A stretch of DNA of 36,920 nt, from positions 1 to 36,920 of IMG/VR virus record IMGVR_UViG_3300010362_000530; one strand, 5' to 3'. The DNA comes from a virus. Taxonomy: Duplodnaviria; Caudoviricetes. The notes beneath the pieces were generated by a model. The model was not told the origin of the DNA, ran no database searches, and saw only the letters and a program-made list of their open reading frames with translations. A program made the translations under genes and the position numbers. Shown piece after piece: positions 1 to 36,920 of this stretch (positions within the stretch are counted from its first letter, which is position 1; the number at the start of each line of letters is the position of its first letter).

Positions 1-1272
1 CGGCAGGTTGAGAGCCTCTGGAAGACCTGGGCGAATACCACTGCGTGCGACGTCACCGGGCGCATGACGTTTGCATCGCTGACGCAGCTCGTGTTTCGCG
101 CAACGTTGCAGAACGGCGAAGCGCTGGCGCTGCCTTTGTGGTTGGAGCGGGCCAGTACGCCGTTTCGCACCTGCCTGCAATTGGTGGACACCGACCGGAT
201 GAGCAACCCGGATTTTTTGCCGTCCTCGCTGACGCTGCGCGGCGGTATCGAGATGGACCTCTACGGCAAGCCGATCGCATATCACATCCAGAAGCAAATG
301 AACTGGCCGGGCCTCATGTTCTGGAATTACGGCGGCGGGCTTGGTCTGGGGCCAACGGAGTGGGAACGGATTCCCGCCGAGACGCCGTTCGGGCGCAAAC
401 GCGTGCTGCACATTTATCAGCAGGATCGGGTGGATCAGTCGCGTGGCAAGCCGCTGCTCGCCCCAGTGATCGAACAGTTTCGCATGCTCGACAGTTATCA
501 GCGGACGGAGCTGCAAAGCTCGATCGTCAACAGTCTGGTGGCCGGCGTCATCGAGACGCCGCTCGATCCGGCGGGCATCACCGAGCTGATGGGCGGTGAC
601 GCCAATAAGTATCTCGCGACCAAGGGGGAGTACCGCACGCAGCTCGAAGCCGGGTCGATGATCCCCTTATATCCCGGCGACAAACTCACCCCATTCACGC
701 CGGCGAGGCCTGCCCCACAGTTCAACAATTTCTGCGAGACCATCCTGCGGCAGATCGGCGCAGCCATGGGTCTGCCCTATGAACTCGTGCTCAAGGACTT
801 CAGTAAGACGAATTATTCGTCGGCGAGGGCCGCCCTGCTCGAAGCGTGGCGAGGATTCCTCTCGCGCCGGGCGTGGCTCGCGACTTACTGGGCTCAACCC
901 GTCTACCAGCTCTGGCTCGAAGAAGCGGTCGCCGCCGGCCTGATCGAGGCCGAGGACTTCTACGATCAGATGCCCTACTACCTGACGGCCAAGTGGATCG
1001 GGCCGGGCCGCGGCTGGATCGATCCCGTAAAGGAAGCCGAAGCCGCTCAGATCCGAATGGATTCGATGATCTCGACTCTCGAAGCCGAGTGCGCCGAGCA
1101 AGGGCTCGACTGGAACGAGGTGCTCGACCAGCGTGCGCTTGAGATGCAGCGCATGAAGCAATTGGACCTCGTGCCGCCGCTGACGCCCGCGCCGCCCAAG
1201 GGCGAGAAGGTCGAGCCCGACACTCAGGAAGAGCCGGCCCCGCAGCAGTCGCCGGCAAAGGAGGCCGCATAA
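1..1272 (+). CDS. Phage portal protein, lambda gpB family (5' truncated by the window edge)
   Basis: Frame is open from base 1 (RQVESLWKTWA...). Motifs QSRGKP, DFSKTNYSSARAALLE, WIGPGRGWIDPVKEAEA and CAEQGLDW are typical of lambda-family portals. Confidence 0.95.
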   Translation, partial: RQVESLWKTWANTTACDVTGRMTFASLTQLVFRATLQNGEALALPLWLERASTPFRTCLQLVDTDRMSNPDFLPSSLTLRGGIEMDLYGKPIAYHIQKQMNWPGLMFWNYGGGLGLGPTEWERIPAETPFGRKRVLHIYQQDRVDQSRGKPLLAPVIEQFRMLDSYQRTELQSSIVNSLVAGVIETPLDPAGITELMGGDANKYLATKGEYRTQLEAGSMIPLYPGDKLTPFTPARPAPQFNNFCETILRQIGAAMGLPYELVLKDFSKTNYSSARAALLEAWRGFLSRRAWLATYWAQPVYQLWLEEAVAAGLIEAEDFYDQMPYYLTAKWIGPGRGWIDPVKEAEAAQIRMDSMISTLEAECAEQGLDWNEVLDQRALEMQRMKQLDLVPPLTPAPPKGEKVEPDTQEEPAPQQSPAKEAA

Positions 1273-1273
1273 G

Positions 1274-2587
1274 ATGCCCCGATCGTCGCTGGTACGCGTG
1301 CTCAACGAAATCCACGGGCGCCCGTGGGCCATCACCGCCGAGGAGCTGGAGAACATTGCGGCCATCGTGGACCGGGCCGTGAACCGCGAGCAGGAACTCG
1401 AATCTGTTGCCGCGAAGCTGGGCAGGCCGCTCGAAAATTCCGGCAACGGGAGCGAGGTCCGCAACGGTGTCGCCATTCTGGGAATCGATGGTCCGATTTA
1501 CCGCTACGCCAATTTGTTCACGTTCATCAGCGGCGCGACATCGGTCGAAACGCTGGCGCTCGACTTCCAGCGTGCGCTCGAAAACAGCGCCGTCGATCAG
1601 GTTCTGTTCGTTGTGAATTCGCCCGGCGGGCAGGTGGACGGCATCCAGGAATTCGCCGACATGATCCGCATGGGCTCGCGCATCAAGCCCGTCACTGCTT
1701 ATGTGGACGGCCTCGCTGCATCCGCGGCTTACTGGCTCGCCGCCGCGGCGCAGACGATCGCGACCGCAGAGACCGGCATGCTGGGTTCGGTCGGCGTCGT
1801 GGCCTCCATCCTGGATAACCGCGGGCAGCAAGAGCGCCAGGGCGTGAGGCGCCACGAGATCGTCAGCTCCAACGCCCCGAACAAACGACCCGACCCGGCC
1901 ACCGACGCCGGTCGTGCGCAGATCCAGGAACTGGTCGATTCGCTCGAAGCGGTCATGATCCAGCGCATCGCTGCGTTCCGCGGAACGACGCCCGAAGCCG
2001 TCGCCCGGGATTTCGGACGAGGCAAGACCCTGATCGCCAGTCAGGCCATCGCCGCCGGCATGGCGGATGAGATCACGACATACGAGCCGCTGGTGGCGCG
2101 ACTGGCGGCGGGATATACGCCTCGCGCCTTGTTTTCAATTTCCTCAAAGGAGTCAACCATGGAAGATCCCAAACCGACGCCTCCGGCGGCCCCGGCTCCG
2201 GCGGCTCCTGCTGCGCCTGCACCTGCGCCGGCAGCAACGACCGCAACAACGGCAACAGCCGCAATCACCGCCAGTACGTTTGGCGCGGAGCGGCAACGCA
2301 TCTCTGCAATCCTCTCGCTGCCCGAGGCCAAGGGCCGCGATAGTCTGGCCCGCACACTGGCGCTCGACACCGACGCGAGCGTGGAAGTCGCGAGGAACAT
2401 TCTCTCGGCGGCGCCCGGCGGCGCGACCGATGCGCCTCCACCGAAAGAGAACCCTCTGGCCGCGGCCATGAGCCAACTCCCTAACCCCAAGGTTGGAACC
2501 GGCAACCCCGCCGAAGACGACTCGCCGGAGGCCGAAGCACGACGTGTGCTGGCGTTCGTTCCCAAGGACCGGAAGCTCGCCGGCTGA
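1274..2587 (+). CDS. S49 (SppA/ClpP-like) head maturation protease, lambda gpC-like, with C-terminal scaffold region
   Basis: Motifs VNSPGG, AASAAYWLA and GSVGV, located between portal and decoration genes. Confidence 0.93.
   Translation: MPRSSLVRVLNEIHGRPWAITAEELENIAAIVDRAVNREQELESVAAKLGRPLENSGNGSEVRNGVAILGIDGPIYRYANLFTFISGATSVETLALDFQRALENSAVDQVLFVVNSPGGQVDGIQEFADMIRMGSRIKPVTAYVDGLAASAAYWLAAAAQTIATAETGMLGSVGVVASILDNRGQQERQGVRRHEIVSSNAPNKRPDPATDAGRAQIQELVDSLEAVMIQRIAAFRGTTPEAVARDFGRGKTLIASQAIAAGMADEITTYEPLVARLAAGYTPRALFSISSKESTMEDPKPTPPAAPAPAAPAAPAPAPAATTATTATAAITASTFGAERQRISAILSLPEAKGRDSLARTLALDTDASVEVARNILSAAPGGATDAPPPKENPLAAAMSQLPNPKVGTGNPAEDDSPEAEARRVLAFVPKDRKLAG
2159..2587 (+). CDS. 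Nested in-frame capsid scaffolding protein (lambda Nu3-like), 142 aa
   Basis: AAGGAG at 2147-2152 in an AT-rich patch, 6 nt before an in-frame ATG at 2159. The product carries ERQRISAILSLPEAKGR, a Nu3-like segment. Confidence 0.75.
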   Translation: MEDPKPTPPAAPAPAAPAAPAPAPAATTATTATAAITASTFGAERQRISAILSLPEAKGRDSLARTLALDTDASVEVARNILSAAPGGATDAPPPKENPLAAAMSQLPNPKVGTGNPAEDDSPEAEARRVLAFVPKDRKLAG

Positions 2588-2621
2588 ACTCAAACTTTCA
2601 AACGAAAAGGAGTAATACCGA

Positions 2622-3293
2622 ATGGCAACTTATCAACCTGTGGCGAGAGCCAGCTTTTCCATGAGCGGAATCTTCAATCCGCTGCCATTGCTCACTGACG
2701 GCGATGATGTCGTATCGCGAACCGGCACAATCGCCTCCGGTATCGGTGTGGTGAATCGCGGAACCATCGTGAAATACGATCCCGCGACCGGAGCCATCAC
2801 TCTGCCGGCGGCTGCAGCCGATTGCAACGCCATCATGGCCGAAAGCGCGGACGCCACCAGCGCTACTGTCGCGGCCCTCGTCATCGTCTCTGGCAAGGTC
2901 TCAGCCGCCGCCCTCATCTGGCCCGCCGCTCTCGGTCATGGCGTGGTCACCGATGCGCTGCGTGATTTCTCCATCCTGGTAGAGTCTGTCGTGTACACCG
3001 ATGGCACGCTGATTAAATCCGCTCCGACGCCGGAAGAGGAAGCCGCAGCCAAAGCCAAGCTCGATGCGGCTCGCGCAGCCGCGAAAGCCGCCGCCGACGC
3101 TGCTGCCGCCGCGCCTCCTGCGACTCCTCCTGCCGATCAGCCGAAGCCCAGTGATAGCCCGTGGGCTTACATGACGGCGGAAGAACGGCAGAACGATCCG
3201 CAGCTCGCCGAAGCTGCGCTTGCGGAACCGACAACCCCGCCCGCAGCGCCGGCAACGCCGCCGCCGACTACACCGCCGCCGACTACGCCGTAA
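2622..3293 (+). CDS. Head decoration protein (lambda gpD-like) with Ala/Pro-rich C-terminal extension
   Basis: Located between protease and capsid with an AAGGAG RBS. N-terminal ~125 aa are gpD-like (AALIWP, ALR..I) and are followed by a ~90-aa low-complexity tail. Confidence 0.8.
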   Translation: MATYQPVARASFSMSGIFNPLPLLTDGDDVVSRTGTIASGIGVVNRGTIVKYDPATGAITLPAAAADCNAIMAESADATSATVAALVIVSGKVSAAALIWPAALGHGVVTDALRDFSILVESVVYTDGTLIKSAPTPEEEAAAKAKLDAARAAAKAAADAAAAAPPATPPADQPKPSDSPWAYMTAEERQNDPQLAEAALAEPTTPPAAPATPPPTTPPPTTP

Positions 3294-3308
3294 CCGAGCT
3301 TTTGAAGC

Positions 3309-3345
3309 GCTGCCCGGCGGGATGGGGCGACAACCGCCGGGCAGC
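3309..3345 (+). promoter_or_regulatory. Strong stem-loop upstream of the capsid gene
   Basis: GCTGCCCGGCGG (3309-3320) and CCGCCGGGCAGC (3334-3345) form a perfect 12-bp inverted repeat. No U-tract follows. Confidence 0.65.
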
Positions 3346-3385
3346 AAAACAATCAACGCTGGCTAACCCTGCCTGAGGAGGAAAA

Positions 3386-4408
3386 GTGGCAGATCTTTTT
3401 TCAACCGATGTCCTGACGCGAATTGTCGCTTCGCTGCTGGGCAATCCGCAATGGATGCTCGACCGTTATTTCGGCGCAGTTCAAACCGAGACCAGCGAGG
3501 AGATTCATTTCGATGTCATGGACGGCAGACGGCGCATCACGCCGTTTGTCAGTCCTCTCGTGGAAGGCCAGATCGTCGCCAGCCTGGGCTTTAAGACCGC
3601 TACGTTGAAACCCCCCTATGCGAAGGACAAAAGGGTTTTCGATATGAACAGGCCGCTGAAGAGAATCGCGGGCGAACAAATTGGCGGCACGATGGCGCCG
3701 GGCGACCGGCTGCGAGCGATGATAGCGCGGGATCTCCAGGACCAGCTCGACATGCTGCGCCGGCGGCTGGAAGTGATGGCCGCCGAAGTCATGGTCACCG
3801 GGAAGCTGACCATCACCGGCGACAAATATCCAACGGTCAACCTGGATTTCGGGCGGGCCGCGGGCAATACCATCGTGGCGACCAAGCTCTGGTCCGACCC
3901 GAGCGCCATGCCGCTCGATGATCTCCAGGACTGGGCGCAGATCGTCCTGCAGGCGACCGGCGTTCAGGTGACGGACGTGGTGATGGGCGTGGACGTCTGG
4001 AAGATTTTCCGCAATCACGCGAACGTCAAAGACCGGCTCGCCCTGCAACGTGTCTATCAGCAGTTCCCGACGATGACGCAGAACGCCCAGATCCAGGAGG
4101 GCGGCGTCTTTCAAGGCAACGTCGATTCGTTCAACATTTTTGTGTACGCCGGCTGGTATGTGGATCCCGCCGACGGCGTCGAGAAACCCATTTTCCCGGC
4201 GCAGACCTGCGTCCTGACGACGCCCGGGATCGAGGGCGCCCAGGCCTACGGCGCGATACGCGATGAGCAGGCCGGCCTGCAGGCGCTGCCGTATTTCTCG
4301 AAGAGCTGGCTCGAAGAGGATCCGAGCGTGCGCTTCCTGCTTTTGCAGAGTGCGCCGCTGGTATTCCCCTATCGACCGAACGCGAGCTTCAAAGCCAAGG
4401 TGCTTTGA
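3386..4408 (+). CDS. Major capsid protein, lambda gpE family
   Basis: GTG start after GAGGAGG. Motifs EEIHFD, PFVSPLVEG, KSWLEEDPS and QSAPL. 340 aa. Confidence 0.95.
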   Translation: MADLFSTDVLTRIVASLLGNPQWMLDRYFGAVQTETSEEIHFDVMDGRRRITPFVSPLVEGQIVASLGFKTATLKPPYAKDKRVFDMNRPLKRIAGEQIGGTMAPGDRLRAMIARDLQDQLDMLRRRLEVMAAEVMVTGKLTITGDKYPTVNLDFGRAAGNTIVATKLWSDPSAMPLDDLQDWAQIVLQATGVQVTDVVMGVDVWKIFRNHANVKDRLALQRVYQQFPTMTQNAQIQEGGVFQGNVDSFNIFVYAGWYVDPADGVEKPIFPAQTCVLTTPGIEGAQAYGAIRDEQAGLQALPYFSKSWLEEDPSVRFLLLQSAPLVFPYRPNASFKAKVL

Positions 4409-4845
4409 TGAACCCGTTCCGACTTTCGCCCGCCCCGCAGGGTGGCGTGGTGGATCCCCGCTCGTTCGCGGTTTCTGGCGGCTCGCCACATGCTGGAAAC
4501 CGCGCCGCGGGTGAACCATTCGGCGACATCTTTGTAGCGCGGCATGTTGACCTGCTCTGGAACGCCCTGCTGAACGAGTGGGCTCGCACGGTGGATTACT
4601 GGCCGCAGGGTGATTCAGCCGGCGCGGTTCCGCTCGTCCTGCTCTGGAAAGAGGGCGTCGAAGGCGAGGAGTTCTCGCCGGGCCGTTATTCGCACGCCTA
4701 TGTCCGCAATGCGGATTTGCCCAGCGATCCGGCCTTGCGTGACGCCCTGATGGCGGACGGAGTGATCTATGACGTGGTGCGAGTAGACGCCTTCATGTAC
4801 TTCTACTCGTCGCTCGTCCTGCAAAACCGCGAGGAGGATTTCTGA
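4408..4845 (+). CDS. Putative head-tail joining/closure protein
   Basis: ATG overlaps the capsid stop (TGATG). Position and a beta-rich C-terminus (DGVIYDVVRV) recall gpFII-like proteins. Confidence 0.55.
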   Translation: MNPFRLSPAPQGGVVDPRSFAVSGGSPHAGNRAAGEPFGDIFVARHVDLLWNALLNEWARTVDYWPQGDSAGAVPLVLLWKEGVEGEEFSPGRYSHAYVRNADLPSDPALRDALMADGVIYDVVRVDAFMYFYSSLVLQNREEDF

Positions 4846-5285
4846 TGCCGGTCCAGGTCAAGGTAAAAAGCGCTGGCCGCATTCGGGCGCCGCGGCTGGA
4901 CTACGGAAAGTTGACGTTCATCGGCAGGTCGATGATCGAGGCGCAGCTTGATCGCTGGGCGCGAGGCGTCAACGCTAATGGTCAGACGGCCAAGCCGCTC
5001 TCGGTCAGGTACGCCATCATCAAACAGCGAGCCCTGCGCAAGCGGCCAATCCGCGACATGCAAATGACCGGCCAACTGATCGCCAACTTTGGCTTGCGCA
5101 AGGCGATCAACAACGAGATCCGCGTCGAGAACAGCACAAAGCTCAACCGGCAGAAAGCGCAGCGTGCGCAGAACTACGAGGAGATGATCGGCTTCGCCGG
5201 CAGCGATCAGACGGCCCTCTATAAGTCGGCGCTCGACCAATACGGTGTGTTCCTCAAGGAGGCCTGGGTTCCCCTGAACTTCTGA
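4845..5285 (+). CDS. Putative neck/tail-completion (virion morphogenesis) protein
   Basis: Basic 146-aa ORF, translationally coupled, with KPLS..YA..K and TGQL motifs like virion-morphogenesis proteins. Confidence 0.55.
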   Translation: MPVQVKVKSAGRIRAPRLDYGKLTFIGRSMIEAQLDRWARGVNANGQTAKPLSVRYAIIKQRALRKRPIRDMQMTGQLIANFGLRKAINNEIRVENSTKLNRQKAQRAQNYEEMIGFAGSDQTALYKSALDQYGVFLKEAWVPLNF

Positions 5286-5746
5286 TGGTTGACCTAGTGG
5301 ACCTGACCAACGCGTTTGTCGATACGCTCCAGCGAATACCCGAGCTGGTGGCGGATCTCGCCGACGCTTCGCCGGCGTCGGTCGTGGCCTACCTCGATGA
5401 GAACCCGAGGAGGCTCACCACCTCCGGCGCAATTTATCAGCAGAAGCCCGGCACGGTCCTGGTGGTATGGCGCGAGATGCTCTTCAACGAGAGCGACGAA
5501 ATGAGCATGTACCAGCACATGGTGGAGTTTTATGCTCGCGCCAAGGTAGGCGGATCAGTCCTGAAGCTGGCGACCGAGATCGTGAACGGGACTCCCGTAC
5601 CGGGCGACGGGCAGCGCTGGAAGCTTTGCGGAGTGATGCCCGGCGTCCTCCCGAGCGACATTCTCGATGTAGTCCGCGAGACCGATTCCGAGGGGATCGA
5701 CTACATCAAAATCATCACCCGCACCAACGAAATAGGAGACGCATAA
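5285..5746 (+). CDS. Putative tail terminator
   Basis: Acidic 153-aa ORF directly before the tail tube gene. Call rests on synteny. Confidence 0.5.
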   Translation: MVDLVDLTNAFVDTLQRIPELVADLADASPASVVAYLDENPRRLTTSGAIYQQKPGTVLVVWREMLFNESDEMSMYQHMVEFYARAKVGGSVLKLATEIVNGTPVPGDGQRWKLCGVMPGVLPSDILDVVRETDSEGIDYIKIITRTNEIGDA

Positions 5747-5752
5747 ATAACC

Positions 5753-6850
5753 ATGGCCGCACCTCCCGACGTCACTCCCCAGGCTGGGCCGACATCCTGC
5801 CCGGCCAATGTTCGCGAAACGAAGATCGCATTCGGCTACAAGCCACAGGCCGACTTAGCGACGGAGAATGTCATTGCTGAAGTCTGGAGCCTGACCAAGA
5901 CCAATACCGCTCTCATGACCGTGGCGCCAGTGAATGAAGACGACGCCAACGACATAGGCAAAGGCGACGAGTTCCCGACGCAAACCTTCCCGACCAATAT
6001 CGACACCGCGGTCACTATCGAGAAATACTGCTCCAGTGAGTTCCTCGCGTGGTTGTTCTGCTTCACGACTGGGAAGGCGACTAAGTCTGGCGCGGCAGGT
6101 ACGGGATTCACTTACGCCGCGGTTCCCAGCGATCCAGTGGTCAACTGCATCAACCTGCCGCCGTTCACCTTCGCCGAGCAGATCCGCACACCGCCCGATT
6201 CGGTGATCGATCGCGCCGGCATCGGATTTGTGGTCAACGATTGGACCTTGACGATGGAGAGCGGTCCAGGCCGCGCCAACTGCCGCGTCTCGGTCAATTG
6301 CGTCGGCACAGGCAAGCTCGCCACGCCATCGGGGCTGACGCCCTGGCCGCCGGTCGAAGCCGAGCACTTTCTGAACGCAGCCGGCGCGACCATCAACGTT
6401 ATCGGCATCGATTACGTTCTGGCCGCGAGTTTCATTTCAGCCGAGTTCCGCTGGAACAATAACGTCCGTCTGCCTTCTGGGCTCTACCCCGGCTCAGGAA
6501 CGCAGAACGGCTACGCCATTCGCGGGCGCATGGAATATGGCAATCGCGAATGCACCCTGACCTTTGTGGCGAGAGCCGCCAAAGGTTCGCCCGAGTATCT
6601 CGCCCTCATCGCCTCGCCGCAGACCGAGGGGCCGGCCACGATTGCCGTGAACGGCGCCACAATTGGCGCAGGCCCGGGCAAACACAACTTTTCGATCGCC
6701 AGCACTCGTGCGGTTTTCTCCGCTGTCGTCAACGGGGACAGCGATGGCATTGTCACCGTCAATTGCACGGTGCGATTCCTGAAGCCGACGACCGGGCCTT
6801 ACATTACCTTGTCGGCGACCACCACCAAGGACGCCATCCTGGCGCTTTGA
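5753..6850 (+). CDS. Major tail tube protein
   Basis: 365-aa Thr/Gly-rich beta protein with AGGAG RBS, upstream of chaperone and tape measure genes. Confidence 0.8.
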   Translation: MAAPPDVTPQAGPTSCPANVRETKIAFGYKPQADLATENVIAEVWSLTKTNTALMTVAPVNEDDANDIGKGDEFPTQTFPTNIDTAVTIEKYCSSEFLAWLFCFTTGKATKSGAAGTGFTYAAVPSDPVVNCINLPPFTFAEQIRTPPDSVIDRAGIGFVVNDWTLTMESGPGRANCRVSVNCVGTGKLATPSGLTPWPPVEAEHFLNAAGATINVIGIDYVLAASFISAEFRWNNNVRLPSGLYPGSGTQNGYAIRGRMEYGNRECTLTFVARAAKGSPEYLALIASPQTEGPATIAVNGATIGAGPGKHNFSIASTRAVFSAVVNGDSDGIVTVNCTVRFLKPTTGPYITLSATTTKDAILAL

Positions 6851-6863
6851 CAGGAGGAGTGAC

Positions 6864-7019
6864 ATGGAGAACCTGAGTTGGATTGCTCTGCTGGTCGCGT
6901 TGATCGCATTCGGTATTTCGGCAATTGACGTCCGAAACCCGCCGTCGCGGCCAAACTGGATGGGCGTGGGTCTGGTGTTTTTGGCCTTCGCTCTTTTGCT
7001 CGCAAGAAAAGGAGCGTGA
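6864..7019 (+). CDS. 51-aa two-TM membrane protein (holin candidate), absent from the ORF track
   Basis: AGGAGGAG RBS. Translates as MENLSWIALLVALIAFGISAIDVRNPPSRPNWMGVGLVFLAFALLLARKGA. The stop abuts the next ATG at 7020. Confidence 0.75.
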   Translation: MENLSWIALLVALIAFGISAIDVRNPPSRPNWMGVGLVFLAFALLLARKGA

Positions 7020-7631
7020 ATGTTCGATTCGAAAGCCGAAATTTCATTTCCGGCTCGCGTGGCTGCCACCGGCGGCGAGCAGCAAGAACTCGTCCTGCGC
7101 TGGCCTACCGACGAGGAATGGATCGCACGGGCCAAGGCGCGAAAGATCACCATCCGCAAGCTGGGCCGCGGCGTCAGCGAAACCATCCCGCCGGCTCCGT
7201 CGGAAGCCGATGCGGCGCTCTATCGTGCAATCGCGGTTAACGGCGCACCAGAGATGACTCCGGCAGAGGCCGTGAAGCTCTTCGAGATGATCGGCGTCTG
7301 TGACGTCACCGACGTGCGCCTCGACGGAACCGGGGCGTTCGTCTCGATGATGATTCTCACCGGGCCGGTCGAGCACCAGCTCAAGATTCCGAGCGCCGAT
7401 CAGGTCATCACGTTCCGACGGTCGGCGTACAAGCTACTCGACCTGCCCTTCAATCAGCAGCAGCTTACGCTGACGCCCGAAGCCGGCGCCCGCCTGTATG
7501 ACCAGTGCAGCGGCAAAAGCGCCTCCTACGCCAACGGAATTCCCGCAACGCACAAGGACGCTGCTGTGCGTGCGGTCATTGAGTACGTCGATAACAACCT
7601 GGGGCCGCGGCGAGATGACGCAAATTTTTAG
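7020..7631 (+). CDS. Tail assembly chaperone (gpG-like)
   Basis: Located between tube and tape measure genes. Ends in the slippery A AAT TTT TAG. Confidence 0.8.
   Translation: MFDSKAEISFPARVAATGGEQQELVLRWPTDEEWIARAKARKITIRKLGRGVSETIPPAPSEADAALYRAIAVNGAPEMTPAEAVKLFEMIGVCDVTDVRLDGTGAFVSMMILTGPVEHQLKIPSADQVITFRRSAYKLLDLPFNQQQLTLTPEAGARLYDQCSGKSASYANGIPATHKDAAVRAVIEYVDNNLGPRRDDANF
7622..7628 (+). promoter_or_regulatory. -1 programmed ribosomal frameshift heptamer AAATTTT
   Basis: X XXY YYZ pattern in the correct phase just before the stop. The -1 frame is open from here to 7987. Confidence 0.85.
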
Positions 7632-7987
7632 TCGGCGGGGACTGGCCGGAGGATCCTTCAGCGGCTTTTATCTTCCACCGGCTGCTGCGGCTCAAGGATC
7701 TCTGCCCGGATCCGCCGAACTGCCCGGAAGTCCTGATGCAGGAACCGGACGCAGGGCCAGACGCCTTGCCTTGCGAGGGATGCCCGGCGCAGCGCCTGAA
7801 CGAATATTTGGCGTCTCCACAAGGCCAACTCATCTCAGCGGTGCTGGACCTGGACTTCGCGCTCCAGGTTCGGATACAAGTGGGGCTGGATCAAATCCCG
7901 TACCCAATGTTTCTCCTACTACGCCTGCTGGCTGATCAGCGGGCGAAGCATCAAGAAGAGCAGCTCGCGAAGTCGAGGAAGCGCTGA
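7628..7987 (+). CDS. gpT-like frameshift extension of the tail chaperone (G-T fusion about 322 aa)
   Basis: The -1 frame reads LVGGDWPEDPSAAFIFHRLLRLKDLCPDPPNCPEVLMQ...KSRKR*, and its stop abuts the tape measure ATG. Confidence 0.8.
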   Translation, partial: LVGGDWPEDPSAAFIFHRLLRLKDLCPDPPNCPEVLMQEPDAGPDALPCEGCPAQRLNEYLASPQGQLISAVLDLDFALQVRIQVGLDQIPYPMFLLLRLLADQRAKHQEEQLAKSRKR

Positions 7988-10900
7988 ATGGCCGCCAACC
8001 GCATTTATCTACAGGTTGTCTTTAACTCCGAAGGCGCTGAAGCGAATATCGACAAGCTCAATCAAAACATCAAAAACATCGGTACGAACAGCGAGCAGGC
8101 CACCAAGCAGGCCGCCGCCGGGATGAAAAACGTCTCGGTCAGCGTCGAGAGCGTCACCGATGAAATATCCCGCCTGGGCCGAGTGATCGCTGCCGCCGGC
8201 ATCGGACGCGAGATCGAGCACATTATCCATCTGGGCGAAGAGCTGAATCGCGTGCGCGGGGCTCTCTTGCGCGGGACCGGCGGCAACGAGCTCCTGAAGC
8301 AGCTCGACTCTCTGGCCGAAAGCGGGCTTGCCACCGAGGAGCAACTGGTTCGCACTGCCAACCAGATGATCAACGCCGGAGTCGCCGCCGATCAGGTCGC
8401 GCCGCGCATCAAGGCATTGATCGACACTCTCGCGGCTAAAGGGCTCGATCCTCACAATCTCGAAACAGCCATGCGGCTCCTGAACGAGATCACGGTGCAG
8501 GGGCAGGTGTCGCCCAAAAAGGCCGTGAGCCTCTTCCGCGAATCGGGCCTGGATGTATTCGCCGAGCTGTCGCAGGGCATCGCGAATTCCAGGAAGGAAT
8601 TCCGCGACGAGATGAAGAAGATCCCCGCGGACGAGTTCATAAAAGAGCTGCTGGCTAGGGCGGGCAAGGAATACGAAGGGACTGCCGATAAGATCGCCAA
8701 CGTCACCAAGGAGCAGATCAAGCTGAACAACGCCTGGGGCGAATTCGCCCGGGAGCTGGCTACGTCGTTCGGGCCCGAGATCGCCGACTTAGTCAAAGAG
8801 CTTACAGCGTTGCTCCGGCTGCTGACCGGCATTGTTCACATTCTGGGCGAGCTGCCATCACCCCTGAAGACCGTGCTGGTCAATGTCATCGCAATCACCG
8901 CGGCGATCAAGACGATCGGCTCTTTGCTCAGTGTGCTCAGGGGAGTCCAGGGGTTGAGCGCCGCAGCCGGCATTGGGGCCGCCGGAACTGGCCCGGGCAG
9001 CGGTGGCGGCGGCAGGCTGCTGGGCCTGGGCCTGGGCGGCGCTGCCGAGGCCGCTAACGTGAAGGCTGCCGAAGCAGCTCAAGCCGCGAAAATGAAAGCC
9101 GCGGAGGAAGCCGCCGCAGCCGCAAAAACCGCCGCGGAGGAAGCCGCTGCCGCCAAGACCGCAGCTAAAGCCCAGGCGAAGGCCGATGCTCAAGCCGCGA
9201 GGGAGGCCAAGCAAGCCACCCGCGCCGCCGCCGGGCAGGCCGCCAAGGAAGCCGCGGACGCTGCTGCTGCTGCCAGGGCCGCGGGAGCGACAGCCGCTGC
9301 CGGCGTTGGCGCTGCTGCCACGACAGCCGCAGCGGAGGTCTCTGCCGCAACCGTGGCCGCCGGCAAGACCATCGCCACTGCCGAGACAACCGCCGCCACA
9401 GAGGCCGCAGCTCAGGTGGAAGCGGGCGCTGCGGTCGCCGGCGCGACGATCGCCACCAGTGAGGTCGCCGCAGCTACCACCATCAGCGCTGAACGTGTCG
9501 CTGCTGCGAAACTGGCTGGCGAGGCCACGGTTATCGGGGCGGCGGAAGCCGGGGCCACTATCGCCAAGGCCGAAGTCACGGCAGGCGCAGAGATCGCCAC
9601 GGGCATCACCGAGGGCGCAGCCGCGGCGGCCACTGCGATCACCGCGGCTGGCGCAGCCGCCGGAGCTGCCGGAGCTGCCGCGGGAGCTGCCAGTGGCGCA
9701 GCCAAAGCCGGCATCTTCGCACGCATCTGGACTTGGATCCGCGGCATATTCGGCGGCGGCGGACTCACAACCCTGAATATCGGGCGCGGCGCTGCGGTCG
9801 CCGGCGAAGCTGCCGGAGCCGCGGAAATCGTAGGAGCTGGCGCAGCCGTCGCCGGGCGCACCTTCCTGGGCATGACGCCGACCGGCTGGATAACGCTGAT
9901 CGCACTCACCGTGGGCCAGATCATCCTGGAACACTTTCTGCCGAAGCTGCTGGGCGGCGGCGAGAAAACAAAGGTTGGGCTGCCCACTGGGGCCTCTGGA
10001 GGGCTGCACACGGTTGAAGACCCGGAGAAGGTAAAGCATGAGATCGAAACCAGCCTGAATTTTCTGTCCGAGGCTCAAGCCCGAAATCTGAAAGTTGGCA
10101 AAGAGGGCATCGCTGCCCTGACGTTCTCTTACGAGGAGTACTTCCGCAAGGTCGCCAAAAACGAGGAGGCGCTCGCGAATTACCGCAAGGCGCTCGCCAT
10201 CGACGTCGATACGGAGATCAAGAAACGGACGGAGGAAACCAGACGCGAGACGTTGAGGTGGGTCGAGGAAATGGGTCGCGTGAGCCGGCAGCAGGACGTT
10301 CTGGTCGCCGAGCTGACTTATGGAACCGATACGCTGGCAGGCCGGCGGAAAGTGGATGAAACGCGGGCGCAGGCCTTCGAGGCTGATCTGGAGGAAACCA
10401 CCAAGTACAAGAAAGAGGAAATCCGGCGGGCCGCGGACCTCGATGCGCAAGCCGCCCACGATGCGATCCTGATCTCGCGGATCACCGCGAAATCCACAGC
10501 TCGCGAGCGGCTGGAAGCAGAGAAAGCAGCCGTCGAGGCCTCGATGAAAATCCTGCTCGACGCCGACCAGCGCATCAGCATGCTGGAGCAGCACAAGAAC
10601 GCCGAAGAGATCCGGCACGCTTTGGAAACCGAGGTCGCCAAGCGGGAGATCGCCATCGAGGAGAAGAAGCGGTCCATCGATACGCAGCTCCAGCTCGATC
10701 AGGCGCTCGCGCAGAAGGAAACCGCACTCCGGGTCGCCTATCTGCAAACCGTGCGCCCGCGCTCCTACCAGGAGCAAATCGACCTCATCAACCAGACTGC
10801 CGACGCCCAGGTCGAGGGCGCCAGGAAATCGACCGAAGCCCAGAAACAGGCCACCGAGGATTACATCACTTGGTATCAGGGCAAATACAAAGACGCCACC

Positions 10901-12622
10901 GACGCCGTCAATGAGATGCGCAACAACCAGGAGAAGGAGCGCACCCGCCTGGACGCCCAGTTCACCCAGCAAGAGGGCGAGATTCGCCTCGCCGCCTGGA
11001 AGCAGACCAACGAGCTGATCATCGAGCAGCAGCGCTCCATGTACGAGCAAATGCTCTCCGGCGTCGATCAGTTCTGGGGCGCCCTGATGGACCGCAGCAA
11101 AAGCGTCTGGGCCAGTATCGGCGACCTGATCAAGAACTCGCTGACTAACGCCCTCAAGAGCTTCATCACCTCGCGGTTCGCGGCTGCACTAACCGAAATG
11201 TTCGGCGGCGGCAAAGTGGAGTTCACCGGCACATGGCTCGACAAGCTGCTGGGCCGCAGACCTTACTACCAGGGCACGGGCGAGCCGCGGCCCAACGTCG
11301 AGCGAGCAACCGCGGAAATTCAACTGAAGGTCGCCAGTTTGCAATACACCGCGGGCAAGGAGCTGCTCGCCGCAGCGGCTGGCCTACAGCAAGCCGCGAG
11401 GTCCCTTGTGGTGGCGTCTGGGGGTGGCGGCGCGGGCGAGGCTGCACGGAGTGTAAGTGACGCCGAGTACGCCAGGATTGTATCGAGCGCCGGCGGGGTT
11501 GGCCCCGAGGGGATCCCCGAGAGCTACGGACTGCCGGGCGGCGTCAGCGGCGACTGGGCCGGCGAGACAGGGACTCCGGTGGCGTTCCCCGGTGGCGGGA
11601 CGGCGGCCACGTTCCCGGGAGGCGCAGCCGCGGCCACGCTTCCCGGCATGATGCCGGGCATGGCCGGCTCGACCGGCCTGGGCGGCGGCGGCATTCGCCT
11701 GCCGGGCATCGGCTCGATCACCGGCGGCAAACAGGGACTGGCGAACCTTGCCTATGGCCTGGGCGCCATGGTCGGCACGAGCCTGTTCCTGTCGAGCCTG
11801 CAGAGGCGCGGCGTCAGGGCCGGGCTACAGGGCATCGGCGGGGCCGCACTGGCGGGCTACAGCCTAGCCAAGCAAGCCGGCCTGTCGGGTCAGGCGGGCG
11901 CCCTCGCGGGCGCAGGCGTGGGGATCTACGCCGCCGGCATGAAGCGCGGCGGCGTCACGGGACTCCTGATGGACGTGGGCGGCGCCGCCCTGACGGGATT
12001 CGCCATCGGCGCAATGTTCGGCGGCCCCATAGGCGCTTTAGTGGGGGGCGCGATCGGAGCCGGCGTCGGGCTCGTGTCGGGCGTTGCGCGGCTGATCTTT
12101 GGAGGGAGCAAGACCGAGGAGGTCCGCACCATGGTGCGGCGGGCCTATGGCGTCGATATCTCCGATTCGAAAATCCTCCAGCAAATCGTGGACACCGCCG
12201 ATCAGAAATTCGGCGGCGACCTCCGGCTCGCGGTGTACTCGCCCGACGTGATGGAGCTGGTGCGGCTCTATGCGATGACCACCGGGCAATCGCAGATGGG
12301 CCTGCCGCGGCCTATGTACGCGGCGTCGTTCGCGCAATCCGGGGCCGGAGGCCTGCAGTTGCAGCCGGTCTATTCAGGCGGCCAGCTCGTCAACAGTCCC
12401 TACAGCGGCACGACCACAACGCAATGGCAGAACGCGACCGCGCCATTGTACATGCAACTCAATCCGTCCCAGGCGACGGCGCTGTTCAGCGGTCAAGTGG
12501 TGCAGGTCATGGGCAACAATCCCGGGGCAGTGGGCGCAGCCAATACGGTTGCGGCGAGGTCAGGACAAGGCAGGCAGGGACAGACGGCGGCGCTAATAGA
12601 GCCGGCTACGGTGCTTCAATGA
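7988..12622 (+). CDS. Tail tape measure protein
   Basis: 1544 aa, helical and coiled-coil with Ala/Gly-rich and glycine-zipper segments, directly after the G/GT chaperones. Confidence 0.92.
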   Translation: MAANRIYLQVVFNSEGAEANIDKLNQNIKNIGTNSEQATKQAAAGMKNVSVSVESVTDEISRLGRVIAAAGIGREIEHIIHLGEELNRVRGALLRGTGGNELLKQLDSLAESGLATEEQLVRTANQMINAGVAADQVAPRIKALIDTLAAKGLDPHNLETAMRLLNEITVQGQVSPKKAVSLFRESGLDVFAELSQGIANSRKEFRDEMKKIPADEFIKELLARAGKEYEGTADKIANVTKEQIKLNNAWGEFARELATSFGPEIADLVKELTALLRLLTGIVHILGELPSPLKTVLVNVIAITAAIKTIGSLLSVLRGVQGLSAAAGIGAAGTGPGSGGGGRLLGLGLGGAAEAANVKAAEAAQAAKMKAAEEAAAAAKTAAEEAAAAKTAAKAQAKADAQAAREAKQATRAAAGQAAKEAADAAAAARAAGATAAAGVGAAATTAAAEVSAATVAAGKTIATAETTAATEAAAQVEAGAAVAGATIATSEVAAATTISAERVAAAKLAGEATVIGAAEAGATIAKAEVTAGAEIATGITEGAAAAATAITAAGAAAGAAGAAAGAASGAAKAGIFARIWTWIRGIFGGGGLTTLNIGRGAAVAGEAAGAAEIVGAGAAVAGRTFLGMTPTGWITLIALTVGQIILEHFLPKLLGGGEKTKVGLPTGASGGLHTVEDPEKVKHEIETSLNFLSEAQARNLKVGKEGIAALTFSYEEYFRKVAKNEEALANYRKALAIDVDTEIKKRTEETRRETLRWVEEMGRVSRQQDVLVAELTYGTDTLAGRRKVDETRAQAFEADLEETTKYKKEEIRRAADLDAQAAHDAILISRITAKSTARERLEAEKAAVEASMKILLDADQRISMLEQHKNAEEIRHALETEVAKREIAIEEKKRSIDTQLQLDQALAQKETALRVAYLQTVRPRSYQEQIDLINQTADAQVEGARKSTEAQKQATEDYITWYQGKYKDATDAVNEMRNNQEKERTRLDAQFTQQEGEIRLAAWKQTNELIIEQQRSMYEQMLSGVDQFWGALMDRSKSVWASIGDLIKNSLTNALKSFITSRFAAALTEMFGGGKVEFTGTWLDKLLGRRPYYQGTGEPRPNVERATAEIQLKVASLQYTAGKELLAAAAGLQQAARSLVVASGGGGAGEAARSVSDAEYARIVSSAGGVGPEGIPESYGLPGGVSGDWAGETGTPVAFPGGGTAATFPGGAAAATLPGMMPGMAGSTGLGGGGIRLPGIGSITGGKQGLANLAYGLGAMVGTSLFLSSLQRRGVRAGLQGIGGAALAGYSLAKQAGLSGQAGALAGAGVGIYAAGMKRGGVTGLLMDVGGAALTGFAIGAMFGGPIGALVGGAIGAGVGLVSGVARLIFGGSKTEEVRTMVRRAYGVDISDSKILQQIVDTADQKFGGDLRLAVYSPDVMELVRLYAMTTGQSQMGLPRPMYAASFAQSGAGGLQLQPVYSGGQLVNSPYSGTTTTQWQNATAPLYMQLNPSQATALFSGQVVQVMGNNPGAVGAANTVAARSGQGRQGQTAALIEPATVLQ

Positions 12623-13046
12623 GATTGCGGGCCGCCCAGAATCGACGTGCGCCGAGAACCGGTGGCTTTGCGTGCTCCACTCGCACCACGCCATCAGGCC
12701 CCTCCTCAATGATGCGGAGGCGATCGCCAGCCTTGGCTATTCCGATCTCCTTGCTCAATACGTGGGCCATGTACGCACTTGCGGCGCGGTTGTCGGTGTC
12801 TGAACGAGCGGCCTCATCGACTAGTTGCTGGACGTGTTTCGGATCCGAGATATCGTACGGGCCCTTCACGTTTCGGCGGATTGCATATAGCTTGCCGCGG
12901 TGCCCGGGGCTTGCCGTTTCCTGGTCTGGTTCAGCGTACGGATTATTCGCGACGATCGTCGGTGGCCGCTTGGACCACTGCCACAGAGAGAACACGGCGA
13001 CCTGGACGACGATGATGATCGTCCACTCCCTTCGACTCAGGCTCAT
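12606..13046 (-). CDS. Moron-like protein with one N-terminal TM anchor, function unknown
   Basis: The only convincing reverse-strand gene. Fills the gap between tape measure and distal tail genes. Hydrophobic WTIIIVVQVAVFSLWQW segment. Confidence 0.65.
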   Translation of the reverse strand: MSLSRREWTIIIVVQVAVFSLWQWSKRPPTIVANNPYAEPDQETASPGHRGKLYAIRRNVKGPYDISDPKHVQQLVDEAARSDTDNRAASAYMAHVLSKEIGIAKAGDRLRIIEEGPDGVVRVEHAKPPVLGARRFWAARNLIEAP

Positions 13047-13110
13047 TGCTACCAGCGTATCGACGGTCCATCCAGTGAAATCAAGGGGATTTCACCCCAA
13101 GGTGGTGTAA

Positions 13111-13503
13111 ATGCCCGGTAACCTGGATCCCGCCAATCCCGTAGATGTCATGCCCAAAGGCCTCTGCGCGGCGTTCAACGAGGAGATGCGCTTCGAGAGC
13201 TTCATCAACGCCAGCTACCCGGATGGGTCGAGCGACCGGGCCCCGCTATCGCTGAACGCCCGCCATTTTTTCAAATTCACGCGGCGAGTCACCGCGGCGC
13301 AGTACACGGCGCTATTCAACTTTTTCAAGGCGCATCCGGTCCAGGCGTTCTACTTTTACAACCTCCGCGAGAGCGCCTTTCAGTGGGATCCGACTGGCGC
13401 CTCGACCGCGGGCCGGTACACGGTCGTCTTCGACGGCGCATGGGCCGATCAGTTCATCGTGGGCCGTTCTCAGGTGAGCCTGGGTCTGAGGGAGGTCGCG
13501 TGA
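13111..13503 (+). CDS. Distal tail protein (gpM/DUF2460-like)
   Basis: 130 aa after the tape measure, with the pattern LFNFFKAH..QAFYFY...YTVVFD...LREV. Confidence 0.65.
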   Translation: MPGNLDPANPVDVMPKGLCAAFNEEMRFESFINASYPDGSSDRAPLSLNARHFFKFTRRVTAAQYTALFNFFKAHPVQAFYFYNLRESAFQWDPTGASTAGRYTVVFDGAWADQFIVGRSQVSLGLREVA

Positions 13504-16500
13504 GCGATTCGCTGGGGCCGATCCCGATTCCAGACCCGCCGTTCATCGGCGCTTTTCCGCTGCGCGGCGACTATGGCGGCGGCATCGACTATCAGCCGCC
13601 GATCGTCACTCACGTTTTTGATCAACCTGGGTTGCGCACCGAGCAGCGTTATTTGCTGGGCTCAGGCATGCGCCGGTTCCGCATTAACCGCGACCACCTG
13701 AGCTGCACCGAATACGATCAGATCAAGGCGCACTGGCAGCAGGCGCAGGGGCAGTACGCCGAATTCAACTACACGTATTATTCGCCGGGCGGCGGCACTG
13801 AAGTGGTCCGCGTGCGCTACGAGAACCCGAACCTTTCGATCGACCAGCTCGTGGGGATGATGGCGACGGTCAACGGCCTCACTTTTCTCGAGGTTCCGAC
13901 CACGACGCCGGCGAAAACATCGGTGAAGCACGTCTCGCGATTCCCCGATTCTGTGCTCACCACTGCGCTGCTCAGTCAGGTGCAGCAATTCATCCCGATG
14001 ATCAAGATCCAGGCGCGGGCGCCATCCACCGGCGCGGCGCTGCCGGCGGCCCTTTACATCAGCGACCAGCGCACCATGATCGACGGTCAGCTCTATCTGC
14101 CGCGGCTCGCGCAATGGAGCGGCATCGCGCAGACGATGAGCGAGACCAGCGATAGCACGACGTTCACCATGGGCAACGCCGATGACGTCTGGACCAAGTA
14201 CGGCAACCAGATCAACCTCTATCGCGCACGCGTGAACTTCTCGCTCTTCCACCTGAATACGAACTACGTTCTCGATCTGTGGGCCGGCTATGCGCGGCCA
14301 TGGTCGCTGACCAGCGACGGTCAGTTCGTTCTGCCGGTGAGCGACGGCGTTTTCGAACTGACGCTGAACTACCCAACGAGGCAGATCTCGCGGACCTGCT
14401 GGAAGATTTACAAGGGACCGTTCTGCCCTTCCGTCAGCTCGCTGCCCGATTGCCCGAAGGATTACGACGCCTGTGTCGCCAGGGGCGTCGAGAAGAGTTT
14501 CGGCGGCGTGATCGCAGTGCCGCAGACAGTCCACATAAAAGACATAACGACCGGAGTGCTGGGGTTCGGGCGCTCGACCATCAGCAGCGTCTCGATTGCC
14601 GATGATTCGATTTATCAGCGGCCCGTGCAGGAGGTCTATACCGACAAAGCGATGAAGGTCCAGTGCGACGTCGCCGCCGGGCGGGATGAGAAGGAATTCT
14701 ATTCGGCGTTGGGCGTCGTCAGCGAGGGGCCGATCGGGCTCTATCATCAGAACCTGATCGAGCATACGCTCGATGATCAGCCGCCCCACGATCCGCTGCA
14801 CGGCGGCGGATGGCGCGGCATCGTCGGCAACGATCCTGCCGGCGTAGCGGACTACTTCAACCTCAGCTCCTTCCCGTGGGGAGCGGTTCCCCCAGGCTCG
14901 ACTTATGCCGGCGGGCTCGCCTTCGCAGAGATCCGGCGCACCGACGCGGATGGCGTGCAGCTCTCCAAAGTCAGCGACCGCAAGATGATCGTCACAGTTG
15001 ACCAGGGCATCTGCGGCTGGACCTGGAATTCACCGGGCGACCGGGTCTGGACGCGTGGATTGGCGAACCCGGTTTGGATAGCCATCAACGTGTATCTGCG
15101 TGCCTTGGGGATGCGGCTGATCGAAGCCAATGCGTCCCAAATTTCTGCCTCAGTGATGGAGCAGTTTTTTGATTGCCCGCAAGCCATCGCCATGGCCGCC
15201 ATCTGCGACCAGATAGTTAATAACCTGCTCGTGCCGGGGCAGACCGAAAAGCAGTTCCCCTTCCGCGGCGCTCTCAAAGAACGCAAGCCCTTAAAAGACT
15301 GGCTCCAGGAAATTCTAAATACCTGTCTGGGTTACTACACGTTCACCAACGGAAAACTCTGGATCGGCATCCGTTACCACTCCGGCGCGACCAATGCGTT
15401 CACGGTTGACAACATTCTTTTCAAATCCCTGCAGGCCACTCCCGTGACGCCGCAATTCAACTGGCTGGTCGGGCAGTTCGGCGACGAAGAGTTCGACTGG
15501 GCGTTGAACACGGTTACCCTCTACGACATCGACAACGCCCAGTATCTCGGCGAGGTCAACGGCTCGACCCAGTATCTGCAGAGCAACATGAGCTTCGTCG
15601 GCATATCCAACAAAAGCCAGTGCGCCAGGGTTATCACCACCAGATTGCGCGAGGAGCTGGGCGGGGTGGGGCTCCCGCAGCAGTTGGCCGCACGCAACCT
15701 GCGGTTTCGCACGACGCTGCTTTCGCTGGCCTCGCAGGTGGGCGACGTCATTTCGCTGACTCATTCGCGCCTGCCCAACGGCTACCAGGAAAACCGCATC
15801 GTTGGTTGGACGCTGAACCCGGATTACTCGATCGACATCACCGGGAACTGCACGACCGACGAGATGTACGACCTCACCGTGGGGCCGAAGCCGGCTGATG
15901 TGCCGGCGGATCCCGTGATCCCCGAGCTGCTGCCATCGGTCGCCGGCCTCGCCTGGATGCCCGACCACATTGCGCCGTTCGCCGGTGATCCGCTCTACCC
16001 GGATCCCGCCGAGCGATCCTTCGACCTGTGGCAGGATTACAACCTTTCCAGGGACGGCGTCTGGACGGCGGCAGTGTATGTCGGCGGCGAGATGGTCATC
16101 AACAATTTTGCGGAGCAGGTGCAGCCGCGGATCGTCGGCGTTCAAATGATTCCCGGCGGCTCGATCGCCGGCCCGATGACCATCTACGCATCCATCGGTC
16201 AGCATGACGAGCCTTCCGTCTCCGGCAATAGCGGCTACACGGTTCCTTCGAATCTCGTGGCGCTCTACATTCCTGAGGGCAGCACGGGTTTGGCGCTGCA
16301 CCTCGACACCGTGCCGGCGGCGGGCTCCTGGGACAACTGGGATCTCTACGTGGGGACCGATCGGCGGCGCATCGCATTGCAAAGCACCACGACCGGAGCG
16401 CTGCCGGCGGCGGTGACGTTCAACGGGCCGATCCACCCCATGACTCGTGAGTTGCCTGAGGGCGCGGCGCGGAAGGTGCGGATCGCAGCCAAGCATGTCT

Positions 16501-17501
16501 GGCATGCCGGCGTTGTCGGCGTTCTGGTCGCCAGCGTCCCGGCGATCAACAAAATCCAGAGCAACGACTTCATCGGCGCTACCGACAATTGGGTGGGCCG
16601 CGTCCTGAGCGCTGTCGCCGACGCGTCTGACGGCAGTGCGCCACTCTGGAACTTCACCGTCACCGCTTTCGATGCGCCCAGCGGCACGTTCACGGTCACG
16701 CCCAACTGCGTGCGCGGAACTCCCGAGGATTCGGTGCAGCCGGGCGACGTCCTGGTGGTGCGGTCGAAAGCCACCAGCGCAGGTGTGGATTTCGTTGAGG
16801 ACACTCTGTGGAATAACTCGGTTTCGAACCTGCAGTTCGACACCGTTGGTTTACACGTGGATGAGGAAATCGGGCGGCTGGTTCGCATCCTCCGCGGCAA
16901 GGGCGCCGGGCAGCTCCGCACGGTCACCGGGAATACGAATATCCGGCTTCAGATCACTCCCGATTGGGACACCATCCCCGACGCAAGCTCAGTCGTCATC
17001 GTGGAGGCTCGCGAGTGGACTCGCTTCTCCGAGACCAGCGACGTCAATGTGCCGGCGCCCGGCGTCAATTTCGAGCTGCGCCTGCCAGTGGACAACCTGC
17101 AGAATTTTGTCGTCATGGTCGGCGGCTTCCTGGTGGACGACCGCGGGCGCCTGAGCGACGAAGAATTCGTTGTATGCCGCGATATTTTCGTTTTCGCCGA
17201 ACCGCCCGGCGTTCGCGATATCGGGCCGGCCCCAGGCGACCCGGATGATCCCGACCATAATCCCTGGTGGACGCTTTTCACGACCGACCAAACCCTGAGG
17301 GCTGACACTACCGCGAACGATATCGAGGTTCACTTACTGCCGCTGGCCGGTTACCAGGGGCGGACCCTCTACGTCGTGAATGGAAGCGGCACACACAACG
17401 TGATCGTGAAGCCGGCGGCGGGCGAGACCCTTTGGGATGGCGAAGATTACATCACCGTCATCCCAACCACAACCGCCCGCATCACCGCCGCAGGAGATTA
17501 A
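13500..17501 (+). CDS. Fused tail tip/hub protein (gpM-like + gpL-like + gpJ-like regions), 1333 aa
   Basis: GTG at 13500 with GGAGG, overlapping the upstream stop (better than the track start at 13383). Carries C-x8-C-x8-C-x6-C, NPVWI, QEILNTC.G and VGDVISLTH tail-tip motifs. Confidence 0.8.
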   Translation: MSDSLGPIPIPDPPFIGAFPLRGDYGGGIDYQPPIVTHVFDQPGLRTEQRYLLGSGMRRFRINRDHLSCTEYDQIKAHWQQAQGQYAEFNYTYYSPGGGTEVVRVRYENPNLSIDQLVGMMATVNGLTFLEVPTTTPAKTSVKHVSRFPDSVLTTALLSQVQQFIPMIKIQARAPSTGAALPAALYISDQRTMIDGQLYLPRLAQWSGIAQTMSETSDSTTFTMGNADDVWTKYGNQINLYRARVNFSLFHLNTNYVLDLWAGYARPWSLTSDGQFVLPVSDGVFELTLNYPTRQISRTCWKIYKGPFCPSVSSLPDCPKDYDACVARGVEKSFGGVIAVPQTVHIKDITTGVLGFGRSTISSVSIADDSIYQRPVQEVYTDKAMKVQCDVAAGRDEKEFYSALGVVSEGPIGLYHQNLIEHTLDDQPPHDPLHGGGWRGIVGNDPAGVADYFNLSSFPWGAVPPGSTYAGGLAFAEIRRTDADGVQLSKVSDRKMIVTVDQGICGWTWNSPGDRVWTRGLANPVWIAINVYLRALGMRLIEANASQISASVMEQFFDCPQAIAMAAICDQIVNNLLVPGQTEKQFPFRGALKERKPLKDWLQEILNTCLGYYTFTNGKLWIGIRYHSGATNAFTVDNILFKSLQATPVTPQFNWLVGQFGDEEFDWALNTVTLYDIDNAQYLGEVNGSTQYLQSNMSFVGISNKSQCARVITTRLREELGGVGLPQQLAARNLRFRTTLLSLASQVGDVISLTHSRLPNGYQENRIVGWTLNPDYSIDITGNCTTDEMYDLTVGPKPADVPADPVIPELLPSVAGLAWMPDHIAPFAGDPLYPDPAERSFDLWQDYNLSRDGVWTAAVYVGGEMVINNFAEQVQPRIVGVQMIPGGSIAGPMTIYASIGQHDEPSVSGNSGYTVPSNLVALYIPEGSTGLALHLDTVPAAGSWDNWDLYVGTDRRRIALQSTTTGALPAAVTFNGPIHPMTRELPEGAARKVRIAAKHVWHAGVVGVLVASVPAINKIQSNDFIGATDNWVGRVLSAVADASDGSAPLWNFTVTAFDAPSGTFTVTPNCVRGTPEDSVQPGDVLVVRSKATSAGVDFVEDTLWNNSVSNLQFDTVGLHVDEEIGRLVRILRGKGAGQLRTVTGNTNIRLQITPDWDTIPDASSVVIVEAREWTRFSETSDVNVPAPGVNFELRLPVDNLQNFVVMVGGFLVDDRGRLSDEEFVVCRDIFVFAEPPGVRDIGPAPGDPDDPDHNPWWTLFTTDQTLRADTTANDIEVHLLPLAGYQGRTLYVVNGSGTHNVIVKPAAGETLWDGEDYITVIPTTTARITAAGD

Positions 17502-17506
17502 AAGCC

Positions 17507-20500
17507 ATGGCCTGGATCTACGATCTTGCATCACCGACTATCGGCGGCGGCGGCCAGATGCAGACACCCTGGCTGAGTGACATTGACGCGGCGGGCCACG
17601 ATCTCAATAATGCGGGCGCGATACGGGCCCACAATGGCGTCTATGTTTATACACCGACCTCGCCTGTCGATTTGACTGGAATGCTGCCCGGCGGATTGAG
17701 TTATCAGACCGACTTCAAAGACCGCTGGTATGTGCTGAAGAACGGCGCAGAGACAGGGCTGAACGCTGGGTCGGATCTCAATTGGTTTCGCTATGACGAC
17801 GCCGGCCACTACCTGGGCAACCCGTTCACGATGCAGCGCAGCACGGGCTACATCGGGATCAACATGCCGTCGCCCTCCGCGCCTCTGCACGTCAAAGGGC
17901 CGGCTGGCTCTGCGGCGATCTTCTGCGACACCGGATTCATTTCCTCTGATGGCGGCTACCTCTCGTCTTCCCCTTCCGACAATGCGTTCAATGCGCAGAA
18001 CGGCGGCATGCATGCGGCCAAGGGCTACACGAGTGATCAGGGCGTCTACCTGAAGGCCACTGCGGCCAGCGCATCGCTGAACGCACCTGCGGCGACTTAC
18101 GGCGGCCTCGCCTATCAGGGCGGCTCGACGTTCTGGTATTACAACTCTTCCTCTCTGGCCTGGAACACTGTGGACTTCTCCGCAATTGGCGGCGGACCCG
18201 GCGGCGTCGATCAATCGGTGCAGCACAAATCAGGATCGACATTCCGGGGCGATGGGTTCATCAAGTGGGATTGGCCGAATCAGTGCCTCATCATTCAGGC
18301 CCATACGTCAGTTCCTCCGGCGCTCCCGGAATCCAGTCCCGGCATTCACGTTGTTGGCGGCTATGTTGACGCCGACTTGGGATTCAACTCACTAGGCACA
18401 ACTTACAATGTCTTCCAGGCGATTACCGGCGGCGCTATCGTTGCGGGCATCGGCATCACGTCATCTCCCACAAAGGGCGGGTATATTTCTTTCCCGCCGC
18501 TGAACGGCGGCCTGACCTTCCCTGGCGCCCTCACGCTTCCTACGCCGTTTCCAGATGATCGTGTTCTCCTCTGGAATTCCCCGACCAACGGTACGACGGT
18601 CCCCAACACGTCTTACACTCTATGCTGCAACGCTGGCATCCGATCCGCCGGGAGCTTCATTAGCTCCCAGAACACACCAGGGGCGTTCACTGCTGCCACT
18701 GGCGGCGCGGCTCTGAATCTCGCGGTATATCTCGGCGCTCATGACGCCGGCCCACCGACCGTTCCCCCGACTACCTACGGAGGCATCGCCTGGAAGTCCG
18801 CCTCAACGTATTGGTACTGGAACGGCGCAGGATGGGCCATGCTCGACTTCTTGGCTGCTGCCAGCGCTGCTCCTGGCGGCTTTGACCAGAGCCTTCAGTA
18901 TCGCAAGGAGCCGCCAACGAGCGGACAATTTCAAGGCGATGGAAACCTGAAGTGGGATTACACGGCCAAGATCCTAAACGTCATCGGTACGGCTGGGCAG
19001 CAAGGCCTCTACGTCCAAAACGCCTATGCCGTGGCGGATGGGGGATTCCAGACTAGCTCCACTTCCGCCAATGCAATCCAGGCTCCCAGCGGCGGGCTGA
19101 CGGCTAAGTCAGCATTGCTTACATTTTTGCAAGTGAACACCACCGTCGTAAGTAACGCCTCTCAGGTTCGCATCACTAATCAGAACCAGGGCGATATCTC
19201 GTTCACGGCCTACAATGCGGGTAATCAATACGTCTATTTCGGCAGCTATGTCGATACTGCCGGGAACAATACCTGCACTGGCACTCAGTGGTTTGGAGTT
19301 TCCATCGCCGGGAATTTTGTGTACATGCAGGGATGGCCGAATACCACCCCCGGTGCGCTCGTGCCCAATTCCAAGCACATGCTCTCGCTGGACCTGCTCA
19401 ATGGCCGCGTCGGCGTGAGGCAATCGGCTCCGGCCTATGTGCTGGATGTGACCGGCGACTGTAACCTCTCCTCAGGCAGTGTTTACCGAATCAATGGCGT
19501 CCCGATTGGTGGTGGTCCCGACGGCGTCGATCAGTCGGTGCAGCACAAGAACGGTACGGCGTTCCGCGGCGATTCGTTTTTGAAGTGGGACTGGCCGAAC
19601 CAGACGCTTCGTATCGCCGCTAAGACGGGCGGCGCCTCCAGCCCGGGCATCACAGTGACCGGCGGATATATCGACGCCGACCTGGGATTCAACACTCTCG
19701 GAACAAACTATCGAAGTGTCTCGGCATCAGCCGGGGGCGCTTTTCTGGGAGGCGTGGGAATCCAGTCCCCGAACACAACGCAGGGCGGGTACATAGACTT
19801 CGCGCCGCTGGCCGGAGCGCGAAGTTTCCCCGGCGCACTGGACTCGGCGTCATTCGCGTCAGGCGTTCACGTATTGCTCTGGGCATCGGTCAACAATGGC
19901 ACAGTCAGCCCGGTGCTTGGCGCCGACGCCGTGCTCAACTGCAACGCCGGCATCAATACTCCCCGCTGGTTTATTTCCACGAGCACAGACCAGGGAGCGC
20001 TGTCTGCGTTGAACGGCGGCGCGACAGTGGGGCTGGCGATCTACCTGGGCGCCCACGATCCCGGTGCGCCTCCTGCTCCTGCCGGAACTTTCGGCGGCAT
20101 CGCGTGGAAGTCAGGCTCCAGTTATTGGTATTGGAATGGCGGGGCGTGGGGTTCTATCAACCTTGCGAGCACCGGAGCGGTTCCAGGCGGAAATAACACC
20201 GACGTCCAATTCAACAACAGCGGCACGTTCGGAGGGACCGACAATTTCGCCTGGAACAACTCGACCCGTTTGCTGACCATCAATGCGATCAACGGAACGG
20301 CGGGCGTCACGGTTGCCGGCGGCGGGTACTTGCAGGCCGATGGCGGACTCTATGTCGCGGTCAGCACGGCTTACAACTCCATCCAGACTCCCGGCGGCAT
20401 TCTCTCGCTGCAGCGCCTCGCGGTGTACCCGAACTTCACGCCGAATTTGGCTGACATATCGGGCGCCCTGGTTCAAGCCGTTGGGCAGAACAACAATCTC

Positions 20501-21388
20501 ATCATGGTGGTGGACGCCTACGACACGGGCAGTACGCCGGGAACCGTGGCCGGCTTTGTCGGGCGTCGTGCGATCGGGACACCGGGCGGCGCACTCTCCA
20601 ATCTAGGTAACGGCACCATCCTGCTCACCATCGGCGGGCGCGGCTCCACCACGGCTGGTTTCACTGGCGCATCGAATGCGGCTATTACATTTCAGACGAG
20701 CGAAGGCTGGGGACTCACTGCCAATGGCGCGGAGATGAATTTCGGCGTAACTGCCAACGGCCAAACAGGGCGAGTCGCCCGCATGTGGCTGCGCAATACC
20801 GGAATGCTGGAGGTCGCAGGAACGACCAACCTCGCTGGCATTCAATTGAATGCCGGCTTCATGCGAGCTGACGACCAGGGGTTCGCCACTACGTCGTTCT
20901 CACTCGGCGCATTCACGGCATCGAACGGCGGCGCGATGCTTGGACAGGCCTGCTACCTCGCAAGCCGCGGCGCCCCGACTAACCCGTTGGGTGGTTTCGG
21001 CGGCATCGGCTACGCCAGCGGCGCGAGCTATTGGATTTGGGGCGGAAGCGGTTGGTTGACATTCGATTTCGGTAATCCATCAGTAGGCGTCCTGACCGCA
21101 TCGGGAACCATCCAAAGCAGCAGCAGCGGAATTACGTTTCAGAATTCCGGCGGCTTAAACTTTCAGGTCAATCAAGCCGGGACGGTGTCCTGTATGCAGT
21201 TGAATATCTCCGGCGTGAAGTGCGTCGGCAGCGACCTGATTTGGGTGCAAACGGTCCAAACCCCCGGCCACGTTTATGGCGGCGATTTCGGCATCCTGAA
21301 TTCGTTCATCGGCGGCACTGCGGATATCACCATCTCTGGAGTGGGAACGCTTCATTTTGTGGGTGGGCTTTTCAAAAACATGACTTAG
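17507..21388 (+). CDS. Tail fibre/receptor-binding protein with internal repeats, 1293 aa
   Basis: ATG at 17507 after AGGAG. Gly/Ser/Thr/Asn-rich, with GYIGIN..PSAPLHV and GRVGV...P.Y.LDV.G fibre motifs and repeated PGG.D..VQ modules. Confidence 0.85.
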   Translation: MAWIYDLASPTIGGGGQMQTPWLSDIDAAGHDLNNAGAIRAHNGVYVYTPTSPVDLTGMLPGGLSYQTDFKDRWYVLKNGAETGLNAGSDLNWFRYDDAGHYLGNPFTMQRSTGYIGINMPSPSAPLHVKGPAGSAAIFCDTGFISSDGGYLSSSPSDNAFNAQNGGMHAAKGYTSDQGVYLKATAASASLNAPAATYGGLAYQGGSTFWYYNSSSLAWNTVDFSAIGGGPGGVDQSVQHKSGSTFRGDGFIKWDWPNQCLIIQAHTSVPPALPESSPGIHVVGGYVDADLGFNSLGTTYNVFQAITGGAIVAGIGITSSPTKGGYISFPPLNGGLTFPGALTLPTPFPDDRVLLWNSPTNGTTVPNTSYTLCCNAGIRSAGSFISSQNTPGAFTAATGGAALNLAVYLGAHDAGPPTVPPTTYGGIAWKSASTYWYWNGAGWAMLDFLAAASAAPGGFDQSLQYRKEPPTSGQFQGDGNLKWDYTAKILNVIGTAGQQGLYVQNAYAVADGGFQTSSTSANAIQAPSGGLTAKSALLTFLQVNTTVVSNASQVRITNQNQGDISFTAYNAGNQYVYFGSYVDTAGNNTCTGTQWFGVSIAGNFVYMQGWPNTTPGALVPNSKHMLSLDLLNGRVGVRQSAPAYVLDVTGDCNLSSGSVYRINGVPIGGGPDGVDQSVQHKNGTAFRGDSFLKWDWPNQTLRIAAKTGGASSPGITVTGGYIDADLGFNTLGTNYRSVSASAGGAFLGGVGIQSPNTTQGGYIDFAPLAGARSFPGALDSASFASGVHVLLWASVNNGTVSPVLGADAVLNCNAGINTPRWFISTSTDQGALSALNGGATVGLAIYLGAHDPGAPPAPAGTFGGIAWKSGSSYWYWNGGAWGSINLASTGAVPGGNNTDVQFNNSGTFGGTDNFAWNNSTRLLTINAINGTAGVTVAGGGYLQADGGLYVAVSTAYNSIQTPGGILSLQRLAVYPNFTPNLADISGALVQAVGQNNNLIMVVDAYDTGSTPGTVAGFVGRRAIGTPGGALSNLGNGTILLTIGGRGSTTAGFTGASNAAITFQTSEGWGLTANGAEMNFGVTANGQTGRVARMWLRNTGMLEVAGTTNLAGIQLNAGFMRADDQGFATTSFSLGAFTASNGGAMLGQACYLASRGAPTNPLGGFGGIGYASGASYWIWGGSGWLTFDFGNPSVGVLTASGTIQSSSSGITFQNSGGLNFQVNQAGTVSCMQLNISGVKCVGSDLIWVQTVQTPGHVYGGDFGILNSFIGGTADITISGVGTLHFVGGLFKNMT
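18185..20250 (+). repeat. Diverged ~1.32-kb tandem duplication inside the tail fibre gene
   Basis: IGGGP.GVDQSVQHK.G..FRGD.F.KWDWPNQ starts at 18185 and at 19505 (offset 1320 nt). The downstream segments remain alignable by eye. Confidence 0.85.
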
Positions 21389-21395
21389 GAGGTAT

Positions 21396-21740
21396 ATGAG
21401 CAGAACGATCAAACTGACGGCCCTTCAGCGGCTGGGCCTCGAAAATTTAATGGCTGACCAGCGTGGCAAACGCGAGGAGAACCGGACGCTCTACTCGATC
21501 CGGCAGAAGGTGCGCCTCTCGACAGAAGAGCGCCAGCAGTTTTTCAAGCCGCTGCCGAATGGGCAGCAAATCATTGACGACGTCGCCCTCGCCAAATCCA
21601 ACGGCTTCGAGCTGACCCTGAGCGATGACGAAGTACGCCGGTTGATCAAATTGGGCGACACCATCGAGATGCCGGTCGGCATCATGGATTGGTTTGAGCC
21701 ATTATTGGTGGAGCTTGAGAGGCCGCAAGCCACTGCCTGA
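21396..21740 (+). CDS. Hypothetical protein (possible tail fibre chaperone)
   Basis: AGGAGGT RBS, helical 114 aa, last gene of the tail block. Confidence 0.7.
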   Translation: MSRTIKLTALQRLGLENLMADQRGKREENRTLYSIRQKVRLSTEERQQFFKPLPNGQQIIDDVALAKSNGFELTLSDDEVRRLIKLGDTIEMPVGIMDWFEPLLVELERPQATA

Positions 21741-22127
21741 CCTATGTCTGTAACGCTTGTAAATTTATGAAGCCGCCGAACGCAACACTACAGTGAGTGA
21801 GATCGCGCAGAAATAGACCGTTACTGTCTAGGTCCTGCGCTTTTCCACAGGCGTCTACGTAAGCCGTTCTACGTAGTGCGTTTGACGGATCCGGGGGCTG
21901 CGAATGTCCTGTGACAATCGCGTGACTGGCATACGGGATTCCCCCAATAGTGACGGGGCTGTCTTTTGTGAAATGAGACACTGCGGAAACTCTGTGGAGA
22001 CTCCATTACTTCCGTGCGCGACAAGCCAAATAATCGATGCCCGCTGACCAGGACTGTGACAGAATTCTGTCTATGTTTTGCGCTTCAGAGACCGCAGTTA
22101 CGTCTGCAAGGCGCGAGTCTGAGACTG

Positions 22128-22152
22128 GAGGCTGCTCGCGCAGCCTCTTTCT
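22128..22152 (+). terminator. Possible intrinsic terminator
   Basis: GAGGCTGC-tcgc-GCAGCCTC (8-bp stem) followed by TTTCT. Confidence 0.5.
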
Positions 22153-22328
22153 ACTTAGAGCACTCAGGCCTTTAGTTTTCAGGCCGTTCTGGCTCACGGG
22201 GGTTCTCATAGCTACGCATGCCATGCGCTATATTTGCGAAAAATTTGCGCAGCTTAGTTTCAGAATTTGCGAAGTATAAGTTCATAATTTTCACAGACTA
22301 AGTTACTGACCAACAAGAGACTTAGGGC

Positions 22329-22358
22329 TTGACAGATACGACAGGTGTGCCATATAGT
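22329..22358 (+). promoter_or_regulatory. Sigma70-type promoter for the early operon
   Basis: TTGACA (22329-22334), 18-nt spacer, TATAGT (22353-22358). Confidence 0.75.
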
Positions 22359-22494
22359 TCTGAGCAGTAGTTTTGATTGAGTTGCCGCGGTGAGTTAGTT
22401 CCGGCGTTGGGTCGCCGATAAGTCATCGCGAAACTTACCTCCCCCAACCCTGTCGCCCATGTTGCGCGGTCAGTGACCACGAGAGGAGAGCTGT

Positions 22495-22815
22495 GTGTCA
22501 AGACCAATGAAGCCGGTCAAAGCCGGAAGGATCGTCCGCAAAACTATCACGTTCACCCGGGCCGCCTACGAGCGGCTCATGGAGGAGCGGGACCGTCGCG
22601 ACAGTGAGGTCATTCATGCGTATCAGATCTCCGAGATTCTGGTCGAGTATGTGATCCGGGGAGGCAAGGCGCTGCCGATATCGCAATGGGAGGAGGGGCT
22701 GCTCAAGGGCGCCGGCGTCGAGCCGCCGCGGATCCCGCCGGCAGGCGCGAAACGCAACCGGAAACCGAACAGCAGAGAGGCCGGAGATGCCGATACCGGA
22801 GCCGCTAGCGCTTGA
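22495..22815 (+). CDS. Putative ribbon-helix-helix DNA-binding regulator
   Basis: GAGGAG RBS. RKTITFTRAAYERL...ISEILVEYV fits the beta-helix-helix pattern. First gene after the promoter. Confidence 0.6.
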   Translation: MSRPMKPVKAGRIVRKTITFTRAAYERLMEERDRRDSEVIHAYQISEILVEYVIRGGKALPISQWEEGLLKGAGVEPPRIPPAGAKRNRKPNSREAGDADTGAASA

Positions 22816-22942
22816 GCATGCTCACCATTGCGACCTGTGCAAAAGGCTGCCGGGCGTGCGGACGGTCGATATTTTCTACTGGGTCTGCGAGAACTGCTAT
22901 TGGAACTACCTGACGACTCTGGAGCTGGAGCGATACCGATGA
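22787..22942 (+). CDS. 51-aa CxxC...CxxC zinc-finger microprotein, absent from the ORF track
   Basis: MPIPEPLALEHAHHCDLCKRLPGVRTVDIFYWVCENCYWNYLTTLELERYR, with GAGG upstream and an ATGA overlap with the next gene. Confidence 0.65.
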   Translation: MPIPEPLALEHAHHCDLCKRLPGVRTVDIFYWVCENCYWNYLTTLELERYR

Positions 22943-23940
22943 CCGACAAAATCCTGGAGTGGCTCCGACGCCGGCAGAAGGGTCTGGGCGGCAGCGACAT
23001 TCCGGTGATCACTCACGATGATCCGCGCAAGACCGAATATGAACTGGCGCTCGAAAAGACGGCTGACCCGGCGCTGCTTGAAGAGCCGCCGCGGGATCCG
23101 GCCACGATCACAGACCTAGACGTCGGCAATGCGATCCAGTCAGGTTTAGTCCAGCTCACGGCGCGGCGCTTTGGGCTGACCGGCGTTCAGGAAAACGTCA
23201 TGGTGGAGCATCCCGACAATCGCATCCTGCGGGGCAGTCTCGATGCGGCCTTCGATGGCGGGCTGATCGAAGTCAAGACGCTGGGCGAATGGAGCCCCGA
23301 CCGCTATGGCGAGGGCGCGGAAGGGATCCCCGCCCGGCATCAGCTTCAGACGTGGTGGTATCAGATGATCCGCAAGGGCTTCGCGATCATCGCTATCTTT
23401 GACCGCGGGCGCCTCTCCTGGAGAATTGTCGAGCAAGACCCCGTGATGGGCGACTGTCTCGCCGAGATAGGGCTCGATTGGTGGGATCGGGTTGTGGTGC
23501 GCGGCGTCATGCCGCCCATGACCTTCAGTCCCAAGGTGCAGCGCATGCTCCAGCGTCAGTATCCGACGCACAAACGGCCCGACATCAGGCCGGCGGAAAA
23601 GGACGAGCTGGAGCTACTGACCGAGTATCTCTGGTTGCGCATCAATCTGGACGAGATGGAGGTGCGCCGCAGGAACGCCGAAGTCACGCTGCAGAAAACC
23701 ATCGCCGATCGCGAGGGAATCCGTTGGCCCGATGGTCAGGTGACCTGGAGACGGACCAAGGATTCACAGGTAATCGACTGGGAGAGCATGTCCCGCGGCC
23801 TGCTCAACGAGTTTGTCGAGGATCCCGTGAAGCGGCAGGAGCTGCTCGATTTCTACACCAGGACAAAAGAAGGCTCGCGCCGGTTTCTGCTTACTTCGAA
23901 ACTGCGCACCAAACAAACCAGGGAAGAGGAGGCCGCATAA
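22939..23940 (+). CDS. YqaJ-like viral recombinase-family (lambda Exo-like) exonuclease
   Basis: WLRRRQKGLGGSD, GSLDA, IEVKT and QLQTWWYQ motifs. Start reassigned to the ATG at 22939. Confidence 0.9.
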   Translation: MTDKILEWLRRRQKGLGGSDIPVITHDDPRKTEYELALEKTADPALLEEPPRDPATITDLDVGNAIQSGLVQLTARRFGLTGVQENVMVEHPDNRILRGSLDAAFDGGLIEVKTLGEWSPDRYGEGAEGIPARHQLQTWWYQMIRKGFAIIAIFDRGRLSWRIVEQDPVMGDCLAEIGLDWWDRVVVRGVMPPMTFSPKVQRMLQRQYPTHKRPDIRPAEKDELELLTEYLWLRINLDEMEVRRRNAEVTLQKTIADREGIRWPDGQVTWRRTKDSQVIDWESMSRGLLNEFVEDPVKRQELLDFYTRTKEGSRRFLLTSKLRTKQTREEEAA

Positions 23941-24237
23941 ATGTCTGACGAACCGCTCGATCTCGTCGCCGAGGCTAGCGATAAGCCCACGCGGGAGATC
24001 TCGCCAATCAACGCCCTGCGCGAGGAGCTGGAAGCCGTGCGCGGGCGTCTGCGTGCGCTGATCCGCCAAGTGGGCGAGCCGGCCATGTGCCAGGGCTGCG
24101 AGGCGAATATCTACTTCGTCCGCCATCTGAACGGGCGCAACGCACCATACGACGCCGATGGCGTCAACCATTTCGCGACTTGCCCGAAGGCCGAAAACTT
24201 CCGCCGAAAGCGAGGCCCCAACCATGCCCGACCCTAA
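23941..24237 (+). CDS. Hypothetical Zn-binding protein
   Basis: CQGC...I.F...G...P.D.DG..HFATCP motif, GAGGAGG RBS. Confidence 0.75.
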   Translation: MSDEPLDLVAEASDKPTREISPINALREELEAVRGRLRALIRQVGEPAMCQGCEANIYFVRHLNGRNAPYDADGVNHFATCPKAENFRRKRGPNHARP

Positions 24238-25222
24238 CGAGATAACCAGGACTGGCGGCAATGTTGCGATGCGTCAGGATGCGGTCGGCGACGAGATCGC
24301 CGTCCAGCATGACCTCGCGCCGGCGGCGGCTGCAGCAGCGGCCAGAGCCAGGGAGGAGGCGCGAATCGCCCAGGCAATGAAATGGCGGCGCGACCTGGAC
24401 GCCTCGCGCATCGCGATCATCAGGGATTGCCGGCGGCCCGGCTACGCCCAGGATGCGGAGTACCGCAAGCCTGTCGGCAAGAGAAAGAACCCGGACACCG
24501 GCAAGTGGGAGCAGGTCTACATCGAGGGTCCATCCATTCGAATGATTGAAGGGTGCCTCGCGCATATCGGGAATCTCGACATCCATGCCGACGTGATCTA
24601 CGACGACGAGAAGAAAAGCGTGCTCCGGGTCTCGGTGACCGATCTGCAGAACAACGTCACTTACTCGACCGACGCCGTTCTGCTGAAGGTTGTCGAACGG
24701 CGCGAGGTGCGGCAGGGGCGTAAGGTTCTCGGCATGCGCGAGAACAGCTATGGCGACCCGGTGTACTTGGTCGAAGCGACGCCCGATGAGTTCCGCAACG
24801 TGGTCGGTACGGAACGGTCGAAGCTCATTCGCGACAACGGAAAACGCCTGATCCCCTACGACATCCTCGAAGAGGCCCGCGCCGCGGTGAAAGCCACCAT
24901 GGCCGATGAGGCCGCCAAAGACCCCGACGCAGCCAAGAAGAAAGTCTTCGACCGATTCAACTCGATCGGCGTCTCGGTCGCCATGCTCAAGGAATATCTG
25001 GATCGGCCCGTCGAGACTCTCACCGTCGCGGACCTGCAGGAACTCGCGGTCGTATTCAACGGCCTGAAAGACGGCGAATTCACTTGGCCGGAGCTGATGC
25101 GGACCAAGGAGGAGCCCGCCGAGGGCGAAGAGGCCAAGCCCGAGCCGAGGCCGAAGCTTCGCGACCGCATTCTGGCGCAGAAGCCGCCGGCAGCGGAGAC
25201 AAAGCCGGAGGCCAAATCGTAA
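24224..25222 (+). CDS. Putative ssDNA-annealing protein (partner of the YqaJ exonuclease)
   Basis: 332 aa from the ATG at 24224 with an IEGPSIR..E.....GN motif, near the exonuclease. Function inferred from context. Confidence 0.55.
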   Translation: MPDPNEITRTGGNVAMRQDAVGDEIAVQHDLAPAAAAAAARAREEARIAQAMKWRRDLDASRIAIIRDCRRPGYAQDAEYRKPVGKRKNPDTGKWEQVYIEGPSIRMIEGCLAHIGNLDIHADVIYDDEKKSVLRVSVTDLQNNVTYSTDAVLLKVVERREVRQGRKVLGMRENSYGDPVYLVEATPDEFRNVVGTERSKLIRDNGKRLIPYDILEEARAAVKATMADEAAKDPDAAKKKVFDRFNSIGVSVAMLKEYLDRPVETLTVADLQELAVVFNGLKDGEFTWPELMRTKEEPAEGEEAKPEPRPKLRDRILAQKPPAAETKPEAKS

Positions 25223-25638
25223 TGTGTCCGTCGTGCGCCTTCCGTAAGACTTGCGAGACCTGGGGCGAGCCGCGCAACCGTCTGGTGAGTCAGATCTGCG
25301 CCGCCGGCCCCATCCCCTTCTACTGTCACCAGGGCGTCCCTTGGGGGAATCCGCTGGCGCACGCCCTGCCGCCGCGATCGCTGGCCCAGCTCGCCGGCGG
25401 GAAGCTGCGCCTCTGTGAGGGCTGGAAACAGGCCGTGGCGAGCCGCCAATGGCCCGCCGATGGCGCCCTCCGGCGCTACCAGCGCTGGCTCGCGATTGCG
25501 GCGCTGAAGGCCGCCGACAGGTTCCATGATGGCGCGGCGACCGTGCGCGAATTGCAGCGGGAGCTGAGTCCGCTCGCGCAGTTCTACCGCGGCCCGCGGG
25601 CGTGGCAAATCGCCCGCATGGTGGAGAAACGCCAGTGA
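25222..25638 (+). CDS. Cys-rich hypothetical protein (DUF6283-like pattern)
   Basis: TAATG coupling. CPSCAFR...FYCH...LCEGW. Confidence 0.6.
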   Translation: MCPSCAFRKTCETWGEPRNRLVSQICAAGPIPFYCHQGVPWGNPLAHALPPRSLAQLAGGKLRLCEGWKQAVASRQWPADGALRRYQRWLAIAALKAADRFHDGAATVRELQRELSPLAQFYRGPRAWQIARMVEKRQ

Positions 25639-26192
25639 CCCCCCAGAAGAAAAAGAATCACATGGTCACGCTCGAACGGCACGAGGTGATCGTATCCGCC
25701 ATTGTCGGCGCACTGCGCGAGGTGGAAGCGCTCGATAAGGAATCCGAGAGTGACTATCACAAGGGCAGGGACTCGGCGGGGAACAATATTCAGGCCGCCG
25801 GCGCGGAGGCCGCGGTCGGCAAGCTGACAGACCATTACTGGCTGATGGGCGTGAATACCTATCGGGCGCTGCCCGACGTCGGGCAGCGGACGGAGGTGAG
25901 GTACACCGATCGGGCGGACGGCAATCTGATTCTCCGCAAGAGAGATGACCCCGAGAAATACTATGTGCTCGCCCGCGGCATGCTGCCGACCTTCGAGATC
26001 GTCGGATGGATCAAGGGCAGCGACGGAATGCAGGACTGCTATTGGATTGCGATGCCGGCCAATGGCCGCGCTCCGCATTGGCTTGTGCCGGCGGAAGACC
26101 TGAAACCGCTCGAAGACCGCATGGTGCGCCGAGTCGAGCAGGAAGGAGGGGGGAATGTCTCCAGGCAACCACATGGAGCTGGTTCCGCGTAA
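25635..26192 (+). CDS. Hypothetical protein, possible PD-(D/E)xK-like nuclease
   Basis: GTGA overlap. GAEAAV...PDVG...EVR...YVL...GWI pattern. Confidence 0.55.
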   Translation: MTPQKKKNHMVTLERHEVIVSAIVGALREVEALDKESESDYHKGRDSAGNNIQAAGAEAAVGKLTDHYWLMGVNTYRALPDVGQRTEVRYTDRADGNLILRKRDDPEKYYVLARGMLPTFEIVGWIKGSDGMQDCYWIAMPANGRAPHWLVPAEDLKPLEDRMVRRVEQEGGGNVSRQPHGAGSA

Positions 26193-26541
26193 GTACACCG
26201 AGGCCGAACTCAAAGATTTTCAGCAGCGGCAGAATCTCGTCCTGGGCGAGGTTTACGACCTGCACTCGCAGAAGAAAGCGGCGACCGCGGCCCTCAATGG
26301 CAACATTCAAGCCAAGGAGAAGGAGCTGCGCGACCTGCACCTGAAGCTCGCGCAGGGCTTCGAAATGGTCGAGGTCGAAGCCGGCACGTTAATGAATACG
26401 CCGTCCCCGGGCATGAAGCGCATCATTTGTCTGGCCGACTCGACCACGATTCGCGATGAGCAGATGACGCCGGCGGAACGGCAGCGCAATCTCTTCGACA
26501 GTTTGCTCGATGACCCGGACGATCGGAGCCATGAGGCCTGA
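26155..26541 (+). CDS. Hypothetical coiled-coil protein
   Basis: GGAGG RBS, heptad-like N-terminal half, C-terminal ERQRNLF. Confidence 0.7.
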   Translation: MSPGNHMELVPRKYTEAELKDFQQRQNLVLGEVYDLHSQKKAATAALNGNIQAKEKELRDLHLKLAQGFEMVEVEAGTLMNTPSPGMKRIICLADSTTIRDEQMTPAERQRNLFDSLLDDPDDRSHEA

Positions 26542-26692
26542 ATGGATCTACGGCATTGCGATCAGCGGAGCGACGACGCCGCTGATCTGGTTGTGGCTGC
26601 TGCGCTGGCGTGATCGCCGCGCCCGCCGGCGGCGCGAACAAGAGATACGGGAATTGATCGGAGCGACCAACCCATGGTGGGGGAAGAAGTAG
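26531..26692 (+). CDS. Small single-TM protein with basic tail
   Basis: GGAG RBS. MRPEWIYGIAISGATTPLIWLWLLRWRDRRARRRR... Confidence 0.55.
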   Translation: MRPEWIYGIAISGATTPLIWLWLLRWRDRRARRRREQEIRELIGATNPWWGKK

Positions 26693-26850
26693 AAGAACCG
26701 CCGGTTCGCTGCGAGGGCTGCGGCTCGACCAATGTGACCTATGGCGAATTCGAATACGAGACGGGCGTCTATGCGCCTGACGGCGGCGCGGAAACCTGGG
26801 TCTATTACGGATACCACTGCGATGATTGCGGAGCGTTGACGGAGCTATGA
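26674..26850 (+). CDS. 58-aa acidic zinc-ribbon microprotein, absent from the ORF track
   Basis: MVGEEVEEPPVRCEGCGSTNV...YHCDDCGALTEL, with GGAG upstream and an ATGA overlap with the next gene. Confidence 0.7.
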   Translation: MVGEEVEEPPVRCEGCGSTNVTYGEFEYETGVYAPDGGAETWVYYGYHCDDCGALTEL

Positions 26851-27284
26851 CTGACAAAACTGACAAAACCAAGGAGCGGGTGTATTCCTCTCTGGGCGAT
26901 ATCAGCACGAGCGACCCGGACTTTGCGCGGGCGCTTCGCCCCAGCCGGCCCACGGTGATCTGCCTCTGTGGCTCGACGCGATTCTGGCGCGAGTATCAGG
27001 AAGCGAACCGGGACGAGACGCTGCGCGGCAATATCGTCCTGACGGTCGGGTTCTACATGTACCCGCCGCAAGCTCAACCGCTGTTTCCGGGGCTCATGGA
27101 AACCGTCTTGCCGGCGATCAAGGCCGAGCTGGACGAGCTGCACCTGCGGAAGATCGACATGGCCGATGAGGTTCTGTTCTTGAATCGCGACGGGTATATG
27201 GGCGAGAGCACCCGGCGCGAGCTGGCCTATGCGCGGGAAAAAGGCAAAGTCATCCGATTTCTCGAGTCCCCAGCGGGGAGCTAA
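26847..27284 (+). CDS. Nucleoside 2-deoxyribosyltransferase-like fold protein
   Basis: ICLCGSTRF and KIDMADEVLFLN..GY.GEST..E..YA...GK motifs. Confidence 0.75.
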   Translation: MTDKTDKTKERVYSSLGDISTSDPDFARALRPSRPTVICLCGSTRFWREYQEANRDETLRGNIVLTVGFYMYPPQAQPLFPGLMETVLPAIKAELDELHLRKIDMADEVLFLNRDGYMGESTRRELAYAREKGKVIRFLESPAGS

Positions 27285-27595
27285 TGGGAAAAGTCATGAA
27301 CGAAACGCTGGAGGGGCGGAAGGTCAGGATACTGCTGATCGGTCTCGCTTCCGGCGGCTGGCACGAGGCCGTCGGACAATTCATCGTCAGCTACGACCCG
27401 GAGTATCACCTGCCCGACGGATCGTATGACGGCGGCGATCTGGTCTGCACTCGCGACCCGATGCAGGCACGCCTGTTCGAAATGCGGGAAGCGCTGGAGC
27501 TTTGGAAGGCCGGCCCGACGTGCAGTTGCCACCGGACACGGGCGGACGGCCAACCCAACCGACCACTGACGGCGTTCACAGCTAGGCTCCGGTGA
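27284..27595 (+). CDS. Hypothetical phage protein
   Basis: TAATG coupling, C-terminal R.DG.PNRPLTAF motif. Confidence 0.7.
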   Translation: MGKVMNETLEGRKVRILLIGLASGGWHEAVGQFIVSYDPEYHLPDGSYDGGDLVCTRDPMQARLFEMREALELWKAGPTCSCHRTRADGQPNRPLTAFTARLR

Positions 27596-27831
27596 TTGAG
27601 GAAACCATGCCAAATCTAGACACTCTGCGAAAGCTCCCCTACGGTTGGGACGGCGGCAACGCCGAGCCGCCGAGCGAGGAATCGATACGGCTGGCGGAAG
27701 CCATCATCAGCGCTACGCCGGTCGTGCTGCCGCACGAGAGCGGCGGTGTCGTGATCGAATGGCGCGACAGGGCTCAGTCTCTGTTGCTGGTGGAAACCAT
27801 TTCCCGCGAGGGAACTTTTGATCTGGAGTAA
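27592..27831 (+). CDS. Hypothetical protein
   Basis: L..L..GWDG..A.PP motif, in operon. The ATG at 27607 with GAGG is an alternative start. Confidence 0.65.
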   Translation: MIEETMPNLDTLRKLPYGWDGGNAEPPSEESIRLAEAIISATPVVLPHESGGVVIEWRDRAQSLLLVETISREGTFDLE

Positions 27832-27834
27832 CTT

Positions 27835-28080
27835 ATGGCGTCACCCAAGGAAATCGCGGATCTCTTCACCTCGATGCTCACAGACGGGCTTCTGTTGAGC
27901 ATGTCGTCTGGAATTGAGCCGGCGTTCTTGTCCCACCCCATAGAGATTGGAGGTGCGCAGACGTTGTACTTTGTGATCGCCAACGAGGCCGCATTCGAAC
28001 AGGTATTCGTCAAGGCCGCCAGGGACCGTGGCGTAGCGCCAATGGTCAAGAGCGGGGACCGTCCGCGGAGGGTGCAATGA
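27835..28080 (+). CDS. Hypothetical protein
   Basis: GGAG RBS, tightly packed in the operon. Confidence 0.6.
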   Translation: MASPKEIADLFTSMLTDGLLLSMSSGIEPAFLSHPIEIGGAQTLYFVIANEAAFEQVFVKAARDRGVAPMVKSGDRPRRVQ

Positions 28081-28262
28081 CCGATACCGAGTTACTCAAC
28101 TGGGCCGAAGAAAACCTGGATGATGTTCAAGTCATCCGCGACAAAGGTCGCGGCAACAAAGTGATCGTCAGTTTTTGCTTTCCGTCCACCGGATGTCCGG
28201 CTGACGTGGAAGCTGAGACGCTGCGCGGGGCGCTGATGTTGGCGCAAACAGTTACGAGCTGA
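28077..28262 (+). CDS. Hypothetical protein
   Basis: GGAGG RBS, ATGA overlap, MTDTELLNW.E...TLRGAL pattern common in phage small ORFs. Confidence 0.65.
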   Translation: MTDTELLNWAEENLDDVQVIRDKGRGNKVIVSFCFPSTGCPADVEAETLRGALMLAQTVTS

Positions 28263-28267
28263 TCGAC

Positions 28268-28525
28268 ATGGCCGACCTGCCAGATTCCTGGGCCGGGATG
28301 GAAAACGTCCTGAGTAAAAGCGAGGAGGCCGCTACGGTCCCTCACGTGGATCCGCATTCGCCGCACGGCTTCATCGTGGTGGGCGCCGAGTGGCTCAGGC
28401 GGCGTTTTCGCGGCCAGCCGAATCAGGTGCTTCGCGACCACTACTTATTCGCAGCAGCCAACGGGCGCCGCTACTGGTTCCACGATGCGCCAGAGGTGCG
28501 GCGCGAGCTGGGAATGGAGCCATGA
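28268..28525 (+). CDS. Hypothetical protein
   Basis: Fills the operon gap, ATGA-coupled to the next gene. Confidence 0.55.
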   Translation: MADLPDSWAGMENVLSKSEEAATVPHVDPHSPHGFIVVGAEWLRRRFRGQPNQVLRDHYLFAAANGRRYWFHDAPEVRRELGMEP

Positions 28526-29673
28526 AGCGCGACGAAAAACTGGCGGCGATAGTCGAGCGCCCGGTCCATTATCTGGCGCAGTGCTCCCGAAGATTTCCGC
28601 AGGTTTGGCGGCAGCACGATCAGGCGCGGCGAGAGTATAAGCCAATTCTTAACTGGCCTGATTGGTGTTATGCGCCGGTGGCTGTGACTGCCATAGCAAT
28701 ATTGGGCGCCCCGGCCTTGCATGCGTCCAACGAATTGATAGACGAGCAGGCAGCGATCATGAAATGTTATTCGGCATTGGCCGCTTGGCGCATCACCAAG
28801 GGCGTCTATATCTTCGATCAAACGATCTGGGACCGATTATGGGAGACGCAGATAGAGGGCGATTTGCCGGTCGAGGTCCTGCGACAATTGCCGGAGTATT
28901 GCGTATATATTCCATTCCCGCGGCCCTTGGATTACTACACTATAGACTGCTTCCACCGTATACCGATCTATGGTTTCTTTGCTCACCTTGAGCAGCTTTC
29001 GGCTGGGGATACCTATCTACTACTGACTCTCGACATTGATACCAGTTCCGTGCGGGGCTGCGATGTGGGCGCCTACCATGAATTAGTGAATATCACGCTC
29101 CCGCTAAAGGGCGACTTATCTGAGTGCTGTAGGTTATTTGTCGGAGGATTAAAGCGAGGGCTTGGGGATAGGAGGCGCATGGCCGAGGCGGGAGAAATTG
29201 ACGCGGAACAAATCCCCTACTTTCTCGATGCAGAACAGTGGGTCGATCATCAGCAGGACCTGCTCATTCGTCCGCTTCTCGCGATCTTGCTCTACCTTTG
29301 CACAGCCGAGGCTGACATTCGCGGCCCCGACCCGATTCGCGGCCTCCGTACTTATAAATCAAAGCGCGGCCTTCGAGCCCTAACGCCGGATGAACCGACC
29401 ATCCGCGAAGTTGGGTATGTAATCGGCGCGAAGTTCCGAGCGGCGATAGCGGCGGCTTCGTCGCGGAGCGCTGGCGGCGGCGGGGCCCACGGCAGTCCCA
29501 TGCCTCATGTCCGGCGGGCTCATTATCACGGCTATTGGATCGGGCCGAAGGCCGCCATCGAAGGCGAGCAGCCCACCAGCCGGCGATTCATTTTGAAGTG
29601 GCTGAATCCGATCTTCGTCAACATGGGGGAGGGCGGCGAGAGTATCCCGACCGTTCATCAGGTGGTCGCATGA
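28522..29673 (+). CDS. AcrVA2/FinQ-like protein (putative anti-CRISPR family member), 383 aa
   Basis: Ordered motifs AAWR.T.G.Y.FD, G.LP.E.L..LPE.C.YI, GFFAHLE, PLL..LLYLC and SP.PHVRRAHYH.YW.G...LKWL.PI.V, recalled as typical of this family. Start reassigned to the ATG at 28522 (GGAG RBS). Confidence 0.7.
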   Translation: MKRDEKLAAIVERPVHYLAQCSRRFPQVWRQHDQARREYKPILNWPDWCYAPVAVTAIAILGAPALHASNELIDEQAAIMKCYSALAAWRITKGVYIFDQTIWDRLWETQIEGDLPVEVLRQLPEYCVYIPFPRPLDYYTIDCFHRIPIYGFFAHLEQLSAGDTYLLLTLDIDTSSVRGCDVGAYHELVNITLPLKGDLSECCRLFVGGLKRGLGDRRRMAEAGEIDAEQIPYFLDAEQWVDHQQDLLIRPLLAILLYLCTAEADIRGPDPIRGLRTYKSKRGLRALTPDEPTIREVGYVIGAKFRAAIAAASSRSAGGGGAHGSPMPHVRRAHYHGYWIGPKAAIEGEQPTSRRFILKWLNPIFVNMGEGGESIPTVHQVVA

Positions 29674-29975
29674 AGGAAATGCAGCCGGCGCTGCGCTCGC
29701 CTGAGGAGGTCCAGCGGGCGCACCACATTCTCATGAGCCTCATTTTCGAAGACGATCTGCGGGGCTACATATTCAGCAATTGCGAGCCGGCGATGGCGTA
29801 TGAATGCCTGAAGGCTCAATGCGACATCCTGTGCTGGGTCTCGCGGCATGAACACAATCAAACCTTCGCCAAACACCTGCGCCAGATCGAAGCGGGGCTG
29901 CGCGAGGCCGGCGTCGAGATACTGAACAGCGGCGAGCTGAAGCGGAGGCCGCCGAAGAGTCAATCAACTAGATAG
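29670..29975 (+). CDS. Hypothetical protein
   Basis: ATGA-coupled to the AcrVA2-like gene. EEVQRAH..L...D.LCWV..H.H..TF. Confidence 0.65.
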   Translation: MKEMQPALRSPEEVQRAHHILMSLIFEDDLRGYIFSNCEPAMAYECLKAQCDILCWVSRHEHNQTFAKHLRQIEAGLREAGVEILNSGELKRRPPKSQSTR

Positions 29976-29986
29976 AAGGAGGAGCT

Positions 29987-30547
29987 ATGGGAGACGTTTC
30001 AACGCCAACAGTAGCAGTGGACCTCACTACATCCACAGACAGCAGCGCCACAGCGCCGCCTGACGGCGGCTTGCGAGACAGCGTCGGGCAATTGCCATCA
30101 TTGCCGGCAACGCCCGAGGAATTCAACAACGATATGCGGGAGGCGCAGATCGCCGAGTTCGGCGACCCGGATGGGTGGCAAATGAACACCAGGACGGGAC
30201 CGGAACCGAGCCCGGTGTGCGCTTTTCCGTCGCTATATTTTTTGGGATATGTGACGGTGTCGCTTCCTCAAGGCGGATTCAGACAAGAGGCGCCGCGCTA
30301 CTGCGGAACCGGCTACGCGGCGGCTGTGATGCTCAGCTTCACGCAGAAGTATTTCGACGCCGACGCATCGATGTACTACGACTGGCCCCAAGACGATGAG
30401 TACGGTGGCGGCTATTCCTCGAACCGCAAAGTGCCGTGGCTGAAGTCCGGATCGAAGAAGGCCAATGTGGGGCTGATGAGCGAGTATTTTACTCACAATT
30501 ATCCGTCCGGGAAGGCGATGGTCGCCGCTCTGGCCGAATTCCGATAG
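29987..30547 (+). CDS. Hypothetical protein
   Basis: Very strong AAGGAGGAG RBS, followed by a hairpin. Confidence 0.7.
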   Translation: MGDVSTPTVAVDLTTSTDSSATAPPDGGLRDSVGQLPSLPATPEEFNNDMREAQIAEFGDPDGWQMNTRTGPEPSPVCAFPSLYFLGYVTVSLPQGGFRQEAPRYCGTGYAAAVMLSFTQKYFDADASMYYDWPQDDEYGGGYSSNRKVPWLKSGSKKANVGLMSEYFTHNYPSGKAMVAALAEFR

Positions 30548-30563
30548 GGTCCGCGCCCCGCTG

Positions 30564-30600
30564 GCGGCGGCTTCTCGCAAGGAGGCCGCCGCTGGCGTTT
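30564..30600 (+). terminator. GC-rich hairpin with GCAA tetraloop, probable terminator
   Basis: GCGGCGGCTTCTC-GCAA-GGAGGCCGCCGC with G-U pairs. The U-tract is weak. Confidence 0.55.
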
Positions 30601-30613
30601 CACCCCAAGATCA

Positions 30614-30642
30614 TTGATGGATTATAAATATGTTGTTAACGT
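30614..30642 (+). promoter_or_regulatory. Putative promoter for a leaderless recombination-module transcript
   Basis: TTGATG, 17-nt spacer, TAACGT with extended TG, 6 nt before the ATG at 30649, which has no SD. Confidence 0.45.
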
Positions 30643-30648
30643 CGGATT

Positions 30649-30993
30649 ATGACGGACACTTCAACTGCCACCCGGTTGCCCTATGGCGCCGGGAGCATTC
30701 AATTTCGAGGGCAGGTTTTCTGGGCCTGCTACAAGACGAACCAGGGCGAACTCTCCCAGGTGAATACGCATACCGCCGACCGCGGGTTAGCGCTCAAGCT
30801 CTGCGCACAGCTTGTCCTGGCGCAGTGGCGCGAGCGCCTCGCCGATCTGGAGGCGATCGCTGATGGCCGCCAGGAAAATCAAGGTCAGGGTGAAGCCGGC
30901 GGAAGAGACGCCAGACGGCGAGGAGCTGCTCGTTCGGGCGCTGCGGGCCACCGTAAAACTGGGCGAAAAGGTACTCAGGGAGGAACACGGTAA
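30649..30993 (+). CDS. Small protein resembling a tyrosine-integrase arm-binding domain (RDF/excisionase candidate)
   Basis: R..YGAGSIQFRGQVFWACY....G......T.T.D...A.KL pattern. TAATG-coupled to the recombinase. Confidence 0.55.
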   Translation: MTDTSTATRLPYGAGSIQFRGQVFWACYKTNQGELSQVNTHTADRGLALKLCAQLVLAQWRERLADLEAIADGRQENQGQGEAGGRDARRRGAARSGAAGHRKTGRKGTQGGTR

Positions 30994-31072
30994 TGGCGGC
31001 AAGCGCACTCGTAAAACCGAGTCCCCAACAGACGATGCTCATCGGAGCGAAGATCACCAGGGTGAGCCTTGA
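30863..31072 (+). CDS. Possible overlapping small basic protein
   Basis: GGAGG 9 nt before the ATG at 30863 (MAARKIKVRVKP...). Overlaps both neighbours. Confidence 0.35.
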   Translation: MAARKIKVRVKPAEETPDGEELLVRALRATVKLGEKVLREEHGNGGKRTRKTESPTDDAHRSEDHQGEP

Positions 31073-32828
31073 GCGTCAGGTCGGCAACTATTCAGCCGAT
31101 GCGCAGGACCGGAAGTTTGACAAGCTGGGCCAGGAGAACGGCGTCATTTTTCCCGACGAATTTCGCGTCGATGACGAAGGCTACAGCGGCGCGGACTTCA
31201 ACCGGCCCTCGATCAAGAAAACTATGCGCTGGGTGAAGGAAGGCCGCATCAACGTCGTGGGTTGGGCGCACATTGACCGCTTCGCCCGCAACGTCGAGGG
31301 CGGGCTGGCGACGATTCGGATGTTTCGCAAGGCAGGGGCGCAGATCCTGCTGGGGCATCTGGGCCTGTACCGGGATGAATCGACTTTCCGGCTGCACATG
31401 CTCATCTACATGATGCTCGCCGAGCATCAGCGGGACGTGATTCGCGAGAAGTCGATCGAGGGCGTCTTCGAGAAAGTCCGCAAGGGGTTCGCGCACGGTG
31501 GCCGCTCGCCGTATGGATGGCGATTCGTCACCGCCCTGGAGCTGGCCGCGAAAGAAGTCGAGCAGGCCCGCCGGGAAGGCCGCGAACCGGTGATCGAGCG
31601 CAAGCCCAAGAACGTTCACGAGCCGGTCGCCGAGCATCATAGGGTCCTGCACCTGATGGAGGATGCCATCCTCGCCGGCGAGAGCCAACGCGGCGTCTGC
31701 CGGTTTCTGCTGGAGCAGGGCGTCAAGAGCCCGACCGGCAAACCACGCTGGAATCCGACGACCGTGACCAGCATTGTCCACGACCTGCTTTACTCGACTG
31801 CCATTTGGCATTACAACAAGCACATGAACGTCGAGGTCGAGCCGGAAGATATGCGCAACCCCAACGGCGATCGCCACCGCATGAAGACCGGACACCGGCT
31901 GCGGGCCGAGAGCGAATGGATCGAACAGAAGCTGGCCGGCGGCCCCGTCTGGACGCCCCAACGGCAAGCCGAGCTGATCGTCGCCCTGGAGCGCAATGGT
32001 CGCACGTCCGTTGGCAAGCCCGCCCGCCCGGCGTCTGAGGGCGGCGTGAAGTCCGTTCTGTCGGGCATGTTGACATGCGGTCGCAGGACCATCACCGGCG
32101 AGATCTGCAACCATGCATGGGCGCCGCGGCAGAAGTCCACTCCCAACGGGCGCCGTCTGCGGTACGGCTGCACCAACCGTGATGACCTGACGGGCGCGGA
32201 GCTGTGCCAGAAGGTCACTGTAGAGCGCACGGGCAGCGGCCCGCGGCATGCGGGCAACCCGACCAAGGAAATTCGCACCTGGGACGGCCCCATGCTGGAG
32301 GAAACTCTCTGCCAGGGCGTTGCCGATGCTCTCATCGCGCAATTGCCTGATCTCGTGCGTCGGCACCAGGATCAGATGAACGACAGTTTCGACGCCGCCG
32401 AACTCGACAGCATGAAGGCGAGGGAGAAAAAGCTGGCGGCCAAGCTGGACGAAGCGCGGCGGAAGGAAATTTTGGCGGATGACGCCGAAGCCAAGGAGAC
32501 GTATTCTAATCTGGTGGCGGAACTCAAGGGCGAACTGAAGCTGCTTCAGAGGCGTCTCGCTACGATGGCCGGCGAGGCTGAAGAGATCGTCGTGAACTAC
32601 CGCACCATCGCAGCCAAGGTCAAAGCTGCCGCAACCGCACGCCTTCCTGAGAACCGGCGGGCGTTCCTGCTGATCTGGGTGGCCGAGATCGTCATGCTGG
32701 AGCACGAGGCTGAAGTGACGCTGAAAGTGCCCATAGCGAACTCAACCAGGGGTGCTAACTGTCCAGTGCAGCAACCTGCACTTGACAATTACATCCACCT
32801 GAAAACAAAGGTTCGGGTCGCCGCATGA
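30993..32828 (+). CDS. Large serine recombinase (phage integrase)
   Basis: RVS catalytic motif, D.GYSG....RP, DRFARN, PYGW recombinase domain, LSGMLTCG Zn-ribbon and coiled coil. 611 aa. Confidence 0.93.
   Translation: MAASALVKPSPQQTMLIGAKITRVSLERQVGNYSADAQDRKFDKLGQENGVIFPDEFRVDDEGYSGADFNRPSIKKTMRWVKEGRINVVGWAHIDRFARNVEGGLATIRMFRKAGAQILLGHLGLYRDESTFRLHMLIYMMLAEHQRDVIREKSIEGVFEKVRKGFAHGGRSPYGWRFVTALELAAKEVEQARREGREPVIERKPKNVHEPVAEHHRVLHLMEDAILAGESQRGVCRFLLEQGVKSPTGKPRWNPTTVTSIVHDLLYSTAIWHYNKHMNVEVEPEDMRNPNGDRHRMKTGHRLRAESEWIEQKLAGGPVWTPQRQAELIVALERNGRTSVGKPARPASEGGVKSVLSGMLTCGRRTITGEICNHAWAPRQKSTPNGRRLRYGCTNRDDLTGAELCQKVTVERTGSGPRHAGNPTKEIRTWDGPMLEETLCQGVADALIAQLPDLVRRHQDQMNDSFDAAELDSMKAREKKLAAKLDEARRKEILADDAEAKETYSNLVAELKGELKLLQRRLATMAGEAEEIVVNYRTIAAKVKAAATARLPENRRAFLLIWVAEIVMLEHEAEVTLKVPIANSTRGANCPVQQPALDNYIHLKTKVRVAA
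32756..32791. repeat. 36-bp imperfect dyad, candidate attP
   Basis: TAACTGTCCAGTGCAG-caac-CTGCACTTGACAATTA, 14 of 16 positions symmetric, inside the recombinase 3' end. Confidence 0.55.
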
Positions 32829-33034
32829 AGGCGACCCAAACTCGAGTGAACTACCCCGAGCCGCCGTCCAGCCCTAGCGCTGGCGGCGGCTTTTGCATTG
32901 ATACACCTGAGACGGATCGATACGGATCAATCCAGGTTGATACCGGCTGGCAGTGGACCTGCCGATGGTGCGGCCACGGCAACCGTGGAACCGACTCCGG
33001 CTATTTCTGCGAACGCTGCGGGTGCCACCGATGA
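32825..33034 (+). CDS. Small Zn-ribbon protein (start uncertain)
   Basis: W.CRWCG..N......CERCG, ATGA overlaps at both ends. The 5' part overlaps the terminator. Confidence 0.5.
   Translation: MKATQTRVNYPEPPSSPSAGGGFCIDTPETDRYGSIQVDTGWQWTCRWCGHGNRGTDSGYFCERCGCHR
32859..32894 (+). terminator. Intrinsic terminator downstream of the recombinase
   Basis: GCCGCCG(T)CCAGC / GCTGGCGGCGGC stem followed by TTTT. Confidence 0.7.
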
Positions 33035-33231
33035 TCCGGGTCGAATTTCAGGTCGCCGGCAAGGTCTACCAGTGCGCTGTGGGCGACGGCCCGCCGCCGC
33101 CGGAAACTCTGAAGCTGGTCTTCAAGCCCTGCACTCTCAAACCGCCGGTCGAGCTGCAACTGCGGTTCCTGGGGACCGATGAACTGCGCGGCGTCGAGCT
33201 GTACCGGCCCGCGGAAATGGAGGTCGCGTGA
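33031..33231 (+). CDS. Hypothetical protein
   Basis: ATG at 33031 (MIRVEFQVAG...), coupled at both ends. Confidence 0.6.
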   Translation: MIRVEFQVAGKVYQCAVGDGPPPPETLKLVFKPCTLKPPVELQLRFLGTDELRGVELYRPAEMEVA

Positions 33232-33779
33232 ATGACCATCGTTCGCTGAAAGAGCTGCTCATCGAGGTCGAAGGCTGTGTCGAACACTTGTACTTGGACA
33301 CCCGCGGCAACGCCACGATCGGCGTTGGTCACCTCGTGCATGATCCCGACCGATTGCCACTGCTGCGCGAGGATGGATCTCCCGCGAACGTGAACGAAAT
33401 CCGCCAGGAATGGGGGATTGTGATGCGCCAGCCGCCCGCCCTGCTCGCGTCGATGTATCGCAAGTTCACCAAGCTCCACCTCGCGCCCGAAGCCATCACG
33501 GCCCTTCTAGACGCCGATATCGCCGCCGTCAAGGCCGGCGTCGGCAATCACTTCGCCGGATTTGAAGATTATGCCGACGGCCCGATGGATGCGTTGTTGG
33601 ACATGGCGTTTAATTTGGGCGCGGGCGGTTTGCTGCGCTACACCCGGCTCCGCGCCGCCGCCGAGGCAAAGGACTGGCGCACGTGCGCCGCTGAATGTCA
33701 CCGCCGCGGAATCCCCGAGTCGCGCAATGAGCGCACTCGGCAAATGTTCCTGAGCGCTGCGCAGCCGGAGGCCGCCTGA
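33228..33779 (+). CDS. Phage lysozyme/endolysin, GH24 (T4-lysozyme-like)
   Basis: EG....Y.D..G..TIGVGHL (E-x8-D-x5-T) and ALLDMAFNLG. GGAGGT RBS. Confidence 0.92.
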   Translation: MNDHRSLKELLIEVEGCVEHLYLDTRGNATIGVGHLVHDPDRLPLLREDGSPANVNEIRQEWGIVMRQPPALLASMYRKFTKLHLAPEAITALLDADIAAVKAGVGNHFAGFEDYADGPMDALLDMAFNLGAGGLLRYTRLRAAAEAKDWRTCAAECHRRGIPESRNERTRQMFLSAAQPEAA

Positions 33780-33935
33780 ATGGGCATGCATAAACTCGCC
33801 CGCTGTAAACGCGGCTTGCATGATCTGATCGGCTGGAACGCAATCCTCAAAGCAGATAACTCACGCGAGTGCCGAGCCTGCCGTTATGTGCGGACCAATT
33901 CGAGGAAAAAGAGACAACGCGGCCAGAGGAACTGA
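33780..33935 (+). CDS. 51-aa basic Zn-finger microprotein, absent from the ORF track
   Basis: MGMHKLARCKRGLHDLIGWNAILKADNSRECRACRYVRTNSRKKRQRGQRN, GGAGG RBS. Confidence 0.7.
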   Translation: MGMHKLARCKRGLHDLIGWNAILKADNSRECRACRYVRTNSRKKRQRGQRN

Positions 33936-33938
33936 GAC

Positions 33939-34268
33939 ATGAATTGCCCGACCTGCCAAGCGCTGATCCCCGACAACCGCGTGGCGTGCCCGTTGTGCAC
34001 GTCGAAGCTGAACGACGAAGCCCTGGCCGCGGCGCAAGCCAGTTACCTGCCGAAAATTCTCGACGGCAAAGATGATCTGCGCACTGCCTTAATCGGCGGG
34101 CAGCGCCACGTTCGGATGTTTGGGACCGAGATCACGTTCTGCAACAAGGCCATCAGCCGCGGGAATAAACGTGGCTACCTGCCATGGGACCAGCTCGACA
34201 AATCCGACGTGTGCACTCAGTGCCGAATCCGGGTCCGCGCCGTCGCCCAGGAGGTGGCCGCTGCGTGA
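33939..34268 (+). CDS. Hypothetical Zn-finger protein
   Basis: CPTC..CPLC and H...C...CTQC, GAGG RBS. Confidence 0.7.
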   Translation: MNCPTCQALIPDNRVACPLCTSKLNDEALAAAQASYLPKILDGKDDLRTALIGGQRHVRMFGTEITFCNKAISRGNKRGYLPWDQLDKSDVCTQCRIRVRAVAQEVAAA

Positions 34269-34510
34269 TGCCCAGTGTCCATATTCGGCTGATCTGGTGG
34301 CGCAACCCGAACGTTCCCGATCGCATCGAGGGCCGGTTGCAGGTCGCCTGCTCCAGTGAGGAGTGGAAGATAGTCGGCGTGATTTCATGCCAACGGCCCG
34401 AATGGGTCGCCCTGGTGGGCGCACTCATGATCGCCGGCGTTGAGGTGACTTACAGGCCGGCGGAAGAGCCAAAGGAGGCCCATGGGATTCACCAAGCGAT
34501 TTCAACTTGA
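34268..34510 (+). CDS. Hypothetical protein
   Basis: TGATG coupling with GGAGGT RBS (MPSVHIRLIWW...). Confidence 0.6.
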   Translation: MPSVHIRLIWWRNPNVPDRIEGRLQVACSSEEWKIVGVISCQRPEWVALVGALMIAGVEVTYRPAEEPKEAHGIHQAIST

Positions 34511-34640
34511 ACAAGCCGAGCGGGAATACGCCGAGCACCTGCGCGAGCTGAAAGCCGAAGCCGATGCGGAGTTCCCGGGCGAGGATTGGGATCCCGAGGA
34601 TTACGAGTCGTACAAGCTCGTGATGGAAAAAGACGACTGA
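34482..34640 (+). CDS. 52-aa highly acidic microprotein, absent from the ORF track
   Basis: AAGGAGG RBS. MGFTKRFQLEQAEREYAEHLRELKAEADAEFPGEDWDPEDYESYKLVMEKDD. Confidence 0.7.
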   Translation: MGFTKRFQLEQAEREYAEHLRELKAEADAEFPGEDWDPEDYESYKLVMEKDD

Positions 34641-34641
34641 C

Positions 34642-34995
34642 ATGAGCAATCGCTTCCGGCTGACGCCGCTCCAGGTTCGGATGTCGGAAAACGACATCGA
34701 GAAGTCCTGCGTGGACCTGCTGCATCTGTACCGCTACTTTCCGGTGCGGCAGCATGTCGGGCGATTCAGAACGCCCGACGACCGCTGGGTCACGATCGGC
34801 AAACCGGGCGACCCGGATTGGATTGCGGTGAAGAGTCCGAGCTTCTTTCTGGAGGTCAAGCGACCGGGCGAGGTTGCTACTGATCTTCAATTGCGGCGTC
34901 ACGCCGAACTGCGCCTGTATGGCTTCGACATTCTCGTGGTCGAAAGCGCCGAGCAACTGCGCGATTGGCTGGAGGAGTGGGAGCGAGCGCCGTAA
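34642..34995 (+). CDS. VRR-NUC domain nuclease (probable Holliday junction resolvase)
   Basis: E..IE, G.PD, FLEVKRP and Q...H..L...G motifs. Confidence 0.88.
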   Translation: MSNRFRLTPLQVRMSENDIEKSCVDLLHLYRYFPVRQHVGRFRTPDDRWVTIGKPGDPDWIAVKSPSFFLEVKRPGEVATDLQLRRHAELRLYGFDILVVESAEQLRDWLEEWERAP

Positions 34996-35121
34996 GGCAC
35001 AAACAAATGCGGCCCGCTGGCGCGGGCCGCGAAACTTTTACCCATCAAATCGGCTCTAAGTCGGGCCTTATCCGACTTAAAACCCTGTGAACCGAGGAGA
35101 CAGCCAGAGAGGACGTTCCTC

Positions 35122-36102
35122 GTGACTTCAGCATACTCCAAAAGCTCCTACATTTGCATACCGGAAGCGCTCGTTTTAGCGCAAGATTTGTCGCATGTTG
35201 CGCTACGGTTGCTGCTAATTCTGATTACGTTCCGTAACCGAACCACCGGGCAGTGCAACCCGAAGCGGGCGACCCTCGCAAAGCGCCTGGGATTCGGGCT
35301 GCGCACCACCGACAAGTATCTGGCTGAACTGCGCGGCAAAGGGCTGGTGCGCAGCCGGCCAACCGCGGGCCGGTATAGCAGCTACGAAATAGACACCGCC
35401 GCAGAGTGGAAAACGGCCCCGCCGGAGGCCGCCGGCGAGCGCCCGGAATCGCCCGGGAGGTGCGCAACCAGTTGCGCATCAGGTGCGCAAGATGGTGCGC
35501 CGGAGGTGCGCAAGAGTGCGCAGTTTGGAGCTGCTGTATCTCTATATGAACCAACTGTTCTTCAACCAAAGGTATTTGAACCACTCGCAACCGCCGCCGC
35601 CGCGCCGGTTGCTGAGGAGGTGCGCAAGCTCGAAAAACCGACGGCGGCGGCGGCGGTAAGCGATGACCAAAAATCTTTCCAACACCAAGACCGGGTGGCG
35701 GTAGCCGCGCCACTTCCGGTTTTGCCGCCCCAGGTGAGGCCGGAAAACGCGAAGTCGGAGGTTCGGCAGCTAGCGCAGGAATTGGCCCAGGAGCTGTCCG
35801 CTACCCACCCCAAGCCAGGATTACCCTACAAGGCCGTCGAGGAGATCACCAGGGCGCTCGAAACGTCGGGAAACCCCATTCTGGCCGCGGAGCAGATGCG
35901 GGCAAATCACGCAGCGTGGTGCGAATACTGGCGAGGACCAGGAGCCAACGGATTCATCGGGATGCTTTTCCGCTGGGTTCGCGACGGCGAATGGCAGATC
36001 AAGCCGGTGGTGAGGAGGCCGATGAGCAAAACCGATTTGAAAGCAGAGGAGTTTTTAAAGGCCTATGCCAATCGACGCGGCGCAAGCCTACAAGCTTGTT
36101 AG
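35122..36102 (+). CDS. HTH-domain phage replication initiator (O-like)
   Basis: N-terminal winged HTH (GQCNPKRATLAKRLG...T..KYLAEL..KGLV) with internal iteron-like repeats. Confidence 0.78.
   Translation: MTSAYSKSSYICIPEALVLAQDLSHVALRLLLILITFRNRTTGQCNPKRATLAKRLGFGLRTTDKYLAELRGKGLVRSRPTAGRYSSYEIDTAAEWKTAPPEAAGERPESPGRCATSCASGAQDGAPEVRKSAQFGAAVSLYEPTVLQPKVFEPLATAAAAPVAEEVRKLEKPTAAAAVSDDQKSFQHQDRVAVAAPLPVLPPQVRPENAKSEVRQLAQELAQELSATHPKPGLPYKAVEEITRALETSGNPILAAEQMRANHAAWCEYWRGPGANGFIGMLFRWVRDGEWQIKPVVRRPMSKTDLKAEEFLKAYANRRGASLQAC
35458..35585. repeat. Putative replication origin: iterons plus AT-rich tract
   Basis: AGGTGCGCAA at 35458, 35481 and 35504 (23-bp period), six TGCGC in 61 bp, then an AT-rich tract with T(G/C)AACCA three times at a 15-bp period. 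Confidence 0.75.
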
Positions 36103-36412
36103 GGGTCTGTCAGGGCTGAACTATTACCCGAGCGACGACGACGCTGTGGGGTTGCTTTTGAAAGCCATGCAGGCGGCCTCCAGCGTCGAAGCCGGCGAGG
36201 CCTTTGTAGACCACTGGACGCTTACACTTCGCAATCGCGATTGTCCCAAGCCAGGGGATATTCTGGATTACTTCCAGCCGCCAAAGTCATCCGGCGAATT
36301 TCTAGGCTCTCCGCAGAGCACCGGCTGCTCATTGTGCGGCGGCTCCGGCTGGATCATCGTGGAGCGCAAGGGCGTCGAAGGCGCGAAGAAGTGCACCTGC
36401 ATCGCAGCATGA
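36065..36412 (+). CDS. Putative replication accessory protein (helicase-loader-like position) with C-terminal Zn motif
   Basis: Overlaps the initiator end, GAGGAG RBS. P.PGDI followed by CSLCGGSGW...CTC. Confidence 0.6.
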   Translation: MPIDAAQAYKLVRGLSGLNYYPSDDDAVGLLLKAMQAASSVEAGEAFVDHWTLTLRNRDCPKPGDILDYFQPPKSSGEFLGSPQSTGCSLCGGSGWIIVERKGVEGAKKCTCIAA

Positions 36413-36695
36413 ATCGAGTGGCCGCCCCTGAGTAGGGTTACTCAGCCTTCAGACCGGTTCATGACGCCGGGCCTAGGCGGCCACCGGCCAAGGTATCACG
36501 AGGCGGCTGGGCCGGCGGATGGCTTCAACCGACAAATGCCAAGTAGATATGGATCATGACCAAGTGAGCCAAAACTGTAAACGCTTCACAGCGGTCGGGA
36601 TAGCGTCTTTTGGCCGCAACAGCGTATCGTGTAAACACCTGATATACACCGGGGCCATTCCCGGTATGTTGATCACAAATAGGTGAAAAAGTACC

Positions 36696-36724
36696 TTGCG
36701 TATTTGCGAAAAGTTGAATAATAT
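36696..36724 (+). promoter_or_regulatory. Putative rightward promoter
   Basis: TTGCGT, 17-nt spacer, TAATAT in an AT-rich intergenic region. A second candidate TTGATC-N17-TACCTT lies at 36669-36697. Confidence 0.45.
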
Positions 36725-36920
36725 TTCTGCCAAACCAGACAGCGGCGTTTGCGTTTTTTTCTCGCAAATTAGCCCGCCGTCGTTACGGGGAATTTACGAA
36801 TATGAACCGTACAGAGGTGGATCTTGGAAGCAACGAGAGAGGAACCGCGCGCGCGCGCTGTCCCTCCCTTGCCGGCCTCGCCCCCGACGCCCATCCTCCA
36901 CCCCACACGCCAGCCCCGCA

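Follow-up and report, generated by a model that had tools for sequence, protein, structure and literature searches.

A divergent AcrVA2/FinQ-family protein encoded beside the integrase of a temperate phage, with a target that is probably not Cas12a

The stretch of DNA analysed here (the window, 36,920 nucleotides) is the whole of IMG/VR virus record IMGVR_UViG_3300010362_000530 (Duplodnaviria; Caudoviricetes), which is linear and about 70% complete, and all of its recognisable genes lie on the plus strand. Head and tail genes, encoding portal, protease, decoration protein, major head protein and tape measure, occupy 0-21.7 kb. Beyond a low-GC gap come, in order, a RecE/YqaJ-like exonuclease, small genes with no assigned function, a gene of the AcrVA2/FinQ family whose product we call P0001, an integrase, a lysozyme and a replication initiator (Table 1). 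Capsid, tail and integrase genes in the same virus record place the AcrVA2-family gene on a mobile element, and the large serine integrase indicates that the phage is temperate. The low-GC gap between tail and early genes (21740-22830, GC 0.51-0.55) contains two terminator-like hairpins (22058-22071 and 22127-22148) and probably acts as the phage's regulatory switch region. A promoter-like site in this gap is possibly the promoter of an early operon that includes the AcrVA2-family gene, which we note only as a lead; such sites number four in the region against 3.6 in shuffles, which is no excess. Among the head and tail genes, the tape-measure-like gene (ORF 7988-12622, 1544 aa) holds two very-high-GC stretches (0.68-0.74) within 8700-12300, the first of them crossed by a strong AT skew, and only the first 310 residues of its product match a tape-measure PHROG.

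Table 1. Positions of the features discussed in the text, numbered along the window.
Feature	Position	Strand	Details
Promoter-like site	22329..22358	+	TTGACA-18-TATAGT, 11/12 matches; in low-GC gap after tail genes
Upstream 85-aa gene	28268..28525	+	no assigned function; stop overlaps start of AcrVA2-family gene (ATGA)
Three-gene accessory block	28522..30547	+	between 85-aa gene and integrase; only ~540 bp there in contig C475
AcrVA2/FinQ-family gene, intact	28522..29673	+	protein P0001, 383 aa; ATG 28522, TGA 29671-29673
N-terminal conserved patch AAWRITKGVYIFD	28786..28818	+	W89 28786-28788 = AcrVA2 W79; D99 28816-28818 = AcrVA2 D89
Substituted Trp positions (alignment)	28897-28899; 29404-29406; 29524-29526		residues 126, 295 and 335
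PHVRRAHYH motif	29503..29529	+	CCT CAT GTC CGG CGG GCT CAT TAT CAC
H329; R331; H334	29506-29508; 29512-29514; 29521-29523	+	= AcrVA2 H286; R288; H291
Downstream 101-aa gene	29670..29975	+	no assigned function; start overlaps stop of AcrVA2-family gene (ATGA)
186-aa gene	29987..30547	+	no assigned function; homologue 74% identical at 44.8 kb of C475
Large serine recombinase (integrase)	30993..32828	+	phrog_95, E 1.5e-41; Resolvase PF00239 and Recombinase PF07508

The longest frame of the AcrVA2-family ORF opens at a GTG (28390) and would encode 427 aa. We prefer the ATG start of the 383-aa form, since homologue alignments begin at about residue 1-13 of that form and the start overlaps the upstream stop as ATGA; a GGAG stands immediately 5' of the ATG. 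A sequence-only reading of this DNA had marked the 383-aa ORF and, within it, a PHVRRAHYH motif. Both are borne out, the motif being exact and intact in the sequence.

The immediate surroundings of the gene were compared with a 54.8-kb contig (C475) from a bin labelled Blastocatellia, whose capsid protein is the most similar one, at 82% identity. C475 is syntenic with the window, 27 of whose 36 proteins find a match there while nine do not. It encodes a homologue of the 85-aa protein (27809-28060, 56% identity) and then an integrase (28600-30366) that is 39% identical to that of the window. P0001 itself has no match in any of the four genomes that carry the closest capsid relatives, the C475 genome among them. 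The homologue of the 186-aa gene is placed elsewhere in C475 with an identity far above that of the flanking genes, and by sequence this gene looks like a shuffled accessory module; the 101-aa gene has a weak (30%) homologue, also elsewhere in C475. Neither of these two neighbours matches anything in Pfam, PDB sequences or PADLOC. On these sequence comparisons, the likely reading is that the AcrVA2-family gene is an accessory gene beside the integrase of a temperate phage.

Codon use bears on how the gene arrived. More ATA, TTA and TAT codons than in the neighbours had been noted from the sequence and taken to suggest separate acquisition. The bias is clear: per 1000 codons, ATA occurs 20.9 times against 3.0 in the other genes, TTA 13.1 against 2.0 and TAT 33.9 against 11.0 (enrichments of 7-, 6.5- and 3-fold), and A/T-ending codons make up 136/383 of the gene versus 2434/10027 elsewhere (Fisher P 1.6e-6). 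The gene has a GC3 of 0.645, whereas 31 other window genes average 0.756 (sd 0.042), and overall GC, about 0.61 in the flanking DNA, drops to 0.54 over 28.5-29.4 kb. The bias is nonetheless not unique to this ORF in the window, since two other genes have a similarly low GC3 (28077-28262, 0.639; 35122-36102, 0.653). Two observations support separate acquisition, the low GC3 and the lack of any counterpart in the phage most closely related; the mosaic make-up of the whole early region, as seen in the window proteins that lack a C475 counterpart, weakens the case.

Searched against all PDB chains with phmmer, P0001 matched only AcrVA2 (7ci1_A, E 1.6e-17); the alignment falls into an N-terminal stretch (query residues 41-157) and a C-terminal one (226-370). 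A family profile built from 73 sequences matched 7ci1 with an E value of 7.9e-41 over residues 20-319 of the 323 in the chain, a significant match that reaches far beyond the short motif. The PHROGs match is phrog_6160 (E 8.8e-41), which is annotated 'unknown function'. A precomputed PF26125 (PF26125.1) label is attached to P0001 and to all 120 homologues listed, one of which bears the UniRef name 'AcrVA2 family anti-CRISPR'. P0001 had no match in NCBIfam or in the Pfam copy scanned, which was one without the PF26125 model, and PADLOC returned no match for P0001 or seven neighbours. An exhaustive phmmer search of 1.84 billion cluster representatives retrieved 3360 clusters with E<=1e-3, of which 2001 reached <=1e-10 and 330 reached <=1e-30, the closest relative of P0001 among the representatives being 44-45% identical.

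Structure prediction gave the same picture. An AlphaFold2 model of P0001 computed from the 73-sequence alignment is confident (pLDDT 88.2, pTM 0.89), and Foldseek found three significant matches to it in the PDB, all of them AcrVA2 chains with E values of about 1e-17; the next match stands at E 0.079. The model has in common with the AcrVA2 crystal structure its three-domain fold. Among the low-ranking Foldseek rows, several point to ribosome recycling factor, which is tempting since AcrVA2 is reported to bind ribosomes; with E values of 0.08-0.8, TM scores of 0.10-0.22 and an rmsd of about 20 A, we rejected this likeness as noise that probably stems from long helices. Taken together, sequence and predicted fold establish P0001 as a member of the AcrVA2 family, and the PHVRRAHYH motif, sitting as it does within full-length homology, is not a chance occurrence. 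The AcrVA2-like identity proposed in the sequence-only reading therefore holds, through a whole-length sequence match, the same fold and the retention of functionally tested residues. Some relatives are longer (P0027, P0146, P0171, P0173 and P0246, 500-617 aa), with N-terminal extensions of 130-280 aa ahead of the AcrVA2-like part that may be mis-called starts; no Pfam domain scored over threshold in 12 longer family members examined for domain fusions.

Ten columns are invariant in the 73-sequence alignment, and P0001 keeps every one of them (W89, R90, P116, P124, G151, H329, R331, H334, G341 and W360). In the C-terminal motif, H329, R331 and H334 are found in 73/73 sequences, A333 in 70/73 and H336 in 71/73; in the N-terminal patch, W89 is found in 73/73 and D99 in 64/73. 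These positions include, by alignment, all five residues implicated in AcrVA2 activity, namely W79, D89, H286, R288 and H291, which correspond to W89, D99, H329, R331 and H334 of P0001 (the 7ci1 chain-sequence index is the native numbering plus one, and the entry numbers residues from 0). According to the preprint of Marino et al. (bioRxiv 10.1101/2022.11.29.518452), W79A and D89A caused a moderate loss of AcrVA2 function, and H286A, R288A and H291A diminished activity with Cas12a binding kept. Two of the three AcrVA2 residues that touch the Cas12a 620-636 peptide appear to be kept (D142 and D242) and the third, E98, is replaced by Q110, in a region that is weakly aligned. Conservation in the alignment is lowest at residues 61-80 and 201-240, with an identity to P0001 of 0.07-0.09, and we infer that these segments may set target specificity.

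Three near-invariant Trp positions are replaced in P0001, by Y126 (Trp in 70/73), R295 (68/73) and Y335 (68/73), and P0001 is the only one of the 73 members in which all three are replaced; AcrVA2 itself has a Tyr at the second of these positions. Together with the atypical codon use, these substitutions could be taken to mark a decaying or inactive member kept by chance. We regard such decay as extremely improbable, as no premature stop breaks the reading frame, the ten invariant columns are kept, the model is confident and both ends of the gene join its neighbours in tidy ATGA overlaps.

Relatives of P0001 are widespread on mobile elements. By tblastn, family genes were found on nine phage records and 74 plasmid records, 54 of the latter conjugative and 45 from Acinetobacter. 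A profile-guided scan of IMG/VR, based on the alignment, recovered 288 stretches that encode relatives, whereas a single-protein scan of the same viral data with P0001 recovered one only. We compared gene neighbourhoods at 66 of 80 viral loci, 14 having been dropped because the ORF caller missed the family gene, and found no conserved neighbour gene in the 66; the commonest neighbour clusters were tyrosine integrases (6), portal proteins (5), serine integrases (4), methyltransferases (3) and PAPS reductases (3). Similarly, none of the 85-aa, 101-aa and 186-aa neighbours in the window had a homologue at any of 83 family-gene loci. The unshared neighbours indicate an accessory gene that stands by itself and frequently lies close to the borders of prophage modules. 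Marino et al. describe about 1,800 orthologues on diverse mobile elements, typically without Cas12a.

This distribution bears on whether P0001 might serve its own phage, regulating a phage gene (for example to time integration or lysis) by the mRNA decay known from AcrVA2. The position directly upstream of the integrase and the coupling to small phage genes would suit such a role. The closest related phage manages without the gene, however, relatives lie in unrelated neighbourhoods in which even the commonest neighbour cluster reaches only 6/66 loci, and plasmid-borne members argue against a phage-specific housekeeping function; control of an own gene is thus very unlikely.

Host assignment was approached through capsid relatives. 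The four closest (64-82% identity) come from bins labelled Blastocatellia, Terracidiphilus, Burkholderiales and Bryobacteraceae, and a 55%-identical relative is an integrated prophage on a 465-kb contig of a Gemmatimonadales bin. Binning may be wrong, since several of the relative contigs are phage-sized. The host is probably a soil bacterium, perhaps of the Acidobacteriota. We then searched sampled genomes with the Cas12a model TIGR04330, the samples covering candidate groups by bin label rather than the phage's own host. Cas12a scored over cut-off in 0/401 genomes from the phylum of the Blastocatellia bin (one 17-bit match), 0/241 from the order of the Burkholderiales bin (one 18-bit match) or 0/241 from the phylum of the Gemmatimonadales bin, that is, in 0/883 genomes from three candidate host groups picked by metagenome-bin labels. 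The positive control, the order of a bin labelled Bacteroidaceae (G687), gave 16/401 over cut-off, and an earlier control, the family of a record of only 1.5 Mb labelled [Ruminococcus] gnavus (G405), failed with 0/282. The label of G405 and that of another record, G652, named 'Bacteroidaceae bacterium', look wrong: the two are 1.5-1.8 Mb in size, seem to belong to one family and have capsid genes resembling those of gut Alphaproteobacteria bins, and this mislabelling spoiled the earlier control. In the phylum group of the Blastocatellia bin, with its 0/401 for Cas12a, the AcrVA2-family profile matched 2/401 genomes, one of the two matches being 23% identical to P0001. Cas1 was over cut-off in 2/5 bins checked and Cas3 in 1/5; in the Blastocatellia bin two contigs encode Cas1, and one of these also encodes a Cas3. 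Matches of this kind indicate that other CRISPR types are present in candidate hosts.

These data weigh on the most literal reading of the homology, in which P0001 is a true type V-A anti-CRISPR whose host carries Cas12a and which lowers cas12a mRNA as AcrVA2 does. The common fold and the retained active residues fit that role, and AcrVA2 is reported to act on Cas12a orthologues only 35% identical to one another, via a conserved LSKT peptide (Marino et al., bioRxiv 10.1101/2022.11.29.518452). Against it stand the 0/883 candidate-group genomes with Cas12a versus 16/401 in the control, the low identity of P0001 to AcrVA2 (22-25%) and, according to the same preprint, the occurrence of most orthologues without Cas12a. 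We consider an anti-Cas12a function very improbable indeed. The earlier suggestion that the target may not be Cas12a agrees with the genome counts, in groups that rest on bin labels.

The reading we favour, with a probability of roughly 0.6, is that P0001 is a working, divergent member of the AcrVA2/FinQ family that would work in the manner of AcrVA2, against some protein other than Cas12a; this reading is built on sequence comparison and on analogy to AcrVA2. AcrVA2 causes a translation-coupled loss of cas12a mRNA, as reported by Marino et al. (bioRxiv 10.1101/2022.11.29.518452), whose preprint also contains the other facts that the sequence-only reading drew on, the kinship with FinQ and the C-terminal His/Arg residues. 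In the 2026 Nature version of that work, as described in a review (PMC13728456), the C-terminal part of AcrVA2 associates with ribosomes and polysomes, and the mRNA is not cut by AcrVA2 itself; a cellular enzyme is recruited. By analogy, P0001 would lower the level of one specific protein through the family's published mechanism. Its N-terminal and middle domains would read a short N-terminal peptide of the target while the nascent chain is leaving the ribosome, and the C-terminal beta-strand domain with H329, R331 and H334 would hold P0001 on translating ribosomes. The same C-terminal domain may recruit a host RNase, and the target mRNA would be destroyed before translation ends. We predict that the target is not Cas12a and is a protein either of the host's defences or of a rival mobile element. 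We infer this mechanism for P0001 by carrying it over from AcrVA2, a protein 22-25% identical to it.

A precedent for a target other than Cas12a is FinQ, the fertility inhibition protein of IncI/F-like E. coli plasmids. Marino et al. assign it to this family and note a predicted C-terminal domain of similar form as well as the HxR motif, and the kinship of P0001 with FinQ is taken from that assignment; FinQ is plasmid-borne and the gene studied here phage-borne. The same preprint describes FinQ as an inhibitor of F-plasmid transfer that seemed to reduce tra mRNA. P0001 could likewise be aimed at a gene of a competing plasmid or phage and exclude rivals from the lysogen, an account that has its mechanism in common with our favoured reading and differs in the class of target. 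The many conjugative plasmids that carry the family would accord with rival exclusion, as would a place beside the integrase, where accessory genes expressed from the prophage often sit. Yet the gene belongs to one long plus-strand array and is linked to the genes on either side by translational coupling, an arrangement at least equally in keeping with early lytic expression, and a candidate rival element is not known; we hold exclusion of rivals to be unlikely as the specific role.

Several features set P0001 apart from characterised relatives. AcrVA2, from a Moraxella bovoculi prophage (PDB 7CI1/7CI2), has 322 aa against the 383 of P0001, in which the poorly conserved segments at 61-80 and 201-240 are longer, and for P0001, unlike AcrVA2, no Cas12a was found in the candidate host groups. 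The genes beside the AcrVA2-family gene in the window include none recognised as an acrVA1-like partner. A phage homologue of AcrVA2, ORF43 of Shewanella phage vB_SbaS_Y11, is known by sequence and predicted structure, in that case from a phage with a cultured host and no integrase. As a phrog_6160 match with the PF26125 label, P0001 belongs to groupings already on record. The family, its motif, its Cas12a-free spread on mobile elements and the idea of other targets are already published, in the preprint of Marino et al. among others of the sources cited here. On sequence grounds, P0001 appears to be a new, divergent member marked by the loss of three Trp residues, and its clade may already sit among the roughly 1,800 orthologues of that study.

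Returning to the favoured reading, a more specific form of it can be put forward tentatively, with rather less confidence. The phage may infect soil bacteria that lack Cas12a, perhaps Acidobacteriota, and P0001 may be a retargeted reader of nascent chains, in which a conserved ribosome-docking C-terminal domain is combined with peptide-recognition segments (61-80 and 201-240) that have diverged towards another defence or rival protein. AcrVA2 has been reported to be the first bacterial case of a protein that recognises a nascent polypeptide and brings about the destruction of the mRNA encoding it, and what its thousands of homologues target in Cas12a-free bacteria is a question already raised by Marino et al. 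To that question P0001 adds a divergent, well-supported case, encoded by a temperate phage whose host is uncultured and probably soil-dwelling, with the known functional residues intact; alone it would not surprise a specialist, and it is a possible candidate for target-discovery panels. If P0001 is indeed a retargeted reader, polypeptide-specific co-translational mRNA destruction would be a general, re-aimable weapon of mobile elements.

What the first reader, a model, noticed from the sequence alone, without database searches (positions are those of the whole stretch)
32731..32828. Candidate attP inside the serine integrase gene: integration would rewrite the integrase C-terminus
Seen: a 16+4+16 dyad (TAACTGTCCAGTGCAG-caac-CTGCACTTGACAATTA, 14/16 symmetric, 32756-32791) lies in a lower-GC patch at the end of the recombinase ORF, centred on codon 594 of 611, and the protein ends KVRVAA. 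Known: large serine recombinase att sites are imperfect dyads around a central dinucleotide, C-terminal -AA can be a ClpXP degron, and in mycobacteriophage integration-dependent immunity attP lies in the repressor gene and removes such a tag. Inference: recombination here would swap the last ~17 residues, giving different integrase isoforms in the free and prophage states. That would be a self-editing lysogeny switch in a phage with no visible CI.
Basis: partly seen in the sequence, partly recalled or inferred. Interest (0 to 1): 0.8.

Follow-up and report, generated by a model that had tools for sequence, protein, structure and literature searches.

The report
Phage attachment site inside integrase gene
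A soil phage carries the DNA site it likely uses to insert into its host inside the end of its own serine-integrase gene, so insertion, seen in four related prophages that sit in an acidobacterial permease gene, would replace the enzyme's last 17 residues; whether that changes the enzyme's behaviour is untested.

Summary
The 16+4+16 dyad at 32756-32791 is the only one of its class in the window (about 0.07 expected by chance). It is centred on codon 594 of a 611-residue large serine integrase that ends KVRVAA.

The attP reading is strongly supported by relatives. The dyad is kept at the same place in 15 integrase genes of 27-49% identity, and its two arms co-vary. In four relatives (L007, L024, L022, L028) the integrase gene stops resembling its kin exactly at the central dinucleotide. 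From there it continues as an ADOP-family permease gene of Acidobacteriota, broken at profile position about 291-295 (codons C-A-N-V-A-N|L). One Blastocatellia genome holds 115 copies of that motif.

There are two polarity classes. AA-centred sites are joined to the permease sense strand, and TT-centred sites to the antisense strand.

Integration therefore rewrites the integrase C-terminus. Neither junction was found for this phage itself, and the reciprocal junction was found in no relative.

The degron or lysogeny-switch idea remains untested. The tail is conserved as a peptide, but it is predicted to be a structured strand and it overlaps nucleic-acid signals.

Earlier notes of this scan found the same layout on other DNA. 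My paper searches found no report of it for serine integrases.

The parts
30993..32828 (+). Large serine integrase gene, 611 aa (P0001)
   Evidence: Pfam Resolvase PF00239 (E 3.2e-17) and Recombinase PF07508 (E 5.3e-05, 23.8 bits against a cut-off of 21.1). PHROG 95 integrase, E 1.5e-41. Invariant S25 and four invariant Cys in the family alignment. Profile match to SPbeta integrase 9dxh, E 9.6e-15.
32756..32791 (.). attP core dyad: two 16-nt arms around a 4-nt centre. The conserved symmetric zone reaches about 32751-32796.
   Evidence: It is kept in 15 relatives. 78.5% of arm cells are complementary, against 24-44% when the partners are slid. 14 of 18 arm positions show changes on both arms.
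32773..32774 (.). Predicted crossover dinucleotide AA, bases 2-3 of codon Q594
   Evidence: The centre of symmetry is the same in all 15 sites. Junction forms L007, L024, L022 and L028 switch from phage to host sequence at this position.
32775..32828 (+). Codons 595-611 and the stop codon. This is the part of the integrase that would be left at the other prophage end and replaced by host-encoded residues.
   Evidence: conserved tail; peptide kept through synonymous changes; residues 585-597 have low confidence; strand 600-608 lies in a block with pLDDT 87.
32811..32841 (.). Hairpin with the integrase stop codon in its loop. On the minus strand it is followed by a T-rich run.
   Evidence: Repeat I5. 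Individual folds place a hairpin over the stop codon in 11 of 12 relatives, with differing stem sequences. The scan calls it terminator-like on the minus strand.
32860..32894 (+). GC-rich hairpin followed by TTTT, a likely intrinsic terminator of the integrase operon
   Evidence: Read from the sequence. Similar hairpin-plus-T-run elements follow the integrase gene in relatives (flanks printed). The consensus scan did not call it; the stem has a bulge.
30649..30993 (+). 114-aa ORF abutting the integrase start. It is a conserved neighbour of unknown function.
   Evidence: tblastn hits directly upstream of the integrase in 6 of 11 relatives' loci searched (L003, L011, L012, L013, L021, L026). No Pfam, PHROG or NCBIfam family.

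Best explanation
The dyad at 32756-32791 is predicted to be the core of the attachment site (attP) of the large serine integrase encoded at 30993-32828, with strand exchange likely at the central AA (32773-32774) inside codon 594.

Shown directly:
- The site is a unique, strongly symmetric dyad inside the last 56 codons of the gene.
- The same dyad sits at the same place in 15 integrase genes of this family, and its arms co-vary.
- In four relatives the integrase gene is joined at exactly this centre to an ADOP-family permease gene of Acidobacteriota, at the codons for C-A-N-V-A-N|L.

Inferred for this phage:
- A dimer of the integrase binds the two arms.
- The site pairs with the permease motif, whose Asn codon supplies the matching AA, and cuts and rejoins there.
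- Because its centre reads AA on the integrase strand, the phage would enter so that its integrase gene runs on into the permease sense strand, out of frame.
- The prophage integrase would keep residues 1-594 and gain an arbitrary host-encoded tail.
- The conserved last 17 residues, the stop-codon hairpin and the terminator would move to the other prophage end, behind the truncated 5' half of the permease.
- Excision would restore both genes.

Whether the tail swap changes integrase activity or stability is not shown. I rate 'it matters' at about one in two. The reasons are that the lost piece is conserved as a peptide and is predicted to be a beta-strand.
For: 1. Uniqueness. There is 1 dyad of this class in the window against 0.07 expected.

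2. Family conservation. In the protein alignment of 20 homologues (37-49% identity), 15 share the tail, with P0014 carrying an insertion, and 4 diverge right at the centre codon.

3. DNA-level symmetry. In 13 attP-form sites, 16-21 of 29 positions are symmetric about the same centre. The three junction forms tabulated there score 9-12.

4. Formal count on 15 sites:
- 78.5% complementary cells, against 23.7-43.7% for slid partners.
- 14 of 18 positions with changes on both arms.
- 0 of 500 shuffles reach the observed values.
- Examples of paired arm changes are visible (L009, L011 and L019; L021; L091).

5. Junction forms:
- L007: left arm + AA + permease sense strand. The host frame starts at the AA and matches TIGR03434 ADOP at E 3.7e-45, profile positions 291-413 of 803.
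- L024 (IMG/VR 'provirus'): the same arrangement, ADOP E 4.8e-11, profile 291-321.
- L022: left arm + TT + antisense of a permease 5' half. ADOP E 3.3e-80, profile 1-295; MacB_PCD E 1.9e-21. PadR-like, HigA-like and MetH-like genes, so named by my reading of the ORF translations, lie beyond it. Terminase and ParB-like phage genes lie upstream of the integrase.
- L028 ('provirus'): as L022.

6. Synteny. Homologues of the window's downstream replication gene follow the integrase in 5 attP-form loci, and those of o33939 and the HNH gene in 7. None follows it in L022.

7. Both polarities exist as intact sites. 14 of 15 sites have AA at the centre. L093 has TT.

8. The target is abundant. The motif occurs 115 times in the Blastocatellia genome G001, against 1 for the reversed control. 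18 of 20 sampled copies encode the LLIACANVANL-type helix.
Against: - No attB, attL or attR of this particular phage was found. The only public run holding it is its probable source, kept as contigs, and shows no alternative join.
- The reciprocal junction (permease 5' half joined to the right arm) was found in no relative.
- The antisense junctions need a TT-centred attP. That is shown at DNA level only once, in a 27%-identical relative (L093). For closer kin it rests on Val or Leu at the centre codon of proteins whose DNA I could not fetch.
- One protein (P0053) combines a Gln centre codon with an antisense permease arm. This fits neither class.
- In 401 sampled Acidobacteriota genomes the integrase family was found in one only.
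- No recombination assay exists.
Confidence: 0.85

Rival explanations
1. First reader's full reading. The site is attP and the swapped tail is a proteolysis tag. The free-phage integrase (ending -VAA) would be short-lived, and the prophage form would be stable or otherwise different, giving a self-editing lysogeny switch.
For: - All 15 tails of the attP form in the alignment end in -AA, or in -AAA in P0017.
- The peptide V-R-V-A-A is kept through synonymous codon changes.
- The tmRNA tag of a host-type genome, G001, is ANTELAMAA, so -AA ends mark proteins for degradation there by analogy.
- The tail is absent from all four junction forms.
- In mycobacteriophages, an AA-ended ssrA-like tag is removed by integration from a repressor whose gene holds attP (PMC9934374, passage seen).
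Against: - Residues 600-608 are predicted as a beta-strand, in a block with pLDDT 87, after a low-confidence linker. They do not look like a free tag.
- More distant kin end in -RRVA or -RVA with a single Ala.
- The same codons carry a stop-codon hairpin and a minus-strand terminator-like T-run, so nucleic-acid constraints overlap them.
- No link to a repressor is visible, and the record is incomplete.
- No stability data exist.
Confidence: 0.2
2. The site is attP, but the tail swap is a neutral by-product. The reading frame simply runs through attP to the next stop, and the enzyme works the same with any tail.
For: - The conserved serine-integrase core aligns with SPbeta integrase only up to profile position 529 of 570, so the tail lies beyond the usual fold.
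- Residues encoded by the arms and the centre (585-597) have pLDDT below 50.
- Host-encoded tails differ in sequence and length between junction forms.
- The arm-encoded residues change in step with the DNA dyad.
Against: The last nine or so residues lie beyond the symmetric arms. They are still kept as a peptide across 27-49% identical kin, with synonymous variation. They are also predicted as an ordered strand.
Confidence: 0.3
3. The dyad is not attP. It would be an operator, an RNA hairpin, or a by-product of coding, and the real attP would lie in a flanking intergenic region such as 30600-30650 or 32895-32945.
For: - No junction of this very phage was seen.
- The upstream intergenic stretch is AT-rich.
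Against: - Four relatives switch from phage to host DNA at the dyad centre, not in the flanks.
- Arm covariation shows selection on DNA symmetry.
- The protein residues follow the DNA changes rather than the reverse.
Confidence: 0.03

Closest known systems
Phage large serine integrases (Listeria A118/LI, Bxb1, phiC31, SPbeta SprA)
   Same: - Resolvase catalytic domain, recombinase domain, Cys-rich zinc-ribbon region and long coiled coil.
- attP is an imperfect dyad of about 45 bp around a non-palindromic central dinucleotide.
- The target lies inside a protein-coding gene.
- The site architecture was compared with PMC3783163 (passages seen).
   Different: - attP lies inside the 3' end of the integrase's own reading frame, so recombination edits the enzyme.
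- The target is a motif repeated about a hundred times per genome in a paralogous permease family.
- Both centre polarities (AA and TT) occur in the family, with opposite insertion orientations.
- My four paper searches found no serine integrase described with attP in its own gene.
Myxophage Mx8 IntP/IntX
   Same: attP lies within the integrase coding sequence, and integration creates a new 3' end of the gene (PMC6070905, passage seen).
   Different: - Mx8 Int is a tyrosine recombinase. I state this from recall.
- It targets neighbouring attB sites in the Myxococcus chromosome, not a permease family.
- The altered activity of the prophage form was shown there. It has not been shown here.
Integration-dependent immunity of mycobacteriophages (BPs type)
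   Same: Integration removes a C-terminal AA-ended tail from a phage protein whose gene contains attP (PMC9934374, passage seen).
   Different: - There the edited gene is the repressor and the integrase is a tyrosine enzyme. The latter is from recall and from the abstract of PMC3694055 in the listing.
- Here the edited gene is the serine integrase itself.
- No degradation has been shown here.
phiRv1 of Mycobacterium tuberculosis
   Same: A serine integrase that uses a repeated chromosomal element as several alternative attB sites.
   Different: The repeats are REP13E12 elements, few in number. They are not a hundred-member permease family. attP is not known to me to lie in the integrase frame.

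Membership tests
Large serine recombinase (phage serine integrase) | N-terminal resolvase-type catalytic domain with the nucleophilic serine | tested here: met
   PF00239, E 3.2e-17, residues 22-165. R23-V24-S25 is invariant or nearly so in 20 homologues.
Large serine recombinase (phage serine integrase) | Recombinase domain followed by a zinc-ribbon domain with an inserted coiled coil | tested here: met
   PF07508, 23.8 bits against a cut-off of 21.1. Four invariant Cys: 362, 372, 393, 405. Long helices span 432-526 in the model. The profile aligns with SPbeta integrase 9dxh over positions 67-529. PF13408 is on record for most homologues. It was not reported for this protein at E <= 0.01.
Large serine recombinase (phage serine integrase) | attP is an imperfect inverted repeat of 40-50 bp around an asymmetric central dinucleotide | tested here: met
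   The centre is AA in 14 of 15 family sites and TT in one.
Large serine recombinase (phage serine integrase) | attL and attR junctions share the central dinucleotide with attP and attB | tested here: inconclusive
   The integrase-side junction was seen in four relatives, with AA or TT at the centre and the permease Asn codon supplying it. The reciprocal junction was not found. No junction of this phage was seen.
Large serine recombinase (phage serine integrase) | Catalyses attP x attB recombination without host factors; excision needs a directionality factor | not testable with these tools
   No assay was possible, and no directionality factor was identified. The ORF overlapping the stop codon is not conserved.
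Mx8 IntP/IntX-type self-edited integrase | attP inside the integrase coding sequence, with integration giving a new 3' end | tested here: met
   This is shown for relatives and inferred for this phage.
Mx8 IntP/IntX-type self-edited integrase | Tyrosine recombinase chemistry | tested here: not met
   The protein is a serine recombinase. It works like Mx8 in layout but is not a member.
Mx8 IntP/IntX-type self-edited integrase | The prophage form has altered activity | not testable with these tools
   There is only a structural hint: the lost segment is predicted as an ordered strand.
Integration-dependent immunity | attP inside the repressor gene | tested here: not met
   The gene holding attP is the integrase. 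No repressor was recognised in the window.
Integration-dependent immunity | A C-terminal ssrA-like tag is removed by integration | tested here: inconclusive
   The -AA end is present and would be removed. Its action as a tag is untested. Distant kin end in a single Ala.

The most novel reading that the evidence does not exclude
The integrase carries a record of its own recombination state. Only the free-phage form has the conserved C-terminal strand and -AA end, while the prophage form has an arbitrary host-encoded tail. The two forms would differ in activity, directionality or lifetime. That would make a serine integrase whose direction or dose is set partly by editing its own gene rather than only by a separate directionality factor. 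It would be coupled to a target motif present about a hundred times per host genome and usable in either orientation by flipping two central bases.
Probability: 0.3. Interest if true: 0.85.

Novelty: new variant of a known kind. Interest (0 to 1): 0.62.

Why it matters
- **Engineering tools.** Serine integrases are widely used genome-engineering tools, and their directionality is thought to rest on the att sites, the coiled coil and a separate directionality factor. A natural family in which every integration and excision rewrites the enzyme's own conserved C-terminus is a ready-made test of whether the tail contributes to directionality, dose or stability.
- **Host and target.** The work gives an uncultured soil phage group a host (Acidobacteriota) and a target. 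The target is a conserved membrane-helix motif in a permease family with about a hundred copies per genome. That means many low-cost landing sites.
- **Polarity.** The AA and TT polarity classes are a natural demonstration that the central dinucleotide alone sets insertion orientation.

Tried and rejected
- **Single-protein scans.** Scans of viral contigs and genome contigs with the integrase alone found no relative. Alignment-based scans did.
- **Genome sample.** The family profile was found in 1 of 401 sampled Acidobacteriota genomes, G001, and there as an intact attP-form phage contig. This gave no extra prophages.
- **Reads.** One run holds the stretch. It is the probable source and is kept as contigs. 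Laying it gave the source contig, a short match from a related phage (the L003 type) and one small unrelated piece. There were no joins and no loose end at 32773/32774. This says nothing either way.
- **Dyad pattern scan of viral contigs.** 24 hits, of which 2 are family members (L043, which is the L026 contig, and L061). The other 22 are unrelated sequences; 19 of them are AT-rich (GC 0.24-0.45) and the rest lie between 0.45 and 0.48.
- **Reciprocal junction.** A pattern scan returned only the L022 contig and one chance hit inside a structural gene (L170).
- **Other ends of the two 'provirus' records.** No permease domain was found elsewhere in them.
- **ORF overlapping the integrase stop (window 32825-33034).** I considered it as a coupled gene or directionality factor. 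I rejected it because its counterparts are 9-155 aa long and unrelated.
- **Stop-codon hairpin.** RNAalifold gave no consensus because loop lengths differ. Single folds were used instead.
- **P0053.** A permease paralogue that would explain it was not found in G001.
- **P0010.** Its DNA, which would test a Val centre codon, is not in viral contigs. Only a 60% relative is.
- **Zinc-ribbon motif.** By eye I looked for the motif shifted 5 bp between attP and attB, as in the A118 model (PMC3783163). The inner motif CAACGT sits at the same distance from the centre in attP arms and in the permease left arm. I saw no clear shifted outer motif, so this is inconclusive.
- **Loci dropped before the counts.** L006, L010 and L014-L017 hold only 5' parts of the integrase. 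L018 is a distant 28% partial match. Duplicate records of one contig were counted once: L020 and L066 = L012; L023 and L088 = L013; L025, L037 and L090 = L019; L027 = L011; L087 = L021; L089, L169, L030 and L038 = L022; L043 and L092 = L026.
- **Paper searches.** Searches found no serine integrase with attP in its own gene. One search found no link between ADOP and phages. Only search listings and the passages named were read.
Full report
**What the window is**

The window is an IMG/VR virus record. It is linear and about 70% complete by CheckV. It starts inside a portal gene. It then runs through protease, decoration, major head and tail genes, a RecE-like exonuclease, the integrase, a lysozyme, an HNH endonuclease and a replication initiator. 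Nearly all genes are on the + strand. Phage genes lie on both sides of the integrase, so this is the unintegrated form of the genome. An intact attP is therefore expected somewhere.

**Checking the observation**

- The dyad is real and sits at the stated place: arms 32756-32771 and 32776-32791, 14 of 16 complementary, 4-nt spacer.
- The ORF 30993-32828 encodes 611 residues ending KVRVAA.
- The centre of symmetry falls on the last two bases of codon 594.
- GC dips to 0.53-0.54 there.
- It is the only dyad of this strength in the whole window. Thirty Markov simulations gave a mean of 0.07.

**The protein**

- It is a large serine recombinase: Resolvase and Recombinase Pfam domains and PHROG 95 integrase.
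- The family alignment has an invariant serine and four invariant cysteines.
- A profile match to SPbeta integrase reaches profile position 529 of 570.
- The last 26 or so residues therefore lie beyond the usual core.

**Relatives at the protein level**

A protein search gave 26 hits, most at 37-49% identity. In the alignment of 20:
- 15 share a tail of the type A-N-C-x-x-x-(Q/E)-...-D-N-Y-I-x-L-K-T-K-V-R-V-A-A. One of them, P0014, carries an insertion.
- 4 (P0008, P0012, P0013, P0016) lose all similarity right at the centre codon.
- P0020 is aberrant.

**Relatives at the DNA level**

Alignment-based scans recovered the DNA of relatives from metagenome, genome and viral collections. One further site, L061, came from the dyad pattern scan.
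- In 15 distinct sites, including the window, the same dyad sits at the same distance from the end of the conserved core.
- In the 13 attP-form sites tabulated, 16-21 of 29 positions are symmetric about the same centre.
- The arms differ between phages but change together within each phage. Examples are L009, L011 and L019, then L021, then L091.
- Counted formally over 18 arm positions in the 15 sites, 78.5% of cells are complementary, against 23.7-43.7% when the partner arm is slid by 1-3 columns.
- 14 of the 18 positions show changes on both arms, and none of 500 shuffles reaches the observed values.
- The encoded residues follow the DNA changes. Selection is therefore on DNA symmetry, as expected of a site bound by a recombinase dimer.

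**Junction forms**

Four relatives show what recombination at the centre produces.

| Locus | Centre | Joined to | ADOP (TIGR03434) match |
|---|---|---|---|
| L007 | AA | permease sense strand | E 3.7e-45, profile 291-413 of 803 |
| L024 (IMG/VR 'provirus') | AA | permease sense strand | E 4.8e-11, profile 291-321 |
| L022 | TT | antisense of a permease 5' half | E 3.3e-80, profile 1-295 |
| L028 ('provirus') | TT | antisense of a permease 5' half | pattern match only |

- In L007 and L024 the host reading frame starts at the central AA.
- In L022 the permease 5' half also matches MacB_PCD at E 1.9e-21. PadR-like, HigA-like and MetH-like host genes, so named by my reading of the ORF translations, lie beyond it. 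Terminase and ParB-like phage genes lie upstream of the integrase.
- Both kinds of junction thus map to the same point of the permease, from opposite sides.
- That point is the Asn codon closing C-A-N-V-A-N, in a membrane helix.
- Synteny breaks there too. In attP-form loci, homologues of the window's downstream genes follow the integrase: o33939 and the HNH gene in seven loci, the replication gene in five. In L022 host genes follow instead.

**Two polarities**

- The junctions joined to the sense strand have AA at the centre on the integrase strand. Those joined to the antisense strand have TT.
- A serine recombinase can only join half-sites whose 2-nt overhangs pair. This follows from established knowledge of the family, and PMC3783163 describes the site architecture (passages).
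- The TT junctions therefore require phages whose attP centre is TT.
- Of the 15 intact sites, 14 have AA. One (L093, 27% identical) has TT, with a CTT codon.
- In proteins whose DNA I could not fetch, the centre codon is Q or E in most. It is V in P0010, P0023, P0028, P0033, P0038 and P0039, and L in P0047, P0050 and P0054. V or L at this codon allows, but does not prove, a TT centre (GTT or CTT).
- Reading frames backwards from the protein, P0008 and P0057 (E/Q centre) fit permease sense junctions, and P0016 (V centre) fits an antisense one. These are inferences from peptides only.
- P0053 fits neither class and stays unexplained.

**The target family**

- The Blastocatellia genome G001 also holds an attP-form phage contig of this family.
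- It carries the A-N-V-A-N pattern 115 times, against once for the reversed control.
- 18 of 20 sampled copies encode the same permease helix.
- The sampled copies themselves form a weak dyad about the same AA.
- The integrase thus targets a conserved motif of a hugely expanded paralogous family.
- Earlier notes of this scan report tyrosine-integrase elements using another motif of the same family as landing pads. These are unchecked AI notes.

**What integration would do here (inferred)**

- This phage has AA on the integrase strand, so it would enter with its integrase gene running into the permease sense strand, out of frame.
- Residues 1-594 stay, and residues 595-611 are replaced by host-encoded sequence. 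In L007 that open frame runs on for more than 100 codons by my reading, and in P0008 for more than 80 residues.
- The old tail, a hairpin spanning the stop codon, and a terminator-like hairpin with a T-run go to the other prophage end, behind the truncated permease.

**Does the swap matter?**

For:
- The last residues lie beyond the symmetric arms yet are kept as a peptide with synonymous variation. Val uses four codons, Arg uses CGG and AGG, and Ala uses three or four.
- The AlphaFold model (14-sequence alignment, mean pLDDT 80) gives residues 585-597 less than 50 but makes 600-608 a strand, in a block with pLDDT 87, following the hairpin 563-580.

For a degradation tag in particular:
- The -AA end, and the host-type tmRNA tag ANTELAMAA.

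Against a simple tag:
- The ordered strand.
- Distant kin end in -RVA.
- The same codons overlap nucleic-acid signals. A stop-codon hairpin is seen in 11 of 12 relatives with differing stems, and the scan calls it a terminator-like site on the minus strand.

No tool here can settle this.

**Comparison with what is known**

- The layout matches myxophage Mx8, where attP lies within int and integration makes a new 3' end (PMC6070905, passage). That enzyme is a tyrosine recombinase (from recall).
- It also recalls integration-dependent immunity, where an AA-ended tag is removed from a repressor (PMC9934374, passage). Here, however, the edited gene is the integrase.
- Four searches of the paper library found no serine integrase with attP in its own gene. 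Only listings and the named passages were read.
- The scan itself has noted the same layout on other DNA. Notes e1-5946937 and e1-9786035 concern soil phages, the latter 'probably into a permease gene'. Notes e1-2402922, e1-5330313 and e1-9977282 concern tRNA-targeting elements.

**Verdict**

- The attP reading and the C-terminal rewriting are well supported through relatives.
- The switch and degron reading is open.
- This is a new variant of a known kind.

Noticed in passing
window 32811-32841: A hairpin holds the integrase stop codon (TGA) in its loop. Counterparts with different stem sequences occur in 11 of 12 relatives. In the window it is followed on the minus strand by a T-rich run, so it scans as a minus-strand terminator. 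All 14 integrase genes examined end in TGA.
   Followed up: partly
window 30559-30597 and 32860-32894: Two GC-rich terminator-like hairpins flank the module made of the 30649 ORF and the integrase. They share a 15-nt stretch (30559-30573 and 32878-32892), read. It is unclear whether this marks a cassette boundary or only similar terminators.
   Followed up: no
window 30649-30993: A 114-aa ORF abuts the integrase start. It is conserved directly upstream of the integrase in 6 relatives' loci and has no known family. It is a candidate partner of the integrase. No hit was seen in the junction-form loci L022, L024 or L028.
   Followed up: partly
window 32825-33034: The ORF that overlaps the integrase stop codon (ATGA) contains the terminator-like hairpin. 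Its counterparts in relatives are 9-155 aa long and unrelated. It is probably not a gene.
   Followed up: yes
G001 (Blastocatellia genome), whole genome: The permease motif pattern occurs 115 times, against 1 for the reversed control. This shows a very large ADOP paralogue family in one 10.2-Mb genome.
   Followed up: partly
protein P0053 (no DNA held): This is a junction-like tail with a Gln centre codon followed by Pro and then the antisense permease arm. It fits neither polarity class. A paralogue that would explain it is absent from G001.
   Followed up: partly
protein P0008 (no DNA held): The integrase frame runs on for more than 80 residues past the centre. By eye, the last part looks like the N-terminus of an IS-type transposase. 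This was not tested.
   Followed up: no
L007:716-2370: In this junction form, the integrase frame read from the match start stops after 416 codons, although the similarity goes on to residue 587. The host permease frame also breaks near 2770. This is either a decaying prophage or sequencing error.
   Followed up: no
window 22623-23012 (minus strand): A 129-aa ORF on the opposite strand has a weak Transposase_20 (IS110 family) match at E 1.3e-4, 22.7 bits against a cut-off of 21.3. It overlaps plus-strand ORFs and may be spurious.
   Followed up: no
protein P0014 (no DNA held): This attP-form relative has about 10 extra residues between the two arm-encoded motifs and a Cys-rich insertion of about 24 residues earlier in the protein. 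If real, its dyad spacing would differ from the rest of the family.
   Followed up: no
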